Program-made: the position numbers and the translations under genes
Notes under the pieces: generated by a model
The model's database searches: none
What the model was told of the DNA's origin: nothing
The model's input: the letters and a program-made list of their open reading frames with translations, nothing else
Source of the DNA: Candidatus Heimdallarchaeum endolithica
GTDB taxonomy: Archaea; Asgardarchaeota; Heimdallarchaeia; Heimdallarchaeales; Heimdallarchaeaceae
Direction: 5' to 3'
Assembly: GCA_021513715.1 (NCBI GenBank)
Contig: CP084167.1
Coordinates: 1,440,001-1,504,000 of the forward strand
DNA length: 64,000 nucleotides
Part shown: piece by piece, positions 1 to 64,000 of the stretch
Position numbering within the stretch: position 1 is the stretch's first letter
How the letters are laid out: every line of letters begins with the position of its first letter

Positions 1-531
1 GCTCATCACCCAATATGTGAGAAATATAAAGATCATGTGTATACTATAAAAGGAATAAAAGTTTGTAGAGGATGCTTTAACCTCTATCTAGGTCAGATAA
101 CTGGATTAGTTTTAGCTTTTATTTTAAGCTTCATTTTAGATGTAGAATTTTGGATACCTTTCACTTTAACTTTTATCCTCTATTCTTTTACATTACTTAA
201 TCTAAAGTTTGAAATTCCCAGAATAATAAAAGATTTTTTTAGATTCTTATTAGGAATAGCTGTAATAATGTCTTATTTAACAATAATACTTGCAATATTC
301 GAGTTAATTGCAGGAATAAATATTCTTGCTATAATCTCTCTTTTCTTAATTGTATTGACACATTTTTTGTCAAGAACACTTTTAGTAAAATGGAGAAATA
401 ATCAAAATAGAAAAATCTGTCTCAATTGCGAACAATACCATTTACCTAGATGTGATGGAATGAAATTAGCTTATGATCGGATGATTTCTCTTAAAGTTTC
501 AGAATTGGGAGATGCCTTTAGTGATGATTGA
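1..531 (+). CDS. Membrane protein, DUF2085-like (5'-truncated by the window edge)
   Basis: Frame is open from base 1 (AHHPICEKYKDHVYTIKGIKVCRGC), so the true start is upstream; H/C-rich CxxC motif followed by about 4 TM helices and a C-terminal CLNC...C motif. Confidence 0.55.
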   Translation, partial: AHHPICEKYKDHVYTIKGIKVCRGCFNLYLGQITGLVLAFILSFILDVEFWIPFTLTFILYSFTLLNLKFEIPRIIKDFFRFLLGIAVIMSYLTIILAIFELIAGINILAIISLFLIVLTHFLSRTLLVKWRNNQNRKICLNCEQYHLPRCDGMKLAYDRMISLKVSELGDAFSDD

Positions 532-588
532 TATTCTTTTCTTGCAAAAAAGTTTTAAAAAAAAATTAAAGCCTTACTTGAATACTAA

Positions 589-2160
589 ATGGCAATAAAC
601 ACATTAACACTAAACATTTTAGGATTGGTTATTTTATTTATTTTCGTTTTTTCTGTTCTAGCTACAGCAGAAATATTGAAACGAAAACATCTTTTAGGAG
701 GAAAAACATCAAGAAAGCTAATTCATATTTTAGTTGGCAACGTTGTTATTGTTTTTCCATTTATTTTTTCAAAATTATGGTTTGCTTTAGTTGGACCTTT
801 GTTTTTTGTATTATTTACTTACTTAACTTGCCCTGGAAGCCCTATTAAAAAAATCAGGTTGAAAAGCGTTGAAGAAGGACACACTTATGGTACAGTTTTT
901 TATGCCATATCTTTAACTGTTCTTGTAATTTTATTTTTTGAACCAGAGCACTTCAGCCAAAAAAATGTAATAATTTTTGCTTCTTTTCTTCCTCTAGTAT
1001 GGGGGGATGGAATTAGTGCTGTTGTTGGTTTAAAGTATGGTAAAAAAGGGGAATTTAAGATATTTCAAGACAAAAAATCACTAATTGGAAGTTGGTCTCT
1101 GACTATTTCTTCTTTAGTTGTAGTTACCATTATATTGACCTTTTTCAAAATTAATTTCTTTGTTTCTCTCTATATTGGATTACTTGTATCTTTTATCTCA
1201 ACTATAATTGAGGTTGTTTCACCAAAAGGGTTGGATAATATCACTATACCATTAGTAAATGCTCTGGTTCTCTATTTAATGTTTAAATCGTTAAATGAAA
1301 ATTATAATAGATTAGAAGAAAGGATATCAAAAACTATAATCCTTGTCGCATTATGTTTGTCTTTTGTCATAGCTGTGACAAGCATTTTAGTCAAAGCTTT
1401 AACTTGGGATGGAGCTCTAGCTGGATTCTTTTTTGGGATTGCCATTTTTGGATTAGGAGGGTGGAGTTGGGGAGCTATGTATTTTGCCTTTTTTTTGATT
1501 GGAAGTTTGACCACTTTCTTCAAGAAAAAGGAAAAAAGGGAAGTAATCAACGAATTTGAAAAGGGGTCTACTGCGAGAGATAGTTTACAAGCTTCTGTAA
1601 ATAGTATTATTCCAGTAATCGCAGCTTTATTAAACATCCTCTTTCCATCAAACCTTTTCACTGTTATTACAGCAGGAGCTTTAGCAACAAGTCTGAGCGA
1701 TACTTTATCTACAGAAATAGGATCCTTATCTAAAAAGAATCCGAGAGAAGCAATAAAACCATGGAAAGAAGCAATAAAAGGCGATCCTGGAGCAGTATCA
1801 GTATTAGGCACACTAGCTTCAGTATTAGGTTCAGGAATAATAGCTTTTACGGGGTGGTTAGCTAGTTTGTTTGAAAAAACTTCTTTGTTTCATAATAATT
1901 CATTGTTATTAATTTTATTAATTACATTGAGCGGGTTTATAGGAGCTTACTTTGATAGTATTTTTGCTGAAACAATACAACGCTTAAATAGATGTGTAAT
2001 CTGCGGTAAAATAACAGAAAAGACTTATCATTGTGAAACAAAAACTGAACATTTTAGGGGCATTAAATTCATAAAAAATGATTTAGTAAACCTATTAAGC
2101 ATTGCAGTAGGTTCAATTTGCGCTATTATCTTTGTATTCCTTTTTGGGCTATTGTATTAA
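589..2160 (+). CDS. Fusion of a phytol/dolichol kinase-like (CTP-dependent) domain and a DUF92/TMEM19 (COG1836) domain
   Basis: N-half has SRKLIH, WGDGISAVVG, KKSLIGS and GLDNITIP kinase motifs; C-half has ALTWDGA, RDSLQASVN, SDTLSTEIG, GAVSVLGT, DSIFAETIQ and NDLVN DUF92 motifs. Confidence 0.85.
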   Translation: MAINTLTLNILGLVILFIFVFSVLATAEILKRKHLLGGKTSRKLIHILVGNVVIVFPFIFSKLWFALVGPLFFVLFTYLTCPGSPIKKIRLKSVEEGHTYGTVFYAISLTVLVILFFEPEHFSQKNVIIFASFLPLVWGDGISAVVGLKYGKKGEFKIFQDKKSLIGSWSLTISSLVVVTIILTFFKINFFVSLYIGLLVSFISTIIEVVSPKGLDNITIPLVNALVLYLMFKSLNENYNRLEERISKTIILVALCLSFVIAVTSILVKALTWDGALAGFFFGIAIFGLGGWSWGAMYFAFFLIGSLTTFFKKKEKREVINEFEKGSTARDSLQASVNSIIPVIAALLNILFPSNLFTVITAGALATSLSDTLSTEIGSLSKKNPREAIKPWKEAIKGDPGAVSVLGTLASVLGSGIIAFTGWLASLFEKTSLFHNNSLLLILLITLSGFIGAYFDSIFAETIQRLNRCVICGKITEKTYHCETKTEHFRGIKFIKNDLVNLLSIAVGSICAIIFVFLFGLLY

Positions 2161-3433
2161 CAATGGTAAATTCAACTTCCTCCTTATCTGACAAACATTC
2201 AATACCAGGCAGTAGTTCACCCTTCATTAAAGCTAGACTTGCACCTCCACCAGTGGATATAAAACTGATATTATCTTGAAAACCAAATTTCTCAAAAGCT
2301 GCAGCAGAGTCTCCACCACATATGATAGAATAAATTTTATTTTCTATTAAAAATCTTGCAATTTCTTTTGTTCCGTTTTCAAAGTCTTCTTTTTCAAAAA
2401 CTCCAAGAGGTCCTTGCCATATTACTTGTTTTGAGTCCTTGAGCACATCCTTAAATAGTTTAATTGTTTCACTGCCTATATCTACACCCATATGATTTTC
2501 TTGTATTGTTGTAATGGGTACTTCTTCAACATGTGTTGGGTCATCTAACTCATCACAAACCACAACATCAACAGGCAAATAGATCTTTGTCCCATTTAAA
2601 TTCGATTCGTGTAAATAACTTCTTACATCATCTAATTTTGACACATCTATTACTGATTTGCCTACATTATATCCTTTAGCAGAGAGAAAAGTATAAGCCA
2701 TTCCTCCGCCAATTATTATATTATCTGCAACACCAATCAAGTATTTTATTACATCAAGTTTGTCTTTTACCTTTTTTCCACCTAGAATTACAGTAAACGG
2801 ACGTCTTGGATTACTTAAAGCTTGGCTGAAAAATTTTAGCTCTTTCTCTACTAAAAAACCATATCCAGATTCTTTAAAATATTCTGTAACACCATAGGTT
2901 GAAGCATGCTTTCGATGAGATGTAGCAAAAGCATCATTAATATATATATCAGCTAATTTTGCTAATTGCCTAGCAAATTCAGGATCATTAGCTTTTTCAC
3001 CAGGATGAAAACGAGGATTTTCTAACAACAATATTTCTCCTGGATTAAGTTTTTTCACCATTTGTTCAACTTCTGGGCCAATACAATCCTTAGCCCTATA
3101 AACAGTTGTAAGTGGAAAAAACTCTTTTAATCTTTTATACACTGGAAGTAAATTAAAACGCTCATCTTTCTTTCCCCCTGGCCTCCCCAAATGTGATATT
3201 ACTACTATCTTACAGTTTTCATTGTGAAGATAGAAAAGTGTTGGTAATGTAAATCTAATTCTTCTTGCGTCTGTTATCTGTCTATAATCATTTAATGGTA
3301 CATTGAAATCGACCCTTACTAAAACAGTCTTATTTCGCAGATCTATATCAGTTATGGATTTTTTCTGTTTAAATTTTAGGATATTCTGCATTTTTTCTAG
3401 TGTTTCATCATCTAAATGCTTGTTATAGTTCAT
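2126..3433 (-). CDS. pgk: Phosphoglycerate kinase
   Basis: VRVDFNVPL, SHLGRP, LLENPRF, NDAFATSHR, GGGMAYTF, GGDS and STGGGASL motifs. Confidence 0.97.
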   Translation of the reverse strand: MNYNKHLDDETLEKMQNILKFKQKKSITDIDLRNKTVLVRVDFNVPLNDYRQITDARRIRFTLPTLFYLHNENCKIVVISHLGRPGGKKDERFNLLPVYKRLKEFFPLTTVYRAKDCIGPEVEQMVKKLNPGEILLLENPRFHPGEKANDPEFARQLAKLADIYINDAFATSHRKHASTYGVTEYFKESGYGFLVEKELKFFSQALSNPRRPFTVILGGKKVKDKLDVIKYLIGVADNIIIGGGMAYTFLSAKGYNVGKSVIDVSKLDDVRSYLHESNLNGTKIYLPVDVVVCDELDDPTHVEEVPITTIQENHMGVDIGSETIKLFKDVLKDSKQVIWQGPLGVFEKEDFENGTKEIARFLIENKIYSIICGGDSAAAFEKFGFQDNISFISTGGGASLALMKGELLPGIECLSDKEEVEFTIVNTIAQKGIQR

Positions 3434-3623
3434 TCAGTTAACCCCAATGTTACTAATAAGCGATACGTATTTTCAATACGTATGGCCAACAACTGAAACA
3501 AATATGAGATACTATTAAAACATTGCCCTCCCAGCATAAACTATAATTTTAAACGAGAAAAAAATTATAAATTAAGATGTAAATAGCAAAAAATATTAAG
3601 AATAAAGCATGTTTTTTTTGTGA

Positions 3624-4121
3624 ATGGAGCACAAGAATCAAGAAATTAAATATAAAATAAATGAAGCAACATTAGAAGACATTACAAACATAGTACAACT
3701 TTGGAAAGAAGCAATTGATTTGCATGCAAGTATGGATAAATCGTTTATTTTACTAGAAAATGGGGAAGAAAAGTATGCAAGCTTCTTAAGAGAAGCGATA
3801 TTTTCAGAAAAGCAAGTAATATTAAAAGCTGAAAATGAGGATAGAGAACTATTAGGCTTTATCTTTGGTTACATCAGCGAAAAAAGCATGTTTTTTAAAA
3901 GAAAGATTACAGCTCATATCAGTGACATTGTAGTTCATAAAAATCACAGAAAAAAAGGTATTGGAACCAGATTAATGGAAAGATTTGAAAAAGGTTTTGC
4001 TAAAAAGTTTAATGCTTCTTCAATCACTCTTTATGTTCACCCATTAAATGAAATAGCACTAAAATTTTACGACAAACTAAAATTTAGAGAGCAATTAAGG
4101 CTACTAATAAAAGAGATATAA
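3624..4121 (+). CDS. GNAT family N-acetyltransferase
   Basis: Acetyl-CoA binding motif VHKNHRKKGIGTRLM and NEIALKFYDKLKF. Confidence 0.9.
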   Translation: MEHKNQEIKYKINEATLEDITNIVQLWKEAIDLHASMDKSFILLENGEEKYASFLREAIFSEKQVILKAENEDRELLGFIFGYISEKSMFFKRKITAHISDIVVHKNHRKKGIGTRLMERFEKGFAKKFNASSITLYVHPLNEIALKFYDKLKFREQLRLLIKEI

Positions 4122-4142
4122 TATATGCTTATTTTTTGAAAT

Positions 4143-4562
4143 TCAGACTAAAACACCTATTGAAAAATTAGAAGAAGGATAATATTTTGTCTCACTCTTT
4201 CTCAAAATAAAACCCATTCCAGTACCTACAGAAGTAGAAAATAGTCCTAATTTACCATTCTTTAATCTTAATACAATCTCTACTTTTCTTTTTGGAAAAA
4301 CCTTCTTTTCTATGGTAAACAAAACTTCATTTTCTTTTACACTAAATTCTTTTTCAATAACACTTTTATCATCAACTAACAGAACAATTTGTGCAACAGT
4401 ACCTTTTTCCAATTTAGAAAATTTAGCAATTATACCACTAATTCCTGAGTCTTTAAAAAGAATACCAGCAAATATTTGTTTTACTGAAAATATTTCTTCT
4501 CCTAACCACAGAATTTTAAAAGAAGGGGATGAAACGTCATATCCCCAAAGTATTTCAGTCAT
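4143..4562 (-). CDS. Hypothetical beta-rich protein
   Basis: 139-aa ORF directly downstream of the 4567 gene on the same strand; no motif recognised. Confidence 0.55.
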   Translation of the reverse strand: MTEILWGYDVSSPSFKILWLGEEIFSVKQIFAGILFKDSGISGIIAKFSKLEKGTVAQIVLLVDDKSVIEKEFSVKENEVLFTIEKKVFPKRKVEIVLRLKNGKLGLFSTSVGTGMGFILRKSETKYYPSSNFSIGVLV

Positions 4563-4566
4563 TTTT

Positions 4567-5529
4567 TCACCTTTTCTTTTGTTTTAGATACAAGACGATA
4601 ACTGAAATTAACGTTAATGAAACAACAAATATTGGAAAGTTAAATGGTAAACCTTTTGATTTGTAGAAGTAGTTAAGTAAATTGTTCACAAAGAGTTTCC
4701 CTTGAATTGCACTCCCATGTTCTCCTTCTTCACCATACATATTCTTGTATGAACTAAATAACACTTCACCAGATACGATAAGATGTGATTCCCCAAAGTC
4801 CTCATAGACAACTGCAGGATAGTTTCCTTTTTCATCTAAAGAAGTATAAAAATCGCTTTCAGTATTACTATAATCTTGATCTAACATTTCAGCAGAGTCA
4901 TTGTAAGAAAAAATAACTTCTACCCCCTCTATTGTTTCTGATCGCAAATCCACGAAATTCCCATTTTCCATACCATATACAGCAGTTGGACCATGTAGTA
5001 ACAATCTTTCAACTCCTTCATTAACAACACCACCAATAGTTCCTGTTCCAGGGTTTGTTGCTATAACTCGGTATCCAGTTCCATCATTAGAATATAAATC
5101 AGAAACTGCACCAGAATCTAATCTCAATTTAGAATCAAGGAATTCTAACAACGGGTTAATTGACTTATGAGATATAAATTGTCCAGCATAATCAGAGTCC
5201 CCAGCGATCCACAGTAATTTATCATCATTTGCAAACCATGTTTTAATAATAGTCATTTCATCAGATGTATAGTTTATTTTAGAAGCGGGTATCAGCAATA
5301 TGTTATAATCATCAATATGTGTAAAATTTTCTATTTCATCAACAACATTACCACTTTCCAAATAATCTGTTTCAAAAAGATCATAGGTGATGTGCACAGG
5401 AGAGTGCCCAATGTCAATAGCTATTTTTTTCTTAGATAACTTAATTTCTGAAGCATTCACTAAAAAAACAAAAGAAATTTGTTCAGTTATTAAAAATAAT
5501 AAAAATATAGTTGCTAATTGTTTTTTCAT
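4567..5529 (-). CDS. Secreted, C-terminally anchored protein with a GATase1-like/DUF4350-type domain; paralog of 5709-6698
   Basis: Likely start ATG at 5529 (MKKQLATIF signal peptide); IAIDIGH, GDSDY, NDGTGYRV, LHGP and GNYPAVV motifs shared with the neighbour; C-terminal TM plus basic tail. Confidence 0.7.
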   Translation of the reverse strand: MKKQLATIFLLFLITEQISFVFLVNASEIKLSKKKIAIDIGHSPVHITYDLFETDYLESGNVVDEIENFTHIDDYNILLIPASKINYTSDEMTIIKTWFANDDKLLWIAGDSDYAGQFISHKSINPLLEFLDSKLRLDSGAVSDLYSNDGTGYRVIATNPGTGTIGGVVNEGVERLLLHGPTAVYGMENGNFVDLRSETIEGVEVIFSYNDSAEMLDQDYSNTESDFYTSLDEKGNYPAVVYEDFGESHLIVSGEVLFSSYKNMYGEEGEHGSAIQGKLFVNNLLNYFYKSKGLPFNFPIFVVSLTLISVIVLYLKQKKR

Positions 5530-5708
5530 AGGAGGAAGAGAACTATTTTTTTTAAAAAAGTTTATGTTTAGTCTTGTTATTGGAAATTGCACATCAAAAA
5601 GAATAATGTCGGTTTTTTATATTTTTTAAATTCTATTATATTCGATGAGAAATATTTAATTATTGGAATATTATAACATATTCAGCACAATAGTGCGGTG
5701 AAAAAAAG

Positions 5709-6698
5709 ATGAAAAAAACAATTGTAGGCCTACTTCTAATAGTGACAGTTTTAGCCACTATTCCTTCAACTTTTGCTTATGACACATCAATCAAAGTAAA
5801 AAATAAAACAATCATGATTGATGTAAGTCATGGAGCATATCATACATCAGTTGAAAATTTCAAGGGAAATCTTACTGAAGCAAAGAATACAGTAGTAATG
5901 TTAGAGAGTGATCTCTTGACTAACTTTACTGCTGACGCAGATGCCCTATTCATGTCAGGGCCAGATGAGATGTACACTGGAGAAGAAACCCAAAAGATCA
6001 AGGACTGGTTCAACCAAGGAGGAAAGTTTCTCTTTATTGGTGGAGATTCTGACTATGGTGGTTACTTCTCACCAGTAGCAATAAACAACCTTCTAAGAAA
6101 CTTAGGAGCTAACATTAGATTAGACAGTACATCTATCAGTGATGAAACAAACAATGATGGAGCATCATACAGAGTCGCAGCTACTCAACCAGGTACTGGA
6201 GATGTTGCCACAAAAGTAACAGAGGGTATGGAAGCTGGATTCATTCTTCATGGACCATGTTCTATACTTGGAATAAATACTACAACAGCAGTTCCTGAAT
6301 ATCTTGATCTAAGAACAGCTACACTACCAAATGTTGAAATTTTATACAAATATTCAGCAGTAGCTGTAGCAACTGACAGTGATGTTAGTGAATTACCAAC
6401 AGACTTATACGCAGAGTCTGAAACAGAAGGAAATTACCCAGCTGTAGTTTTAGAAACAATTGGAAATTCTTACTTAGTACTAGCTGGTGAAGCTATCTTC
6501 ACAGACTATAAATCAATGTATGATCAATTCACTGAAACTGGAGAATATAATGATGGAGTAACCTATGGACAAATGTTCGTTAATAACTTAATTAACTACT
6601 TCCTAGGAGAAGCTCAAGCTCCATTACCAATAGTTCCAGTTGTTGCTGCTTTAGCTTTGTTTGGTGGCGTATTAGTCATTGTTAGAAGAAGAAAATAA
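5709..6698 (+). CDS. Secreted, C-terminally anchored protein with a GATase1-like/DUF4350-type domain
   Basis: Signal peptide; IMIDVSHG, GGDSDYGG, NDGASYRV, LHGP and GNYPAVV motifs; TM plus RRRK tail. Confidence 0.75.
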   Translation: MKKTIVGLLLIVTVLATIPSTFAYDTSIKVKNKTIMIDVSHGAYHTSVENFKGNLTEAKNTVVMLESDLLTNFTADADALFMSGPDEMYTGEETQKIKDWFNQGGKFLFIGGDSDYGGYFSPVAINNLLRNLGANIRLDSTSISDETNNDGASYRVAATQPGTGDVATKVTEGMEAGFILHGPCSILGINTTTAVPEYLDLRTATLPNVEILYKYSAVAVATDSDVSELPTDLYAESETEGNYPAVVLETIGNSYLVLAGEAIFTDYKSMYDQFTETGEYNDGVTYGQMFVNNLINYFLGEAQAPLPIVPVVAALALFGGVLVIVRRRK

Positions 6699-6740
6699 AT
6701 AAAGTTTAACTTTATTTATTATTTTTTTATTTTTTTTGTT
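6694..6740 (+). terminator. Hairpin plus T-tract terminator after the 5709-6698 gene
   Basis: Perfect 13-bp inverted repeat AATAAATAAAGTT-T-AACTTTATTTATT (6694-6720) followed by T runs. Confidence 0.6.
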
Positions 6741-6867
6741 TTGCTTTGTTTTATCAATAATCTTTATTTTCTTGTCTTCAGTCATAATTTTATAAACTAG
6801 AAGCTTTCAACAGTAAATAAATTTATTAGGGCTAGTACATTATAAATACAAGGACTCTGGGATAATA

Positions 6868-8478
6868 ATGAATACATTTGGTATAATTGTCAGTTATTTG
6901 AGGAAAGGAAGATTATTTTCAGTCTCTCCAAATACTGTTTTATTACCAAACGATATTTTATTATTGTCCATCAAGAGTAATATTCAACATTTATATTTTC
7001 AAGAATGGTTGAAAGACGAGAAATTAGTTATTAATATTATTTCACCTATTGGTACAATTGTTGATAGTTTAGATGTGGATCTTAAATATACTGGACTAGA
7101 AGAGTTTTATTCTTTTGAAGTATCTGAAAATCTTTATTCAGGTGTCTATATTTTATCAATTCAAGGTAAGAATACAAAAATTAAGAAAAAAATCACTATA
7201 AAAACAAAAAGGAAATTGATCAATCACTATATTCTTACTTATGGAACTGAAATTTGTAACACAAGCGAAGATAATATTACAGAGTTAATTGTTGATGTTG
7301 TAATTCCACCAAGCATAGCGCAATTTCAAGAAGTTCAAGGAATAAAATTTAGCTTTAAACCTATTGAGAAGAAATGTGACAAGGATGGAAATTGCTGGGC
7401 AAGATTTTATTTTCCAATAGTTTATCCAAATGAGAAGATAAATTTAGAATACAAGGCTCTAGTTACTACAAGGATTATAGGATATGATGTTACAAGAATA
7501 AAAACGATAAGAGAATTAGATGAGATAAGCTATGAATTTTTTGAGAGATATACTAGAGATGAACCTTTTATTGAAAGCGATGATATTTTAATAAAAAGAG
7601 TTACACACTCACTGAAATCAGAAAATCCAATTGATAAAGCAATTAATATTCTAAGTTACGTACAAAATAACATTAATTACAAACAAGAATTGGGTGACTT
7701 TGGTGCAAAATATGCAATAAGAGCAAAAAGAGGAGACTGCACAGAATTTGCAAGTTTGTTTGTAGGAATGTGTAGAGCCGCTAAAATTCCAGCAAGACTT
7801 GCGACAAGCTTAATAAAAGAAGAAGGTATAAAATGGGAAAAACATTCTTATGCTGAATTTTTTGCCAAAGGTATTTGGTGGCAAATAGACCCCACCCTAA
7901 ATACTGATAAACAATATTTGATAAGAAATCCAGAGAATATTGTATTATTAAGGGGAAATTCACTAGCTAAAACCCATATTAAAGAAATAAGGTATTCACA
8001 TTCAGATCTAAAAAAGAGAAAAGTAAGTTTCAAAATCCATTGGAAAGTTGATGAAGTAAAGAACTTCACCCAGAATAAAGAAAAAAACAGCCATATTTGG
8101 ACTAAACAAAGTAACATATTGCATGTAGAACAAAAAGAAGAAAGAAGAGACAGCATAAGTGAAAATAAAGAAAGTTTCATTTCAATAAATGTGCCTACTT
8201 TACCTGAAGTTTCTACTGGTTCAATCTATAAGGTTCCTGTAAGATTAATTAATAACTCATCATTGGAAATATCTGGAACATTAGTTGTTTCAATTAATCG
8301 CGGGGGAATATTTATCAGTCAGCTTTACCAAAGGACTATAAAAGCAAAGTCAAATATTGGTATTGTTGTTGATATTCCTGCTCAAAGTTATTTTGGCCCT
8401 GCAAAAATCGAATTTGTTTTTCAGGATAACACTGGTTTTATATTCTGCAAATCAGAAAAAAAGATTCAATTTCAATAG
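6868..8478 (+). CDS. Transglutaminase-like (Cys-His-Asp) domain protein
   Basis: GDCTEFASLFVGMCRAAKIPAR, HSYAEF and WWQIDPT give an intact catalytic triad; flanking beta-sandwich-like regions. Confidence 0.85.
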   Translation: MNTFGIIVSYLRKGRLFSVSPNTVLLPNDILLLSIKSNIQHLYFQEWLKDEKLVINIISPIGTIVDSLDVDLKYTGLEEFYSFEVSENLYSGVYILSIQGKNTKIKKKITIKTKRKLINHYILTYGTEICNTSEDNITELIVDVVIPPSIAQFQEVQGIKFSFKPIEKKCDKDGNCWARFYFPIVYPNEKINLEYKALVTTRIIGYDVTRIKTIRELDEISYEFFERYTRDEPFIESDDILIKRVTHSLKSENPIDKAINILSYVQNNINYKQELGDFGAKYAIRAKRGDCTEFASLFVGMCRAAKIPARLATSLIKEEGIKWEKHSYAEFFAKGIWWQIDPTLNTDKQYLIRNPENIVLLRGNSLAKTHIKEIRYSHSDLKKRKVSFKIHWKVDEVKNFTQNKEKNSHIWTKQSNILHVEQKEERRDSISENKESFISINVPTLPEVSTGSIYKVPVRLINNSSLEISGTLVVSINRGGIFISQLYQRTIKAKSNIGIVVDIPAQSYFGPAKIEFVFQDNTGFIFCKSEKKIQFQ

Positions 8479-8563
8479 AGATTAATCTTTTTTATTCGTT
8501 AATTGCTTTTATTTCAAATTCAACTTTTTTCCTCTTTGATTTGAGAAAATTATCAAATGATAT

Positions 8564-9286
8564 TTACATATTTAAAGCAAATATTGAGATGCTAATTAAA
8601 AGTGGAATACAAAGATTATCAAATAGATTTTTACAAATAAATTCTAAAACTGTAGCAAATATTGCTAACAAAAAAATCACTATAAAATTCTCAATGATAC
8701 TTATTTGGTAAATATAATAAGTAATTGTTAAAGCTGTAAGTGAACCTAGGAAAACAGCTAATGAACCTTCTAAGGTTTTCGAATAGTTCCTAATTATCTT
8801 TGATTTACCAAAAGAACGACCTACAAGTTCTCCCATGCCATCACCGAGGGATAACACCATTATCCCTCCTACAAAAGCGAAAGGGACATCAAGGGTTATA
8901 AAAAAAACATATATTAACATTAGAGCAGTCAAGATTATGTTTACACTTAATTCTTTTTTTGGTTCATCAATCCTATGATCTTTTGAAACAAAAAAATCAA
9001 ACAATTTTACTGATGGAATTATAGACAAAATACCAACAATTAGAACAGATATAAGAAATATTGCTAAAATATCATAGAAATTACTATTTAATGCCCTTAA
9101 AGCTCCTATATAAAGAAGAAAAGATATATGATCTAGTTTTCTTTTTCTCCAAGAACTAAGTTTAGTTTTTGAAAGTAAGAAAGAGGACAAAAATAGGATA
9201 GCAAGTCCTAATATTGATAAAAGAACTGATACCCAATTCATTTCTTTGTAGTCGAAAATCATTATCAGGTTCATTTTATCGCCCAA
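8564..9286 (-). CDS. Phytol/dolichol kinase-like membrane protein
   Basis: RKLDH, LGDGMGELVG, KTLEGS and DNLCIP motifs; multiple TM helices. Confidence 0.8.
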   Translation of the reverse strand: MGDKMNLIMIFDYKEMNWVSVLLSILGLAILFLSSFLLSKTKLSSWRKRKLDHISFLLYIGALRALNSNFYDILAIFLISVLIVGILSIIPSVKLFDFFVSKDHRIDEPKKELSVNIILTALMLIYVFFITLDVPFAFVGGIMVLSLGDGMGELVGRSFGKSKIIRNYSKTLEGSLAVFLGSLTALTITYYIYQISIIENFIVIFLLAIFATVLEFICKNLFDNLCIPLLISISIFALNM

Positions 9287-9304
9287 AGTGAGTAAAAAGG
9301 GGGA

Positions 9305-12300
9305 TTAAACCCCAGTTATTGCTTCTGTTCTTGAGCCTAGGATGATGTTTGTAAAGACTAAACTGAGTATTTGTAGGATCATCAAAATCACTCCTAAAGC
9401 GCAGAATATTTGGAATCTAGCATTTACTTGATTTGCCATCATCCATGTTAATGTTCCACCAAGTTCGGATGTGATAAGAAAAACTGTGGTTGAGACTTCT
9501 GACAAGCAATACAAAAATGAGACAAGACTTCCTGCAAATACATTAAGAGAAATCATAGGTACAGTGATTTTGGCAAAGGTTTTCATTCTACCGGCCCCCA
9601 GATTAAATGATGACTCCTCGAGCACTTTATCCATTTGTTGCAAACCAGCATAAGCTGCTCTAACAGTGAATGGAAACTTACGAATCGTATATGAGAGTAT
9701 TAAAAGTACATAGGCAATTCCCACGAAAGGATCAAGATGTGCTTTAACTGCAAATTTATTCATAAATAAGTTAAATGAATTAGGATTGTTAGTAAAAATC
9801 GTACCCCAGTCAAAAGTACGATAATATCCAAGAGCTAGAACAATTCCAGGTATAGCAATTGGAATTGTAACCAGAGAGTCAAATGCAGCTTTTCCTTTAA
9901 ACTCTTTTCTACTTACCACATAAGCTGCTAGTGAACCTAGAATAACAATTAAAATTGTTGCAGCGAAACTATACAGTAAAGTATTCCTAACAAAACTTGG
10001 GATATTGTACTGTGAAGAAACAAAGACAAGTCTATAGTTTTCCAAAGTAAAACTCATATTTTTTATGCTAGAAGAGCCTAGAGTTTCGCTTATTGACATC
10101 ATTATTATACCAACATGCACAATTAAAGAAAGTGCAAATAAGATAACTAGGAAGGGATAAATGAACAATAGTTTCCATTTAGCTTTACTTAATCTATATT
10201 GACCTGCTCTTCCTTTGGAAACCATTGAATATTGTCTTAGTGAAACATATTTTCGTATAACTAAAAATCCTGCAATAGCTATTACTAAGAGTAGACCTCC
10301 TAAAACACATACTTCAGGTGTTATGATATTAGAGCTAGAAAGTTGAAAGTCTGAAAAAATAAAATAGGTCAAAAATTGCCTTGCAAAATTATCCCCCATA
10401 CCAACAAAGATAATTGGTGTCCCCACATCCTCCATTGATAAGATTAGTACTAAAATTGCTCCTGCACCGATTCCAGGAAGAGCTAAAGGCAAAGTCACTG
10501 TAAAGAATAATCTAAAACTTCCAGCACCAAGATTTTCAGCTTGTTCTTCCATGCTTGGATCAACATTTACAAATGAAGAGAAGGCATTCAAATAAACTAA
10601 TGCATAGAAATGAAAGCTTTGTACAAAACAAATAGCAACAAAACCCTCAATAATTAGTCTTGAATGAAAGACAGGAATAAGGAAAAAGTTGTTAAGTAAT
10701 CCATTCGGGCCTAAAAAGTATCTGAAACCCATACCACTTATAAAAGGTGGGATAATTAAGGGGGCAAGAGCTAGAATACTAAAGAACTTCTTTCCAGGAA
10801 ATTCATATCGTGCTAAAATAAAAGCTAGTGCAGTACCTAAAAGAACTGAAACGAGAGTAGTCACAACCCCAAGAATTAAAGTATTAAGAACTATTCCTCT
10901 TGATACTCCTACCAATTTGTAAGTTGTGATTTCAATATTATCCTGATATTGGAATATTTTCTTGAATTCAGTCATATTTTGACTATCTAAAATAAGTACA
11001 CCATCTCCTCCATTTGCAACATAAACAAAGCCAGAGATTGGTTCATAAAAGATGTCTTCAACACCAACTATTCCCAGACTATAAGATAGAAGATGGGATA
11101 CATTTAAAGGATCAGAAACATCATAAACTTCTATACTATAAAAATCGCCTATTTTAGAAGTTATGAATGCTTTATTATCAAAAATATTGATATTATCTGC
11201 ACGTCTGCTTTCTATGTGTACCAAGGTAATGTTAGAGGGTTCAGAGATATCGAGAATTACAAAACCTGTACTACCCAGAGATAAAAATGCATAATTATCA
11301 ACAATTTGAATTTCCTTTGCTCTTAGACTTATACCATCAATCTCTTCAATTCTTGAGAACAAAGAAGGATTAGATGGGTCTGAAATATCAAAAATCATTA
11401 ATCGCGAATACGAACCAACCAAATAGGCATAATCATCTTTAATTTGAATGTCATCTGAATCTGTTTCTATTGTAACATTACTAATTAATTTTGGTTCAAA
11501 AGGATCACTAATATCATAAATTAAGAAACCATCATCTTGATAATCAAGAAAAGCGTAGTTTCCATGAATAGTAATAAACTCAGTTTTATTTGTAGGAATC
11601 GGAGTTATTGAAACTATATCAATACCCTGCTTAATATTACTCATGTTAAATATCATTAATCCTTGTCTTGAATCAGAAGCAAAAAGTAATTCTTCGCTTT
11701 GTGCAATATCTGTAACAAAACTATTGTCAAACTTTATCTGGTTGACTTCTTCGATATTATTGTAATCAGTTACATTAAGGACCTCAATACCTTCAAAACC
11801 TTCAGCAGTATAAATATAACCGTCAGAATAGATTATAGATTTAGCATATCCTCCAAATTCAAAATTCTGGTTTTTTGTGAAAAAGGATGTTGAAGGGTCA
11901 CCCTTAAAATTAAAGAATTTTTCATCTGAAAAAACGTGTCCAAAAGCGTAAAAGGTTATTTGTCCTGACTCTTGGAGATAAATAGCAACATTTACTAAAT
12001 ATTCTCCTGTCCCTTTATTTGAATAAACCACAATATCCCATGAAACAACCCCAGATTCAGGTAGATCAGGGGATTTAATGACCACACGTTCAGTCTTAGT
12101 TTTTGAAGAATAGTACTTAGCATTTGGAATAGAATTTTCTTCAGCATCACCATCTAAATTCCCACCAGTACGTCTACCTTGATGATCTATCACAGATAAA
12201 TCAAAATCTGAATCTTTAGGTGGTTGAAGAAAAATAATAACTTTACCTATTCCTTCTGTAGCATTAATATTAAACGAATGATAAGGTCCTGATTGGTGAA

Positions 12301-12541
12301 CAGCAGTTATTTCATCTCTAAATGCGAAAGTCTCTGCTGCACTTGGAATATAAACTGCACCAGAAAGGATTAACAAGAGAGGTATAACCATCCAAATGAT
12401 AAATACAATAGAAATAATCCCTATAACAACATTAGTTGAAGGATCGCGTAAAAGCTTTACATAAAGCGTATCAATAATATTTCTTTTTCTTTTTAGCTTT
12501 CTTTTTTCCTTTTTTTTCTTATTTAGACTTAAAGTGGCCAT
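9305..12541 (-). CDS. Fe3+/thiamine-type ABC transporter permease (two permease domains) with a large extracellular PPC-like plus LVIVD-repeat insertion
   Basis: Two EAA loops (EEQAENLGA, EESSFNLGA); PLIIPPFI and PIAIPGIV motifs; repeated GLMIFNMSN / GFLIYDISDP / LMIFDISDPSNP / GFVILDISEP LVIVD repeats after TM1. Confidence 0.85.
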   Translation of the reverse strand: MATLSLNKKKKEKRKLKRKRNIIDTLYVKLLRDPSTNVVIGIISIVFIIWMVIPLLLILSGAVYIPSAAETFAFRDEITAVHQSGPYHSFNINATEGIGKVIIFLQPPKDSDFDLSVIDHQGRRTGGNLDGDAEENSIPNAKYYSSKTKTERVVIKSPDLPESGVVSWDIVVYSNKGTGEYLVNVAIYLQESGQITFYAFGHVFSDEKFFNFKGDPSTSFFTKNQNFEFGGYAKSIIYSDGYIYTAEGFEGIEVLNVTDYNNIEEVNQIKFDNSFVTDIAQSEELLFASDSRQGLMIFNMSNIKQGIDIVSITPIPTNKTEFITIHGNYAFLDYQDDGFLIYDISDPFEPKLISNVTIETDSDDIQIKDDYAYLVGSYSRLMIFDISDPSNPSLFSRIEEIDGISLRAKEIQIVDNYAFLSLGSTGFVILDISEPSNITLVHIESRRADNINIFDNKAFITSKIGDFYSIEVYDVSDPLNVSHLLSYSLGIVGVEDIFYEPISGFVYVANGGDGVLILDSQNMTEFKKIFQYQDNIEITTYKLVGVSRGIVLNTLILGVVTTLVSVLLGTALAFILARYEFPGKKFFSILALAPLIIPPFISGMGFRYFLGPNGLLNNFFLIPVFHSRLIIEGFVAICFVQSFHFYALVYLNAFSSFVNVDPSMEEQAENLGAGSFRLFFTVTLPLALPGIGAGAILVLILSMEDVGTPIIFVGMGDNFARQFLTYFIFSDFQLSSSNIITPEVCVLGGLLLVIAIAGFLVIRKYVSLRQYSMVSKGRAGQYRLSKAKWKLLFIYPFLVILFALSLIVHVGIIMMSISETLGSSSIKNMSFTLENYRLVFVSSQYNIPSFVRNTLLYSFAATILIVILGSLAAYVVSRKEFKGKAAFDSLVTIPIAIPGIVLALGYYRTFDWGTIFTNNPNSFNLFMNKFAVKAHLDPFVGIAYVLLILSYTIRKFPFTVRAAYAGLQQMDKVLEESSFNLGAGRMKTFAKITVPMISLNVFAGSLVSFLYCLSEVSTTVFLITSELGGTLTWMMANQVNARFQIFCALGVILMILQILSLVFTNIILGSRTEAITGV

Positions 12542-12586
12542 TAAGTAGTCTTTTTATTATATCTTTTAATATTTTTCTCAAAGGAA

Positions 12587-12696
12587 TAGTACTTCCGAAT
12601 TATCTCAAAAAGTATGAATTGAGAACACGCCAATGATAGTATAAACGCCTATAATTTTTACCTATAGAAATCGGTCAACTTATTGCGGAAGTACTA
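12587..12696. mobile_element. Candidate 110-bp MITE with 11-bp TIRs and a 6-bp target-site duplication
   Basis: TAGTACTTCCG (12587-12597) ... CGGAAGTACTA (12686-12696), flanked on both sides by AAGGAA (12581-12586 and 12697-12702); non-coding. Confidence 0.65.
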
Positions 12697-12733
12697 AAGG
12701 AAGAAAAAAAGAAAATAAAAATAGAAAAGAGTT

Positions 12734-14230
12734 TTATTTTCGCTTCTTTCTTAAGATGATAACAAGAGTTGCGAAACTAATAAGGGAGAACATTGTAGAA
12801 ATAGGAGTTTTTGTAGGAGTTGTAGTCGGATTTTCAGTTCCTGGAATACTGCCAATATCATCGATTATTGCGTTATATTTCTGTTTAGCAAAATTCTTCC
12901 ATTCACTTCTTTTAGTTGAAGCAAAGCTTGGATCAGTTTGAAAGTCATCATTCCAATCTATTGACTCATTTAATGTCATTCCCACTTCAGTTAATTGTTC
13001 ACTTAACTCTTCAAATTTCTCCTGGGTAATGTTACCACTCTTTAATCTCAACACCATTGAACCCCAAGCCTCTCTTAAAAGGTCATGATTTGAAGTAATT
13101 GTTTCATGGAAGTAATAAATTGTAGTATCCAAGTTAGAAACTGCAAGTTCCTCATCAAAAGTAATTCCTTCATTGTCTAAAGTCTCATTGTAAAGTGCAT
13201 AAAGAGCTTGACCATTTTCAGTTTGACCAGCAGGTGTATGAAAAGCAGATTCTAGTACTGGTAATCTGTCCAATCCCTCTGTAAACCATACTGATTGACC
13301 TTCAGGAGATTCTACGAATTTAATAAAAGCTTTTGCAGCTTCATAATCATCAACATTTGCTCCAAGTGCAATTGGGTCACCGTTTACAATTGATTGACCT
13401 TCTGGAATGATATATTCACAGTCAGGATTTTCTCTCATAGCAATAACTCCGTAAAAGTCTATTGTCATCCCTACACCGACTTCACCATTAATTACAGCAG
13501 CACGAGTGTCTACAGAACCAGGATAAATTCCAGCGTTAGCAGCCATTTTAGTAATAATTTCCCATCCTTTTTCCCATCCAAAAGCTTGAAGAATAATTTG
13601 GTAAATTCTCGTATTAGAAGTTGTTTCTGGAGGATCTCCCATACTTATGGCTCTAACATCAGGAGAAACATAGAATTCAGGAGAAGCTAGTTCTTCCCAT
13701 GTATGGGGAACTGGAAGGCCTTTATCACTTAAAAATTGGTGGTTAACAGTGAAACCAAAGGATGAAATAGCTGAAGCAACAAACAAAAGATTATCATCCT
13801 CATCCCACCACTTCATTGAAGCTCCTGCAATTCTATCAGGAACTGTCTCATTTAGATAGTTTACTAAATCAGCATCGTCCATAGGTTTAAGAGCTTTATA
13901 ATTTGCCATTGTACTAAATAAAGCTGGGCCTCCACCCCAAGCTACGTCTACACCTTTTGAAGCATCTATAAGTAAACTTCTCCAACCATCATCAGTACTA
14001 ACTGATTTAAAATCAATGTCAGTTATACCTAGATTTTGAGCTTCTTCAGTAGCAAGGAATTTCTCTTTAAATTCGTTTGTAATAGTTACATCATGCCTCG
14101 TAACAACAGTTAGAACTACATCTGCTTTTAAATCAGCATTGTTATTTCTTGTTATATCTCCATTAACTGCTGCAGTTGCAGATACAGCAATTAAAACAAC
14201 GAGGACAAGAAAATTGATTTTTCTTTTCAT
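12734..14230 (-). CDS. ABC transporter substrate-binding protein, Fe3+/AfuA-like family, with C-terminal membrane anchor
   Basis: Signal peptide; VVTRHD, DVAWGGG, PHTWEELA, GMTIDFYG and NGDPIA motifs; T/P-rich linker, TM and RKKRK tail. Confidence 0.88.
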   Translation of the reverse strand: MKRKINFLVLVVLIAVSATAAVNGDITRNNNADLKADVVLTVVTRHDVTITNEFKEKFLATEEAQNLGITDIDFKSVSTDDGWRSLLIDASKGVDVAWGGGPALFSTMANYKALKPMDDADLVNYLNETVPDRIAGASMKWWDEDDNLLFVASAISSFGFTVNHQFLSDKGLPVPHTWEELASPEFYVSPDVRAISMGDPPETTSNTRIYQIILQAFGWEKGWEIITKMAANAGIYPGSVDTRAAVINGEVGVGMTIDFYGVIAMRENPDCEYIIPEGQSIVNGDPIALGANVDDYEAAKAFIKFVESPEGQSVWFTEGLDRLPVLESAFHTPAGQTENGQALYALYNETLDNEGITFDEELAVSNLDTTIYYFHETITSNHDLLREAWGSMVLRLKSGNITQEKFEELSEQLTEVGMTLNESIDWNDDFQTDPSFASTKRSEWKNFAKQKYNAIIDDIGSIPGTENPTTTPTKTPISTMFSLISFATLVIILRKKRK

Positions 14231-14298
14231 AATAATACCTTCTTTTTTTTTAGTTACTATAACAATCGACCTAACTCTTTAAATCTTTTTGTTATCCA

Positions 14299-14318
14299 TT
14301 GACAATAATTATTATCAA
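14299..14318. promoter_or_regulatory. Palindromic operator candidate between the divergent ABC SBP and phosphatase genes
   Basis: TTGACAATAA|TTATTATCAA, a 10+10 palindrome with one mismatch. Confidence 0.4.
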
Positions 14319-14408
14319 ACTAAAAAAATTAAATTAAAAGTATTTTATTTCAAGAGGATTTTGTATATAGAAAAAAATATTAAATGAGTATTTAAAGAAA
14401 GTTAAAAG

Positions 14409-15992
14409 ATGATAATAATGAAAAGAAAAGTAATTTCACTTATTTCATTACTACTTATTTTTAGTATGATACAATCAAACTTCTCTATTAGTTATACTTC
14501 AATTAATAGAGACTTTGAGATAAACAATTATGTAACTAAAGAAATCCCAACATACAAGAAAGTCGTTTTTGTAACATGGGATGGAGTCAGAGAGAAATGG
14601 TTTGAAGAGCTCACTGCAGATAATACACTAGGAAACGCTAGCAAAGTTATCCAATCTGGTCACCTTCAAAAAGTAAGGATTACTACCCATATTACATCGA
14701 CTGACCCTGGATTAAGTACCATGGAAACGGGATACGGTGACGCCATTCATGGAATATCTGCTAACCAGTTTGGTCCAGGTTCTCCAAAATTAAGTATCCC
14801 TGACGGATTAACAACAACAGAAAGATTGAAAGCTTCTTTTGGAGATAGTATAAAAACAGGAATGTTTTTGCCTTGGTCTTTTCACCAGATAAATGAAGAT
14901 TACATGATGCAAGAAGGGAACTATACAGACAGCATATTTGAGAAAATAAAGATTGGCAAAGATGTAGATTATTGGTTTGCCTCTGAAAATCTAAGTTGGA
15001 CACCAGACGATAATGAATCAATAAGAGCAATATATGAAGGATATGATACTGACAATCATGGATTTCATCCAGATGTAGGTCTGTTTTCAGATCCTTTGCT
15101 TAAAAGTTCGTACCTTGCCGAACAAATAACTAAATTCTTAGATCTTTATGCTGATGATTCGTTCTATATTAGAACACATTTCACAGAACCTGATACAGTT
15201 GGTCATGGATATTTTGAATCAAAAGATGGTATCATAACACCTGAATACAAAACTGCATTAATTCAATGTGATGAAGCAGTGGGTATCATATTAAACAAAC
15301 TAGAAGAGGAAGGAATATTGGATGACACCCTAGTTATTGTTGGAACAGATCATGGTTTCTTCAAAGAGTCTCACGATGGAGAACCTTGGCCTAATGGAAA
15401 GTTGGCAGTTACACAACAAGTTTTCGCAATAAGCAAAAGCGATGTAAAAACCAGCCAAGATATTGCAATTGCTCAAAAAGACATTTCTCCCACAATATTA
15501 TCTGTTTTGGGCGTAGACATTTCTTCTTTGTCACCTGCATATACTGGAAAGGATGAAACAGGAATACCAATTTGGGATAAAGTTGACAATGAAGCTCCTA
15601 AACTAATTAAAGTTCAATATCAGTTAGAAACACAGTATATTCCTCGAGATTTTGAAAATGGCTCTAAAATTAATGAACCGTTTGATTTATACTTACAAAT
15701 AAACGAATGGAGTGACATCAAAGCAGTTTCTATGAAGACTGAAGACAATAAAGTGATTGACCCATCCTCAATTTCAAATACTCAAATATTATGGGAAAAA
15801 CTTGACAAAAGCATACTTGGAGGAGGTTCTCATAGTTTAGTCATAACAATCACTGACGAATTTGATTTAACCACACAAATAACTGTTAATATTAATGCAG
15901 GAGGAGTCAGTTTTAATTGGTTCTATTCAATTATTGCTTTGACACTAATTGCTGCTCCATTACTTCTAAAGAAATATAGAAAAGATATATAG
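14409..15992 (+). CDS. Alkaline phosphatase superfamily (phosphodiesterase/NPP-like) surface protein
   Basis: FVTWDG, TSTDPG (Thr nucleophile), EPDTVGH, GTDHG and DISPTIL motifs; signal peptide and C-terminal TM. Confidence 0.82.
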   Translation: MIIMKRKVISLISLLLIFSMIQSNFSISYTSINRDFEINNYVTKEIPTYKKVVFVTWDGVREKWFEELTADNTLGNASKVIQSGHLQKVRITTHITSTDPGLSTMETGYGDAIHGISANQFGPGSPKLSIPDGLTTTERLKASFGDSIKTGMFLPWSFHQINEDYMMQEGNYTDSIFEKIKIGKDVDYWFASENLSWTPDDNESIRAIYEGYDTDNHGFHPDVGLFSDPLLKSSYLAEQITKFLDLYADDSFYIRTHFTEPDTVGHGYFESKDGIITPEYKTALIQCDEAVGIILNKLEEEGILDDTLVIVGTDHGFFKESHDGEPWPNGKLAVTQQVFAISKSDVKTSQDIAIAQKDISPTILSVLGVDISSLSPAYTGKDETGIPIWDKVDNEAPKLIKVQYQLETQYIPRDFENGSKINEPFDLYLQINEWSDIKAVSMKTEDNKVIDPSSISNTQILWEKLDKSILGGGSHSLVITITDEFDLTTQITVNINAGGVSFNWFYSIIALTLIAAPLLLKKYRKDI

Positions 15993-16041
15993 AATATAAT
16001 AATTACAATTACTTATTTATTATATTCTTACTTTCATTTTC

Positions 16042-16485
16042 TTATATTTGGCCCCAAGAAATAAATTTTCCATCTTTTCTTTTAACTAAAACAGAACCAA
16101 ATTTTCTCCATTGTTCTTCTCTAAATCTAATAATTTGAAATTCATCTTGAGAAGATTTCATTTTTAGTTGGAGTAACTCTGCAAGAGAAAGTTTTTTCTC
16201 GTAAAAAAGTCGAGTAATGTATTTTCCCTCTCTATCTCCTAGACTGACCTCCTTTGCCAAATTTAATAAATGTAAAACAGGAAGGTTAGAAAATAAAGGT
16301 TGGTGAGAAGAGGTATATACTGAACCTGGACAAATAGATTCATTTTTGTATTCTTCAACACATTTTTTACAAAAAATTAATTGACACCCGTTACATATTT
16401 TCCACTCTTCAAGCACAGCCTCTTTTAATGAAGATTGATTTTTACAAAAAGCACATTTCACATAGAAATCTAAAATATTAGTCAC
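16042..16485 (-). CDS. RING-like zinc-finger protein (Nse1-RING-like)
   Basis: CAFC-x16-CNGC-x4-CKKC-x9-CP-x7-H; its GTG start overlaps the stop of the upstream gene (GTGA). Confidence 0.65.
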   Translation of the reverse strand: MTNILDFYVKCAFCKNQSSLKEAVLEEWKICNGCQLIFCKKCVEEYKNESICPGSVYTSSHQPLFSNLPVLHLLNLAKEVSLGDREGKYITRLFYEKKLSLAELLQLKMKSSQDEFQIIRFREEQWRKFGSVLVKRKDGKFISWGQI

Positions 16486-17060
16486 AGCTTTTCATACTCC
16501 TCTTTAATTTTTGTCCTTTCATCTTCATCAAACTCAAGGAGAGTTCTGTAATTGTAATCTATTAGATTTGATTTTCGTTTAATATATCCTTTATACGTGA
16601 GAGATCTTATGCTCTCACTTACAATATACTCTTTTAAATAGTCATTAGATGTTAAAAACTCTTTAATCTTTTTAGTTGTAATTTTTTTCCCTGATTCTCT
16701 TAAACCCACTATTATCCCTAAAACAATTAATTCTACCTCATTTAGTTCTGGAGGAGCGAAATAGTTTGATTTTAAGCACAACCAAGTTTCATTAACTATT
16801 TTGTAATTGACTAATTCCAACCCAAGAATAGAAATAAAAATCTTATATTCTTCTAAAATATTTTCGAGTGTTGCTATATCCACCCTAGTTACTATCAACA
16901 AACCTTGTTGAGATACACCAAAAACTTCTACATTATCTTTTATCCATCTTCTAGTTAATATTGTTGTTAGTTCCCTAAATAATTCTTGTTTCTCTTTATC
17001 TGTAATTAAAGGAGACAATTTTTGTTCTTTATCTGTAATTTCATTTTTCATTTCATTCAT
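16482..17060 (-). CDS. Tandem winged-helix (KITE, Nse1/Nse3/ScpB-like) SMC accessory subunit
   Basis: ISILGLELV...WLCL, LNEVELIVLGII and SIRSLTYKGYIKR...YNYRTLLEF resemble Nse1 WH-A/WH-B patterns; in an operon with the SMC gene. Confidence 0.6.
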   Translation of the reverse strand: MNEMKNEITDKEQKLSPLITDKEKQELFRELTTILTRRWIKDNVEVFGVSQQGLLIVTRVDIATLENILEEYKIFISILGLELVNYKIVNETWLCLKSNYFAPPELNEVELIVLGIIVGLRESGKKITTKKIKEFLTSNDYLKEYIVSESIRSLTYKGYIKRKSNLIDYNYRTLLEFDEDERTKIKEEYEKL

Positions 17061-17751
17061 CTTCTTTTTTCTTTGATGTTAAAAGGAGTGAACTCGACAA
17101 TTCTGCATCTTCTTCTGAAGAGGGTCTACAAAAACGAATTTTATCTCCGTCTGAAACAGCGATTAGTGTTTTTTCAGAAGTCATCTTTGAAAGTACTTCT
17201 AACTCAATAGAACTTAATAATTTTTCAAGTTCACTTTTTTTCAATTCTTTGTTTAACAATTTTTCCTCTAATTTTCTTTCTAAACTCATAAAATCACCAA
17301 AAGTTAAAATCTCAGACTCTAATTTTTGTTGTCCCCTTATATCCCAGAAACCATACTCATCATTAATTTGAGGATTAATTATACTATCTTCTGATTTTTC
17401 AAAATGCAATAGGGAGCTAGGGAACGTTTTTTTTCCTACTACAGAAACCAAAGGAGTAGATTTTTTTCTTACAAAATTAGAAAATGAATTTATTCTACTT
17501 TTATTTTTAAGAATATTCTCTAAATTAAGTTCCTCTCGTAATTTATACATCAAGATATAATCTTCATAGACCTCTGCATCTAATAATTTTTCCTTATTTT
17601 GAAGCAAATATTGATAAATATCTGAAGTTTGCTCTCTATCTTTTTCTGATTCATCTATTAACAGTGGAATTTTTTTTCTTAGTAATTTTTTATATTTTTT
17701 TTCAATTTCAAAAAGAGTAAGCAAGAGAACATCATAGTCTTCTTCCATCAT
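17053..17751 (-). CDS. Putative kleisin-like (Nse4/ScpA-like) SMC accessory subunit
   Basis: Helical N-terminus, low-complexity linker and a WH-like C-terminus; ATGA-coupled to the SMC gene. Assignment rests mainly on size and context. Confidence 0.4.
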   Translation of the reverse strand: MMEEDYDVLLLTLFEIEKKYKKLLRKKIPLLIDESEKDREQTSDIYQYLLQNKEKLLDAEVYEDYILMYKLREELNLENILKNKSRINSFSNFVRKKSTPLVSVVGKKTFPSSLLHFEKSEDSIINPQINDEYGFWDIRGQQKLESEILTFGDFMSLERKLEEKLLNKELKKSELEKLLSSIELEVLSKMTSEKTLIAVSDGDKIRFCRPSSEEDAELSSSLLLTSKKKEDE

Positions 17752-20726
17752 TTACACACCTTTGTTTCTATCAGAACATTGTGATTAAAATCCTCATTTA
17801 ATTTGACATCTTCAATTCCAGGACTGATTAAAATAAACTGTGGAACAATTGACCTATTTTGTTTAGCTAAAAGATAAACAGAATAAGCAACAGAGAAGGC
17901 ATAAGTTCTGTTCTTTTTATCCAGTTTTTGAGTAAACTCATCGATTACATGTAAAGGAGAATAACTGATAAGATGAAGAGAGAGGATAATAGCTTGTGCA
18001 ATAAGAGTCTTTTCTCCTCCTGATAATTGCCGATAGTTTAAGTTTTTATTCTTTGTTTTTGCAGAAATAATTAGACTAGCTTCTTTCTCGTTTTTATAAT
18101 TACTAATAGATATCGAAATTTCTTCAAATACCTCACTTAATAGATTCTTTAGAGAACCGTTAAGATGATCTACAATCTTTTGTAACGCACTTGTCCATTG
18201 ATTTAATCTTTTTTCTATATCAACTTTCAGATTTTCTAAATGTTTATTACCTTTTTCAATTAACTCTTGTAGTTTTTCGACTCTAATTCGTTGAGCATTA
18301 ATTGCTTCAGCACTAATGTTTCCTTGAACTTGAATATATGATAACTGCCCTTTTATCTCGTGAACCTCTGAAGAGATAGTTTCGCGTTCTTCTCTTATTG
18401 TTTCAGGACGATCACCTATTTCTTCAATTTGTTTTTTTAGTTCATCAATTCTTACTTGAAGGTTTGGAACTTCAGCATTTAATTTGTTAAGTGTTGTAAG
18501 CAAATTTTCTCTAGTCTTTTTATATTGTTCAATTTCTCTTTCTAAATTATCTAACTGTTTACGCGTGAAAAAATAAACTTTTGATAATTTGTCAATTTTT
18601 TCAAGAGCAGAATTAAGCTTATCATCGAATTCGTTTAACTCTTCATGTATTTTTTTAATTAACTCCTCTTCTTGACTAATTTCTTCTTCTAATTTTTCTT
18701 TTTCCATAAACAAGTTTGTTAATTCTGTAGATACATCTGATTTTCTAGCAAATAAAAACAAATCATTATCAATTTCTCTTTTTTTACTTAATAATTCTCC
18801 ACTTTTTGAATTAAGTGTAAATTTTTCTCTAAGTAATTGTTCTTTTTTAACTTCTATCTGTGATATTTTCGCCCTTAAAACTTCAGTAGATTTGTAGGAT
18901 TTTATATCACTACCAAGCTTTACTCCTAAAACAGGAGGAGGATTAGAAAAGGCTTCTCTTGAAAGGTAGTAACTTTTACAATCAGTTGTTAAAATATTCG
19001 ATTTATATTGCTTTGCGTAATCAGTGAGAAGATTCGCACTAACTGTTGAATCAGCTATTATTGTTTTTCTAAATTTTTTAAGATATTCAAGTACTTGATA
19101 GGGAGCATCAATTAGATTTACTGCGTAATCAATTATTCCTGTTCTGTTACTGGTAATTTCTAACTTCTTTTTGTAATAGTCAGGTTTAGGGCCTTCTTGC
19201 TCTAAAACTCTCCCCACAGTTAATTTAACTGATCTATTTTGACTAAACCTAATTTGGTCAAAAATTTTCTTTGCTTCGTCATATGCTTCATAACTTATTG
19301 CTACAAAATCAAATAAAGAATAACTTATTGCTGTTTTTATCGCTTTCTCATATTTTTCAAATCCTTTTTTTATAGAAATAACTTGATAAATAGGACCAAT
19401 AATCTCATTAGCATACTTTGATTGATCAACCTTATCTCTAAATAGTTTACAATCATCTAGTCTTCTTCTTTCTTCTTGCTTTAAGTTTCCTAAAAAAAAT
19501 GAACGCTCATTTATTATATTTTGAGTCTTTTCTTTTTCTTCTTCTAATGACTGAATAGTACTGACTATTTCACTGATTCGTGTATCAATATGATCAAGTT
19601 CAGTTTTTATTTCATTAAGTTGATTCTGGAGTTGTTGTTTAGTTTTAAGTCCTTCTTCACTTGAAAATAATTCTAATTTTTTTTCTCTTTTTTCAATTTC
19701 ATAAATCCTGTTATATTTACTTTGAATTAGTCTCTCTTTTTCCTCTAACATACCTTTCTTGTAAGTTGATGTAGACCTTAAAGAATCGACTAACTTATTT
19801 AACTGCTCTTTTTCTTTCTCTATTTCATTAAATTGAACCAGAATAGATTCTTTCTCTTGGTGTAATTTTATTTCTTCTTTTTGATTTGACTCGATTTTAT
19901 TTTTTACTTTTTCTATTTCTCTTAAATGATTTTGAAAAACTCTATCTGCTTCTTCAAAATCATACCATACTAACTCTCTTGTAACCATTTCAAGCCTTTT
20001 TATCAAATTATTCTTCTTTGCAATTAAATCATAATCTTCTTCCATTTGTTGAAGTTTAGTCTTTTCCTTCTCTAGTTGCATCACCAGAGGAGAATGTTCT
20101 CGTTGCATTTGATTTAGTTTTTTCTTCGAGTCAAAATATGATTGATAAATCTCATTTAGACCTGTAGCAACAAGTAAGGTTTCTAACTTTTTATGTGGAG
20201 AACCTTCAGCAAAAGCGTTCAAATAGCCTTCTTCTGTAAAATTCAACATTGTATCCTCAAATATTCCTATTTGTTTCATGAGGGCTTGTATTTGTCTCTT
20301 TGTTACAATTTTTTCATTTCCATCTAATGATTTGATCTTCCTAATTGATTGATTTTTTCTGATTTCAAGCTCAACAATGAAAGAATCTTTATTATTTACA
20401 AAGGATTCAATATCCAAATCAGATGATTGAAATAATCTCCTTTCACCTAACAAAGGATTTGAAATAAAAAGCTGAATTATGGCAGACTCACCAAAAGAAC
20501 CGATTAGTTCCTCTTTTTTACCCAAAGCAACTCTAGTAGGTGTATGACCAATTACTAAAATTAATGCTTCCAAAATTTGGCTTTTTCCACTCCCATTAGC
20601 TCCAGAAATGACAATTAATGGTTTTTCCATCAGATCTAGTTCAGTACATTTGTGCATCTTAAAATTTCTAATTATTAGTTTATTGAAAACAAATTTACTA
20701 GAACTTTCTGAAACATTAATTGTCAT
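17748..20726 (-). CDS. SMC5/6-type (coalescin-like) SMC ATPase
   Basis: IRNFKMH, Walker A GANGSGKS, two long coiled coils, hinge IIGPIYQVI...YEKAIKTAI, signature LSGGEKT, Walker B/D-loop SPLHVIDEFTQKLD, and QFILISP (His-less switch as in SMC5/6). Confidence 0.88.
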   Translation of the reverse strand: MTINVSESSSKFVFNKLIIRNFKMHKCTELDLMEKPLIVISGANGSGKSQILEALILVIGHTPTRVALGKKEELIGSFGESAIIQLFISNPLLGERRLFQSSDLDIESFVNNKDSFIVELEIRKNQSIRKIKSLDGNEKIVTKRQIQALMKQIGIFEDTMLNFTEEGYLNAFAEGSPHKKLETLLVATGLNEIYQSYFDSKKKLNQMQREHSPLVMQLEKEKTKLQQMEEDYDLIAKKNNLIKRLEMVTRELVWYDFEEADRVFQNHLREIEKVKNKIESNQKEEIKLHQEKESILVQFNEIEKEKEQLNKLVDSLRSTSTYKKGMLEEKERLIQSKYNRIYEIEKREKKLELFSSEEGLKTKQQLQNQLNEIKTELDHIDTRISEIVSTIQSLEEEKEKTQNIINERSFFLGNLKQEERRRLDDCKLFRDKVDQSKYANEIIGPIYQVISIKKGFEKYEKAIKTAISYSLFDFVAISYEAYDEAKKIFDQIRFSQNRSVKLTVGRVLEQEGPKPDYYKKKLEITSNRTGIIDYAVNLIDAPYQVLEYLKKFRKTIIADSTVSANLLTDYAKQYKSNILTTDCKSYYLSREAFSNPPPVLGVKLGSDIKSYKSTEVLRAKISQIEVKKEQLLREKFTLNSKSGELLSKKREIDNDLFLFARKSDVSTELTNLFMEKEKLEEEISQEEELIKKIHEELNEFDDKLNSALEKIDKLSKVYFFTRKQLDNLEREIEQYKKTRENLLTTLNKLNAEVPNLQVRIDELKKQIEEIGDRPETIREERETISSEVHEIKGQLSYIQVQGNISAEAINAQRIRVEKLQELIEKGNKHLENLKVDIEKRLNQWTSALQKIVDHLNGSLKNLLSEVFEEISISISNYKNEKEASLIISAKTKNKNLNYRQLSGGEKTLIAQAIILSLHLISYSPLHVIDEFTQKLDKKNRTYAFSVAYSVYLLAKQNRSIVPQFILISPGIEDVKLNEDFNHNVLIETKVCK

Positions 20727-20753
20727 AGCGTTATAATAGTAGTAAAAGTTAGG

Positions 20754-20761
20754 TATATAAA
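20754..20761 (-). promoter_or_regulatory. TATA box for the SMC operon (probably leaderless mRNA)
   Basis: TTTATATA on the minus strand about 28 nt upstream of the ATG at 20726. Confidence 0.4.
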
Positions 20762-20842
20762 CAATTCAATTTTCTCAAAAAATTATAAAAAATTAAGAAA
20801 TTTTATCAAGAAAAAAAAAGAAAAAAATTAGAATTTTAAAGT

Positions 20843-23800
20843 TTAAACTTTAAATTTCTTTTTAATTGTGAGTATAGTAGCAACAATAAGAATTGAACTT
20901 AGAGATACATATACTAGATCAAACGAACCTATTCTTCGTGTTTTGTTTTGTCCTCCAGTATAAATATCTGCACCAGCACTTGAACCAGTTGAGGTGGATT
21001 CACCATAGTCTTCCCAAGTATCAGCCTCTTGTGTTGTACCATCCATATTCAGTAATACTGCAGAAGTTTCTCCTCCGCCTCCACTTTCACCTAGTTCGTT
21101 TTCAAATCTACTGTCATAAATAACTTGAGCGCCAGGTAAGAAACACCCATTACTGGTAAGGAACATCCAATGCATTGTAACTGTTACAGATTCACCAGGA
21201 GCAAGTGTTATACCTTCAAATGTTATTAATCCCATTCCGAGATAGGTTGTATTTGAAGTACTTCCTTTAGTTGTTACTTGGAACATTAATTCAAGTTCTG
21301 AAACATTGTAATATTGAATAACAGTTACATGTGTTTCCGATTCACCAATGTTTGTAATAACAAGTTCTACTTCAATCTCCCAAGGAGCGTCTTCAGGTAT
21401 AATAATATCAACATTTGTCTCAATATCAAGTATTGGTTGTGGGAAAGCAGGTTCCATTGCAGCTTCTTTAGGCAATAACAAAGCCCAAGCCATATTTGAA
21501 ATAACAATTTCATGAGCTTCAGCTGCTCCTTCGAAGTAACCTACATCATGATTGAAAGGATTAACTACTTCTGCAGGACCTTGTCCTTCATCGCTGATAA
21601 ATTCTACAACAGCATATACTGGATGAATACCCAAGAAAGTATTTGCTTGTACTTCTACTTCGAAGGTTACTTTCTCTCCAGCAACGATAGTACCTATTTC
21701 TTCAGTGTAGAACAAGTCTGGATTAACTATTTGCCATGTTTTATCCATAGAACCATGGAATAGATAGAGTATCACATTTGTAGCATCAATATTTCCTGTG
21801 TTTTCGATATATCCAGTAATTGTAATATTATCTCCTACTTGATAAGCAAGTTGATCTAACTCTACATATGTATTAAGTACAGCTTCATCATCTGCAATCT
21901 GGAAGTTTATTCCGTTGCTGAAACCATAATACTCAAATCCTTCAGGATCGTTGTACTTGAATCTTGCTCCAGCAGAAATCCAGATATCGTCAGCATAATC
22001 ATAGAAACTTATAGGACGGCCGTATGCAATTTGACCAGCCCAATCAGAGAAACCTAGAATAACTCTCATAAGCTCATAGAAATCATGTAATTCTGTTGTT
22101 AATCCTGCTGCTTTAGTACCATCTCCATTATCAATTGCATGAATGTACATTGAACCTAAAACCCAATTTTCATTAGGAATGTTTTCTAAAGCCCAGCTGA
22201 CTTGTGTCCAACTATCAGGATCTAAGTTCTCTATTGTTGTCTCGAGATAATATTGTGTGACAATCTCATCTCCCATTGTAACATTTACAGGAACAATCTC
22301 AAAATCCATTCCATTGAAATCGAAAATAGTTTGATTCTGGTATAGTAAATTGAACAAGTCTTTTGCTGCTTGATCAATTCCATTCTTTAACTCGTCTTTA
22401 TAGTCATCAAATAGTGCGCCCCAATCTCCATTGTAATCTGCAACAGATATGTTTTCTAAGAATTGAGTAGCTCTATTGACTAAGATGTTACTTAATCCTT
22501 TAGAAGAGTTAAGCTTTACTTGAGTACTAACTGAATAACTGTAAGGACCAACAATTATGCTTGCTGTTTCTGTTTTTACTGTCGCTTCAGTTACTGAAGG
22601 ATCAATATCAACTAAAGAACCGTTATCATATACATACCATCCTTCAAGTATCATCATTGTCTGATTGTAGTTCTGGTATTCTTTTCCGTTAACAGTAATT
22701 ATTATACTGATATCTACAGGGATGTATTCACTTTCATTGATAGATACATCGTCTCTCAATCTAAATATCGATGGCAAGTGGCTGTAAAATTTCATGAAAT
22801 CTCGGCCTAATGGGTAGCTTATTGTAATATTCTTTGCTGGTTCAGTTCCTGTGTTTGTCACATTATAATTCATTTGTAAAATTCCTTCTGAATTTAATAA
22901 ATCTTGGTCATAACCCATGTTTACTGCTACTCTAGGAGCAGAACTTAGTTCAGCATAATTAATGTTAAACACTACTTCAAAGTTACTTGATAGTAATCTT
23001 ACTTCCCAAGGATTCTGCATTACCCAATCCATTTTTCCTGTTATTTGTGGTGCAAAGTTATCAGTATCTGGGGAAATTGATTTTGGATTGATTGTATATG
23101 GGAATCTAAATTTAACTACAGAGAAGGTTTCATATGCTGGGTCATCAAATATTGTTACTTCTTCTCCAAATAGATTGTTGGTTGATAAAGTATATTCTTC
23201 ACCAGATGAAACAATAGCATCTGGGTCAACATAAGAAATAGCTCTTATTGCTCCCTGTGTTAAGTATTCACCAACTGCAACAGCCTTTACTGGTGAGGCA
23301 ACAACGTCGGCGGGATCTACAACAGACAAGAAACCAGTTGGAATATCTGTTTGCATTTCTCCAATAAGATCAGTGAAGACTGAATCTGTTATTCCTCCTG
23401 AGAACTTGTAAACATAAGTTCCATATTCAGTTGTGAGTGCTCCGGACCAATAAAGGTCTATTCCATAATAGTCACTGAATGCTGTGGCAATTGTAAGAGC
23501 TTCCTCTAAACTTTGCTCTGCTGTTAGTGTTTTCTTTAGTTCAAGGGCCAATGTAGCATTTTCAGGAGCTCTATATGGTCTCCTTACAAGGTAATCATGG
23601 TAAGCTTCTTGTTCTGTTACCACGAAAATCCAATTTATTACATTATCCATCAAACTTTCTGGAGTTATCTTTAGTACTGAAGGACCTCCAACAGTAGTAA
23701 TTTTAACCAAAGCAGCGGTATCAATACCAGCAACTATTTTCATCTCTTCAAGAAAAACTGAAGGTAAAGTTCTGGTACTTGCAGAATCAAATTGGTCTGC

Positions 23801-23890
23801 TGCACCTAATGCTTGGGTATAAGAACCGCTGAAAGTTAACAATATTAAAGCTAACCCCATTGTCATAATAATAGACATCTTATTTTTCAT
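20843..23890 (-). CDS. Large acidic cell-surface/S-layer-like protein with CARDB/Ig-like domains
   Basis: GGAGG SD; signal peptide; repeated VTNTGTEPA / IENTGNIDA / ITNIGESE CARDB-type motifs; many NxS/T sequons; C-terminal TM plus basic tail. Confidence 0.7.
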   Translation of the reverse strand: MKNKMSIIMTMGLALILLTFSGSYTQALGAADQFDSASTRTLPSVFLEEMKIVAGIDTAALVKITTVGGPSVLKITPESLMDNVINWIFVVTEQEAYHDYLVRRPYRAPENATLALELKKTLTAEQSLEEALTIATAFSDYYGIDLYWSGALTTEYGTYVYKFSGGITDSVFTDLIGEMQTDIPTGFLSVVDPADVVASPVKAVAVGEYLTQGAIRAISYVDPDAIVSSGEEYTLSTNNLFGEEVTIFDDPAYETFSVVKFRFPYTINPKSISPDTDNFAPQITGKMDWVMQNPWEVRLLSSNFEVVFNINYAELSSAPRVAVNMGYDQDLLNSEGILQMNYNVTNTGTEPAKNITISYPLGRDFMKFYSHLPSIFRLRDDVSINESEYIPVDISIIITVNGKEYQNYNQTMMILEGWYVYDNGSLVDIDPSVTEATVKTETASIIVGPYSYSVSTQVKLNSSKGLSNILVNRATQFLENISVADYNGDWGALFDDYKDELKNGIDQAAKDLFNLLYQNQTIFDFNGMDFEIVPVNVTMGDEIVTQYYLETTIENLDPDSWTQVSWALENIPNENWVLGSMYIHAIDNGDGTKAAGLTTELHDFYELMRVILGFSDWAGQIAYGRPISFYDYADDIWISAGARFKYNDPEGFEYYGFSNGINFQIADDEAVLNTYVELDQLAYQVGDNITITGYIENTGNIDATNVILYLFHGSMDKTWQIVNPDLFYTEEIGTIVAGEKVTFEVEVQANTFLGIHPVYAVVEFISDEGQGPAEVVNPFNHDVGYFEGAAEAHEIVISNMAWALLLPKEAAMEPAFPQPILDIETNVDIIIPEDAPWEIEVELVITNIGESETHVTVIQYYNVSELELMFQVTTKGSTSNTTYLGMGLITFEGITLAPGESVTVTMHWMFLTSNGCFLPGAQVIYDSRFENELGESGGGGETSAVLLNMDGTTQEADTWEDYGESTSTGSSAGADIYTGGQNKTRRIGSFDLVYVSLSSILIVATILTIKKKFKV

Positions 23891-24081
23891 TTTTGACCTC
23901 CAAAAATTTGTCTAATACTAAGTATTGAACATCTATATTATAAAGATTATTTTTGTGAGTTATAAAAAAACAGAATTCGAAAAAAATCGAACATTAAGAA
24001 ACTACCATTAAAGGAGCCTATTGAATAATAATTTGTAAACTTTCAGTTTAAGATGCAGAATATATAAAAAAAGAAGAAGTT

Positions 24082-24620
24082 TTACAATAAAGATTTTAGA
24101 GCTTTTCTATAATCATTAGTAGCTTCTTCAGGCATTGTTCCATTGATGAATATTCCTAGACTAGACTCTACAGCACCAAGAATTTTTAGTGACTGCTTAT
24201 TTCTCTGTGGACTGTGGAGTTTAAAATACATATGATAAATATTAGGACTTTCAGGAAAATTGAAAACTTTTTGATGAAGAGAAAGAGAATAACTTATTTC
24301 TTTACCAAATATTACAAATAAACTTTTAACTAGCTTTGGCAATAAGTTTGCAAAAGATACTAGCTCTTCTTGTCTACTCTCTTCCAATTTACTATAGCAC
24401 CTTTTTGGATAAATATATAGATCATAAGCATATTGAGCTGAAAAAGGAACAACTGCCATCACAAACTCATTTTCAAAAACAACCCTTAAATCAGTTTTTT
24501 TCTCAATTTCTAAATATTTACATATCATGCAAGCATTTTTTTATTTAAAAAATTTCCAATCTTTCTTAGTTCATTTTGAACAGTATGAGGAACAAATGAG
24601 AAAGCATAAATTTGCCCATG
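24082..24620 (-). pseudogene. galT: galT 3' fragment (galactose-1-phosphate uridylyltransferase) downstream of the insertion, with an additional 1-nt frameshift
   Basis: Resumes at 24620 as HGQIYAFSFVP...; the 7-T run at 24536-24542 is one base short of joining ...CMICKYL...VPFSAQYAYD...YSLSLHQ...GAVESSLGIFINGTMPEEA. Confidence 0.88.
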
Positions 24621-24820
24621 AGTTAATTTTTTGTACAATTTTCTCCTACTACGTCAGTGGAAGAATACAAACGCTAAAACAGATGTTTGAGCATACTGAC
24701 ATCATCTAGGAATCGTGGGACGCATAAAGAAGAGTAGAACTCTTCACTCCACGAGTACTAAGTATTCTACCATTATGGTATAATAGTACATAGGTCTATT
24801 TCAACCACTGGTTGAGACCC
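24621..24820 (-). ncRNA. Putative omegaRNA (reRNA) scaffold of the TnpB element
   Basis: About 175 nt between the tnpB stop and the element end, packed with nested stems: GTCAGT/ACTGAC, CAAAC/GTTTG, TCGTGG/CCACGA, GAAGAGT/ACTCTTC, GTACTA/TAGTAC, TACCA/TGGTA, TCAACCA/TGGTTGA. Confidence 0.65.
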
Positions 24821-26310
24821 CGGAAGGAAGTATAAAAGGTGAGACTAAAGTGTTGTCCAGTAAGATAATCAACTAGTGTAGATGCTCGGGGACGAAAAAG
24901 AAAACGAAGAAACAATTTCCCGATGTTGATTGCACAGGTAAGGTCAGAGTGAAGAGTATAATGGCAATGAGAACAATAAACAAGACCTCTAACAGGTCGA
25001 ATAGTCTTTCGTCCACATTTTGAGCAAAGAGAAGAGGTAAGATATTCCTGTAAGGTGAGGATACGTTCGGGTTCTAACCCATTTAGAAGACACATTCGTC
25101 GAAGAAGAGTAACTATTTGGTAGTAATTCCACGGGTGAACCTTTTTACGAGTAAAACGGGTAGAGGAGTTCTGTGGTCTGTAGTCTTGATTCATTACTTT
25201 TTTTCTTAATTTCGAGTGTACTCCCTTGGGGTAACCAACAACAACGACTAAATTATAATCCTGTGTAAGTTCAACAATATCTTTCCACAACTCATTAATA
25301 AAAGCATATAAATAAGCATGAGAGAGCGTCTGATATCTTTTTCTTAATTTTTTTAATGTTTGATATCCTTTATTGCTTCTTTTGTCTTTACATGTATTCT
25401 TCTTTTTTGCAAGTTTTCGTTGCAATCTTCTTATTTTCTGTTGATAGATATACTTCCTTTTTTTCCATTCTTTCATTTTCCAGAAGAAAATATGATTGGG
25501 AGATATTTTACCTGTTGATGTTAATAACACTCCTGCTCCAGGTATTTTTTCTCCCAGATCTATTCCCAGCACAGCTGGAGGAAGAAGAGAAGGGTCAACT
25601 TTTTTTTTCTTGTAGAGATCTGCTTGAGGAATAATTGTTATCTGAAAATTTACCCACCAACTGTTTTTTTGTGAGTTATATTTTAATTCTAGACTTTTTA
25701 CTTGTCCTTTTCTTATTTCTTTTTGGTGATATTCACTCATTTCTAGTGGTATCCATAGTCTTCGATGTGTTCGTTTTTTTCTTTTTTGTGTGTCTAATGA
25801 GTCTCTTATCCCTACCCAGCAACGAGAAAGAGTGTTTTTCCCTTTAGGCAAATGTTCTATGATAAATCTATTTTTATTGATTAGTTGTTTTCTTGTTCGT
25901 TTTACTGGTGGTAAAATATATCCTTTTTTTCTTTTTCTATTCTTTTTTTTGTTATATCCTTGTTCATAAAGTTGTACTGCTACATCTCTACACTCTTGAA
26001 ATTCATCGTGAGAACAATTAGGAAACTTTTTTTTGAGATCATAGGGTACAACTGTCCTTTTTTTCTTATTTGTTTTCTTTGTTGTTGTTAGTGTTAGTTC
26101 ATCTAACTTGCCTTTATGCACTTTTAGTCTTATCTCTCCTTGTTTGCTTATTTTTCTTATTACTTTTTCTTCTTCTTTTCTTATTATTTTTACATATTCT
26201 TCTATTATTCTAGTATCTCTTCCTGTTATCTTTCTCATTCTATCTTTTTTGAACTTCGTTAATTTTTCTGTTTTTACTCTTACTCTTAATGTTCTCACTA
26301 TTTTCTCCAT
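24796..26310 (-). CDS. tnpB: TnpB-family RNA-guided endonuclease with rearranged (Fanzor-like) RuvC-II
   Basis: RuvC-I VLGIDLG; canonical RuvC-II position reads VVVGYP (G instead of E); alternative Glu in LQEYLTSSLC; zinc finger CSKC...CSHC; RuvC-III HSDLTCAINI; highly basic, 504 aa. Confidence 0.9.
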   Translation of the reverse strand: MEKIVRTLRVRVKTEKLTKFKKDRMRKITGRDTRIIEEYVKIIRKEEEKVIRKISKQGEIRLKVHKGKLDELTLTTTKKTNKKKRTVVPYDLKKKFPNCSHDEFQECRDVAVQLYEQGYNKKKNRKRKKGYILPPVKRTRKQLINKNRFIIEHLPKGKNTLSRCWVGIRDSLDTQKRKKRTHRRLWIPLEMSEYHQKEIRKGQVKSLELKYNSQKNSWWVNFQITIIPQADLYKKKKVDPSLLPPAVLGIDLGEKIPGAGVLLTSTGKISPNHIFFWKMKEWKKRKYIYQQKIRRLQRKLAKKKNTCKDKRSNKGYQTLKKLRKRYQTLSHAYLYAFINELWKDIVELTQDYNLVVVVGYPKGVHSKLRKKVMNQDYRPQNSSTRFTRKKVHPWNYYQIVTLLRRMCLLNGLEPERILTLQEYLTSSLCSKCGRKTIRPVRGLVYCSHCHYTLHSDLTCAINIGKLFLRFLFRPRASTLVDYLTGQHFSLTFYTSFRGLNQWLK

Positions 26311-26403
26311 TTTCTAATCCTTTTTCTTCTTCACTTTCTTTTCTCTATTTATTAATTAAGCAATTTATTTAAAAACCTAAAGAATTTATACAAAAAATTT
26401 TTT

Positions 26404-26839
26404 CATGGGGGTGAAGAATTGAAGCACCTACATCTTTTCCAAAATTTTCGAACGGAAGAATATATTTTATTTTTTTATCTTCTTTTAGCTGTTTTGTTGC
26501 TTCTATCCATTTTTCAAAAATTGAGAGGATTTCATCTACCTTTAACTCATGAAATTTCTTACCATGGTCAGCACTATAAACTAGAACTTCACATTTACCA
26601 TAAGCACTTTTAGACTTATACAACTGATCCTCTTCTTTGCTCCAATAATCTACCTCTAAAGATAAGCTCGGGAATTTATTATCCAATCGAATAGGTTTAT
26701 TGATAAGGTCTTTGACTTCCTCAGAACCTTTACAAAAAGGGCAGAAATCCTTTTTCCTATCAGGTCTTCTTTGTCTTTTGGGTGCATAAATGATCCATTC
26801 ATCAAAAAAATAATTGTACCTAAGTTCACCCTCTGTCAT
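26404..26839 (-). pseudogene. galT: galT 5' fragment, ending at the HPH active-site motif
   Basis: ELRYN, APKRQRRP, CPFC, NKFPSL, GKCEV and FENFGKDVGASILHPH motifs, then reads into the element. Confidence 0.9.
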
Positions 26840-26934
26840 TATTCTAAAAACGTGAAATTGATTTTTAACTATTTACTTAATCACAGATAAATTCATTCAT
26901 TTTTATCCCAAAAACTTTTATTTAGAGCAAAAAG

Positions 26935-28170
26935 ATGAATACTGTGTATGGTACTTTAATTTTACATGCAAACCTTCAATATGCAGAAATAGCAAAATCT
27001 GAAATACCAAATGTGGTCAATAGGAGTTATATTCCTGTAATTTCAGAACTGATTGATAAACCTAAAGTTCAAGTTGCTTTCAACTTTACAGGAGTAACTT
27101 TAGAGATTTTGAGTAATGAATATCATGAAGTTATTGATCTTTTAAAAGAAGGAATAAAGAAAAAGAAGTTTGAGTTAACTGGTTGTGGATATTCACATCC
27201 CATATTACCTCTTCTTCCTATTAATGACATAAAAAAACAAATAGAATACAATGAAGCTGTACTTAAAGATGTTCTCAGCTATAAGCCCACAGGGTTTTGG
27301 CTACCAGAATTGGCTTACGACCCCACTTTACCTAGAATATTGAAAGAATATGGTTATTCATACATTTTCATTGATGATGATTTGTATTCCAACAGTGAAG
27401 AATTAAAGAATATTGCTAACCCCTATAATTATCTCAGACCCAATTTAGAAGCTTTCATTTCCGAATTTCTTAAAACTAAAAGTTTGGTGAAAAAGTTTTT
27501 CCAATTCATTAAAATCAAAAAAGAGATACTTGATAGATGTAAAAAACAAGACTTTTATCCTGTTGAATTAAAAGGAGTAGGAGACACGATCACAGGGATT
27601 AGAGCACCAAGAGCATGGTTTGTGCTAACTTATTCTGCATTAATGAACTATCCTACAATTAATATTAATACTATCAAAAAAATGCTTTCTTATCAAAAAA
27701 ACAAAAATGGATTAATAGTTCTTTATGCAATGGATCTTGAGTTTTTTGGTTATAGAAGTTACATTGATGGACATTTAGTTGATCACAAAGACTTGGGAAA
27801 TATGTTAAGTAAATTAGCAAAAAATGACGAATTTAAATTAATTTTACCGAGTGATTATCTTCAGAAATTTAAACCAAAGAAAATAGGTTATATGAGAACA
27901 GGTAGTTGGGCACCATATGGTTCACTAGATATTTGGACAAAAGATGAAGACAATAAGAAACTAGAAAGATTATGTGAGGATGTTCGGATGTATTTAAATC
28001 ATCTTCCCCCTTCAGAAGAAAAAGAGAAAATATGGAAGTTACTATTACTCGCTGAAAATTCTGATGGAAGAGGATGGGATCCAATTCCAGAGAGAAGATT
28101 AGATTGTTTCTCTTATGCAGTGGAAGCGTTAAACAGAGCAAAAAAAGAGTACGAAGACACTATACTTTAA
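26935..28170 (+). CDS. Glycoside hydrolase family 57, Pyrococcus-type alpha-galactosidase
   Basis: HANLQYAEI, YSHPILPLL, GFWLPELAYDP, DLEFFGYR, SWAP and AENSDGRGWDPIPERRLD motifs closely follow Thermococcales GH57 alpha-galactosidase. Confidence 0.85.
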   Translation: MNTVYGTLILHANLQYAEIAKSEIPNVVNRSYIPVISELIDKPKVQVAFNFTGVTLEILSNEYHEVIDLLKEGIKKKKFELTGCGYSHPILPLLPINDIKKQIEYNEAVLKDVLSYKPTGFWLPELAYDPTLPRILKEYGYSYIFIDDDLYSNSEELKNIANPYNYLRPNLEAFISEFLKTKSLVKKFFQFIKIKKEILDRCKKQDFYPVELKGVGDTITGIRAPRAWFVLTYSALMNYPTININTIKKMLSYQKNKNGLIVLYAMDLEFFGYRSYIDGHLVDHKDLGNMLSKLAKNDEFKLILPSDYLQKFKPKKIGYMRTGSWAPYGSLDIWTKDEDNKKLERLCEDVRMYLNHLPPSEEKEKIWKLLLLAENSDGRGWDPIPERRLDCFSYAVEALNRAKKEYEDTIL

Positions 28171-28189
28171 TTTATATTGCGTTCTAGAG

Positions 28190-29050
28190 TTACTCTTTAT
28201 AATTAATTATTGCTTCTGCAACTCTTATTGCTTCAAGAGTTTCTTTTACATCATGAGTTCTAAAGACATGAGCTGAATTAATCAAAGCGACGACAGAAGC
28301 ACCTATTGAACCATACAATCTGTCTTCAGGAGGAGCATTATTCAATATCTTTCCGATAGATGTCTTTCTACTAATTCCCACATAAATTGGTTTTTCAAGG
28401 GTTCTAAATTCTTTTAATTTCTTAATTATTAGATAGTCATGATGGTAGTCTCTAGCTTCCCATGAACCTATCCCAGGATCAACAGAAATTTTATTCTTAT
28501 TTATCCCAGCGTCTAAGCCTACATTAAGAGATTTTTTTAATTCTTGAATTATTTCTGGGATTAAGAAGACATCTCCAGGTTCTTTTCTTGCAGCCATTAG
28601 TACTGCTGAAGCGTCATAATCAGCTATTAAGTCAGCAAGTTTAGGGTCTTTTTTAAATCCAGAAATATCATTAATTATTTGTACTCCTCTTTTTAGCGCA
28701 AGTTCGGCTACATTATATCTCATTGTATCAACAGAAACTTCAACATTAGAATAACTTGAAACCACATCTAACACGACATGAAGAGCGTTTTTAATCATTT
28801 CTTGTTCTGTTAAAGCATCGACTCTCCCTTCTCCCCCATAAATTTGAATGGGTCGAGTAGACTGAGCACCAATATCAATGCAAGAAGCTTCATCATTGAT
28901 CATTTGCATTGTAACTTTTCCAAGTTCTTCTTTGGAAGTTTTTATTGACCCCTTATAAAATGAAGCTTCTGAAATATTTATTATTCCAACAATACAAGCA
29001 GGAAGTCCATCACCGACTTCAATTTTTCCTAAATAACCTTTAATACTCAT
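28190..29050 (-). CDS. folP: Dihydropteroate synthase
   Basis: GIINIS..SF, IDIGAQSTRP, SVDT, INDISG, VDPGIG, GISRKT and FRTHDV motifs. Confidence 0.92.
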   Translation of the reverse strand: MSIKGYLGKIEVGDGLPACIVGIINISEASFYKGSIKTSKEELGKVTMQMINDEASCIDIGAQSTRPIQIYGGEGRVDALTEQEMIKNALHVVLDVVSSYSNVEVSVDTMRYNVAELALKRGVQIINDISGFKKDPKLADLIADYDASAVLMAARKEPGDVFLIPEIIQELKKSLNVGLDAGINKNKISVDPGIGSWEARDYHHDYLIIKKLKEFRTLEKPIYVGISRKTSIGKILNNAPPEDRLYGSIGASVVALINSAHVFRTHDVKETLEAIRVAEAIINYKE

Positions 29051-29858
29051 CTTTTTCTTTCTCCACTTTTTCTTGTATACAGCTGAATAAAGGACCTATA
29101 AACATGCAATTTTTTGCAGAGATAAGTTTATTTATATTTTTCTCGTCCTTATCTTCAATCTTTATCATTGGATATCCTCTAATAATTACAAAAGGTATTT
29201 GTTCATTGGTTTCTCCCATTAATAGTTCAGCAGCTGTAGCTAGTTGATCAGCAACAGCTCTTTGAGTGATATGCATTTCTCTATTAAAGAGATCTTTTCT
29301 TCCTCTCTCATCAAGAATTGCCTCAAACCCATAAGTTCCTAAAGCACATCCTACTGTTCCTAATCTCATAGGCATAGTTCTAGAGTCAGCAATAATAACT
29401 CCTATCTCTTTTTTTGTGATTTTTGTTAATGCATCATGAATCCTTTTTGCAGATTTTTTACTATCTTTTGGAAGAAGGACCACTCTTTTTTCTCCTACAT
29501 TTGATTGGTCAGCTCCAGCATTAGCTAGTAACCCATATTCATTATACGTTGTTATTGCTCCTGGAACAGTTCCAATGTAATTATAATTACATTCCTCTAG
29601 AATTATTTGTGCGAACTCAGCAGGCATTTTTGCTTTTTCTGCTATTTTTCTTGCAATAGGTTTTACTCTTTGTTCAATATCATTAAAATCTACAACATTC
29701 TTCTCTGAAAATGAGACAACTTTACTTGCAAATACTATAATATCATTATTTTCTATTTTCTCATTTTTCTTTTCCAATGATTTTAGAAAAATATCAATTA
29801 GATCATCACCAACAGCTATAATTTTTACTGCTGGTATTGGAATAATTTCTATGTTCAT
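29040..29858 (-). CDS. cofE: CofE-family gamma-glutamyl ligase (F420-0:glutamate ligase or alternative folylpolyglutamate synthase)
   Basis: ASKVVS, ANAGADQSN, VIIADS..PMRLG, DLFNREMHIT, ADQLA and LMGETNEQIPFVIIRG motifs. Confidence 0.85.
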   Translation of the reverse strand: MNIEIIPIPAVKIIAVGDDLIDIFLKSLEKKNEKIENNDIIVFASKVVSFSEKNVVDFNDIEQRVKPIARKIAEKAKMPAEFAQIILEECNYNYIGTVPGAITTYNEYGLLANAGADQSNVGEKRVVLLPKDSKKSAKRIHDALTKITKKEIGVIIADSRTMPMRLGTVGCALGTYGFEAILDERGRKDLFNREMHITQRAVADQLATAAELLMGETNEQIPFVIIRGYPMIKIEDKDEKNINKLISAKNCMFIGPLFSCIQEKVEKEKDEY

Positions 29859-29893
29859 TGAAATGTGAAAAAAAAGAGTAAATAAAAGAGTAT

Positions 29894-30979
29894 TTATTCT
29901 TTCTTGAAGAATTTCACTCCTTCATCAACATTGACTGCCCATACAGGCAAAGATAATTCATTTCTTAATTTAGAAGCGATAGAATCCTTTTCATCATTAT
30001 ATGTTAGAATAACTACACATCCTCCGAGACCAGCTCCTGTTAACTTTCCTCCTAAAGCTCCAAATTTTATTCCGAGATTAACTATTTTGTCTAATATGGG
30101 GAGAGAAACACCTATTCCTTCTCTTAATGCAGTTTGTTGAGATGTTAGTAAAGAGCCTAAAAACTTTAGATCTGGATTGTATTTACTTAACTCAACTTCT
30201 GCTTTCTCTGTATCATCTCTAATTGAAACAATAGCTTTCAACAATTCATAGTCAGTAGAACTAAATTCTAGCTTATACTTTTCTAGTTGTTCCATTGTTA
30301 TTTCTCTTATAGAAGTTGAACTTTTCTTGAAAAGATCGAAGACTACTTTTTTGCTTTTAGTTACAATTTTACTATGTACATCATTAGTTTTTTTAGGAAC
30401 ACAACTATTTACTACTACTATTCCAAGATCTGGATGATCAAATATTTGAAATTTAACTTTATTCTCGTCTTTTAAGTCTAAACTTATAATTGAACCTATT
30501 GCAGATGAATATTGATCCATTTTTCCACACGGAATTTTAAGTATATCATGTTCAGCAATATAAGCCAGTTCTGCAACAGTTTGGTGATCTATTTTTATAT
30601 TGGAAGAATGAGCTATCAAACTTATCCAACCGACAAGTAATGCAGCTGAACTAGATAGTCCACTTTCTAGAGGTATCTCACTTGAAATTTCAACATCTAA
30701 AGGAACAAAATTTTCATCCGGGAATTGTTTTTTTAAACTCAAATATCCAGCTTCTAGATAAGAAAGAAAAGAAGAGTTAGCAGATAATTCATTTAAAGAA
30801 GTTGGAATGATTACAGATTGCTGCAAATCTAGCGATTTCACACGATAACACAATTGTTCTGTGCTATTGGCATAAAATAAAAGGCGTAAGTTTATTGCTG
30901 CAGGGATTACTTTTAATTGCAAGTAATCTTGATGTTCTCCAAATAAACACACTCTAGCAGGAGCAGATGCAAATAACAT
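29894..30979 (-). CDS. galK: Galactokinase (GHMP kinase)
   Basis: SAPARVCLFGEHQDY, PLESGLSSSAA, CGKMDQ and GGKLTGAGLGG motifs. Confidence 0.85.
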   Translation of the reverse strand: MLFASAPARVCLFGEHQDYLQLKVIPAAINLRLLFYANSTEQLCYRVKSLDLQQSVIIPTSLNELSANSSFLSYLEAGYLSLKKQFPDENFVPLDVEISSEIPLESGLSSSAALLVGWISLIAHSSNIKIDHQTVAELAYIAEHDILKIPCGKMDQYSSAIGSIISLDLKDENKVKFQIFDHPDLGIVVVNSCVPKKTNDVHSKIVTKSKKVVFDLFKKSSTSIREITMEQLEKYKLEFSSTDYELLKAIVSIRDDTEKAEVELSKYNPDLKFLGSLLTSQQTALREGIGVSLPILDKIVNLGIKFGALGGKLTGAGLGGCVVILTYNDEKDSIASKLRNELSLPVWAVNVDEGVKFFKKE

Positions 30980-31101
30980 TAGATTTGAAATCTGTAGACA
31001 GCTATTAAGTTTTTCTAAAAAATAATATCTAAATTAATAACTTCTGTCCTTAAAGGAACTAGAAAAACTAATAAAGATAGACTCTTCAAGTCATACAACA
31101 A

Positions 31102-32304
31102 ATGAAAATTTTGGAAAATCTCTTCAATGTCAATCTTTACTTAAATAAGGAAAATATTGATATAAGAAGTAAAGAACCACTACGAGATCCGTGGGTACAA
31201 ATTTACATTCCTGAGCTTTATATAACGTCTGAGAGAATAAATAAAGGCGTTGCAGACATTATTGAAAAAGTTTTAATTGGAAATTGTATATGTTCTATAA
31301 TTGGAGATTTTAAATCTGGAAAAACTTATTTAGCAAAACTTTTAGCTGAAGGTTTCAAACAAAGTCTCCATGAATATTGTTCATACAACAAATTCTATGT
31401 TATTTTTTTAACTCCTGATAACTTTCCAGAAAGATATTCACTTTCAAATTTTATGAGAATTATTTCACAAGAAGTTTTGGGAAAATATTATCAAAGTAAA
31501 GAAAAAATTATTGTTGAACTCAAAAAACACATCTCAGAAGAAAACGCATTACTAATTATATTCATTGATAATTTTACTAAAGAATCGCTTTTACAGATTC
31601 TAAGTGATAGTTTAAAACTAACAAAGTTATTGAAAAATCATTATTCATGTATTTTCAGCTGCAGTCGTTCTGATTACGAACTATGTACACAATCCTTAGG
31701 ACAAAGGCTTACTTCAACATGTACATCATGTTTTCATATTCCAAGTTTTGATTTAGAACAAACCTCAAAATTATTACAGACAAGATTAAACTATGCGTAC
31801 ATGAAATCAAACATTGAGGTATCAAACATCTTTGATAAAGATGTATTGGAGAAAGCATGGATATATTCTGATGGAAATCCGTGGATATTACTGGCTTTAT
31901 TCTCAGACTCTTTTGCATATGCTAAATCAGTAGGAGCAAATAAAGTTACTGAAAAACATTTAGACAAAGTGCACTCACTATTTTCTAGAAAGAGATTCAT
32001 AGGAGATTTAGATAATGGAGGAGATAAATTCCTAATAAAACAAGCTCTAAATGAATTTCCAAATAGAGAAAGGCAAGTTTGTGAGTTTTTATTGTATAAA
32101 GATGCTACAGCAAAAGAAATTACAAAACATTTATACGGAGATATTAAAACTCAAGAATATAGAACAAAATACATGGGTACAAAGTCCTTTATCAGGAGAT
32201 TGAGAGATAAAAATATGATTGTAATAAAAGGAAAAAGAGGGAGAGCACTTCTATTTGGTATAAATCCAAATCTTAAAGCTTATTTACAAGAAAAAAAAGT
32301 GTAA
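31102..32304 (+). CDS. AAA+/P-loop NTPase (ExeA/Cdc6-like) with C-terminal winged helix
   Basis: Walker A GDFKSGKT, degenerate Walker B IFIDN, SDGNP lid motif, C-terminal HTH-like region. Confidence 0.65.
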   Translation: MKILENLFNVNLYLNKENIDIRSKEPLRDPWVQIYIPELYITSERINKGVADIIEKVLIGNCICSIIGDFKSGKTYLAKLLAEGFKQSLHEYCSYNKFYVIFLTPDNFPERYSLSNFMRIISQEVLGKYYQSKEKIIVELKKHISEENALLIIFIDNFTKESLLQILSDSLKLTKLLKNHYSCIFSCSRSDYELCTQSLGQRLTSTCTSCFHIPSFDLEQTSKLLQTRLNYAYMKSNIEVSNIFDKDVLEKAWIYSDGNPWILLALFSDSFAYAKSVGANKVTEKHLDKVHSLFSRKRFIGDLDNGGDKFLIKQALNEFPNRERQVCEFLLYKDATAKEITKHLYGDIKTQEYRTKYMGTKSFIRRLRDKNMIVIKGKRGRALLFGINPNLKAYLQEKKV

Positions 32305-32309
32305 AAACT

Positions 32310-33443
32310 CTATTTCTTTCTCCCTAAAAAGGGACGTAAAACTAAAGCTAGTATAAACACTACTATTAAGTTTATTAAAAGTAAGTTTGTATAGATAGTT
32401 GCTAGAACGTACCATGTTTCCATATTTAAATAGAATTCAGAGATATTTAGTTGATACCAATAGTAACTAAATATTCCTAACACAAATGCCAAAGGAATAT
32501 TTAAAGCAAAGTAACTTCCTTCGAAATCAAAAGTTAAAGTTCCTGTTGTTCCTTGAGCTCTTTGATAAACGATTAAAGCTAGACCGATACCAATTATCAT
32601 CCCCGCAATAGGTAAAACATAGAACCCATTAAGAAGAGTAAAGACAGCTAAGTTATCACTAGTTGTTTTTTGGAACACATGATTTATAAACAATAAATTA
32701 TCTTCACCTATTATCTGTGTAGCTGTTTCTTGAGTAAATGTTTCATTGAACATGATGTTTATTGCTAATGTAGCTGCTAGAGCTAAAAAGATAATTATTT
32801 GCCCAATGATTTCCCTTATTTTATTTTCTATTGAAGAAGAATGAACTCTTCGTCCTAGTAGAATAAATACAACCATATAAATTAACCCAACTATCATAAC
32901 AATTAGATCAAAAAATGGAAATGAATCATACGGATTTCCTAAAGATATGTTATATACTCCATTAGCGTAATAGGTTTGAAAAGAATTAGTAAGATATAAA
33001 AGCATATTAATTGCAGCACCAAGTATTGCTTGTAAACCAAAAACGATCCCTATCCAAGTTAGAGCTGTTTTTCCGCTCATCTCGATTGTTGCAAAAATCC
33101 CTGTGAACAATGCAACTGACAGATAAATTACGACAATGCTAATATATCCTGATGTATAGTTTCCTATTGGACTATAGAAACATAATGATGCTGAAAGTGA
33201 AATAACTATAGAAGCGATTACGTTTTTTGCAATTGCAGAAGTTATTGCTATGATACTTATTGTAAACAAGATTACAGCAGGAGTTATCCAGTCAGTAAAT
33301 TTAGGCATTATACCTAAAAAGGGAATCAACCACTCAGTAACTACAGCTAAAGCGATTCCAATAACACTAGAAATAAGCGCTCGTTTACTGATAAATTGAC
33401 CAGGGTTAAAATATTTTATTTCATTCATTTTTATCATTCCCAC
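32310..33443 (-). CDS. Multi-pass membrane protein
   Basis: About 10 hydrophobic segments; no family motif recognised. Confidence 0.7.
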   Translation of the reverse strand: MGMIKMNEIKYFNPGQFISKRALISSVIGIALAVVTEWLIPFLGIMPKFTDWITPAVILFTISIIAITSAIAKNVIASIVISLSASLCFYSPIGNYTSGYISIVVIYLSVALFTGIFATIEMSGKTALTWIGIVFGLQAILGAAINMLLYLTNSFQTYYANGVYNISLGNPYDSFPFFDLIVMIVGLIYMVVFILLGRRVHSSSIENKIREIIGQIIIFLALAATLAINIMFNETFTQETATQIIGEDNLLFINHVFQKTTSDNLAVFTLLNGFYVLPIAGMIIGIGLALIVYQRAQGTTGTLTFDFEGSYFALNIPLAFVLGIFSYYWYQLNISEFYLNMETWYVLATIYTNLLLINLIVVFILALVLRPFLGRKK

Positions 33444-33540
33444 ATTATTACTTTACTAAAGTTAAAACTATAAAAGATAAAAAGATTTTGGAAAAAATTT
33501 AGTGAAAATTGTGCAATAATTTGTTGAACATAAGACTAGT

Positions 33541-33924
33541 TTATCTCCTATAACTATCTCCAATGCTCATCAAGGTAGATCCAATATAAGTAAGCAATCC
33601 AGACAAGCCTGCTATCAATATTGTCCAAACTGGATCAATAACTACCCCCAATGCCTTATTGTCACTTTGCCAGATAATTAAGAACACAGTTAGTAGTATC
33701 AACGCAGCTAACATAAATCCAGTTAAAGTTAGATACGCATTTTTTTCTTTTTCTTGATATACCGCAGATACTGAACCTAGAGAAAAACCTCCAAGAATTC
33801 CAATACCCAAGTAAAATAAGAAATACCAAAATTGGGGAGATGTAAGCTCAACTATTGTTATTATTACACCAAATATTCCTGTAGCTGTTAAAGCTCCTCC
33901 TAAAAATGCTGCTGGTTTAGGCAT
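33541..33924 (-). CDS. Small 4-TM membrane protein
   Basis: Four hydrophobic helices; GGTGA SD upstream. Confidence 0.7.
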   Translation of the reverse strand: MPKPAAFLGGALTATGIFGVIITIVELTSPQFWYFLFYLGIGILGGFSLGSVSAVYQEKEKNAYLTLTGFMLAALILLTVFLIIWQSDNKALGVVIDPVWTILIAGLSGLLTYIGSTLMSIGDSYRR

Positions 33925-34091
33925 TAATAATCACCATCTTTTTATTCGCTTAATGGTAAATAGTTCCTCTTGATTTATTAATATTTCTGAATAAATCGTT
34001 CTTCTGATTTTAAAACTCGATAAAGATATCAATATACTATTAGAACATATAAAAAAGAAGTTTGTTTAGGAAAAAATAAGAAAAAAAAAGA

Positions 34092-35909
34092 TTATTTCTT
34101 CTTTTTCCAAATGAAAATCATTATACCAAGTGCAAATATTGAAAATGCCCAGGCAAATGGAGTTGTTTGTGTTGTTTCTTGTTGTAACTCAATTGAAAAG
34201 ATTATAGATATAGTATTATTGTTTCCTGCTTTGTCAGTTACAACAATTTTGGCTTCAAAATCTCCTGATGAAGTATATTGATGAGAAGCAGAGTTAGAAT
34301 TAGTTGCATTCCAAACTGTTCCATCTCCCCAATCAATGTAGACACAAGCTATATCAAAATTGTCTTCATAACTGAAGAATAATTCTACATATCCATCTGT
34401 ACTTTTAGATAAAGAAGTGTTAGTTGATTTTGGATCAATTAAAAGGGTTGGCATCTCAAGATCTATATAGATTAAACTGGAAATATTTTCTGAAGTACCA
34501 AGTGTTGTCTCAACATATAATGAAACATTATATTCTTTTGATTCGTTAGCAAAACTATGAACTGTAGACATTTTTTCAAAGTCAGTAATGTTTTCTGTTT
34601 TACCATCTCCAAAATTGAAAAATATTTCAGAGATATCCCCTTTTGCCAGTTGAATTGTATAATTGAACGTTATTGTAGTATAATTAAAGTATGTTTGGCT
34701 ATAAGGAAAGAGAGTCAACACAGGTTTTGAATCATATATCTCTAACTCGTGAAACTCACCTTCTGTTTCGTTATATCTTTCACCGTAGTATAAATTAAAA
34801 GCTCTAAAACTGATAATATTTCCTTTATTGAATTTGCCTAAGTTGAATCTATATTCACGTATTGTATCATTCCATCCATCTGAATTAGTAACATTAGTTT
34901 CATTTATCAAAACTCCATCTGTTAAATCAGTCAAAGGAACTATTTCTGTTCTATTTGTTTGACTCTCTTCAACTTTGTAACATAGACCAAATTCATCGTT
35001 CTTTGTCTCATTGAGAGTTCTTAAAATCACAGTTACATCGTCAATATCAGTATAATAATCGCTTTCTTCAGGCAGTGATTCAAAGTAAAAACCATTTTGT
35101 ATTTTATATACTTGCAACTCTCCTGTTTCTGCGTTTAAGTCCCATCCAGCAGAGTTGTTTGCAACAAAATAGATCATTCGTTCTGTAAGGTTAAAAGATA
35201 TTGTATAAACAGGGAATCCTGTTCCAGTATCATTTGTTTCATAGTCCATATCAAGAAAAGTTACTCCATCATAATTGGTCAAGCTCCCATTAGAAATTCG
35301 ATCTCTATAGACAGAAAGTGCTAATGTTACTTTATCTGTTGGATTACCATTTCTCACAATATATTTTAAAGTGATTGTTTGGTTAAGATCAGCTAAAAAT
35401 GTATTAGTACCTACTTTTGGTAATGAAATAATTTCTTCGTCCAGATATGGAGGATGAACACTATTACGAGCATAAATATAATGCCATGCATCCACATGAT
35501 TGAAGACTGATAATTCTTCATAAGTTCCATTTGTAATTTCTCCACTCCAAGCATATCCCTTGAATTTTGTATTTTCTGTTAAGTTAAAAACACCACTATA
35601 GTAGGATAGATCTCTATAGGAATGAGAATAATTTAGTGCTAATGCTGAATTTAAATCTGTTGTTAAACCTGACCCTTCACCAACGAGAAATACTCCATCG
35701 ATACCAGCGAATCTTGGGACAGTATAATTTACTGTAATTAAAGTCCCATTATCAAGAGAGAAACCTGCGGGAGTATATTCTTTTAATTTTGGTGCAGGAA
35801 CATTGTTCGCTGAAATTTTTATTGTTTGGTTAAATACAACCATCATTGATAATGAAATAACTAATACAAGTATCAACGTACCTTCTTTTCTCTTATTCAT
35901 ACTCTTCAC
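34092..35909 (-). CDS. PKD-domain cell-surface protein
   Basis: FNFGDG and IDWGDG...HQY...G PKD motifs, DKAGN; signal peptide; TTPF-TM-KKKK anchor. Confidence 0.8.
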   Translation of the reverse strand: MKSMNKRKEGTLILVLVISLSMMVVFNQTIKISANNVPAPKLKEYTPAGFSLDNGTLITVNYTVPRFAGIDGVFLVGEGSGLTTDLNSALALNYSHSYRDLSYYSGVFNLTENTKFKGYAWSGEITNGTYEELSVFNHVDAWHYIYARNSVHPPYLDEEIISLPKVGTNTFLADLNQTITLKYIVRNGNPTDKVTLALSVYRDRISNGSLTNYDGVTFLDMDYETNDTGTGFPVYTISFNLTERMIYFVANNSAGWDLNAETGELQVYKIQNGFYFESLPEESDYYTDIDDVTVILRTLNETKNDEFGLCYKVEESQTNRTEIVPLTDLTDGVLINETNVTNSDGWNDTIREYRFNLGKFNKGNIISFRAFNLYYGERYNETEGEFHELEIYDSKPVLTLFPYSQTYFNYTTITFNYTIQLAKGDISEIFFNFGDGKTENITDFEKMSTVHSFANESKEYNVSLYVETTLGTSENISSLIYIDLEMPTLLIDPKSTNTSLSKSTDGYVELFFSYEDNFDIACVYIDWGDGTVWNATNSNSASHQYTSSGDFEAKIVVTDKAGNNNTISIIFSIELQQETTQTTPFAWAFSIFALGIMIFIWKKKK

Positions 35910-36046
35910 TCAAACATTGCTTGGCTTTCTATTAGATAAGTATTTTTATTCTTTTTGTCTTGAACTTAATTTTGTTATTTATCCAAATATAAAAATATAA
36001 ATAAATATCTCCGAAAGGGATGTAAGGACTTATTTAAGGTGGAAAA

Positions 36047-37342
36047 ATGCAAAACTTCGAGCAGATTTTTAAGGAAAAAGGAATAGAATACATCCAGTTT
36101 CAATTTACTACGATTTTCGGAGACCTCAAAGCCGTCGAATTTCCAGTAAAAATTTGGGATACTATGAAAAATGGATCAGGTGTAGACGGTTCTTCTTTAG
36201 GTTTTCTTAAAACAGAACAAAGCGATATGAAAGCAATACCAGATTATTCAACATTCGCAATTTTACCTTGGGAGCCTAGAGTAGCAAGGTTTATCTGTGA
36301 CATGTATGATACCCATGGGAATCCACATCCAGCAGACCCAAGAAGCATTTTAAAGAGTGTTATAAACAAAGCAGAAAAAATGGGTTTTGACTACAAAACT
36401 AGACCAGAACTTGAATTTTATTTACTTGATTCAGAAGGAGAACCTTTTGATAATGGTTTATACATGGATACGGGCCCATTTGATCCATTAGCAAGTCTTA
36501 GGAGAGAGATTACTGATAACATGATTGAAATGGGAATGGGTGTTAAAACCATTCATCATGAATGTGGAAATGGGCAACATGAGATTGAGTTTACAACACT
36601 AGACGCTTTACACCAAGCTGACAATGTCCAAACATCTAAATTAATTGCAAAGACTAGGGCATTATTCAATGGGATAATATGCACATTCATGGCTAAACCT
36701 ATTTTAGATCAAGCAGGAAGCGGGCTACATATTCATCAATACTTAACAAAGGATGGAGAGAATGCTTTTTCTGATGAAAAAGAGAAAATAAGTGACACAT
36801 TGAAATTCTTCGTTGGAGGAATACTTGAACATGTTGATGAGATAACAGCTTTTCTTAATCCAACAACAAATTCATATAAAAGACTTGTACCAGGACACGA
36901 AGCTCCTGTTTATAAATCATGGGGAATAGGAAACAGAACTGCACTTATAAGAGTTCCAGGATATGAGAACAAGGCACGAATTGAATATAGAGCAGCTGAC
37001 GCAGCTACAAATATATACCTTGCAAGCGCACTATTACTTGCAGCTGGATTAGATGGAATTGAAAAAAGGACAGAACCTATAGAACCTACTACTAAGAACA
37101 TAGAAAAACTTTCAAAAGAAGAAAGAAAAGAAATGAAGATAACAGAGTTACCAAAAAATCTAAATGAAGCACTAGATTTTGTAGAAAAAAGCTCCTTTGT
37201 GCGTGATATTCTTGGGAATCTTATAGTTGATATTTTCATCAAAGAAAAAAGAAAAGAAATAGAGAAACTGAATTCAACAAACCCTAAAGGCGATCTTGAT
37301 GAATTAACATGGGAATATGAACAATATCTTGAAAGAGTTTAG
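36047..37342 (+). CDS. glnA: Glutamine synthetase (type I)
   Basis: DGSS, PELEFYL, HHECGNGQHEI, TFMAKP, GSGLHIHQ, NSYKRLVPG, NRTALIRVP and RIEYR motifs. Confidence 0.92.
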   Translation: MQNFEQIFKEKGIEYIQFQFTTIFGDLKAVEFPVKIWDTMKNGSGVDGSSLGFLKTEQSDMKAIPDYSTFAILPWEPRVARFICDMYDTHGNPHPADPRSILKSVINKAEKMGFDYKTRPELEFYLLDSEGEPFDNGLYMDTGPFDPLASLRREITDNMIEMGMGVKTIHHECGNGQHEIEFTTLDALHQADNVQTSKLIAKTRALFNGIICTFMAKPILDQAGSGLHIHQYLTKDGENAFSDEKEKISDTLKFFVGGILEHVDEITAFLNPTTNSYKRLVPGHEAPVYKSWGIGNRTALIRVPGYENKARIEYRAADAATNIYLASALLLAAGLDGIEKRTEPIEPTTKNIEKLSKEERKEMKITELPKNLNEALDFVEKSSFVRDILGNLIVDIFIKEKRKEIEKLNSTNPKGDLDELTWEYEQYLERV

Positions 37343-37426
37343 TTTTTTCCCATTTATTTTTTTTATTTTGTAAATCTTAATAAATGATATTTGTACAATA
37401 TTATTAAAGAAGAATGGTGATATATT

Positions 37427-39490
37427 CTGCAATTCAAGAGAAGTGACGTTTTTAATTTAGAATCAATAGAAGTCTCATTACCAACTAGATTTCAAAACAT
37501 TATACTAAAGAAACTTTATCTATTTAGAGAATTAAATATACAAAAGATTGCAGAACAATTAACAATAGAACCTGATAAAGTTAAAGAATATATTCGATTT
37601 CTAATTCAAAGCATGGTTTTAAGAGGGTTTTATAAAAAAGAGACATTTTACGTTAATGCTTTCTATTTATGGCCATTTGTTGAATCACTTAATCTAAACG
37701 AATTACAATATATAATTATGGGTTTATTGTCTTCCAAAAGAGTTATGCCCTTTACTGATGTTGCTAACTTCTTAAAACTAACTAAAGAACAACTAATATT
37801 ACAACTAGAAAACTTGATCTATCGAGGAGTTATTATTTGTTATATTAAAAAAAACAATATTGTAACTGACTGGATATGGAGACCATTAGAAGAAATTAAG
37901 ATTTCCAATCAAGATATCTGCATAATTGGAACTGCAATGATGCTCAGAAAAGCTAATATTGAAAACATTGCAAAGTTATTAAAATATCCAAAAGAAGAAG
38001 TTATACAAAAAATTTCTAAATTACTTTTATTTAGAAAAATAGAAGCTGAATTCATCATTAAAACTAATTTTTTTGCTAAAGATACTATTTCAATAATTGT
38101 TAAAAAATTCATCATCCAACCTGAGAAAAAAGATTTAAGTTTACTTCCCGCAAATGAAAAAGAGGTTGTAGGCTTTCTTTTACTTACAAAAAAAGCAAAG
38201 TTAAAAACAATTAGTCGATTTATAGAAAAACCGATTCATGAAACAGTTTCATTACTTGCTTCGTTAACTGCAAGAGGTACATTTCAATTCATTTTTACAT
38301 CAAAAAACACCGTTAGACCTGTTCTCGTACCAGATATGAAACCTACAAGAACAATAGAAGAAATGTCCTCCTTATCTTTCTTCAACTATGAAGCCTTATT
38401 AGGCATGTTAACCACGAGAAAGAAGATAAAAGTTAAGAAACTTTCTTTTTGGATGAATAGAGAAGACGATGAAATCATTGAAGCGTTAATTAACTTGTAC
38501 CTAGAAGGCTTCATATCATGTACTTTAGTAAGAAAAGTAATATACATTGATGGAATATTTCAATATAGTAGAACACAAGAAGGGAGTTTAGAACGGTGGG
38601 AAAAAATAATTCTTGGGATGGTTATCGCAAAAACTGTTATCTCTGTAAAAGATATAAAGAAATCTTTTTGTACAGAAAATCTCATAGCACGTGAAAAATT
38701 ATATTCCTTCTATGGAAAAGGACTAATAAAAGGAGAATTAATAGATTATAGAGTTAACAGTAAATTAATTCCAAAAGAGATACCTATCTTTCCTCCTCTA
38801 AATCAAATTGAAGATTTTCCAATTCACTATCAGGAAATCTTTGGATATATAGTTTCAAATATTACAGTAAAAGTTCCAATAATGGCTAAATTATGGAATA
38901 AAAGCAAAAATGCAATCAAAAACATCATTTATGAGTTAACAGGAGCAGGGCTGACAAATGTCATTCAAAATCGTAACACCTTTATTCTACAATCAGCCCA
39001 GAAATATTATCCAACACAAGAAATAAACTCATTAGGCCATGAATATGTACAAATAATTAACGAGATTGAGAAAAGTAAAAGAAGAAGAGTAAAAATAGAG
39101 AATATTCAGAAAAGAGTAAATATTCCTAAGAACGACATTTTCAAGATTATTTGTCAATTATTAGCTCATGGTTATTACAAGGGCACAATTTCAGAAAAAG
39201 TATTCATTAAAAAAGGAAAACTTATTCTTCCTGCTGGAAAACTTAAATGTTACTACTGTGGGCACATTATTGAAGATAGCCACCGCCCTTGTCCAAATTG
39301 TTCAAAGTCACAGCCATTATGTATTATTTGTAACGGTTTAATTAAAAAAGGACAAGATCTACTTGAATGCCCCAATTGCGAAAATGTTGGGCATAAAGAG
39401 CATATGCTTAAATGGATTTCAATAAAAGAAGAATGCCCAATTTGTAAAACGCAGATATCCAAAAGGAATCTTGTAGAAAAAACAGCTTAA
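37427..39490 (+). CDS. Tandem winged-helix (PCI-like) repeat protein with C-terminal zinc ribbon and RING-H2-like finger; probable CTG start
   Basis: About 8 WH-like repeats; C-terminus CYYC..CPNC..CIIC..CPNC..GHKEH..W..CPIC; frame is open to 37421 and GGTGA (37416-37420) precedes CTG at 37427. Confidence 0.72.
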   Translation: MQFKRSDVFNLESIEVSLPTRFQNIILKKLYLFRELNIQKIAEQLTIEPDKVKEYIRFLIQSMVLRGFYKKETFYVNAFYLWPFVESLNLNELQYIIMGLLSSKRVMPFTDVANFLKLTKEQLILQLENLIYRGVIICYIKKNNIVTDWIWRPLEEIKISNQDICIIGTAMMLRKANIENIAKLLKYPKEEVIQKISKLLLFRKIEAEFIIKTNFFAKDTISIIVKKFIIQPEKKDLSLLPANEKEVVGFLLLTKKAKLKTISRFIEKPIHETVSLLASLTARGTFQFIFTSKNTVRPVLVPDMKPTRTIEEMSSLSFFNYEALLGMLTTRKKIKVKKLSFWMNREDDEIIEALINLYLEGFISCTLVRKVIYIDGIFQYSRTQEGSLERWEKIILGMVIAKTVISVKDIKKSFCTENLIAREKLYSFYGKGLIKGELIDYRVNSKLIPKEIPIFPPLNQIEDFPIHYQEIFGYIVSNITVKVPIMAKLWNKSKNAIKNIIYELTGAGLTNVIQNRNTFILQSAQKYYPTQEINSLGHEYVQIINEIEKSKRRRVKIENIQKRVNIPKNDIFKIICQLLAHGYYKGTISEKVFIKKGKLILPAGKLKCYYCGHIIEDSHRPCPNCSKSQPLCIICNGLIKKGQDLLECPNCENVGHKEHMLKWISIKEECPICKTQISKRNLVEKTA

Positions 39491-39507
39491 ATATGCTTGA
39501 TATGCAA

Positions 39508-40260
39508 CTAGCTCGTTTTATCCTTTTTATTTACATATTCATCTGAAACAATTTTCCCGTCGTGCATAGTAATTTGCCTTTGAGCTAGTTTTGCTTGTTC
39601 TATGTTATGAGTAACGAAAATTAACGTTTTTTCTTTCTTTTTTGCTATACTCATAAGTAAATTTATCACACTATTACCTGTTTTACTATCTAAATTGCCT
39701 GTTGGTTCATCAGCTAATATTATCTTCGGGTCATTAGCCAAACTACGAGCTATAGCAACTCTTTGTTGTTCTCCTCCAGATAATTGATCAGGTTTATGAT
39801 TTCCTCGTTCTTCTAAACCAACTAGATCTAACAATTCTTTGACCCTCTTTTTTCTAAACTCTTTTGGTTTTTTTGCAAGAATTAAAGGCATTTCAATGTT
39901 TTTTGCTGCACTGAGCTCCTCAAGTAAATTAAATTGTTGAAAAACATAACCTAAAGTATCTCTTCGCAAACAGCTTAACTCTCTTTCAGAAAGTGTTGCT
40001 AAATTATTTCCTTCAATAAAAATTGCACCTTTATCTGGATAATCTAAAGCTCCAATCAAATTTAAAAGCGTAGTCTTTCCGCTCCCAGACACCCCTACTA
40101 TTGATATTATCTCCCCTTCGATAATTGATAAATTTATATTTGACAATGCATGAACAATAGAATCGCCTAATTTATATTGTTTATATAAGTTTTTTATCAC
40201 TAAAATATTATTTCCATAATCTATTTTTTTTGCAGATTTTTTTTTATTTATCTGAAACAT
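39508..40260 (-). CDS. ABC transporter ATP-binding protein (LolD/MacB-like)
   Basis: [39 protein letters not shown] and VTH motifs. Confidence 0.93.
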
Positions 40261-40267
40261 CTACATC

Positions 40268-40603
40268 TCACTTTTTACGCATATTATTTAATTTTTCTCT
40301 TGGAAATCTGTTTTTCATTATTTTGAATTCTTCTATCCATGCTTTCTCAAGATCAACATCTAAAACCAAAGAAAGTTGTAACAATAGAGAAAAAGATTGA
40401 GCTAATTCTCTTTGAAGATCATATTTTTGAGGTCGTATATGCCCCATAGATTCTGTTTTATAATTTATATCAAAGAGGATGTGTTTTCCTACTTCACCAA
40501 GCTCTTCAATTAAATGAATAAAAACTGCATATGCAGGAAAATTAAGCCAATCTCTTTGAATTAGGAAATCTTTTAGTTCATTTACAATTTCTTTGAATTC
40601 CAT
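40268..40603 (-). CDS. MazG-like nucleotide pyrophosphohydrolase
   Basis: HLIEELGEV...RELA, DLEKA and RFP motifs. Confidence 0.8.
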   Translation of the reverse strand: MEFKEIVNELKDFLIQRDWLNFPAYAVFIHLIEELGEVGKHILFDINYKTESMGHIRPQKYDLQRELAQSFSLLLQLSLVLDVDLEKAWIEEFKIMKNRFPREKLNNMRKK

Positions 40604-40859
40604 ATTGAAAAATGTATCTTGATAATATTTATAAATATCCGTTTTATTATATTATAAAATTGCATAAAGCTAAAATGATAACAAAGCACAATAAAAACAA
40701 AGTAAAGGCGGTATTTCAACATGATAACATGTGGTTGAAAATTGTTCTTTGTTTATCTATCTGTAAATAATAACAAATCTATAAATATAATACAGCACAA
40801 GTTGAGTAAGAACTTTGGAGCTAATCAAACTGAAAAACTAAAGGGGTGTTTAATCTAGT

Positions 40860-42641
40860 TTGCCAAGAAAGCAGAATAAAAATAAAAAAATTGATCATAT
40901 TTTGCAAAGTAGTGACAAACTATTGGATTTTATCACCTCTGAAATATTAAATGCAACAGAAAAAATTTATGCTTGTTTTCCTCCTGGAGAGAAATTTGGG
41001 AAACTTTTCGAATTTAAGCAAGAAACCTTTTTCTCCGCTTTTAAGAAAAACTTTCTGCCAATAAAAGAAACCTTAATGAAAGACATTAACAATTTTTCAA
41101 GAGAAAAAATTAACAAATTATTAATTGTAGGGAATCTATTTTTTGAGTTAAACGATTTGGATTCTGCATTAAAAATTTATAAAAAAATAGTAAAATTAGA
41201 TCCTACAAACATATATGCTTGGAGCAATTTACTAACGATTTATCTAGAAAAAGAAAAAACACAAAAGGCTCTTGAATGTTATATCCATATTCCACCTAGT
41301 TTTCTTCAGAATACTCTTTACGAAAAAATAAATAGAAAACTTGATGCTTATAGGATATTAAATATCTCATCTTTAGTTTCATACGAAGAAACGATTTTTT
41401 CAATTTCAAACACAGAAATTATGTCTGAGGGGCAGAAAGCAGAATATGAGAACAAATTAAGAGAACTCTACTCAGGCATAGAATTTGCAAAAGGTCAAGA
41501 AGCATTAGCAAATGGTGAAATAGATGAAGCACTGATTTACTTCACAGGGCTAACAGGAAAGTATCCTAAAAGTGACATTCTATTTTATATTTTAGGAAAA
41601 ACTGCACTTGATGGTAAACATTTTGTAATTTCAGAAGAGTACTTAAAAAAAGCAATAAAATTGGTAAACAATGTTCCTGAGTATTGGATAGCTTTATCAA
41701 GATGTTTTTTTGAGCAACACAAAAATGAACAAGCAGTTAAAGCTTTAAAAACAGCATTAACTCTTAATCCTTCAAATCCAGATGCGTGGGAACTAGCAGG
41801 CAAGATGATAAAAATTCTTGAAGCCTTAAACGAATATAATCATCTAATTGATAAGTTAAAAACTATTTCCATGAACAATGCATATTCCTTATTTGCAAAT
41901 GGACTTATAACAGCTAAGAAATACGCTACAGCTCTGAAAATATTACAATATGGAACGGAAAAATTTCCTAATGATGTTGGTTTACTCGAAAAACTTGCTC
42001 TTGTTTATGAAAGAATGATGAAGTTTGATGAGGCTATTACTATTTACGAAAAACTTATTCGAGTAGGAAATAACAGTCAAAAATATCTGAGGAAAATAAC
42101 CTCTATACTTACAATCTTACATGATGATACACGATTAGTAAAGATTCTTAAAATGGTATCTGCTTATATCCCAATAAATGAACCTGCCTTGTGGGATAAG
42201 ATAGGAAACATTTTGCTTAAAGCAAAAGACTACTTTGGAGCTAGTGAAGCTTTTCGCAAAGTAATTTCATTTAATAAAAATGATCCCAAAGTCTTGTTTA
42301 ATTTAGCCTTAACTTATCAAGAGCTTGCGCTATATAAAAAAGCTGAAGAAACATATAATAAAGTAATAGAATTAAATCCGCAGGATCATGCAGCTTTAAA
42401 CAATTTAGGTAATGTTTTAAAAGAACAGAAAAAATATGACGAAGCAATAGAATGTTATAAAAGGGCTGTCCAGATCGAACCAAATAAAGCTATTTCATTT
42501 GCAAACTTAGGGATTCTTTATGAAGAATTAAGATTGAAGAATGAAGCCAAAGACTGTTATAGAAAAGCAAAAGAAATTGCATTAAAGAACAAAGACTATG
42601 ATTCAGCAGCAAAGTTTGAAGAATGGGAAAATTCAGTTTAA
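40860..42641 (+). CDS. Tetratricopeptide repeat protein
   Basis: Multiple TPRs (e.g. ALNNLGNVLKEQKKYDEAIECYKRAVQIEP). Confidence 0.9.
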   Translation: MPRKQNKNKKIDHILQSSDKLLDFITSEILNATEKIYACFPPGEKFGKLFEFKQETFFSAFKKNFLPIKETLMKDINNFSREKINKLLIVGNLFFELNDLDSALKIYKKIVKLDPTNIYAWSNLLTIYLEKEKTQKALECYIHIPPSFLQNTLYEKINRKLDAYRILNISSLVSYEETIFSISNTEIMSEGQKAEYENKLRELYSGIEFAKGQEALANGEIDEALIYFTGLTGKYPKSDILFYILGKTALDGKHFVISEEYLKKAIKLVNNVPEYWIALSRCFFEQHKNEQAVKALKTALTLNPSNPDAWELAGKMIKILEALNEYNHLIDKLKTISMNNAYSLFANGLITAKKYATALKILQYGTEKFPNDVGLLEKLALVYERMMKFDEAITIYEKLIRVGNNSQKYLRKITSILTILHDDTRLVKILKMVSAYIPINEPALWDKIGNILLKAKDYFGASEAFRKVISFNKNDPKVLFNLALTYQELALYKKAEETYNKVIELNPQDHAALNNLGNVLKEQKKYDEAIECYKRAVQIEPNKAISFANLGILYEELRLKNEAKDCYRKAKEIALKNKDYDSAAKFEEWENSV

Positions 42642-42655
42642 TACTTTTGATAAAA

Positions 42656-43186
42656 ATGGAAAAGAAAAAAGAATGGGCAATAGCTCAAGAGAAAATTACC
42701 AAGTATATAGAAAAACTAGGTTTTGATGTTTGGAAAGAAAGAAGAATAAATAATAAACGTGTTGATATCCTCGCCAAAAAAGTTTCTGGTGATAAGATAA
42801 TTTATCTTGTGTTTGAGATTAAACACTATAACCGAGTACATGCATACAATGAACGAGAGTTTTTTTTGCAAATTCAAGATTATGTTAAAGAATTACTACT
42901 CCGTGAAGTAGCTCGTAAGTCTGCAAAAAAGGTTTTGAGAGATTATTTGATCATTGGCTATCTCGTGTTCACAAACGATTTTGGGATTTTCAAAAATAGA
43001 AAAAAAGATTGGAAAAAGGGTTCTTCTCCTCAAAACAATAAAATTATAAAAGAGATTTGGAAAAGGAAAGTTTCTTTTTTTTATTCCACCCCAGAATTTA
43101 TTAAGAAAAATTTAGAAAGTGTAGGAATAAGTCTGGATAAACAGTTGCTGTTAAACAAATTTTTTGATAGTAAAGAAAATAAATAA
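42656..43186 (+). CDS. PD-(D/E)XK nuclease-like protein
   Basis: LGFDVWKE...RVDILAKK...FEIKHY restriction-endonuclease-fold motif; the ATG at 42656 avoids overlap with the TPR gene. Confidence 0.65.
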   Translation: MEKKKEWAIAQEKITKYIEKLGFDVWKERRINNKRVDILAKKVSGDKIIYLVFEIKHYNRVHAYNEREFFLQIQDYVKELLLREVARKSAKKVLRDYLIIGYLVFTNDFGIFKNRKKDWKKGSSPQNNKIIKEIWKRKVSFFYSTPEFIKKNLESVGISLDKQLLLNKFFDSKENK

Positions 43187-43222
43187 AAATAAAAGTAAGA
43201 AAAAAGACTGTTATCTTGAAAG

Positions 43223-44158
43223 ATGAGTAAACTTGAAGACAGTATTAGAGAACATTTAGTTGCAATTCATATATTAGATGAGGGCATTAATGTTCACTCA
43301 GAACAACTTCAGAGCATTAGCAATATTGATAATGTACTTTTATTTGGTTTTTTGACAGCATTATATAATTACACTTTTGCAATAGGTCAAGAAAAAATTT
43401 TAAACATTGATTTAGAGCAATATAAAATCATATTTCAAGAATTAAAAGATAATAAACTGTTAGTAGTCATCACTGATTCCCTAGTAGATAACAAGAATGA
43501 AAAGAATCTTGTTGAAAAAATTAAACTTCGATATGAAGTACTTACTTATGACAAAGATATAAGTGAAATCGATTCATTACTCACAGTTGAAGATGGAATA
43601 ATACCCTTAGAACTTATAGCTGAAATAAGAAGTAAAGGAACAATGCTTGCTAAACAAGAAGAATTAAATAAAAGAAACATGGAAATTCAAAAAGAAATAG
43701 ACATTCCAAAAATAAAAACTGAAAAATTCTTCTTTAATAATATTTTAGATGAAGGAATTATTGACACAGACAAAGAGGTAAAAATCAGAAAAACCATATC
43801 TAATTTCTTTTTAGGTTATAAAAATTTATTATTATGCATCTTTGCATATAATATTAAGGATAAATTTTGTATTTTCTCTTTTGGGAGAAGTTCTCAAGTT
43901 GAAAATCGTGTTGAGTTTATTAATTATATAATTAATGAAACTCTAACCAAAGTCTCAAATAAAGAGAGTAGTAATCTAAAACAGGTTGAGTATGAAGGAA
44001 AAAAATTTTGGGTTGATATGTTTCTTGATCAAGAAAAACATTTGAGTTATGTTTTTCTCTCAACATCTAAAAGTGAATTGGTAAGCTTAGAAGTTCATAT
44101 AAAAAGAATATCCACTTTCATTTATAGATTATTTCAAAAAGGAATGATAGATTCATAA
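43223..44158 (+). CDS. Longin-like domain protein
   Basis: AIHILDEGINV...LLFGFLTALYNYT...ILNIDLEQYKIIF...LLVVITD pattern typical of Asgard longin domains; possible second alpha/beta domain. Confidence 0.6.
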   Translation: MSKLEDSIREHLVAIHILDEGINVHSEQLQSISNIDNVLLFGFLTALYNYTFAIGQEKILNIDLEQYKIIFQELKDNKLLVVITDSLVDNKNEKNLVEKIKLRYEVLTYDKDISEIDSLLTVEDGIIPLELIAEIRSKGTMLAKQEELNKRNMEIQKEIDIPKIKTEKFFFNNILDEGIIDTDKEVKIRKTISNFFLGYKNLLLCIFAYNIKDKFCIFSFGRSSQVENRVEFINYIINETLTKVSNKESSNLKQVEYEGKKFWVDMFLDQEKHLSYVFLSTSKSELVSLEVHIKRISTFIYRLFQKGMIDS

Positions 44159-44268
44159 ACTAGATATTTAGCAAGATTATAATTTCAATTAGTCACACAA
44201 ATATCCACAAAGTTAAAAAAGAAAAAGATTGAAATAACAGTTATAGAATTAATGAATGAGGAATATTT

Positions 44269-44649
44269 ATGAGTATCTCTGGTCAAGAAATGGAAAAATT
44301 GCTACAAGAGTTTTCTGAGAATACAGAAGGAGTTTTAGGTTGTTCTATTATACTTGCAAAAGATGCCTTGATGTTAGCTGAAGCTTCTCAGAAATATGAT
44401 AGTATGGTAATTCAATGGTTAAGTGAACGTATCTTATCTATGGCAAAAGAATCACTTAAACAGCTAATGAACGATTACCATTTACAGAGTGTGACTATTG
44501 AAGAAGAGAATCACCTAATCTTTCTGAGACCAGTAGGAACAGAATATTATCTCGTCTTTATTCTAAACAAGGAAGAAAATAGAGGTTTAATCGAATACAA
44601 TATAAAAAGACTTCAAGAAAAACTCAGCAAAGCATTAGGATTGCAATAA
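44269..44649 (+). CDS. Roadblock/LC7 domain protein
   Basis: LQEF...GVLGCSII..DALML, LQSVTIE, VGTEYYLVFI and NRGLI pattern; 126 aa. Confidence 0.85.
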   Translation: MSISGQEMEKLLQEFSENTEGVLGCSIILAKDALMLAEASQKYDSMVIQWLSERILSMAKESLKQLMNDYHLQSVTIEEENHLIFLRPVGTEYYLVFILNKEENRGLIEYNIKRLQEKLSKALGLQ

Positions 44650-44669
44650 AAAAGTCTAAGAGGATTGTA

Positions 44670-45044
44670 ATGAATATCACAACACTTAAAATTCTTTCAA
44701 AAATAGCAAAGGATAAAAGGAATTTAAAATTTAGTTTTATTTCTCCTAAAACAAAAGAAATACTTTGTACAGCTGCAACATTAGAAGACCTATATAAGTG
44801 CATTTTAAACTTGGATCCAGAGATTATTAAAAACCATGTCACTTTAGATGAAGAATCTCCTGAAGAAACCAGAGATCTTGCTTTTTGGGTTCAATATATT
44901 CTTGCAGATTCAGACCTTTCCATGAAAATATACACTGTTGCTAAAAGATTTAAAGATGATGCTGAAAAACTAAAATTAGAATTAATAAATCTCTTATTCA
45001 CAAGACTGTTAAATATATCTGAAATTTCTTCTATTCCTGAGTAG
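44670..45044 (+). CDS. DUF5752-like protein
   Basis: AATLEDL...IIKNHV...DLAFWVQYILADSDL pattern. Confidence 0.55.
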   Translation: MNITTLKILSKIAKDKRNLKFSFISPKTKEILCTAATLEDLYKCILNLDPEIIKNHVTLDEESPEETRDLAFWVQYILADSDLSMKIYTVAKRFKDDAEKLKLELINLLFTRLLNISEISSIPE

Positions 45045-45110
45045 TTATTTTTCTTCAATCAATATATTTTTGAAACATTTAATTGACAGTTAGGTCAATA
45101 ACAAAAGAAG

Positions 45111-47246
45111 ATGGTGTTTGAAATTAGTGTTAAATGTCCAAAGTGTAAAGGAAAAGGAAAGATTCGTAAAGAGAAAACAACATGCCCAGCTTGTTACGGT
45201 GTAGGAAAAACTTCTTTTTCCCTAAGTGGTAAAGGTGTAGAGGGAGATATTTGTAAGAAATGCAACGGAACAGGAAAAATAACAATTTATGAGAAATGCC
45301 CAGTATGTGATGGAAAAAAAACAGTATTCATATGTAAAAATTGTAAAAATATAATGAAAACACCAAGTAAATCAGGATTATGCCCTGCTTGTGAATCACA
45401 AAAAAAACCTATAATCTATAAGTTACGTCCTCCTATAGACTCACAGCTTATTAGGAATGGTATGGTCTTTTTAGGGAGAGTAGATCAAATCAAGAATTTC
45501 GGAGTGTTTATTAAGCTAGCAGAAGATGTTAAAGTTTTAATAAGAAAAGAAGATATGAGCGACGAATATGCTTGGGATTTAGGAGAAGAAGTTCAAATTA
45601 AGATAAAAAACGTAAGTGATTCTGGTAAACTTTATGGTAAATCAGTAAACATAAAAGATTATTCTCTATTATCAATGAGAGGAAGGGTAAGAGATGTTCA
45701 AATAAAGGAAATCACTCATGAGAGAGTAGGAGCATTTTTATCATTTAAAGCTCAAGTTGTATCTATTTTGCAGACTTCAGGGCCAACTAGATTTACTTTT
45801 GCAGATGCAACAGGTTCAATTAATGGAGCAGCATTTATTAAAGCAGGAGAAAGAGCCTTCCCTGAAATCACAGAAGATATGGTTGTAGAGTGTTTTGGAG
45901 AAGTAACAGAATTTAAAGAGTCCTTACAGATTGAAATTCAAGATATTGAAGCTCTTGAAGAAAAAGAAACAAAAAAACTGTTGAATGAGATTGAAATTGC
46001 TTTAGATAAGAAAGCAACACCTGCAGAGTTGGACTTTACAGTCAAGTCAGAAATATTATCAAAGTTAAAACCAGACATTATTAAAGCAGCAAAAAGAATA
46101 AGAAAAGCAATTTTTACTGGACAACCAATTTATATTAGACACCATGCAGATGCAGATGGAGTTGTAGCTGGTTTTTCTGTACAACAAGCCCTAATACAAT
46201 TGATGGAAGAAGAAGGATATGATGCTGATACAATTAGAATCAGAATAAAAAGACTTCCTAATAAACCACCATTTTATGACCCTATTGATGTTGTTAAGGA
46301 TCTTGATTTTGCTTTAGCAGATAAAGAAAGGTTCGGAGATAAATTGCCATTAATCATTTGCTTAGATTTTGGCTCTTCTATGGAATCCATTCTTCCTTAT
46401 CTACAAATAAAAGCACTTGGATTAGAAATAATTGTTGTAGATCATCATTTTCCTGATGAAGAAATAAGAGAAATTGTTGATCTTCATATCAACCCTTATT
46501 TTGTAGGAGGAGGATATGAAATCTCAGGAGGAATGCTAGGCTATGAACTTGCTAGATTTATACATCCTACAGTTATTACTGATTCAATGAAACATTTACC
46601 TGCCATTGCAGGACTTATGGATAGAGTAGAAGGAAATGAGATCAAAGAATATATTAATTTAGCAAAAGAGAAGGGCTATTCAGAAGAAGACTTGAAAACG
46701 ATTGGTATAGCAGTAGATTATGAACTATACCAATTGAAATTCAGTGAAGGAACTAATTTGATGAAAATACTATTTGGAGTAGATACCAATAGTGAATGGC
46801 ATAAACAAATGTTCAAAATTTTGGGTGAAGAAGCAAAAAAGTTAATGGATAACACTCTAAAAAGTGTACTTCCACATGTTAAACAAAAAACCTTAGAAAA
46901 TAATGTCATATTAACACAAATTGATGTTGAGCTCTTTTCCCACAGATTTACATTTCCCAATCCTGGGAAAATTACTGGGATGGTTTTTGATCACTTTGTT
47001 GAAAAAAACGGAAACAAACCTGTAGTTACACTTGGTGAAGGACCTGATTTTCTCATTTTACGCTCCAAAGGACTAGCAATAAATTTTCCAGAAGTTGTAA
47101 AGTTAATGCAAGAGAAAATACCAGAAGCTGATGTTCAGGGGGGAGGACATGAAGTAGTTGGTTCATTAAAATTCTACGAAGGGACAAGAGACAAAGTACT
47201 TGACTTTTTTATTAAATACTTGGCCAAATCATCTCTTACTCTCTAA
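45111..47246 (+). CDS. Archaeal RecJ-like DHH exonuclease with DnaJ-type zinc finger, S1 and OB domains (COG1107, HAN-like)
   Basis: CxxCxGxG repeats, FGVFI S1 motif, QTSGPT, RHHADADG, VVDHH and GGGH motifs. Confidence 0.9.
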   Translation: MVFEISVKCPKCKGKGKIRKEKTTCPACYGVGKTSFSLSGKGVEGDICKKCNGTGKITIYEKCPVCDGKKTVFICKNCKNIMKTPSKSGLCPACESQKKPIIYKLRPPIDSQLIRNGMVFLGRVDQIKNFGVFIKLAEDVKVLIRKEDMSDEYAWDLGEEVQIKIKNVSDSGKLYGKSVNIKDYSLLSMRGRVRDVQIKEITHERVGAFLSFKAQVVSILQTSGPTRFTFADATGSINGAAFIKAGERAFPEITEDMVVECFGEVTEFKESLQIEIQDIEALEEKETKKLLNEIEIALDKKATPAELDFTVKSEILSKLKPDIIKAAKRIRKAIFTGQPIYIRHHADADGVVAGFSVQQALIQLMEEEGYDADTIRIRIKRLPNKPPFYDPIDVVKDLDFALADKERFGDKLPLIICLDFGSSMESILPYLQIKALGLEIIVVDHHFPDEEIREIVDLHINPYFVGGGYEISGGMLGYELARFIHPTVITDSMKHLPAIAGLMDRVEGNEIKEYINLAKEKGYSEEDLKTIGIAVDYELYQLKFSEGTNLMKILFGVDTNSEWHKQMFKILGEEAKKLMDNTLKSVLPHVKQKTLENNVILTQIDVELFSHRFTFPNPGKITGMVFDHFVEKNGNKPVVTLGEGPDFLILRSKGLAINFPEVVKLMQEKIPEADVQGGGHEVVGSLKFYEGTRDKVLDFFIKYLAKSSLTL

Positions 47247-47307
47247 TATTCTTTAATTTTCATTTTTATTTAGCAAGTTTTTTATTTAAGTAAAATAATT
47301 TCATATT

Positions 47308-48975
47308 ATGAGTTACGTAGAGAAAGCATTGTATCAGTACATAAAAGGAATATTTGTTGATGGATTTAAAGTCCTTTTTAGTAAAAAATATGTTGTTTAT
47401 ACGAGCATATTTTTAGCTTCAATAGTAAGTACAACAGTCTTATATACTCTCCAAGCATTCCAAGTAAACATTGGAATAGATCTAAGTAGTTTATCTTCAT
47501 TGTTTTTAAAGATTGAACTAGCCCTTGCTTTAACTTATTTCTTGAGTGGTTTAATTCTAGCAAGGTATCCAGTTTACTTCTGGATAATTCCAGTACTGAT
47601 TTTTACTGGTGGTCTAGTTGTAGTATTTTATTTTCTTCCAGACATTCTAAAAGTAATTCCTGACTTAAGCCCTTATTTTGCAGTTATCTTTTATTTGTCA
47701 TGGATTATATTGTCAGTCTTCCTTTCTTTTTCTCTGTCACGAAACTTTTTTGGGAATAAATATTTAGGAAGTGCTCTGTTTCTGGGAAAAAAGAAAAATG
47801 AAGGAGGAATTTTATTTTCAGGTATTATTTTTATTGTAGCTTTAGTTAATTTAGCAATATCTAGTTATTTGCTCTATATAAGCGTAATGAGCCTTTTTAC
47901 TTCAAACAAACAGATCTTTCTTTTCGTAGCTTCAATTGCATCAATAATATCAACAAGCATCATTTTTGCAATTATCTTTAAACTTGGTACATATGATGAT
48001 GTTTTCTATACGATTATTGCCTTCTATTATGTTTTTACTAGTTATATTCTTTGGAAACTAGCTTTCTACTATTTTACCTCATCAGAGGTTGGAGATATAA
48101 CAGTCTCAAATGTTGATGTCATAACAAGTGTATTTACTAGTTTGTTCTGGGCAATCTATTCAATGAGCAGCTATGGAAGAAAAATTAGACAAATAAAAGC
48201 TTTAGATGAAGAACTAGAGAAAACAGAAAAAATCATCAAAAAAGAAACTTTAGAGGAACAAAAAGAGTTTGAAAAAATTAAAAGTATGAAAATCCCTCAA
48301 ATAAAAATTAAAGAAGACGATTCATGGTTAGAAAAAAGAAAGAAGATTCAACAGATGAAAAAAGCAGAAAAAGAAAAATTGAAGGCATTAAAGAAGTTTA
48401 ATAAGCAAAGAGAAAAAAGAAAGAAATTTGCTCAAATGAGATTAGAAGAAGCCAGAAAAGAAACAGAAGAGCGTATTGCGAAATCTAAAGAGAAATGGTT
48501 TATTTTTAGAATACCTGATCTCTTAGGACCTGATGGTGTTTTGCTAACTATAATGGGAATGATTCTTGGATATCACGTTACTAACATCCAATTTCTAGCT
48601 CAAGAAGACTTGTTTAGTTCAATTTCTTATTTAAGTTCTGATAGATTGTTTGGTTTAAGAGATAAATTTGCCATTTTATCGATAATGCTTATTATTGTTC
48701 TATTTTTAATAAGTTATGAAACATCAGAAAAATTCAGAAATTATGCTTCACCTGAGTTATACAGACTAGAAATTTTACCTTCATTTGATGAACTTATGGA
48801 ACTTATAGAAAAAGTAAAATCTGGCGAAGTTTCATGGCAAGCAATAGCAAAAGACATGATTTTATCTGGAGCAAAAGCTGCACTAGGGGCAGCAGCCACA
48901 AAAGCTTTTGTTACACCTAGTAAAGCAATTGCTCGTAAGTTTAAAAAATTGATTTCAGGAGAAAAAGAAGAATAA
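47308..48975 (+). CDS. Multi-pass membrane protein with a charged coiled-coil loop
   Basis: About 10 TM segments plus a roughly 100-aa K/E-rich insertion. Confidence 0.7.
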   Translation: MSYVEKALYQYIKGIFVDGFKVLFSKKYVVYTSIFLASIVSTTVLYTLQAFQVNIGIDLSSLSSLFLKIELALALTYFLSGLILARYPVYFWIIPVLIFTGGLVVVFYFLPDILKVIPDLSPYFAVIFYLSWIILSVFLSFSLSRNFFGNKYLGSALFLGKKKNEGGILFSGIIFIVALVNLAISSYLLYISVMSLFTSNKQIFLFVASIASIISTSIIFAIIFKLGTYDDVFYTIIAFYYVFTSYILWKLAFYYFTSSEVGDITVSNVDVITSVFTSLFWAIYSMSSYGRKIRQIKALDEELEKTEKIIKKETLEEQKEFEKIKSMKIPQIKIKEDDSWLEKRKKIQQMKKAEKEKLKALKKFNKQREKRKKFAQMRLEEARKETEERIAKSKEKWFIFRIPDLLGPDGVLLTIMGMILGYHVTNIQFLAQEDLFSSISYLSSDRLFGLRDKFAILSIMLIIVLFLISYETSEKFRNYASPELYRLEILPSFDELMELIEKVKSGEVSWQAIAKDMILSGAKAALGAAATKAFVTPSKAIARKFKKLISGEKEE

Positions 48976-49000
48976 AAAAACAAATAATTTTTCCTTTTTT

Positions 49001-49864
49001 TTAAAGTGAGTGTACTAAATCAGATAGTGAGTTAGTGATAATATCAGGATAAAATGTTTTAGCTATTTTTTCTAAATCAGACAAACTTGATGCTCCTCCA
49101 AGAACAAAACAAGCATTAATACCAACGTTTTTTGCTCCTACAATGTCTGTTTCAAGTCTATCACCAAACATAATCGTTTCATTATTTTTAACAGAAGCTG
49201 ACTTCAAAGCTTCATTAAACATCAAAGGCTTTGGTTTTCCTATAATAGTATCTATTTTCCTATTTGATAATTTTTCAAGAATATCAATCATTGCTCCTCC
49301 TCCAGGAATAAAACCAAATGGAGTAGGAAAAGTGACATCAGCATTTGTTCCTATAAATCGCACTTGCTTATTTTTTAAAATATTCATTGCTCTGGCTAAT
49401 TTTACATAGGTCAATTTCCTATCCATACCTGTAATAACAATATCAACACTTCTCAATTCAAAATCAAATGGATCTTCAGAGTCTTTTTCTTCCCAATTAT
49501 TTAAAACTTCTAGATTAAATCTTTCTAATTCTTGTTTTAGTCCTTGTTCTCCTATAACATAAATTTTACTTCTAGGAAAAGTTTCTGAAACATATTTTGC
49601 TGTGAGATAAGCTGAAGTAAGAATTTGGTTAATGTTTACATTAATCCCAAAGTTCCTCAATTTTTCTACATATTCTTCACGAGTTTTTGTGCTGTTATTA
49701 GTTAGTACGAAAATTTTCTTTTTTTTCTCTTCTAAAATAGTCAGTAACTCCTTAGCTCCTGGAAGAATAGTGTTTTCTTTATATAACACTCCATCCCCAT
49801 CAAAAAAGAATGCTTCAAATTGTAATAATTTGTCACTAAAATCTGAGCTCATTTCTTTCCACAC
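49001..49864 (-). CDS. HAD-IIA (NagD-like) sugar/nucleotide phosphatase
   Basis: FDGDGVL, LTNNS, GKP and GDRLETDI motifs. Confidence 0.92.
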   Translation of the reverse strand: MWKEMSSDFSDKLLQFEAFFFDGDGVLYKENTILPGAKELLTILEEKKKKIFVLTNNSTKTREEYVEKLRNFGINVNINQILTSAYLTAKYVSETFPRSKIYVIGEQGLKQELERFNLEVLNNWEEKDSEDPFDFELRSVDIVITGMDRKLTYVKLARAMNILKNKQVRFIGTNADVTFPTPFGFIPGGGAMIDILEKLSNRKIDTIIGKPKPLMFNEALKSASVKNNETIMFGDRLETDIVGAKNVGINACFVLGGASSLSDLEKIAKTFYPDIITNSLSDLVHSL

Positions 49865-49917
49865 TTATAAGAAAGGAAAACATTAGTTTTTTATACATTG
49901 TCTTTCTTTCTTTATAC

Positions 49918-52743
49918 GTGAGTGCTATTAAAAAAATTTCTTGTTCTATTATCCTTGTTTTACTCTTAAGTTCAGAATCCTATGGAATAGTATACGACAA
50001 GCATAGTAATCAAGAGAATAAGGAAGCAATAGAAAAAACTAGCTTCAAAGATGTATTTAAAGAGAAACAATTACTAGAAGAGTTCAATAAAGCCTCTGCA
50101 GATCAAAATTTTAGGTTTTTTCTCAAACCAAGGAATTATGATTCACGAGTTGTTTTATTGAATGAAGGTAGAAGAGTTAAAGCAATTTCAATAATAGATG
50201 GTCTTTTTGGTACATATACAAAAACAGAGCTGATAGATTTAATCAATAGAGGATTAATTCTTTCTATTTGGAATAATAGTCAGATAACAATAGCAGATTC
50301 TGGAGTAAATATATCGTCCTCACTAGTTCAAAACACTTCTAATTTCACTGAAATGATTAATGCGACAACATTATGGAAAAACAACATTAAAGGAGATAAT
50401 GTAACAGTAGCTATTTTAGATACAGGGATATTAAAAAATCATCCTGCATTAAACGCAACACAAGACGGTAAAGCCAGAATTATTGCAACAAAGAATTTTT
50501 TTGATGAAAACTCTTATCCCACAGACAATAATGGACATGGTTCAGCATTAGCTGGAATCATTGGGAGTAATGGTCTTTTTGGTTACCCCATTGGTGTTTC
50601 ACCTAATTGCAATTTTATAATTGGGAAAATCTTAACTAACGAAGGTCAAGGAACATTAGAAACTTTGCTCTCTGGAATAGATTGGGCTATTAGCCAAGGA
50701 GCAGATATCATTAATCTATCAATAGGGAAGAGAGTGGAAAGTCTTCAAGCTCCTGAAATAGAAGCTGTAAATAATGCAGTAAAGAAGGGAATAATCATAA
50801 TCAGTGCTGTTGGTAATTCAAGGGGAAAGTTAGAATTTGGATATAATTCAAAATTTACTGTTCTTAGCCCAGGAATAGCAAGTGACGGTATAACAGTTGG
50901 TGCAATAGATAATAATGAAGTTTTATATGAATTTAGTAGTGGAGGTCCAGTAACAATTAATTATAATGAAACTGAAGGAAAAAATCTTTATGATTTCCAA
51001 GATATTGATTATTGGATAAAACCAGATGTTGTGTCCCCCGGAGTAAGAATTAATACAACAACAAATGTTCTAGATTCAACAAAAATAGTAACAGGTACTA
51101 GTTACTCAACTGCAGTAGTTTCAGGATTATGTGCTCTAATTTTATCTGTAAATAAAGAATATAAGCCATCGATAATAAAGTCAGCCTTTTTGGAAAGCGC
51201 AAAAAAATTAGAAAATAATCTACTTTTCCCCTCTAATAAAACAACCAAAATATCTCCTGATATTTTCTATCAAGGAGCAGGATTAGTTGATGCAGTTCAA
51301 ATATTAGAAAAATTAGAAAATGTTCAAGATTTTACTGTATGGCCATCAGATCTTACTTTTATTGAAAGAAGATTGTTCATTAATGAGAAAAAGCAGTTTT
51401 ACATCAGTTTATTTATTAACAAACCCATTGAACACTTTAAAGTTGATATTAGTAGCAAAATCAATGAAGGATTAAAAATAAATAATTTAGATTCCTTAAA
51501 CTCTAGTTCTATCGGTCAATATAATCTTGTTTTCTCAATTGATGGAGAAAAACTTTCTTTAGGAACCCACAAGGGAGAAATAACTTTTCTTTCATCTTCT
51601 TTAAACATTAGTTTATTCTTACAAATAAATATCATTAGCGCAAAAGGGAAAGTGTTGGTTGACTTTTATGAGGAAGACCCTACTGATTATTATTCATTAA
51701 AAGGATCGTTAACTAGTTTAGCCAAAACATTAAGAAAATTACAATTGGTAACTTTTTTCCTCAGGAGAGATATAGAACAAGAAACATTGTCCAGTCTAAA
51801 CCTTTTAGATTATGATATAATTGTTTTAATTAATCCAAATGGAACTTCAAAATTAAAAGAATATTATTCAAGTAATGACTTAGAAGCTTTAAAAGACTAT
51901 GTGCTTCCTAAAGGCAAATATAAAGGAGGAAGTCTTTTAATTTTTCCTTCACAATTAAGTGACTTCAATTTTATTGCCAACTTAACAAATTTATTCAAAA
52001 TTTCTCTAAATAAAACAGAAATCGAAAATGAATTTTTCAAATATAGTTTTACAAACAGTCAATTATTTTCATTCCCAAACGAAGTAAGTGAATTTTACAT
52101 CCCTAACCCTTTCATTATTAAAGGAGAAAACAGCTCTGTAAGGAATTATGAAAATCGTTTTGCTTACGTAGACTACAGACATGGAGGAGGATCTCTTGTT
52201 TTTGTAGCAAATAATATTAACATGTTTCTCTCATCCCCCTACCTGTACTCGACTTCTAGTGGCAAATATGACACTACTCGATCATCTTCAAAATTTGAGG
52301 ATAATACAAAATTACTGGAAAACATCATTTATACTTGTGCTCCTACATACATGATAACAACGGTTGAAACTGAAAAAAATGAGTTTGTAAAAAATGAAAA
52401 AATAACATTGGAAATAACTCTTGAGAATTTTCATAAATATGTGTCAGGGTGGACTTTTGCTGTTACTTTAGAAAATGAAAAAACATGCATTGTTCCTTCT
52501 TTCCAATATATAGATCTTGAAAATGGTTCTTATTCCATAATAATAGATTTAGAAAAAAACAATATTAAACCAGGACATTATTCATTAGTTGTAAGATCTT
52601 TTGCCGGAAATGAGAAAATTGAAGTGGATGTCATAACTAATTTTTCTCTAACCCCCAGACTTGTAGAAATACCGCTTATTATATGCATTATTACCATTGT
52701 ATTTTCTAAAAGCAAAAAAAAGAGAGTAAAAACTAAGCAATAG
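49918..52743 (+). CDS. Membrane-anchored S8 subtilisin-like protease with site-1-protease-like architecture
   Basis: ILDTG, NGHGS, GNS, KPDVVSPG, GTSYS and QGAGLVD motifs; followed by Ig-like and GATase-like domains and a C-terminal TM. Confidence 0.85.
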   Translation: MSAIKKISCSIILVLLLSSESYGIVYDKHSNQENKEAIEKTSFKDVFKEKQLLEEFNKASADQNFRFFLKPRNYDSRVVLLNEGRRVKAISIIDGLFGTYTKTELIDLINRGLILSIWNNSQITIADSGVNISSSLVQNTSNFTEMINATTLWKNNIKGDNVTVAILDTGILKNHPALNATQDGKARIIATKNFFDENSYPTDNNGHGSALAGIIGSNGLFGYPIGVSPNCNFIIGKILTNEGQGTLETLLSGIDWAISQGADIINLSIGKRVESLQAPEIEAVNNAVKKGIIIISAVGNSRGKLEFGYNSKFTVLSPGIASDGITVGAIDNNEVLYEFSSGGPVTINYNETEGKNLYDFQDIDYWIKPDVVSPGVRINTTTNVLDSTKIVTGTSYSTAVVSGLCALILSVNKEYKPSIIKSAFLESAKKLENNLLFPSNKTTKISPDIFYQGAGLVDAVQILEKLENVQDFTVWPSDLTFIERRLFINEKKQFYISLFINKPIEHFKVDISSKINEGLKINNLDSLNSSSIGQYNLVFSIDGEKLSLGTHKGEITFLSSSLNISLFLQINIISAKGKVLVDFYEEDPTDYYSLKGSLTSLAKTLRKLQLVTFFLRRDIEQETLSSLNLLDYDIIVLINPNGTSKLKEYYSSNDLEALKDYVLPKGKYKGGSLLIFPSQLSDFNFIANLTNLFKISLNKTEIENEFFKYSFTNSQLFSFPNEVSEFYIPNPFIIKGENSSVRNYENRFAYVDYRHGGGSLVFVANNINMFLSSPYLYSTSSGKYDTTRSSSKFEDNTKLLENIIYTCAPTYMITTVETEKNEFVKNEKITLEITLENFHKYVSGWTFAVTLENEKTCIVPSFQYIDLENGSYSIIIDLEKNNIKPGHYSLVVRSFAGNEKIEVDVITNFSLTPRLVEIPLIICIITIVFSKSKKKRVKTKQ

Positions 52744-53113
52744 CGTTTTTAATATCAGAAGCATATCTTGCTAAAACCTGCATTGATAATGCAAGACTAT
52801 AAATCTCTCTTGAAGCTGCTAAAGTTATTACTTCTCCAGTATTCTGGAGAATAACAAAACCTTCTTTTCCTTTAATAATAACTTGATCCAGTTCACCATA
52901 CTTTAACTGGGTGACCGTTTGCATTCCTGCAGCATTTAAAGCAGAAGCTAATGCTGCCATAATAACTGAATCTGTACCTTGCTCAGCAAAAAAAGCTAAT
53001 TCTTGTCCTTCTGAAGTAACTACTGCTATAGCGCCAAGATCACATTGTTTTGTAATTTTCTTAAGAATTTGAATCACTGCTTTTTTTTGTTCTGGAGTTA
53101 AATCTGTAATCAT
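52733..53113 (-). CDS. Roadblock/LC7 domain protein
   Basis: AVVTSEG, MAALASAL and GELDQVIIKGKEGFVIL motifs. Confidence 0.9.
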   Translation of the reverse strand: MITDLTPEQKKAVIQILKKITKQCDLGAIAVVTSEGQELAFFAEQGTDSVIMAALASALNAAGMQTVTQLKYGELDQVIIKGKEGFVILQNTGEVITLAASREIYSLALSMQVLARYASDIKNAIA

Positions 53114-53190
53114 TGTTAAATAATAAATAAATCACAATTAAAAACCCTTTGCTTGTAAAAGATATTTTAAGTTAATAAGTGAATTATTTG

Positions 53191-53850
53191 CTAAAAAATA
53201 CGAGAACTATGAGCATTACAAACAGGAGTAAAAACATTTTCCACAATTCCATTATGCTCATACTTCCAACTGTTTAGAAATTTTGCTTCTTTTCCACAGA
53301 TATAACATCTTCTTGGCTGATCAAGTGGTTTTTTAACTCTTGATTTTCTATTCCAATAAACTTGGAATTCTTCAACTTTTTTAGTAAATTTATCTAACAT
53401 CTTTTGTGCATCTTCTGATTCACTGGGTTTCACTCCTTTATAAAAAACAATCCAACTCCAAACTACGACTGTTAAGATATTCTTAAAAGATTTAATTGGT
53501 ATCTTAGTAAAACCACTAATTATTATTTCACGATATGTATCCTCAACTCGATAGTCAAGTCTCACTTCTTTTTTTGTAAATTGATCACCAAAATCTAAAT
53601 CATATTTCTCCTTAATCCGAACTAATCTTTTACCAATTTCAGAAAACAACCAATCAACAGTATTCCAGCTTCCTTTTCTCTTTAACTCCATGAATTTTAT
53701 TCTAACATTGGGAAACGATATAGAAATAAATAATTCACTTACAGCACTATTTGCCTTTCTTACTAAATATTCATAAAGGCCAACAGGAAATTCGAGAGAT
53801 TTTTCTAGGTGCACTGGAATCACTCCAGAATTAAAACACGCTTTTTTCAC
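53191..53850 (-). CDS. Hypothetical protein with C-terminal zinc finger
   Basis: CYICGKEA...VCNAH motif. Confidence 0.55.
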   Translation of the reverse strand: MKKACFNSGVIPVHLEKSLEFPVGLYEYLVRKANSAVSELFISISFPNVRIKFMELKRKGSWNTVDWLFSEIGKRLVRIKEKYDLDFGDQFTKKEVRLDYRVEDTYREIIISGFTKIPIKSFKNILTVVVWSWIVFYKGVKPSESEDAQKMLDKFTKKVEEFQVYWNRKSRVKKPLDQPRRCYICGKEAKFLNSWKYEHNGIVENVFTPVCNAHSSRIF

Positions 53851-53960
53851 CTATAAATCTTATCATTTTAAGATTTCATTGCTTGAAAATTGATTGTCAT
53901 TACAAAAATAAAAATTCTACAACTTTATATAATCATATCAATTTAGAATTTTAGATTTGC

Positions 53961-56123
53961 TTGAATGAAGAAAACTTAGATTTTTGCCCTAATTGTGGAA
54001 AGATACTTGTTATAAAAAATAATAAAGCATATTGTTCAAAATGCAATATTAAAATTAAAATTAACACAACAAACTCAGAGAATATAGAAATAGAACAAGA
54101 TAATTTTAATAATTATCAAAAAAGAAGAGAACAAAAAAAGAAAAACAGAGAATTGAAGAACATTAAAGAGAACCAAACAACAGGACAAAGTTTACAAGAA
54201 TGGGAAAGGTTTTTTCCATATAAAACAATTAGAGCACAACAAGAAACGATTATTTCAACTATTTTAAACACTATTAATGAAAAAAAACACATACTTATTC
54301 AAGCTGTAAATGGAGTAGGAAAAACAATTTCATTATTAACTGGAGTTTTACCTACAGCTAAAAAAGAAAAAAAAGTAGTAGTTTATACTTGTAGAACACA
54401 TGAACAGATGGACAGAGTTGCAGAAGAACTAAAGAACATCCGTTTATTTCAAAAAATAAGTGCTATTACTTTAAGGGGAAGAAAAGAATTATGTCCAAAT
54501 AAACTCATCCAAAAGTTCGCTGTTGATGCAAAAAATACAGCTGAAATTTGCGCTCAACTAAAGAAAGAAGGTAAATGCAAATTTTTCAACAATCTCTCAA
54601 ACAGCGCTTTAATTTCTAAACTCATAAAAGATCTGGAAGTTAGCGTGTTAGACAGTACAGACTTATGGGAAATAGGAGAAACATTTGAAATATGTCCCTA
54701 TGAAATAAGCAAAAAATTGTTGTTAAAAGCTGATGTAGTTGCAACTAGTTATCAATATATTTTTAATCCTTTTATTTTTAACACGTTTCTATCTCATTTA
54801 GAAAAGAGTTTTGATGAAATAATCCTCATAATTGACGAAGCACATAATCTACCTTCCACAGCAATTGAGATTAGTAGTGAAAGTTTATCATCTATTGCTA
54901 TCGAAAATGCCATGTCTGAGGCTGCAAGAGCGAGAGAAGGATTCTTATATGATTTCTTGGAAGCTTTAAATTTTGAACTTGAAAGAAGGTCAAAAGAACT
55001 ACGGACAGAAGTGGATTTACCCTATAACCCAATCAATTTACTTGAAAAAGTAAGAGAAAGATCAAGAATAAGGTGTGATGAAACAGTAATAGAATCATTG
55101 GAATTACTCGCTGATAAAATAAAAGAAGAAAAAATGAAAAAAAATAAAGCTCCTTTATCTTCTGCATCCTCAGTAGCACGCTTTCTAGGACATCTACTAG
55201 ATTCAATTGATAAAGAAGAATACGCTCAATTTATTTCTGTAATAGAAGGAAGGAGGAGAAACCGCATTCCTACATTTACAACTTTAGCTTTAGATCCAAG
55301 AGTTATTACAAAAAGAATACTGCAAAATGTATTTTTTGCTATCTCTGCTTCTGGTACTCTTGAACCAATAGAATCTTATCAATCTTTAATTGGTGTTGAT
55401 AAAAAGAATTCAGAAGTTTTAATTCTTGATTCTCCATATACAACTGAAAATATTCAATCATTAGTAATAAACGGGGTTTCTACCAAGTTAAGTTTTAGAA
55501 CACCTGATAATTTCAAAAAAATGAATGAGTTAATTGAAGCAGTTGTTAATGCTACACCCAAGAATATTGGTATATTTTGTGCTTCTTATAAGATTCTAGA
55601 AAGCCTTCTTGAAAATGGATTAGAAGAAAGAATATCTAAACCAATGTTTATCACATATCAAGGGATGAGTTCTAGAGATAGTTTTCGTGTTATTAACTCA
55701 TTTAAAGATGAAGGAAAGTTTGAAGGAGGAGTCTTGCTTTCTGTATTAGGTGGAAGAAGTTCAGAAGGTTCAGATTATCCTGCTGAAATGATGCAAAGTG
55801 TGATTATTGTGGGTATCCCCTTTGCCAAACCTAATGCTAAAATCGAAGCTTCAATCCAATATTTAGAAAAACAATTTCCAGGAAAAGGAAGAGAATATGG
55901 TTATACTATTCCTGCTATGACTAGGGCTGCGCAAGCAGCAGGAAGACCAATTAGGAGTTTACAAGATATAGCTTCAATAATTTTGATGGATTACAGATTT
56001 GGCATAGAATATTACAGAAAACACCTTCCATCATGGATCACAGGAAATATTAGAATAATGCCTGCAGATAAAGAAATCTTAGAAAAAAGAATAAGAGAAT
56101 TTTTTAATTCTCATTTCAAATAA
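53961..56123 (+). CDS. xpd: XPD/Rad3/DinG-family Fe-S helicase with N-terminal zinc ribbon
   Basis: FFPY..R.QQ Q-motif, NGVGKT, RTHEQ, four Fe-S cysteines (ELC, EIC, KC, CPYE), DEAHN, SGTL, SEG.D, GIPF and QAAGR motifs. Confidence 0.92.
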   Translation: MNEENLDFCPNCGKILVIKNNKAYCSKCNIKIKINTTNSENIEIEQDNFNNYQKRREQKKKNRELKNIKENQTTGQSLQEWERFFPYKTIRAQQETIISTILNTINEKKHILIQAVNGVGKTISLLTGVLPTAKKEKKVVVYTCRTHEQMDRVAEELKNIRLFQKISAITLRGRKELCPNKLIQKFAVDAKNTAEICAQLKKEGKCKFFNNLSNSALISKLIKDLEVSVLDSTDLWEIGETFEICPYEISKKLLLKADVVATSYQYIFNPFIFNTFLSHLEKSFDEIILIIDEAHNLPSTAIEISSESLSSIAIENAMSEAARAREGFLYDFLEALNFELERRSKELRTEVDLPYNPINLLEKVRERSRIRCDETVIESLELLADKIKEEKMKKNKAPLSSASSVARFLGHLLDSIDKEEYAQFISVIEGRRRNRIPTFTTLALDPRVITKRILQNVFFAISASGTLEPIESYQSLIGVDKKNSEVLILDSPYTTENIQSLVINGVSTKLSFRTPDNFKKMNELIEAVVNATPKNIGIFCASYKILESLLENGLEERISKPMFITYQGMSSRDSFRVINSFKDEGKFEGGVLLSVLGGRSSEGSDYPAEMMQSVIIVGIPFAKPNAKIEASIQYLEKQFPGKGREYGYTIPAMTRAAQAAGRPIRSLQDIASIILMDYRFGIEYYRKHLPSWITGNIRIMPADKEILEKRIREFFNSHFK

Positions 56124-56165
56124 AATTGAGAAAATCTTTTAATATTGAATTAAGAATTTTAGACG

Positions 56166-56624
56166 ATGAAAGCTATTTTTGAAATTGAAAATAAATCAGA
56201 GAAGCAAGTTTTCTCCGATTTAGAAGAGATCTCTAAAAAACATAAAACTTCTGTAAAAAAAGAAGACACAGGAAAAGGATACTTTATTCTTACAAACTCC
56301 AAACTTCAAATAGTAGAGAGCGTTAAGGGGAATCAGATAATAATACAAGTTTGGGGTGCTTCAAACGAAGATATTCAAGAACTTACTAATTATTGGGGCC
56401 AACCAAAAAAACTGATAAATGAAAAACCCTCTCCCAACGATTTAGCTGAAGAGATATCACGTATTCCTAATATAACTAAAATGAACAAAAGCGATTTGCT
56501 TGAATTGTTAGAAATAAGTGAAAAAGACTTCGTACGATATAAAAGATTAATTGATAGATTAGCACAAAGGAAAAATGCGAGTGAAGAATTAAAAAAAGCG
56601 AATGAAATACTAAAAAAATTCTAA
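56166..56624 (+). CDS. Hypothetical protein
   Basis: 152-aa ORF with typical codon usage; no motif recognised. Confidence 0.55.
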   Translation: MKAIFEIENKSEKQVFSDLEEISKKHKTSVKKEDTGKGYFILTNSKLQIVESVKGNQIIIQVWGASNEDIQELTNYWGQPKKLINEKPSPNDLAEEISRIPNITKMNKSDLLELLEISEKDFVRYKRLIDRLAQRKNASEELKKANEILKKF

Positions 56625-56687
56625 TATTAAACTCATACTTATTTAAAATTAGTAGATGAGCTAGACTTATTTATAGGAAAAACTTAA

Positions 56688-58766
56688 TTGTCTATTATGA
56701 GCAAGAAAATATTTTCAATAATAATTGTTCTTTTACTGATGATACCTTTTTCCAGCTTAAGTAATATTTCGCTTCCACAAGCAGAAAATGAAGTAACAAG
56801 AACAGGCTATTTTGAGCAAACAATAACAACTACTACATTCAAAGGAGAAACAAACATCACTACCTTAGTAGGTCCTGACTATGCTTACGATATAATTATC
56901 AACGCATTAAAACGAGCTCAAACTTCATTTTATTTAGAAGTTTACACTTTATCAAGTGAACCACTTGTAAATGAGCTTATTAGAGCAAAAGAAAGAGGAG
57001 TAGAAGTAATTGTTTTACTGTCTCACGACAGAGTAAGCGGATATGAAGACGAGTATACTGAAGAAGCTGCATATAGACTAGACAATGCAGGAATCGATGT
57101 GTTATGGACAAGCAGTGAATTTCGTTTTACACATGCCAAATTTTGGATCGTTGACAGTGAAACAGTTTTTGTTTATTCTGGAAATTGGGCCCCATCTAGT
57201 ATTCCACAATATCCTTCAGCTTATAAGAATAGAGAGATGGGTTTCGCAATCACTGATACAGAAATTGCTGCATATTATGAAGATGTGTTTTTCGATGATA
57301 TGGCAGAATCAACCCCCTATGATTCATCTATAGGTCATACTGGAAATCTTCAAGCAAATTCAACTAGTGGATCGTATGAACATCCCTTTTCATTTAGTAA
57401 TTTTGTTGAATATGCGGAAGTCACACCTATTTTTTCTCCAGACAACAGTTATACTCTCCTCTCTTCTCTAATTAAATCAGCTAATACATCAATCGACATT
57501 GAAATGCAATATATTCTATTTGACTGTGAACTCTTACAAGACATTATAGATGCTTCACAAAGAGGAGTTGCAATAAGAATAATAATAAATGAACCAGATT
57601 CGTCTGGAGAAAATGTTACAGAAACTTTACTCACCAATGGTATTCAAGTTAAATTTTTCAAAGGATTAAGCCATAACCATAACAAATATGTGAGTGTTGA
57701 TGGAGAGATTGTTCAAATTTCAAGTATAAATTGGTCTAACAACTCACTTACTAATAACAGAGAAGCTGGCGCCATTATAAAAAATTCAAATATTGCAGCG
57801 TACTTCAAACAAATTTTTGATTATGACTGGAATAAAGGGAAAACACCAGAAGGTTTTGCAGTCCCTGTAGCATTAATTGATCCTCTTCCAGGTGGAATAG
57901 TAAAAGATACTTATGCGTTCAAAGCTTCTTTTTCAGTTTATAATTATTCTTCTGCAGAACTTCAAATTGATGGTTCCACAGTTCATTCCTGGGTAAATCC
58001 AGAAAACATAAAAACAGTAACAATAGACACATCATCTTATTCAGATGGAATCCACACTATAAAGATTATAGCTACAAAAGATGACGATAGTACAGTTGAA
58101 ATTGAAGAGAAAATCAATATTATTAATATAAATGAGTGGTTACTATTGATTAGCGAAGTGAGATATGACGCAGTATCAGAACCAGACGGAGAATTTGTAG
58201 AGCTATACAATGCATTTGATTTTTCACTATACTTACAAAATTGGAAACTAACAGATAATGAGGGAGAATACAAGATGGCAGAGGGAACTCTAATTAGTTC
58301 TGAGCAAGTTTTAATTTTTGCGAGAGATAGCAGTGCTTTTGTTAGCGAAATGGCAGACCTTGGAGTTACAGGTGTATCAGCAGATTTTGGTTTAGGAGAT
58401 ATTTCCTTGGCTAATACAGGAGATGAAATCTTACTAATGTCTCCAGATGGTGAAGTACGAGATGCAGTTGCATGGGGGTCAGGAAGTGCTTCTGGTGTTG
58501 TTACATGGAGTGGTTCTACAGGAGAAGATAAAACCCTTCAGAGAATACCTGCAGATCAAGATACAAATGATTGTACAATTGATTTTCAAGCTGAAGCTCC
58601 TACTCCAGGAGAGGTTGATTTAGGTTCAACAAATACTGGAACAAATACTGGAACAAATACTGATGAAACTAACCCTGAATTCACAAGTTTCAATTTCTTA
58701 TATGCAATTTTAGGAACAATATCACTCATAGCTTTAGGCACGATATTTAATAAATTAAGAAAGTAG
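56688..58766 (+). CDS. Secreted phospholipase D-family (two HKD) nuclease/lipase with Ig-like and lamin-tail domains
   Basis: HAKFWIVD and HNKYVSVD motifs, NRE motifs, ISEV.Y...GEFVELYN and PTPG lamin-tail motifs; C-terminal TM. Confidence 0.88.
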   Translation: MSIMSKKIFSIIIVLLLMIPFSSLSNISLPQAENEVTRTGYFEQTITTTTFKGETNITTLVGPDYAYDIIINALKRAQTSFYLEVYTLSSEPLVNELIRAKERGVEVIVLLSHDRVSGYEDEYTEEAAYRLDNAGIDVLWTSSEFRFTHAKFWIVDSETVFVYSGNWAPSSIPQYPSAYKNREMGFAITDTEIAAYYEDVFFDDMAESTPYDSSIGHTGNLQANSTSGSYEHPFSFSNFVEYAEVTPIFSPDNSYTLLSSLIKSANTSIDIEMQYILFDCELLQDIIDASQRGVAIRIIINEPDSSGENVTETLLTNGIQVKFFKGLSHNHNKYVSVDGEIVQISSINWSNNSLTNNREAGAIIKNSNIAAYFKQIFDYDWNKGKTPEGFAVPVALIDPLPGGIVKDTYAFKASFSVYNYSSAELQIDGSTVHSWVNPENIKTVTIDTSSYSDGIHTIKIIATKDDDSTVEIEEKINIININEWLLLISEVRYDAVSEPDGEFVELYNAFDFSLYLQNWKLTDNEGEYKMAEGTLISSEQVLIFARDSSAFVSEMADLGVTGVSADFGLGDISLANTGDEILLMSPDGEVRDAVAWGSGSASGVVTWSGSTGEDKTLQRIPADQDTNDCTIDFQAEAPTPGEVDLGSTNTGTNTGTNTDETNPEFTSFNFLYAILGTISLIALGTIFNKLRK
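58628..58662 (+). repeat. 12-bp tandem repeat (about 2.9 copies) encoding a TNTG linker
   Basis: AACAAATACTGG x2 plus AACAAATACTG. Confidence 0.85.
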
Positions 58767-58899
58767 GATTTTTCTTTTTTTCTTTTCTTTTTCCACATTA
58801 AAGTATTTTAGTAAATAATCAAGTTAGTGAATAAATAAAAAGAGTAAATAGCGAATTCTATACTGAGTTTAAATAGTTAAAAGTTATAATTTAAATGAT

Positions 58900-60045
58900 A
58901 TGGTTTTATTTCTAAACGATGGACCAGTAATAACAAAAAATGAGCAAGAATTTAAGTACATTATTCTATATATGGATTTAGATGCTTTTTATGCATCAGT
59001 AGAAATTAGAGATAATCCATCTTTAGTAGGAAAACCAGTAATCATTGGAGGAAATCCTGAAACAAAAAGAGGTGTGGTTTCTACTTGTTCTTATGAAGCT
59101 AGAAAATTTGGTATTCACTCTGGTATGCCAATAAATCAAGCTCTAGAGTTATGTCCTGAGGTAATTATTCTCCGAGGGAATTTTCAGTTATATTCTCAAG
59201 TCTCAAAGAATATAATGGAAATTTTAGAAAAATATTCCCCAACTTTAAAAGTTTCAAGTATAGATGAAGCATATATTGACATAACTGATATAGTTGAAAA
59301 TTATGAGGAAGCAGAATTTCTTGCAGTTGACATTAAAGACGAGATTTATTCAATTGAGAAAATAACTTGCTCTATTGGAATTGCACCTAACAAGATTTTA
59401 GCAAAAATCGCCTCAGATGTAAATAAGCCTAATGGATTAACAATAGTAAAACCATCAGAAGTAAAAGATTTCCTTTCTCCATTGGACATAATAAAAATTC
59501 CGGGAGTTGGTAAAAAATCAAAAAAATATTTTGATAAACTAAACATTAAAACCTGTGGTGATTTAGCAAAAACTCCATACTATAAAATATACCATTCTTT
59601 TGGAAACCATGGATTAAAACTCTGGAAACTAGTAAATGGATATAACACAGAATCCACAGAGGAGAAGTTTGAAAAAAGACAAAGAAAATCAATTAGCAAA
59701 GAAAAAACATTTTTTGAAACTAAAAAAAGTTGGCAAGAAATAGAGATAGAAATGAGAAAAGCAACAGAAAAAATTATACATAAAGCTAAAGAGAGAAGAA
59801 TGCAATTTCGTACTGTTTCGCTTAAGATTAGAGATAGAAAATTCAACACTTCAATTAGAAGTTACTCATTAAACTGCTATTCTGTAAAGGAAAATGATGC
59901 TTATCAAGCAATAAAGAAACTGCTTATTCCATTTAAGAAGAAATATTCGCCAAAGGATATTCGACTTATAGGAGTAAAAATCAGTAATATAATTAAGATT
60001 CCAGACGAACAAAAAAATCTATCACAATTTTTTAATAATATTTAG
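58900..60045 (+). CDS. dinB: DNA polymerase IV (Y family)
   Basis: DLDAFYASVE, CSYEARKFG, SIDEAYID, KIASDVNKPNG, IPGVG and RLIGV motifs. Confidence 0.95.
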   Translation: MVLFLNDGPVITKNEQEFKYIILYMDLDAFYASVEIRDNPSLVGKPVIIGGNPETKRGVVSTCSYEARKFGIHSGMPINQALELCPEVIILRGNFQLYSQVSKNIMEILEKYSPTLKVSSIDEAYIDITDIVENYEEAEFLAVDIKDEIYSIEKITCSIGIAPNKILAKIASDVNKPNGLTIVKPSEVKDFLSPLDIIKIPGVGKKSKKYFDKLNIKTCGDLAKTPYYKIYHSFGNHGLKLWKLVNGYNTESTEEKFEKRQRKSISKEKTFFETKKSWQEIEIEMRKATEKIIHKAKERRMQFRTVSLKIRDRKFNTSIRSYSLNCYSVKENDAYQAIKKLLIPFKKKYSPKDIRLIGVKISNIIKIPDEQKNLSQFFNNI

Positions 60046-60075
60046 AATATTCATTTTTGGAAAACGCTGATATCA

Positions 60076-61497
60076 ATGTCCTCATTTTACGGTACGATTG
60101 AAGAAGAACTCCCTGAATGGTATATTTTTCGAAAACCAGAAGATTTTGAAATTGATGTTAAAAAATGGTATGAATACGCTGAAAAAAGGATAGAAAAATT
60201 CGTTAATTCTGAACAAGAATTATGGTTATTATATAGAACACCATGGATGACTGAAGAGCAGTGGAAGGAAGTATTAGAGGAAGAGATAGGAGGACATTAT
60301 CTTCTTAGGTTAGCTGTTGCTAGAAATCTACGATTAACTTCATGGTTAATAGAGGTTGAAGCAGACTTATTTGAGTTTCGTTTTGTGAATAGTATAACAT
60401 TTGAAGAGAAAATAAGTGTGTTGAAGCATTTATACGGAGAAGATAATTTTCTAACTATTCAAGAATTAAACTTTCTTCTGAAAGAAAATAACATTCTTCT
60501 AAAATTTGGTTTAGTAGAAACTGGAACAAGAAAAGTCCAATACACTTCAAAAAGAAGAACTACAAAAAAAAGAGGAGGAGATTTAGAAAGATATGTTGCT
60601 GTAAGATTCGACAAAATACCAAAAGTTGTTGGAGCTAGAAAAGCTCTTCTTTACAAAGGTTGGGCAATTGTAAAAATTGCAGATATACGGTTGTCAACTA
60701 AAAGGATTTTTGAAAATAGACTTCGAGATATAATTAAACGTTCTGAAGAGTTCTTAGACAAAGATCCTATATTAGAAAATACTATTGATCCAATAAGAGA
60801 AAAGATAGAGGAAATAGCAGCAAAATCAAGTAGAAAAACTTTTTCAGATATTGATTTTTTTGAAAATGAAGGTGTTTCCAAAAAAATTGATTGTTATCCA
60901 CCCTGCATTTACGAGTTGTTAACTAATCTTAAGTCCAAAGGTCACTTAGCGCACATGGAAAATTGGCAATTGGGAACTTTCTTAAAAAAAGTTGGTATGT
61001 CGATTAATGAACAAAAGCAGTTTTGGTATAAACATTCAATAGATAATGTTGGTCAAACCTTTGAAGAATTTGAAAAAAAAGTAGGATATCAAATTGAACA
61101 TATTTATGGTTTAGCAGGTGGAGGAGTGGATTATGAACCCCCAAAATGTCAAACATGCATTGATGGATATTTTTGCTTTTTTGCTCATGAAAGCATTGAA
61201 GAGATTTCTAAATCTATCTCTCTACGTTTTTCTAACCTTTCTGAGGATAAACTGAACAAAACAATAGATAAAATATCACAATTAGTTGTTAATGGGAGAT
61301 ATCAAGAAGCTTGTGCAGAATATTTTAAGTTACATACTGGAGGACTAATTGGAAGTAGAGTTAATCATATGTTAATGTATACTAAACGTGCTTACGAGCT
61401 TTTGTACAGAAAAGACAAGAAAAAAGAAGTGATCAAAGAGGAGAAAAAAGAAGTGATCAAAGAGGAGAAAAAAGAAGATGAAACAAGTATTAAGTAA
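60076..61497 (+). CDS. priL: DNA primase large subunit
   Basis: GHYLLRL, LYKGWA, YPPCI, HLAH, YQIEHIYG and Y.PPKC..C Fe-S domain motifs; coupled to priS. Confidence 0.9.
   Translation: MSSFYGTIEEELPEWYIFRKPEDFEIDVKKWYEYAEKRIEKFVNSEQELWLLYRTPWMTEEQWKEVLEEEIGGHYLLRLAVARNLRLTSWLIEVEADLFEFRFVNSITFEEKISVLKHLYGEDNFLTIQELNFLLKENNILLKFGLVETGTRKVQYTSKRRTTKKRGGDLERYVAVRFDKIPKVVGARKALLYKGWAIVKIADIRLSTKRIFENRLRDIIKRSEEFLDKDPILENTIDPIREKIEEIAAKSSRKTFSDIDFFENEGVSKKIDCYPPCIYELLTNLKSKGHLAHMENWQLGTFLKKVGMSINEQKQFWYKHSIDNVGQTFEEFEKKVGYQIEHIYGLAGGGVDYEPPKCQTCIDGYFCFFAHESIEEISKSISLRFSNLSEDKLNKTIDKISQLVVNGRYQEACAEYFKLHTGGLIGSRVNHMLMYTKRAYELLYRKDKKKEVIKEEKKEVIKEEKKEDETSIK
61418..61477 (+). repeat. 24-bp tandem repeat (2.5 copies) at the priL/priS junction
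   Basis: AGAAAAAAGAAGTGATCAAAGAGG x2 plus AGAAAAAAGAAG, ending immediately before the priS ATG. Confidence 0.9.
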
Positions 61498-62491
61498 AAA
61501 GCATATCAGCGAATACTATGCTAACCATTTTGACATTGATTCAATTATGCCCTACATAGGTTTATCAGATTTCAAAAACAGAGAATTTGGATTCGTTGTT
61601 GAAGATAACAACAAGGAACGTTTTGTTAGGAATATTTCCTTTGATACTAGTACAATGCTAAAGGAGTACATGGTTGCTAATAATGTTAAACATGCTTATA
61701 TTGGGGCAGTATACGATAAACCCCCATCAAACAAAAACCCAATAGGAAAAATCAAATGGATAAGAAGAGAGCTTATTTTTGATTTAGATATTGATGAATA
61801 CGATGAGGTTCGAACTTGTGGATGCAAAGGAGATGAATATTGTATTGACTGCTGGTCTCTTATTCAAGATGCTGTAATATTTATAGAAAAAACGATGAGA
61901 GAAGATTTTGGTATGAAACAAATACAATGGATTTTCTCAGGTAGGAGGGGAGTACATGGCTGGATCTTAGATAGAGAAACACAATTCTATGATCAACAAG
62001 TAAGAATCGCTATACTCAACTACCTTACATTTGTTCAAGGGAAAACATCAGGTGAAAAAGTAGACAGAGTAGACGCTCTTCCCACAGAAGCTAAACCGCT
62101 AAGAAACAGAATCTACTCTTTAATTGCTAAATCTTATTTAAGCCACATTTCTCCTAAAGAACTTTATGAGATAAGTAAAGAAATAGATGCAAAGATTTCA
62201 CTCAAGAGTTTGGAGACAATAATTAAGAGGGTAAAAATGAGTAAGGAATTTGACTATAACTCCTACAATATTATAATCCCACAAAATAACAATTTTAGAG
62301 AAAAATTGTCTCAAGAAATGATTTATAGAAGATTTCCGAGAATAGATAGAAAGGTTACAATGGATACTAGAAGAGTAAGCAGAATGCCTTATTCAATACA
62401 TGGAAAAACTGGAAAGATAGCAGTAGAAATAAAGGACATATTAAAATTTGACCCTTTTAATTCTCCCAGTGTTTGGGAATATGTAAAATAA
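61478..62491 (+). CDS. priS: DNA primase small (catalytic) subunit
   Basis: REFGF, ELIFDLD, C.C...C..C zinc motif, FSGRRGVH, IDRKVT and RMPYSIHGKTG motifs. Confidence 0.95.
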   Translation: MKQVLSKKHISEYYANHFDIDSIMPYIGLSDFKNREFGFVVEDNNKERFVRNISFDTSTMLKEYMVANNVKHAYIGAVYDKPPSNKNPIGKIKWIRRELIFDLDIDEYDEVRTCGCKGDEYCIDCWSLIQDAVIFIEKTMREDFGMKQIQWIFSGRRGVHGWILDRETQFYDQQVRIAILNYLTFVQGKTSGEKVDRVDALPTEAKPLRNRIYSLIAKSYLSHISPKELYEISKEIDAKISLKSLETIIKRVKMSKEFDYNSYNIIIPQNNNFREKLSQEMIYRRFPRIDRKVTMDTRRVSRMPYSIHGKTGKIAVEIKDILKFDPFNSPSVWEYVK

Positions 62492-62499
62492 AAAATAGA

Positions 62500-63894
62500 T
62501 TAAACAGCCAAATAAGGATTAATTTCTTTTGCTAATCTCAAAGCTTTTTTCAGTAAAGCGACAGGATATGACCATTGGGTTCTAATCTCTCTAATTTTAG
62601 ATTGTAGCTCTTTCTTACCTAATAAGGCAAATGATGTAATTATAAAAGTCATTGACACTAGTTGGTTCAATTCACGTTGTATCCTTTTTACAGCTTCCTC
62701 ATAAGGTTTATCTTTCAATTCATCAAATAACTTCTTAAAGTAATCACTTTCTCTAATACCATGAACAATTCTATTATCTAAATCAATTAAGGTTGCAGTT
62801 TCCTCAAGGATATTTTTCTTTTCTAAAAACGTGAAAGTTTCTTTTGACATACCAACAATCTTAGGAGTAAAACGCTTTTCTTCAGAGGGTCTATATTTGT
62901 CGTCCACATATTCCATGTATGAAGTTTGAAGATGTTGTGTAAAAATGGCAAGATTGTCCATTACTATCCTTACAGAGACTCTATCTCCTGTTATATAAAT
63001 TGGCTCTCCTACGATTGCAGAATATATTGCTTTTCCTATATTATCTTTAACAAGCCTTAACAACAGATGAAATGAAACATGATCTCTGTTTACAAAAGCA
63101 AGCTTATTTCCTGGATCCTCAATATTTCTTAACTTTTCCAATATTTCAGGGATAGAAATATTTTGCCTAGATAATTCGCCAACTTTCTTTTCAAATAAGG
63201 GGAACATTCGAAAAATAGTGTAATCTAAAGCATTTGGGAAAAGCAAATATCCAATTGACAACTTATTCTCATACTTTTTTAAGACTATAAAAGGAACAGT
63301 TTTTTCTTCAGGAAAAAGCATTAGAATGCTTCGTAAGTAATTAGTTTTTAGGAATTCAGTTTTTTGGTTATATAAAACATTAACAATTTTTCTAAAAATA
63401 GGTTCAACAATTCCATCATTTTTTATAATACTCCATGGATCAGTAGAGAGATCAACGTCAAAATATTTAATGTGAGCCAATTTTATTGGGTGATCACTCA
63501 AAGTAATGAAAAGGCGTTCAATATCAAACAAACATTGCTCCACTAGAAGGTTAGCCTCTCCCTCAGTAAGTTCGCTAGGTTTCACATGTTCTAACAATTC
63601 TCCTCCCACATTTCTAATTGTAGTATATATTTCATTTCTCTTCTTGTCTGATAACTCAGTTTCGTCCATAATTTCTAAAATAAAAATGTAATCTTCTCCT
63701 ATTCTAGTGGTTAATATTGTTCTATCATGGTAGGCTATTGATTGAAGTTCTCTCTTATGAATCTCATGTGAAAAAGAGATAATTGCACTAATCAATCCTG
63801 TTGCTAGTACGTGTTTTGTTTTATCCTCAATATCAGGTTTGGTTGCAAGTAATATTCCTGCTGAATTAACAAGCGAAAGTCTAAAAGTAGGCAT
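62500..63894 (-). CDS. Longin plus DENN-like (folliculin-like) protein
   Basis: N-terminal longin pattern (LVNSAGILL...GLISAIISFS...LQSIAY); C-terminal AIYSAIVGEPIYITG...IVGM...LIDLD followed by helices resembles the cDENN/dDENN region. Confidence 0.6.
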   Translation of the reverse strand: MPTFRLSLVNSAGILLATKPDIEDKTKHVLATGLISAIISFSHEIHKRELQSIAYHDRTILTTRIGEDYIFILEIMDETELSDKKRNEIYTTIRNVGGELLEHVKPSELTEGEANLLVEQCLFDIERLFITLSDHPIKLAHIKYFDVDLSTDPWSIIKNDGIVEPIFRKIVNVLYNQKTEFLKTNYLRSILMLFPEEKTVPFIVLKKYENKLSIGYLLFPNALDYTIFRMFPLFEKKVGELSRQNISIPEILEKLRNIEDPGNKLAFVNRDHVSFHLLLRLVKDNIGKAIYSAIVGEPIYITGDRVSVRIVMDNLAIFTQHLQTSYMEYVDDKYRPSEEKRFTPKIVGMSKETFTFLEKKNILEETATLIDLDNRIVHGIRESDYFKKLFDELKDKPYEEAVKRIQRELNQLVSMTFIITSFALLGKKELQSKIREIRTQWSYPVALLKKALRLAKEINPYLAV

Positions 63895-64000
63895 TCTATT
63901 TTAAAGAAAATAAAATCATTTAAGTAAATTTCCCTTACAAACTAAAGAAAATCAAATTACAAAAAAACTAAGTTTTTAAATCCTTCGTTGATTTTTCTTT

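Follow-up and report, generated by a model that had tools for sequence, protein, structure and literature searches.

A stand-alone RING-like gene beside the KITE gene of an Asgard Smc5/6-like operon, and its relation to Nse1

In the Smc5/6 complex of eukaryotes, RING-type domains are carried by Nse1 and Nse2. Nse1 (NSMCE1) is one chain in which a tandem winged-helix KITE part is followed by an eight-ligand RING-like domain with a C-x2-C-x4-X-x2-C core, and it belongs with an Smc5/6-type SMC and a kleisin. Nse2 (Mms21) is a separate subunit, an SP-RING SUMO ligase that tolerates a degenerate first zinc site. In archaea, a ubiquitin operon of Caldiarchaeum reportedly clusters the genes for E1, E2, JAB, the modifier and a small RING E3. 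The zinc ligands of human NSE1 are C191, C194, C204, C207, H212, C215, C228 and C231; zinc site 1 matters more than site 2 in the human protein, and the RING of NSE1 helps to stabilise the human Smc5/6 complex (PMC11335289). Archaeal SMC-kleisin-kite operons related to SMC5/6, with three subunits, have already been published; there the Nse1 RING is called a eukaryotic innovation that is absent in archaeal kites, and both this RING and the Nse2 ligase are treated as eukaryotic additions in the current reconstruction of SMC history (10.1101/2024.01.07.573240).

The locus described here lies in the genome of Candidatus Heimdallarchaeum endolithica, the assembly of which is one contig of 3.33 Mb and is 92.6% complete. 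Within the window, the stretch of 64,000 nucleotides that was analysed, four overlapping minus-strand genes form one operon encoding an Smc6-like SMC, a kleisin-like protein, a KITE protein and a RING-like protein, the KITE gene and the RING-like gene being the last two (Table 1). An earlier note on this DNA had read these two genes as a split Nse1. Both genes are real, and their reading frames and 4-nt overlap lie where the note had placed them. The operon resembles the published archaeal ones in its three-gene core, its Nse1/3-type kite and its Asgard distribution, whereas the published account mentions neither a fourth, RING-like gene nor a linked ubiquitin-like cascade; a literature search, with subscription journals outside its coverage, found no description of the fourth gene either. 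We consider it fairly likely that the RING-like protein is a stand-alone subunit that was originally linked with a ubiquitin-like cascade of its own and has been kept here without that cascade.

Table 1. Features of the locus (positions in the window)
Feature	Position	Strand	Basis
Smc5/6-like SMC ATPase, 992 aa	17748..20726	-	Pfam SMC_N, SMC_hinge; yeast Smc6 best PDB sequence match
Kleisin-like subunit, 232 aa	17053..17751	-	position, size, conservation
KITE subunit, tandem winged helix, 189-192 aa, Nse1/Nse3-type (modelled)	16482..17060	-	AlphaFold2 model, fold search
4-nt stop/start overlap GTGA	16482..16485	-	sequence; contig bridging; junction comparison
Stand-alone RING-like protein, 147 aa, GTG start	16042..16485	-	conserved in 62 Asgard genomes; model, fold searches
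Two-zinc RING/U-box-like domain (predicted), residues 9-69	16279..16461	-	alignments, pLDDT, fold Z scores
Conserved C-terminal block (EEQW...KRKDGKF..W), predicted beta-rich, residues 122-147	16045..16122	-	column identity; predicted strands
Transglutaminase-like gene	6868..8478	+	Pfam Transglut_core 3.4e-20; module-linked profile E 4.8e-73

The SMC, kleisin-like and KITE subunits

The SMC protein matches Pfam SMC_N (2.3e-13) and, above cut-off, SMC_hinge. At full length its best match among PDB sequences is yeast Smc6 (E 3.3e-12), with Smc3 second (5.1e-11); the C-terminal lobe alone, for which Smc3 is ranked first, does not discriminate. It is the sole match in a search of the genome with the hinge family (PF06470). 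Neither ScpA nor ScpB was matched in this genome, and ScpB was not matched in 47 genomes of the order. As the only hinge-bearing SMC found, in a genome where ScpA and ScpB were not found, it probably belongs to the main SMC complex of the cell. The 232-aa gene is conserved between the SMC and KITE genes in all loci read, and its product has no Pfam family match and no kleisin match in a PDB sequence search; it is called kleisin-like from its position, size and conservation. In one other genome (G031), the SMC and kleisin-like genes are separated by a 193-aa gene on the other strand that looks TATA-binding-protein-like by eye (L031:6265-6846, +). A promoter and terminator scan, run with a sigma-70 model that is ill-suited to archaea, stayed at chance level.

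Translation of the KITE gene probably starts at Met4, giving 189 rather than 192 aa. Its AlphaFold2 model (pLDDT 87.5) is a tandem winged helix, and the full-length matches in the fold search are Nse3, Nse1, ScpB and MukE: Z is 11.6 for 7dg2_C, which we take to be an Nse3 chain (rmsd 3.8 over 165 residues), 10.4 for NSE1 5hvq_C (rmsd 4.1 over 160 residues) and 10.0-10.3 for ScpB. With this fold, and encoded as it is with an SMC and, by position, a kleisin, the protein is, on the modelled structure, a KITE of the Nse1/Nse3 type. Nse1-specific identity, the other part of the split-Nse1 reading, was not supported. The structure scores nearly tie, and the modelled KITE appears at least as close to Nse3 as to Nse1. 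Profiles agree with this: among KITE orthologs, MAGE (0.0011), SMC_Nse1 (0.0021) and MksE (0.0023) match about equally and all under the cut-off. The check with SMC_Nse1 (PF07574) that had been proposed finds the window KITE unmatched, and the few orthologs that do match (E 0.002-0.015) stay under the cut-off and are matched equally by MAGE. A KITE profile returned nothing significant from PDB sequences, and an ESM Atlas search with the KITE gave Asgard clusters only. Since the Asgard operon has a single KITE gene, its KITE presumably forms a homodimer, unlike the Nse1/Nse3 pair.

The zinc domain and the conserved tail

In alignments, the ligands of the RING-like protein are C11-x2-C14-x16-C31-x2-C34-x4-C39-x2-C42-x9-C52-P, followed by an invariant His, H61, nine residues past C52, so that the last pair is C-x8-H; in several homologs it is C-x4-C. 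Among homologs there is hardly any variation at ligands 3, 4 and 7; ligand 2 varies, ligand 5 is either C or D but in no case His, and P0060 and P0062 lack ligands 1, 2, 5 and 6 altogether. That 1, 2, 5 and 6 vary or vanish together while 3, 4 and 7 stay is the pattern which a cross-brace of the two sites would predict. The model of the protein has a pLDDT of 84-93 over residues 11-70, and RING and U-box domains prevail among the matches of three fold searches with it (RNF4 RING, Z 5.5; Prp19 U-box, Z 5.0-5.5), the best Z being only 5.0-5.7. Comparable scores are given by ZZ domains (4.1-4.8), the PML B-box (4.1) and an archaeal 30S ribosomal zinc protein (5.7). With fold scores of this middling order, the zinc domain of the 147-aa protein can be described with fair confidence as RING/U-box-like, as far as a predicted model allows.

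No Pfam RING model matches the window protein above cut-off. The weak Pfam hints among its homologs are spread over IBR, B-box, FYVE (in four members) and RING; profiles of the RING-like and kleisin-like families returned nothing significant from PDB sequences, and all ESM Atlas leads for the RING-like protein stayed under 0.9. The FYVE signature is R(R/K)HHCR, and the PHD finger is C4HC3 with a Trp ahead of the last Cys pair. Neither motif is present in the alignments, so the FYVE/PHD type was rejected, and the RING-type fold for which the earlier note had argued is supported. Of the Nse1 RING spacing that it had also claimed, ligands 3-6 bear it out (x2/x4/x2, with Cys at the position of the His), whereas the rest departs from it: the pattern is C7H (or C8) ending in C-x8-H, in contrast to C4HC3 ending in CxxC in Nse1, and loop 1 is x16, in contrast to x9 in NSE1. 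PF08746, the profile of the Nse1 RING with which the note had proposed to check the domain, does not match the gene, and Nse1 chains are absent among the best 50 matches listed for the RING-like model in the three fold searches, where lower-ranking ones may still occur.

About 80 residues follow the zinc domain. Mean column identity is 0.69 in the C-terminal block against 0.50 in the zinc domain, and residues 122-147, where the model predicts strands, are the most conserved part of the protein. The block is missing from short stand-alone paralogs, which align over the zinc domain only, and is a candidate docking or DNA-contact element. The same zinc domain also occurs without SMC genes and in fusions with Ras-like GTPases or coiled coils, and can thus be regarded as a mobile module. 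It is C-terminal in coiled-coil proteins, in a SWIM-like protein (by eye) and in Ras-like GTPases (P0067, P0069, P0071, P0073, P0079, P0082, P0084, P0087 and P0088). A short paralog of 110-130 aa precedes a transglutaminase gene in families f12 and f6 (L068:8141-8536, L073:17503-17901).

Is the protein, then, a relative of Nse2? It would in that case be a stand-alone ligase subunit akin to the Nse2/Mms21 SP-RING, binding an SMC arm or the kleisin and serving a SUMO-like modifier. Like Nse2, it has its own gene, and each of the three fold lists includes Mms21/Nse2 SP-RING chains (7qcd_C, Z 4.5; 3htk_C, 4.3; 7p47_A, 4.0); moreover, a degenerate site 1 (Asp as ligand 5; complete loss in both P0060 and P0062) and the C-x4-C last pair of several homologs are features in which it resembles SP-RINGs. 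However, these Z values are tied with those of dozens of unrelated RINGs, and the zf-Nse family (PF11789) does not match the gene. The window protein keeps eight ligands and is not of the single-zinc kind, most Asgard members likewise keep both zinc sites, and the protein has no N-terminal SMC-binding helices, the domain order of Nse2 being opposite to its own. In addition, the gene is linked to the KITE gene, and after rearrangement it stays with KITE, not with the SMC. A kinship with Nse2 is thus quite improbable.

The junction, the gene linkage and Nse1

Contigs from three studies bridge the overlap at 16482-16485 gap-free and with no indel; the check that the earlier note had suggested therefore shows a real junction, and an assembly error at this point is ruled out. 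All 49 distinct orthologous KITE-RING junctions contain a stop codon. The two frames are in the -1 relation in 39 of them and in the other two relations in ten, and the junctions range from overlaps to gaps of up to about 40 nt, many of 20-40 nt. No slippery heptamer is found at the window junction, and none is conserved among the 49. As the SMC/kleisin-like junction has the same kind of 4-nt overlap, and as other families have gaps and other frames, the overlap is no latent frameshift: GTGA is ordinary translational coupling. The earlier idea that a small frameshift at GTGA would create an Nse1-like protein fails on the stop codons and on the three frame relations. A hidden fusion, in which a programmed -1 frameshift or an error of assembly joins KITE and RING, would fit the predominance of the -1 relation, but it is contradicted by the intact contigs, the ten junctions in other frames, the many gaps and the missing heptamer, and is very improbable.

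Fused versions, which the earlier note had proposed to look for in other Asgard genomes, were not found among the 49 junctions or the 64 representative matches. No RING-like homolog of 243-397 aa scores with the KITE profile, the 'near' search with KITE returned only proteins of 189-239 aa, and a search for longer KITE proteins (420-2000 aa) gave nothing, which is weak evidence.

Strong KITE matches and full-length RING-like matches are held by the same 62 of 400 Asgard genomes, in eight families; genomes within a family are kin, so that the independent cases are nearer eight than sixty. In 60 of the 62 the two genes are adjacent on one contig, and the linkage on which the earlier note had staked its reading is thereby borne out beyond this genome. 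As for the remaining two, one pair is split by a contig end and the other (G086) appears uncoupled. On two metagenomic contigs (L095, L097), SMC-kleisin and KITE-RING face away from each other; as the latter pair is intact where the former has flipped away, the KITE-RING unit outlasts rearrangement. KITE followed by the RING-like gene is also the order on two more short contigs, one with 70% GC. The association is not without exceptions: four distant homologs of the RING-like protein have no KITE upstream, and there are Asgard Smc5/6-like operons without the RING-like gene (L058-L060, L066, L067). The 70% GC contig (L092), possibly bacterial, carries KITE, the RING-like gene and the start of a JAB-like gene, which suggests transfer of the module.

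Does the pair descend from the one whose fusion made eukaryotic Nse1? Its gene order matches the domain order of Nse1, its KITE is of the modelled Nse1/Nse3 type beside an Smc6-like SMC, ligands 3-6 have the C-x2-C-x4-X-x2-C spacing of NSE1, and no other unit of the operon is as stable as the pair. This spacing is not specific to Nse1, being also that of B-box, PHD and FYVE domains. Other points speak against such a descent as well. His does not occur at ligand 5, and the last ligand is either H at x8 or C at x4; PF08746 is unmatched, and the KITE lies no further from Nse3 than from Nse1; the conserved tail of 80 residues has no counterpart that could be found; and no fusion has turned up. NSE1 relies most on zinc site 1, which is the variable site here, and, on the other side, the vRING of Nse1 adjoins WH-B (PMC8750328), as the order of the two Asgard genes would have it. 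On balance we regard this descent as doubtful, and equally doubtful the claim that the pair is an unfused Nse1 ancestor and that an Smc5/6-type complex including a RING ligase subunit, together with a ubiquitin-like cascade, was already present in the Asgard ancestor of eukaryotes. If it were true, the ligase arm of Smc5/6 would have been inherited and fused, not invented in eukaryotes. By the tests run, the RING-like gene and KITE, two chains in contrast to the one chain of Nse1, are not members of the Nse1 family; by analogy, the pair may work like the KITE-plus-RING arm of Smc5/6.

A ubiquitin-like cascade and the proposed role of the subunit

In families f6, f8 and f29, JAB and ThiF/E1 genes come directly after the RING-like gene, followed in f6 by a Ubl-like gene of 105 aa ending in VG and an E2-like gene (HPR...AC motif; UQ_con 0.008). 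In f12, the SMC gene has a Ubl-like gene, an E2-like gene and a RING-like paralog upstream in divergent orientation, with E1 and JAB beside them. The Ubl genes, which have no Pfam match, are so called from position, size and C-terminus. The RING-like family is present in all 32 genomes with the cognate E2, and the RING-like gene is kept in about 32 genomes without it. Profile searches found no cognate E2 in 47 genomes of the window's order; in this genome they found no cognate Ubl or E2, and E1 and JAB as distant paralogs only. A Ubl profile over the order, in a search that lacked a positive control, gave no match. Thus the link between SMC biology and ubiquitin that the earlier note had drawn holds as the JAB/E1/Ubl/E2 context of related Asgard families; since the cognate module was not found in this genome, the link is inherited context and not a local one. 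The arrangement also differs from that of Caldiarchaeum: the RING-like gene is part of an SMC operon, the modifier has a terminal VG in place of GG, and searches of the window's lineage did not turn up the cascade.

Directly after ligand 6, 19 of 20 cascade-bearing orthologs have a hydrophobic residue, whereas 24 of 27 orthologs of family f1 have Lys; Val is kept in the window's genus. At the level of sequence this change may hint at decay, and it counts as one inherited change. The positions of the RING helix are hydrophobic in 19-20 of the 20 cascade-bearing orthologs.

Another explanation is that the domain is no ligase part at all but a zinc module recruited independently, such as a ZZ/B-box-like adaptor or a DNA-binding accessory, the likeness to Nse1 being convergent. 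The fold scores of ZZ, the PML B-box and the archaeal 30S zinc protein, which equal those of RINGs, would agree with this, as would the scattered Pfam hints, the retention of the gene in about 32 genomes without a cognate E2 and the basic character of the conserved tail. It would leave unexplained why JAB-E1-Ubl-E2 genes are direct neighbours in several families, and on the 70% GC contig too, and why the helix positions are hydrophobic in the cascade-bearing orthologs. We hold this explanation to be unlikely.

According to the preferred reading, that of a subunit kept after its cascade, the 147-aa protein would belong to an archaeal Smc5/6-like complex as its dedicated fourth subunit, beside an SMC dimer, a kleisin and a KITE dimer. 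It would be made as its own chain, translationally coupled to the KITE gene, and its predicted cross-braced RING-like fold would dock on the kleisin-KITE module, probably via the conserved C-terminal block. Its ancestral job may have been that of an E3-like adaptor of the private cascade (JAB, E1, Ubl, E2), which would since have been lost in this lineage. Here the subunit is probably mostly structural; it would be kept chiefly for a structural or regulatory role in the main SMC complex and may have been rewired to another E2. Elsewhere the genome encodes three canonical E2s as well as RING-H2 proteins.

A complex prediction for two KITE chains, the kleisin-like chain and the RING-like partner gave a score of 0.50, against 0.00 for the best of three controls; the runs agree in at least 50% of contacts, and the pLDDT of the partner is at least 51. 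In the calibration, 58 of 80 solved complexes and 2 of 110 mismatches came up to the mark; only 7 of the 80, but both mismatches, did so with a score of 0.60 or under, and a four-chain job is unlike those of the calibration. The score may partly reflect the solved structure of a like complex, Nse1-Nse3-Nse4. The control in which the kleisin-like chain was replaced and both KITEs were kept scored 0.00, which is not evidence against a KITE contact. The prediction thus lends weak support to a complex of the RING-like partner with KITE and the kleisin-like chain.

Direct ancestor of Nse1 or not, a conserved Asgard RING-like fourth subunit, with a cascade in several families, challenges the view of these ligases as eukaryotic additions, and the link of Smc5/6 to protein-tagging ligases may be older than eukaryotes. 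With this lineage lacking a cognate E2 and others having both, nature has set up an experiment on the old question whether the RING of Smc5/6 serves mainly as ligase or as scaffold, and the parts are all small and open to reconstitution.

Several other genes were seen on the way. The transglutaminase-like gene of Table 1, 7.5 kb off, is the nearest local match to the gene found with the module in f6 and f12, and is possibly a relic of the lost module. Outside the window, a cluster at G000:C1:531553-534414 contains ThiF/E1, a JAB-like gene of 351 aa, a gene of 88 aa whose product ends in GVVGL, and an E2-like gene with a weak match (PF00179, E 0.035); the SMC-linked Ubl and E2 profiles do not match it, and it is a candidate replacement partner. 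At G000:C1:1704001-1711991, also outside the window, a canonical-looking ubiquitin (ending in GGF), an E1, an E2-domain protein and a small GTPase lie beside ESCRT-like genes. In the window, a 625-aa reading frame at 37613-39490 (+) has a C-terminal zf-RING_2 at E 3.2e-5, just under the cut-off, and is one of seven in the genome. A basic, TnpB-like reading frame of 504 aa at 24796-26310 (-) appears to interrupt a galT-like gene, and an ABC permease of 1078 aa at 9305-12541 (-) has a large repeat-containing insert between its membrane segments.

Follow-up and report, generated by a model that had tools for sequence, protein, structure and literature searches.

A non-autonomous TnpB element with AT-core ends in galT of an Asgard archaeon, possibly mobilized in trans by a serine recombinase

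The window analyzed here is a 64,000-nucleotide stretch (positions 1,440,001 to 1,504,000 of contig CP084167.1) of the closed, 3,326,783-bp genome of Candidatus Heimdallarchaeum endolithica (G000), which we compared with the genome of its sister H. aukensis (G006), also closed. Within this window, galT is split by a 1,787-bp element that carries a TnpB gene and an omegaRNA. The 5' half of galT (26405..26839, minus strand; PF01087, TIGR00209) stops at the second His codon of the HPH motif and is 80% identical to the intact H. aukensis protein. The 3' half (24082..24619, minus strand; PF02744) contains an additional frameshift near codons 169-172, recognized as a change of frame relative to the H. 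aukensis galT; this second lesion adjoins a homopolymer (window 24530-24550) and represents either post-insertion decay or an assembly error. When the element was removed in silico and one core was kept, galT read ...ILHPH-GQIYAF..., restoring the HPHGQ motif. The H. aukensis gene is intact, with the same motif and a single CATG, and corresponds to the empty site. These results confirm the predicted insertion into the galT active site. We found no other galT in G000, so the split copy is the sole galT of the closed genome.

The element body occupies 24620..26404 on the minus strand (1,785 bp, or 1,787 bp counting one AT core). CATG is found at both junctions (24617-24620 and 26404-26407), with the left AT core dinucleotide at 26405..26406 and the right at 24618..24619, where it doubles as the final two bases of the omegaRNA scaffold. 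As originally predicted, the element contains no transposase: its only gene is a 504-aa tnpB (24796..26310, minus strand). A TATA-like box about 55 nt upstream of tnpB (26364..26375, minus strand) is the putative promoter, and a T-A-rich box is found at the same place in related elements.

The tnpB product has the expected traits of a TnpB/OMEGA nuclease. Its RuvC residues (D251, E422 and D456) and the four Cys of its C4 zinc finger are invariant among 31 homologs, its predicted structure matches Cas12f and TnpB folds, and its profile matches include PF07282 above cut-off and NF040570 below it (E 9e-16). The usual RuvC-II Glu is replaced by Gly in a VVVGYP sequence at the canonical position, and the relocated Glu appears before the zinc finger. 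The protein also has private changes at the conserved sites C164 and C459. The Gly and the C-terminally shifted Glu resemble those of pro-Fanzors and Fanzor2, but the pro-Fanzor group is defined jointly by the shifted Glu and DPG at RuvC-I (10.1101/2023.08.09.552727), whereas the galT-element protein has DLG. The suggested link to Fanzors is therefore not supported. A quick tree placed the Cas1H-Asgard TnpBs (PMC10691335) as sister to the galT-element clade (about 30% identity, SH-aLRT 99), and the relocated Glu is common to both. In 51 of 95 loci (a set that includes loci fetched for that gene), the Thorarchaeal sister genes are paired head-to-head with a giant gene; the sister genes are followed by GTTCACTCA, the downstream motif of published aCas1 groups (PMC10691335). 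Fold comparison did not confirm a Cas1 fold for the giant gene, and its name rests on that published motif. Unlike the Cas1H loci, which lack AT-core ends, the galT element has no adjacent aCas1 gene or GTTCACTCA, and its right end reads AACTCAT. The aCas1-like giant partner was rejected as a mobilizer, because it was not found in 28 family genomes or G000 and its loci have other ends.

The 180 nt that follow the tnpB stop codon fold better than shuffled sequences (z -2.4), and the stems are conserved across 16 copies with compensatory changes. We assigned this omegaRNA scaffold, which has no Rfam match, to 24618..24800 (minus strand; 5' limit approximate). An internal hexamer (24720-24725 in the galT copy) forms a helix with the six terminal bases of the right end (24618-24623), as ATGATT/AATCAT or ATGAGT/ACTCAT depending on the family. 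The pseudoknot helix is 97.9% paired, and the galT copy has a compensatory G-C pair and one mismatch. Terminal pseudoknots are a general feature of omegaRNAs (10.1101/2023.11.20.567912), and because this one uses the element's last six bases, it places the end of the scaffold at the right AT and the guide in the host flank. The predicted guide (24598..24617, minus strand), placed by its position after the scaffold end, comes from galT itself and would target the empty galT allele. A search with TAM plus guide, allowing 3 mismatches, returned only the element's own junction and one 3-mismatch site. CboIStron has a 2-bp core, forms a circle and uses a TAM that ends in its GG core (10.1101/2023.11.20.567912). 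By analogy, we predict that the galT-element TAM is CCCCAT (26405..26410, minus strand), which ends in the core and precedes both copies of the element (n=2). RNA-guided, TAM-dependent cleavage by this TnpB is predicted from these sequence features. One TnpB subgroup differs in layout (L039:1007-1475, on G008:C72; L038, L040-L045, L052, L054-L057): beyond the scaffold end come a stretch of variable sequence and a conserved pyrimidine tract, and L039 has a second AACTCAT plus spacer, with a second right-end-like copy 180 nt further on. The guide of this subgroup may be carried inside the element. Several of these loci adjoin a gene for a HerA-like ATPase.

The second G000 copy (709114-710904) is 99.2% identical from core to core, and the galT element is real and recently moved. 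We compiled a junction table of 49 complete elements, 38 from G000 and 11 from G006, and found AT at both junctions in every one. The longer CATG does not hold as a family rule: it is present at both junctions of the galT copy, but only 23/49 elements are CATG/CATG. The flanks of copies were to show whether the duplicated 4-mer is fixed or variable; the AT part is fixed, and the four-base words are equal in 26 elements and differ in 23. Orthologous empty sites, which contain one AT, agree. Insertion into CATA targets gave CATG on the left and CATA on the right, and insertion into a GAT target gave GATG on the left and CATG on the right, which indicates that the inner junction bases come from the element and the outer bases from the target. 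The proposed 4-bp target duplication by a DDE transposase is therefore not borne out, and these sequence comparisons exclude a duplication of either 4 or 3 bp. What is common to the junctions is a 2-bp AT, which would look the same in sequence whether it arose from exchange at a 2-bp core, by duplication of 2 bp or by blunt insertion between the A and the T. The predicted action of a recombinase on a symmetric core is compatible with this pattern. The target consensus is (C)AT(G/A), with C in 47/49 and G or A after the right end in 48/49. The reconstructed galT site does read CCCATGGG, as predicted, but its palindromic character is incidental, since the second copy is inserted in CCCCATGAAG and only 3/49 targets are palindromic for at least 3 bases outside AT. 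Thus, the 8-bp palindrome is a chance occurrence, and no role for a palindromic target is indicated.

The predicted inverted ends were readily recovered. The identical 11-bp core AATTTTTTGTA belongs to the best inverted repeat of the region (27 nt, 81% complementary), left and right ends match at 21/30 positions, and over 24 positions they match at 17, compared to 8.8 ± 1.9 for random CATG-anchored pairs. Within families, the corresponding values are 14-19/24. The left-end subterminal motif (26386..26399, minus strand) consists of a T-tract and the near-palindrome TTGTATAA, and the right-end motif (24625..24638, plus strand) of a T-tract and the palindrome TTGTACAA, which is also found on the unrelated TnpB2 and MITE1 families. 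In most families the motif changes jointly at both ends (TTGTACAA, TTACGTAA or TTTGCG repeats), MITE2 being the weakest case, and subfamily s1 has tandem 10-bp units in its ends. The palindromic motif begins 6-9 nt inside the core, and conservation of the ends is lowest immediately beside the core. Published IS607 ends combine imperfect subterminal inverted repeats with short motifs and a 2-bp core (PMC6188088); the layout here resembles them more closely than it does DDE TIRs.

Many copies are truncated at the 5' side. In 8 of 13 informative breakpoints (counted by hand, two of the cases being at a single site), an internal AT(G) without a left-end motif is joined to host CAT; a rough binomial test gives p 4e-6, which overstates independence because the copies are related. 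The element side of three surrogate left ends lacks the C of CAT. These truncations are most simply explained by an enzyme that requires a single genuine end and accepts any AT that matches. Two other loci have unusual structures. A 33-bp element (L366:4000-4032, G048:C8) consists of two CATG ends with one common palindromic motif, and is probably a deletion between two palindromes. At a second locus (L061, G006:25400-29500), an element with a partial tandem copy behind it has flanks whose G000 counterparts are separated by 300 kb and inverted, which indicates that elements mark rearrangement breakpoints.

The same ends carry three unrelated TnpBs: the galT-element clade, a clade of 445-aa proteins, and a third, IS607-related lineage. 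The third (G000:597976-599493) lies inside AT-core ends at a GATG target, is 43% identical to an IS607-linked TnpB, and groups with TnpBs beside IS607 TnpA in the quick tree, on which the AT-core label requires four changes. Two gene-less families, MITE1 (about 350 bp; G000:699973-700330 and 6 more) and MITE2 (about 380 bp; G000:1324398-1324780 and 15 or more), share these ends and also contain a TATA-like box and a scaffold resembling an omegaRNA. The nearest MITE copies differ by 0.3%, and each insertion would give a new guide. The only Y1 tnpA of G000 has a MITE2 insertion at its 5' end (L003:1881-2250, G000 about 925.5-925.9 kb). In several Hodarchaeales genomes, TnpB elements and MITEs have 11-55 ends with this geometry. 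Overly permissive pattern scans of GTDB and IMG/VR gave matches that are mostly chance. No relatives were found in viral contigs or, with a single query, in a genome-contig collection.

The base at position -2 tracks the RNA/nuclease type. T is found at this position in 8/9 elements with TnpB2-type RNA, protein-less MITE1 included, versus 1/40 of the others (Fisher p 2e-7, a value that overstates independence because copies are related). The base is C in subfamily s1, and both galT-type copies have CCC. This pattern is consistent with TAM-dependent retention by TnpB, acting in trans for the MITEs; the alternative is a preference of the transposase.

We searched for the enzyme that moves these elements. 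All sampled loci of the galT-element TnpB family are solo, and we found no element that combines these ends with a recombinase gene. No end pair in G000 encloses a transposase or other candidate gene, and a 2.6-kb end pair in G048 was rejected as an autonomous element, because it encloses a host peptidase rather than a transposase. IS607 TnpA, a serine recombinase with an N-terminal HTH, was absent from the element, G000 and G006. The IS607 TnpAs of relatives were likewise rejected, since their elements have other ends. Beyond serine recombinases, G000 contains one Y1 gene, one tyrosine integrase and four DDE families with unrelated ends. Matches were lacking for IS110/IS1111 DEDD recombinases in G000, G006, G048 and G054, for IS630-type genes in five genomes rich in AT-core ends (G000 and G006 are among the genomes without a match), for Y1 in G006, G048, G051 and G054, and for tyrosine recombinases in G006. 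Closed G006 has 14 TnpB matches. IS110, IS630, Y1 and tyrosine recombinases were therefore rejected as mobilizers, because none has a common match across the element-rich genomes.

An exhaustive six-frame HMM search of G000 identified only two serine recombinases, both compact and non-IS607 (G000:316731-317450, L001:1216-1935; and G000:405351-406097, L002:1204-1950), and G006 has two such matches. Both are 240-250 aa, catalytically intact and integrase-like. They share the YxRxS and DRxSR motifs of large serine integrases such as Bxb1 and phiC31, and Bxb1 ranked first in the fold search. Unlike those integrases, they have no zinc ribbon or coiled coil, occupy fixed chromosomal loci and have no known att site. 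Compact recombinases are present in 29/30 Heimdallarchaeaceae genomes, in 0/52 other genomes of the class, and in none of 272 other Asgard genomes searched. They are obvious mobilizer candidates in the closed genomes. The Hodarchaeales genomes with 11-55 similar ends lack a compact recombinase, which, with the caveat of incomplete assemblies, argues against a universal role. A resolvase search found nothing in G051 and a single type, Tn3-like, in G048; both assemblies are incomplete, and multi-copy elements often remain unbinned. Paralogs of the compact recombinases occur in integrated elements (L271-L273), for which no boundaries could be defined. Because H. aukensis has no tyrosine-recombinase match, it may be speculated that the compact recombinases substitute for Xer in chromosome dimer resolution.

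Together, these results support the prediction that this Asgard TnpB element is non-autonomous, has conserved inverted ends and is moved in trans. We propose, with a probability of roughly 0.6, that it is an IS607-like element with a 2-bp AT core, mobilized by a serine recombinase in trans. The basis for this reading is AT at all 49 junction pairs with equal 4-mers in only 26, the empty sites, the GATG right ends of TnpB2 and MITE1, the subterminal motifs, the truncations at internal AT, the -2 base that tracks RNA type, the grouping of one AT-core TnpB lineage with TnpBs beside IS607 TnpA, and the precedent of CboIStron. A serine recombinase from elsewhere would bind the subterminal palindromic motifs, join the ends into a circle around one AT, and recombine this AT with one in the target by a strand exchange staggered by 2 bp. 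The choice of partner would be relaxed, so that an internal AT(G) could replace a missing end. TnpB would then read a TAM that ends in the core (about CCCAT), use the flank-derived guide to cut the empty allele, and thereby retain the element. The recombinase may be an IS607-type TnpA that was lost or visits on a plasmid or virus, which we put at less than even odds; we think it rather unlikely to be one of the two compact chromosomal enzymes.

The comparison with the IS607 family (IS607, IS1535, ISC1926 and CboIStron; PMC6188088, 10.1101/2023.11.20.567912) cuts both ways. As in that family, an identical dinucleotide is common to both junctions and a loosely defined target with no longer duplication, the ends have an imperfect inverted repeat and short motifs, the predicted TAM ends in the core, and tnpB is accompanied by an omegaRNA with a terminal pseudoknot. 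Unlike IS607, the core is the palindromic AT rather than the known GG, the motif is nearly equidistant from both ends, no tnpA is found in the element or the two closed genomes, and the sampled TnpA-bearing IS607 elements of relatives have other ends, which speaks against the proposed reading. On sequence evidence, the element thus appears to work like IS607 while failing two of its traits, TnpA and the core dinucleotide.

A DDE transposase could instead act in trans on true TIRs, giving a 2-bp AT duplication or blunt TG...CA ends between A and T. The ends are inverted and co-varying, the CATG target consensus is palindromic, the galT element can be read as TG...CA, and all six DDE-associated TnpB groups (DDE-1 to DDE-6, IS630-like; PMC10691335) have inverted, symmetric ends and solo copies moved in trans. 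We nevertheless regard this as quite unlikely. The junctions are compatible with such an insertion, but the terminal bases are not conserved, since TnpB2 and MITE1 right ends read GATG, and hence end in GA rather than CA, in several genomes. The AT-core elements also differ from DDE-associated TnpBs in that the five end-rich genomes have no IS630 gene and the duplication does not exceed 2 bp. In G000, the TIRs of the DDE elements are unrelated to these ends and their duplications are longer, and the search for a cognate enzyme was negative. Truncation at an internal AT without an end motif is at odds with two-ended cut-and-paste.

Of equally low probability is an enzyme class not yet linked to TnpB, an unannotated host or mobile protein that would bind the palindromic motif as a dimer and exchange strands at AT. 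It would account for two families with near-identical end geometry that share no recognized transposase, and for closed G006, in which Y1, tyrosine recombinases, IS110 and IS630 are all without a match. The youngest G000 AT-core copies differ by only 0.3-0.8%, but this makes them slightly older than the IS5/IS481 bursts (0%), so that a lost transposase fits equally well, and no candidate gene lies between such ends in G000.

Single-strand HUH transposition is very improbable, whether as Y1 peel-and-paste (TAM CCAT, right end in TCAT), which the original prediction had offered for exclusion, or as IS91-like rolling circle. In its favor, the scaffold has the same final CAT as the TAM, 5' truncation affects many copies and G000 contains one Y1 gene. 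That gene, however, belongs to a different IS605 (with MITE2 at its 5' end), 60-nt ends of four families folded as DNA show no hairpins consistently better than shuffles (a soft test, since control IS605 ends are also weak), G or A follows the right end in 48/49 without an explanation in Y1 target choice, three surrogate left ends lack the C of CAT, and G006, G048, G051 and G054 have no Y1 match. IS1341-type solo-tnpB elements and PATEs are tnpB-only and gene-less derivatives moved in trans, with Y1 hairpin ends and no 3' target preference. Unlike these, the AT-core group has no consistent hairpin ends and does have a 3' target preference.

Returning to the serine recombinase, an enzyme retained by the host (the compact recombinases or an unrecognized factor) could serve as a standing transposase for transposase-free elements, though we doubt it. 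On this doubtful reading, the shared AT-core ends would have acquired three mutually unrelated TnpBs and would give rise to elements that carry only a guide RNA and depend on TnpB supplied in trans, making an RNA-guided mobilome split among host recombinase, nuclease carriers and guide carriers. Should a serine recombinase of 250 aa prove to integrate at CATG with ends of 25 bp, it would be a very compact integrase and a case of a host enzyme that moves TnpB elements. If the mobilizer is merely a lost IS607 TnpA, then the finding is an AT-core subgroup of IS607.

The predicted architecture was held to be undescribed. We found no account of the AT-core group in a literature collection lacking most subscription journals, but IS607 ends (PMC6188088), the mobilization of solo TnpBs in trans and the exchange of TnpBs among transposons (PMC10691335) are already published. 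Here, two closed genomes hold dozens of recently moved elements and no recognizable cognate transposase, which, unlike fragmented assemblies, leaves a small, testable list of candidates. The AT-core family shows an exchange of TnpB lineages among transposon ends, as has been proposed to underlie the spread of Fanzors, in archaea that are near to eukaryotes, and it yields predicted TAMs for nucleases with rearranged RuvC domains (about CCCAT, CCAT and TCAT).

A further motif, CCGACA, lies upstream of one recombinase gene and resembles an end motif, but it is widespread in non-coding DNA and was therefore given no weight as evidence. As CCGACA(A/T), it is enriched in the non-coding DNA of G000 (83/159 versus about 20% expected; e.g. 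141810, 753971 and 3304348), is found in the ends of IS5-like, IS6 and ISH3-like elements as well as in Hodarchaeales AT-core ends, and is possibly a host-factor site.

Follow-up and report, generated by a model that had tools for sequence, protein, structure and literature searches.

The archaeon Candidatus Heimdallarchaeum endolithica carries a tnpB gene whose product has a relocated RuvC-II glutamate. This raises the question of whether the protein stands near the ancestry of the eukaryotic Fanzors or belongs to a TnpB class that is already known, and which kind of enzyme moves the element around it. The window analysed here comprises 64,000 nucleotides of contig CP084167.1, and the tnpB reading frame (504 aa) lies at 24796-26310 on the minus strand, as do all features located below. 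Its product has a Cas12f/TnpB fold and matches PF07282 (9e-9) as well as guided_TnpB, the latter at 9e-16, which is under NCBIfam's own cut-off. Very probably, it belongs to the RNA-guided DNA endonucleases of the TnpB family and, within that family, to the known E-alt (RuvC-II rearranged) class, with the triad D251/E422/D456, and is encoded by the sole gene of a 1.79-kb non-autonomous transposon. An earlier note on this DNA had proposed a TnpB with a relocated RuvC-II glutamate that is pro-Fanzor-like and relevant to Fanzor origins; the first part is confirmed, the second is not supported.

The sequence and the homologue alignment place the RuvC-I aspartate D251 (codon 25558-25560) in the motif GIDLG (residues 249-253), which reads DLG and not DPG. 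The canonical position of the RuvC-II glutamate is occupied by G359 (25234-25236) in VVVGYP (356-361), which HMMER and hhalign set opposite the canonical glutamate of AsCas12f (iqmEDL) and of cyanobacterial TnpBs (lvfENL). The relocated catalytic glutamate is E422 (25045-25047) in QEYLTS (421-426), six residues before the first CxxC. It aligns with a proline of 'dPxyTSq' in these canonical proteins and with E467 of the mimivirus Fanzor2 (9b0l_P, 'nvnEYLTtktC'), and cleavage is lost in the E467A mutant of the latter (PMC10530073). The same alignment gives the zinc finger C429-x2-C432 ... C446-x2-C449 (24964-25026; CSKC at 429-432, CSHC at 446-449) and the RuvC-III aspartate D456 (24943-24945), which belongs to HSD (454-456) and is followed by AINI (460-463). 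The protein thus has what defines a TnpB, a split RuvC with a D-E-D triad and a C4 zinc finger between RuvC-II and RuvC-III. Among 31 aligned homologues, D251, G253, G359, E422, S426, the four cysteines, D456 and N462 are invariant. All of this bears out the earlier note, which had pointed to the aspartates of GIDLG and HSD..AINI, to the glycine at the RuvC-II position and to a glutamate about 63 residues later in QEYLTS; the distance from G359 to E422 is 63 residues.

Structure prediction, which had been suggested as a check, yielded an AlphaFold2 model with a pLDDT of 79. Together with Foldseek, it indicates the WED, REC, RuvC and TNB parts of the TnpB/Cas12f fold, with AsCas12f (1.7e-14), ISFba1 TnpB (6.5e-12) and ISDra2 TnpB (2.7e-10) as best matches; profile searches likewise matched structures of Cas12f, TnpB and Fanzor2. 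In the model, D251 ends the strand 245-252 and G359 the strand 353-360, E422 lies directly past the strand 417-421, and D456 starts the helix 455-472. This predicted layout matches the published beta-5, not the beta-4, glutamate topology and would fit a triad with a relocated glutamate.

The relocated-glutamate arrangement is an already published, widespread TnpB class. Altae-Tran et al. 2023 (PMC10691335) describe it from two major TnpB clades and eight branches, among them several archaeal ones, and a member from Thermoplasma volcanium (TvTnpB) was demonstrated to be an active TAM-dependent nuclease (Jiang et al. 2023, PMC10530073). The defining feature of the class, a non-acidic residue (Gly or Pro) in place of the canonical RuvC-II glutamate, is provided here by G359. 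Moreover, the pattern D{P}G..E-x6-CxxC-x12-18-CxxC-x4-8-D (Yoon et al., PMC10711439) is found at residues 251-456. Its first spacer, with 168 residues, exceeds the published range of 120-160 because of an 8-residue insertion. Collateral cleavage of ssDNA in trans is absent from other E-alt enzymes.

The element sits in a galT gene, which it interrupts at HPH|GQ. The N-terminal part of galT, up to the HPH motif, lies at 26405-26839 (PF01087, 6e-24), and the C-terminal part, from GQ, at 24082-24617, where one further nucleotide is missing from an A-run near 24536-24542. In the sister genome G026, galT is uninterrupted and has a single CATG at the insertion site. A second copy at 709 kb, which carries the consensus sequence, is 99% identical and has the same boundaries down to the base. 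Both comparisons delimit the whole TnpB-only element to 24617-26407, i.e. 1791 bp including the CATG at each junction. Between these two copies there are 14 differences in 1794 nt, of which 7 are synonymous, 6 non-synonymous and 1 non-coding; about 12 more diverged copies with around 52% protein identity are present in the genome. The near-identical copy, the split galT and the further copies show that the family is mobile. We also considered whether left-right complementarity could allow removal of the element from the galT transcript as an archaeal intron, and found no support for this, as bulge-helix-bulge geometry is absent.

At the left junction, CATG (26404-26407), the host sequence closes with CAT, a candidate TAM. 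CAT precedes the left end in all 14 copies of this genome, and CATG does so in the relatives from G142 and G003. The left inverted-repeat core AATTTTTTGTATAA (26386-26399) is the reverse complement, with one mismatch, of the right core TTGTACAAAAAATT, which together with the invariant terminus TAACTCAT occupies 24618-24638. This terminus (TAAATCAT in subfamily B) closes 11 aligned elements, and similarity ends past it. CAT is found at both junctions next to imperfect inverted repeats. Elements of the G003/G142 type have inverted-repeat ends as well, C-rich on the left and G-rich on the right. Within the genome, the inverted-repeat pair was found only beside the two tnpB copies.

Upstream of tnpB, a TATA-like box read from the sequence (26364-26375) is the putative promoter, and a TTTTTATAGG-type box is kept at the equivalent place in other subfamilies. 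The stretch from the tnpB 3' end to the right end (24618-24830) is a probable omega-RNA scaffold by GC, fold and conservation. Its GC content is 0.40 against a background of 0.30, its fold z-score of -2.2 indicates moderate structure, and subfamilies with about 52% protein identity have almost the same 3' UTR core. A hairpin in the 3' UTR varies in length with its complementarity maintained. Covariation lends the fold little support, with double changes at 4 of 31 pairs among closely similar sequences, and no omega-RNA family of Rfam matched. By analogy with IS605 and IS607 TnpBs, the guide is predicted to come from the flanking galT DNA, namely from the sequence directly past the right end (24598-24617).

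We infer RNA guidance, TAM, guide, cleavage and mover, which probably act together as follows. A transcript from the tnpB 3' end would extend past the conserved right end, TAACTCAT, into the DNA next to the element, forming the omega-RNA. The complex of TnpB and omega-RNA would recognize the motif of the left junction (CAT, or CCCCAT in both close copies) and then a sequence matching the guide. By cutting the unoccupied site, TnpB would favour the element being kept or re-copied by recombination. Transposition itself must depend on an enzyme that comes from elsewhere and acts in trans. Given the inverted-repeat ends, a mover acting on double-stranded DNA is more plausible than an IS200/IS605 Y1 enzyme.

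That this protein of the archaeal lineage nearest to eukaryotes is pro-Fanzor-like and bears on the origin of Fanzors, as had been claimed before, is very improbable. The idea draws on an E-alt glutamate common to Fanzors, an EYLT identical to that around E467 of the mimivirus Fanzor2, a Heimdallarchaeaceae host, and inverted-repeat ends like those of eukaryotic Fanzor-carrying transposons. However, Fanzors and pro-Fanzors have a published fingerprint, a RuvC-I DPG combined with E-alt, and the TnpBs that show it are linked to IS607 and come mostly from cyanobacteria (Yoon et al. 2023, PMC10711439). Here, RuvC-I reads DLG, the combination of DPG and E-alt occurs in 0 of 193 collected homologues, no transpos_IS607 match above cut-off was found in the genome, and six related loci, with no transposase beside tnpB, show neither the IS607 link of pro-Fanzors and Fanzor2 nor one to a eukaryotic transposon. 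The protein is closer to Cas12f and TnpB than to Fanzors by profile (54.6 bits for Fanzor2, 75-94 for Cas12f chains) and by fold, where Foldseek ranks Fanzor2 17th and Fanzor1 46th. Its hhalign score is 528 to short archaeal E-alt TnpBs and 238 to canonical TnpBs, and the family is patchy, occurring in 31 of 151 Asgard genomes, mainly of two families. Short archaeal E-alt proteins were all that a profile of distant E-alt TnpBs retrieved, and the viral contigs scanned held only TnpBs with the canonical glutamate. Cyanobacterial genomes, picked via a 16S primer pattern, were searched for PF07282, IS607 TnpA and the E-alt profile; the loci read encode canonical-glutamate TnpBs or RuvC proteins without a zinc finger, and no protein with DPG and E-alt. 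Since the relocated glutamate is known and widespread in archaeal TnpBs, it is no mark of a Fanzor ancestor. The missing canonical glutamate, and nothing else, would favour a domesticated, nuclease-dead regulator of the TldR type. Such proteins have lost RuvC catalytic residues and sit in a fixed, non-mobile context, whereas here the replacement glutamate is invariant, neither the D-E-D triad nor the zinc finger is disrupted, and the gene is mobile, occurs in multiple copies and lacks constant neighbours; we regard this reading as extremely improbable. Judged from residue conservation, the catalytic and zinc residues together with the 99% identical copy point to a functional nuclease, in line with the activity assumed in the earlier note. 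The window copy itself may be weakened, since C459 (codon 24934-24936), three residues after the catalytic D456, replaces a residue for which the sibling copy and at least 90% of homologues have Gly, and all relatives Gly or Ala. Besides this possibly damaging G459C, the window copy carries W164C at a further conserved position where the sibling has the consensus. The additional frameshift in galT indicates that the insertion is not very recent, and frameshifts or truncations affect several further copies in the genome. A window copy that is impaired and on its way to a pseudogene, within an active family, is conceivable on these grounds but rather unlikely: the reading frame is intact and no catalytic or zinc residue is lost, synonymous changes make up about half of the differences between the two copies, a proportion in agreement with purifying selection, and the protein may tolerate Cys at this Gly/Ala position.

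With a functional E-alt TnpB as the preferred reading, the mover has to be considered. No transposase adjoins tnpB at six related loci, and a partner transposase fitting the element ends was not found in the genome. The element might be an ordinary tnpB-only member of IS200/IS605 (IS1341-type), mobilized in trans by the one Y1 TnpA of the genome. Insertion directly after a short motif without further duplication, and a right end that is also CAT, would fit peel-and-paste transposition, and annotations often assign the short archaeal E-alt relatives to IS200/IS605, one of them being fused to a Y1 domain. Nevertheless, this is improbable: IS200/IS605 elements, with Y1 TnpA, have subterminal hairpins repeated on one strand and no inverted repeats, whereas the Heimdall element has true inverted repeats. 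The ends of the sole Y1 element are unrelated, GC-rich hairpins, and at both junctions CAT is followed by a purine much more often than expected by chance. There are two weak matches to serine recombinases (L022 and L023); L022, whose ends were inspected, is resolvase-like, lacks a clear pair of terminal repeats as well as ends resembling those of the tnpB elements, and was rejected as the mover. We tentatively suggest, as a possibility that falls well short of being probable, that the Heimdall-type elements form an undescribed insertion-sequence family, which is TnpB-only, has co-evolving inverted repeats and an invariant TAACTCAT right terminus, inserts at CAT|R, and owes its movement to an enzyme other than a Y1 or IS607 TnpA, whose gene lies beside none of the copies. 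If true, Asgard archaea would offer a prokaryotic parallel to eukaryotes, where inverted-repeat transposons have captured Fanzors.

Overall, the locus represents a clade of compact E-alt nucleases, with an Asgard host that is mesophilic and AT-rich. The exact element boundary, the predicted guide and the candidate TAM make a cleavage test straightforward. The end architecture, which fits neither IS200/IS605 nor IS607, poses a small question in transposon biology. The picture of Fanzor origin is unchanged, because the relocated glutamate is known biology; published evidence favours the DPG-bearing IS607 TnpBs of cyanobacteria.

Compared with known systems, the Heimdall TnpB resembles the E-alt, 'TnpB2' or RIIr TnpBs such as TvTnpB, sharing the Gly at the canonical glutamate position, the Glu six residues before the first CxxC, the D-hydrophobic-G of RuvC-I, the zinc finger and archaeal hosts. 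The profile match to short archaeal E-alt TnpBs is strong (hhalign E 7e-69), but the Heimdall protein is about 150 residues longer. This length, which had attracted attention earlier, comes from an N-terminal insertion (around residues 36-105, with GRDTR..NEFQEC motifs) and from Lys/Arg-rich loops, and not from Fanzor-like domains. Whereas TvTnpB belongs to an IS605 element with TnpA, the Heimdall element has inverted-repeat ends and no Y1 TnpA. With Fanzor2 (mimivirus ApmFz2, PDB 9b0l), the protein shares the aligned position of the relocated glutamate and the overall TnpB fold.

The nearest relatives are Asgard-only, followed by the short archaeal E-alt TnpBs; the Thor-type relatives are 30-35% identical. 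Restriction to Asgard archaea recalls the aCas1-linked TnpB groups Cas1H-Asgard-1 and -2 (Altae-Tran et al. 2023), which are recognized by a variable stretch, GTTCACTCA and a nearby Cas1. In 10 of 10 aligned Thor-type loci, a short variable stretch and then the published GTTCACTCA motif lie downstream of tnpB, whereas GTTCACTCA is absent near the window element, which ends in TAACTCAT. No Cas1 adjoins tnpB at the six family loci examined, and of the three Cas1 loci of the genome, the two inspected are surrounded by small ORFs and lack a TnpB-sized neighbour. A giant protein accompanies the Thor-type relatives, and the query used found no homologue of it in the Heimdall genome; the Heimdall accessions are not listed in the supplements of the key papers. 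The window element is hence a relative of the Cas1H-Asgard group and not a demonstrated member.

Regarding its ends, the element is like IS607 in that a short sequence, CAT, stands at each junction and a single time in the empty site, and nothing longer is duplicated. IS607 elements use a serine-recombinase TnpA, lack terminal inverted repeats and have a GG core (PMC6188088, PMC10711439). The Heimdall element, in contrast, has inverted repeats and a CAT core, in a genome without an IS607 TnpA above cut-off. The TnpBs with symmetrical ends that are associated with DDE (IS630) transposases (branch DDE-6 of Altae-Tran et al. 2023) are similar in their ends, TnpB being placed between inverted terminal repeats in both. 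No DDE transposase was seen beside any copy of the Heimdall element, and its target is CAT|R, not TA.

The tnpB gene at 24796-26310 on the minus strand encodes a protein of 504 residues that matches Pfam PF07282 (Cas12f1-like TNB) at 9e-9 and the NCBIfam model guided_TnpB at 9e-16, the latter below the model's own cut-off. The earlier note had described a rearranged RuvC triad, and all its motifs were found in place: GIDLG (D251), VVVGYP (G359), QEYLTS (E422), CSKC, CSHC, HSD (D456) and AINI. In an alignment of 31 homologues (23-54% identity) D251, G253, G359, E422, S426, the four cysteines, D456 and N462 are invariant. When a profile built from this alignment was searched against solved structures, the canonical Glu of AsCas12f (iqmEDL) faced G359, and the proline of its 'idPqyTS' faced E422; hhalign against three canonical cyanobacterial TnpBs gave the identical pairing. 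Moreover, residues 390-475 searched alone placed E422 opposite E467 of the mimivirus Fanzor2 (9b0l_P), with EYLT in both proteins. It has been shown that the E467A mutant of this Fanzor2 loses cleavage, and that a TnpB of Thermoplasma volcanium with the relocated Glu (E-alt) is an active, TAM-dependent nuclease (PMC10530073). In our AlphaFold2 model (pLDDT 79), strand 353-360 ends at G359 and E422 directly follows strand 417-421. The predicted fold thus puts E422 at beta-5 instead of beta-4, as Altae-Tran et al. (PMC10691335) described for the E-alt Glu. Conservation, the alignments to canonical proteins, the match to Fanzor2 E467 and the model topology bear out the rearranged triad, and the nuclease class to which this well-preserved protein belongs is a known one.

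The same note had regarded the protein as pro-Fanzor-like and had tied it to the origin of Fanzors. Yoon et al. (PMC10711439) defined the fingerprint of Fanzors and pro-Fanzors as DPG in RuvC-I together with E-alt, a combination that fewer than 1% of TnpB homologues have; these are mostly from cyanobacteria and tied to IS607. The authors described a separate clade with E-alt and D-hydrophobic-G. RuvC-I of the window TnpB is DLG, and residues 251-456 fit this second pattern except for a longer first spacer. We sorted 193 proteins, gathered by word-based and exhaustive searches, by RuvC motif: 85 had the full E-alt/non-DPG pattern and 23 more, mostly fragments, had a Glu before the zinc finger, none combined DPG with E-alt, and the canonical Pro was confined to the weakest matches. 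In hhalign, the Asgard profile aligned to short archaeal E-alt TnpBs (Bathyarchaeia, Methanomassiliicoccus and Conexivisphaerales) with a score of 528 (E 7e-69), compared with 238 (E 1e-31) for canonical TnpBs. Among solved structures, Cas12f chains (75-94 bits) ranked above Fanzor2 (54.6) and ISDra2 TnpB (36.6), and Fanzor1 was undetected by sequence in this search; Foldseek ranked Fanzor2 17th and Fanzor1 46th for the predicted model. No IS607 TnpA above the cut-off was found in the window's genome. Altae-Tran et al. (PMC10691335) reported E-alt itself in two major TnpB clades and eight branches, several of which are archaeal. Because of these motif counts and rankings, the missing IS607 partner and the wide spread of E-alt, the pro-Fanzor reading and the tie to Fanzor origins are unsupported, and the evidence from motifs, profiles and fold places the window TnpB in the E-alt/D-hydrophobic-G group of Yoon et al., apart from the DPG group.

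The only element of this genome with a Y1 TnpA is of the IS200/IS605 type (L021:281-1851, at about 924-925.5 kb); it has GC-rich hairpin ends and is separate from the window element. Its TnpB of 403 aa is also of the relocated-Glu type (VIGDIKNI ... SEQYTSQTC), and therefore E-alt occurs in this genome with a Y1 partner as well. Next to cyanobacterial IS607 TnpAs we observed genes (L293:2103-3560 and L304:1-1455) for RuvC proteins of at least 485 aa, their reading frames still open where the locus stops. These proteins have GxDINPG and a canonical Glu (IAIENLDF), lack a zinc finger, and are neither typical TnpBs nor pro-Fanzors.

The window element splits galT (24082-24617 and 26405-26839) at its HPH/GQ active-site motif: the upstream fragment stops at HPH and the downstream one resumes with GQIYAF. 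In the sister genome galT is intact (326 aa) and carries one CATG at the insertion point. Compared with this gene, the window galT shows a second lesion: one nucleotide of an A-run near 24536-24542 is missing, which could also be a homopolymer assembly error. The 709-kb copy of the element matches over the same 1794 bases with 14 differences, seven synonymous, six non-synonymous and one non-coding. In the own-genome copies and in relatives elsewhere, CAT closes the host sequence at the left junction and the left inverted-repeat core begins 4-6 nt past CATG. All copies compared have the order left core, tnpB, conserved 3' untranslated region, matching right core and TAACTCAT; this right terminus is replaced by TAAATCAT in one subfamily, and a purine directly past it is followed by unrelated flank. 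The cores vary by subfamily, left and right in concert, and one subfamily type has a C-rich left and a G-rich right end, which indicates true inverted repeats. They were found beside tnpB copies only, and six related loci all lack an adjacent transposase. The transposon carrying the window TnpB has atypical ends: they are true inverted repeats, unlike the hairpins that IS200/IS605 elements carry on one strand.

The window TnpB is 100-150 residues longer than short E-alt TnpBs. This surplus comprises an N-terminal segment (about residues 36-105), whose motifs are kept in the Asgard clade and unmatched in the short proteins, and two Lys/Arg-rich loops (121-135 and 365-393) of low confidence in the AlphaFold2 model. 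The window copy has Cys459 (codon 24934-24936) three residues past the catalytic D456. This position is Gly in the 709-kb copy and in at least 90% of homologues, and Ala in canonical TnpBs. A second substitution is W164C. The 709-kb consensus copy is the better candidate for assays.

From the 3' end of tnpB to the right terminus, GC is 0.40 against a background of 0.30, and the region folds better than shuffled sequences (z -2.2). It is near-identical across subfamilies with about half of their protein residues in common, and one hairpin differs in length with complementarity retained. When 24618-24830 was folded together with six related copies by RNAalifold, a conserved GUGGAGU of the 3' untranslated region paired with the core of the right repeat (ACUUCGC, ACUUUAC or AUUGUAC), with one-sided changes only; this pairing might close a guide-RNA scaffold beside the guide. 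With sequences this similar, covariation is weak, and an Rfam search of the region gave no match. By analogy with IS605/IS607 TnpBs, galT sequence running downward from 24617 would serve as the guide, and the ..CAT of the left junction, CCCCAT in both close copies, is the candidate TAM.

The window's genome is a single 3.33-Mb contig. Close homologues are labelled Candidatus Heimdallarchaeum aukensis or Heimdallarchaeaceae, and more distant ones Thorarchaeota. The TnpB family occurs in 31 of 151 sampled genomes of the phylum, among them 7 of 13 from the family to which the window belongs and 19 of 26 from one other family. Within this sample the 504-aa subtype was seen in the window's genome only, in two copies. 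That genome further contains a subfamily at about 52% protein identity, with about eight of its copies intact and several broken.

Two relatives (P0054 and P0055) are fusions with an E-alt TnpB: in a protein of 852 aa it is joined to a MazE/AbrB-like N-terminal domain, and in one of 736 aa (Heimdallarchaeota) to winged-helix HTH_20/MarR domains. These fusions recall the published RHH/MazE-TnpB toxin-antitoxin idea. About 190 nt from tnpB genes of Thor-type, more distant Asgard relatives, lie divergently transcribed giant ORFs (L025:450-4817, 1455 aa; L335:240-5807, 1855 aa; L337:676-5820, 1714 aa), in which no Pfam domain was found. Comparison of the L025 and L337 proteins showed them to be homologues (E 5e-72, with 27% identity across 872 aa). 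They contain a GRVDL...ILDVKT stretch that resembles a PD-(D/E)xK nuclease motif, and the query used found no homologue in the window's genome. The Thor-type TnpBs are 30-35% identical to the window TnpB. Downstream of tnpB, all ten aligned loci (L040-L055 and L025) share GGAACACAGRAGT as a conserved block and, past a variable stretch of 5-14 nt, GTTCACTCA, which is invariant. The latter motif after a variable stretch is the published signature of the aCas1-linked 'Cas1H-Asgard' groups (Altae-Tran et al., PMC10691335). It is absent near the window element, which is a relative of the 'Cas1H-Asgard' group with a different right end.
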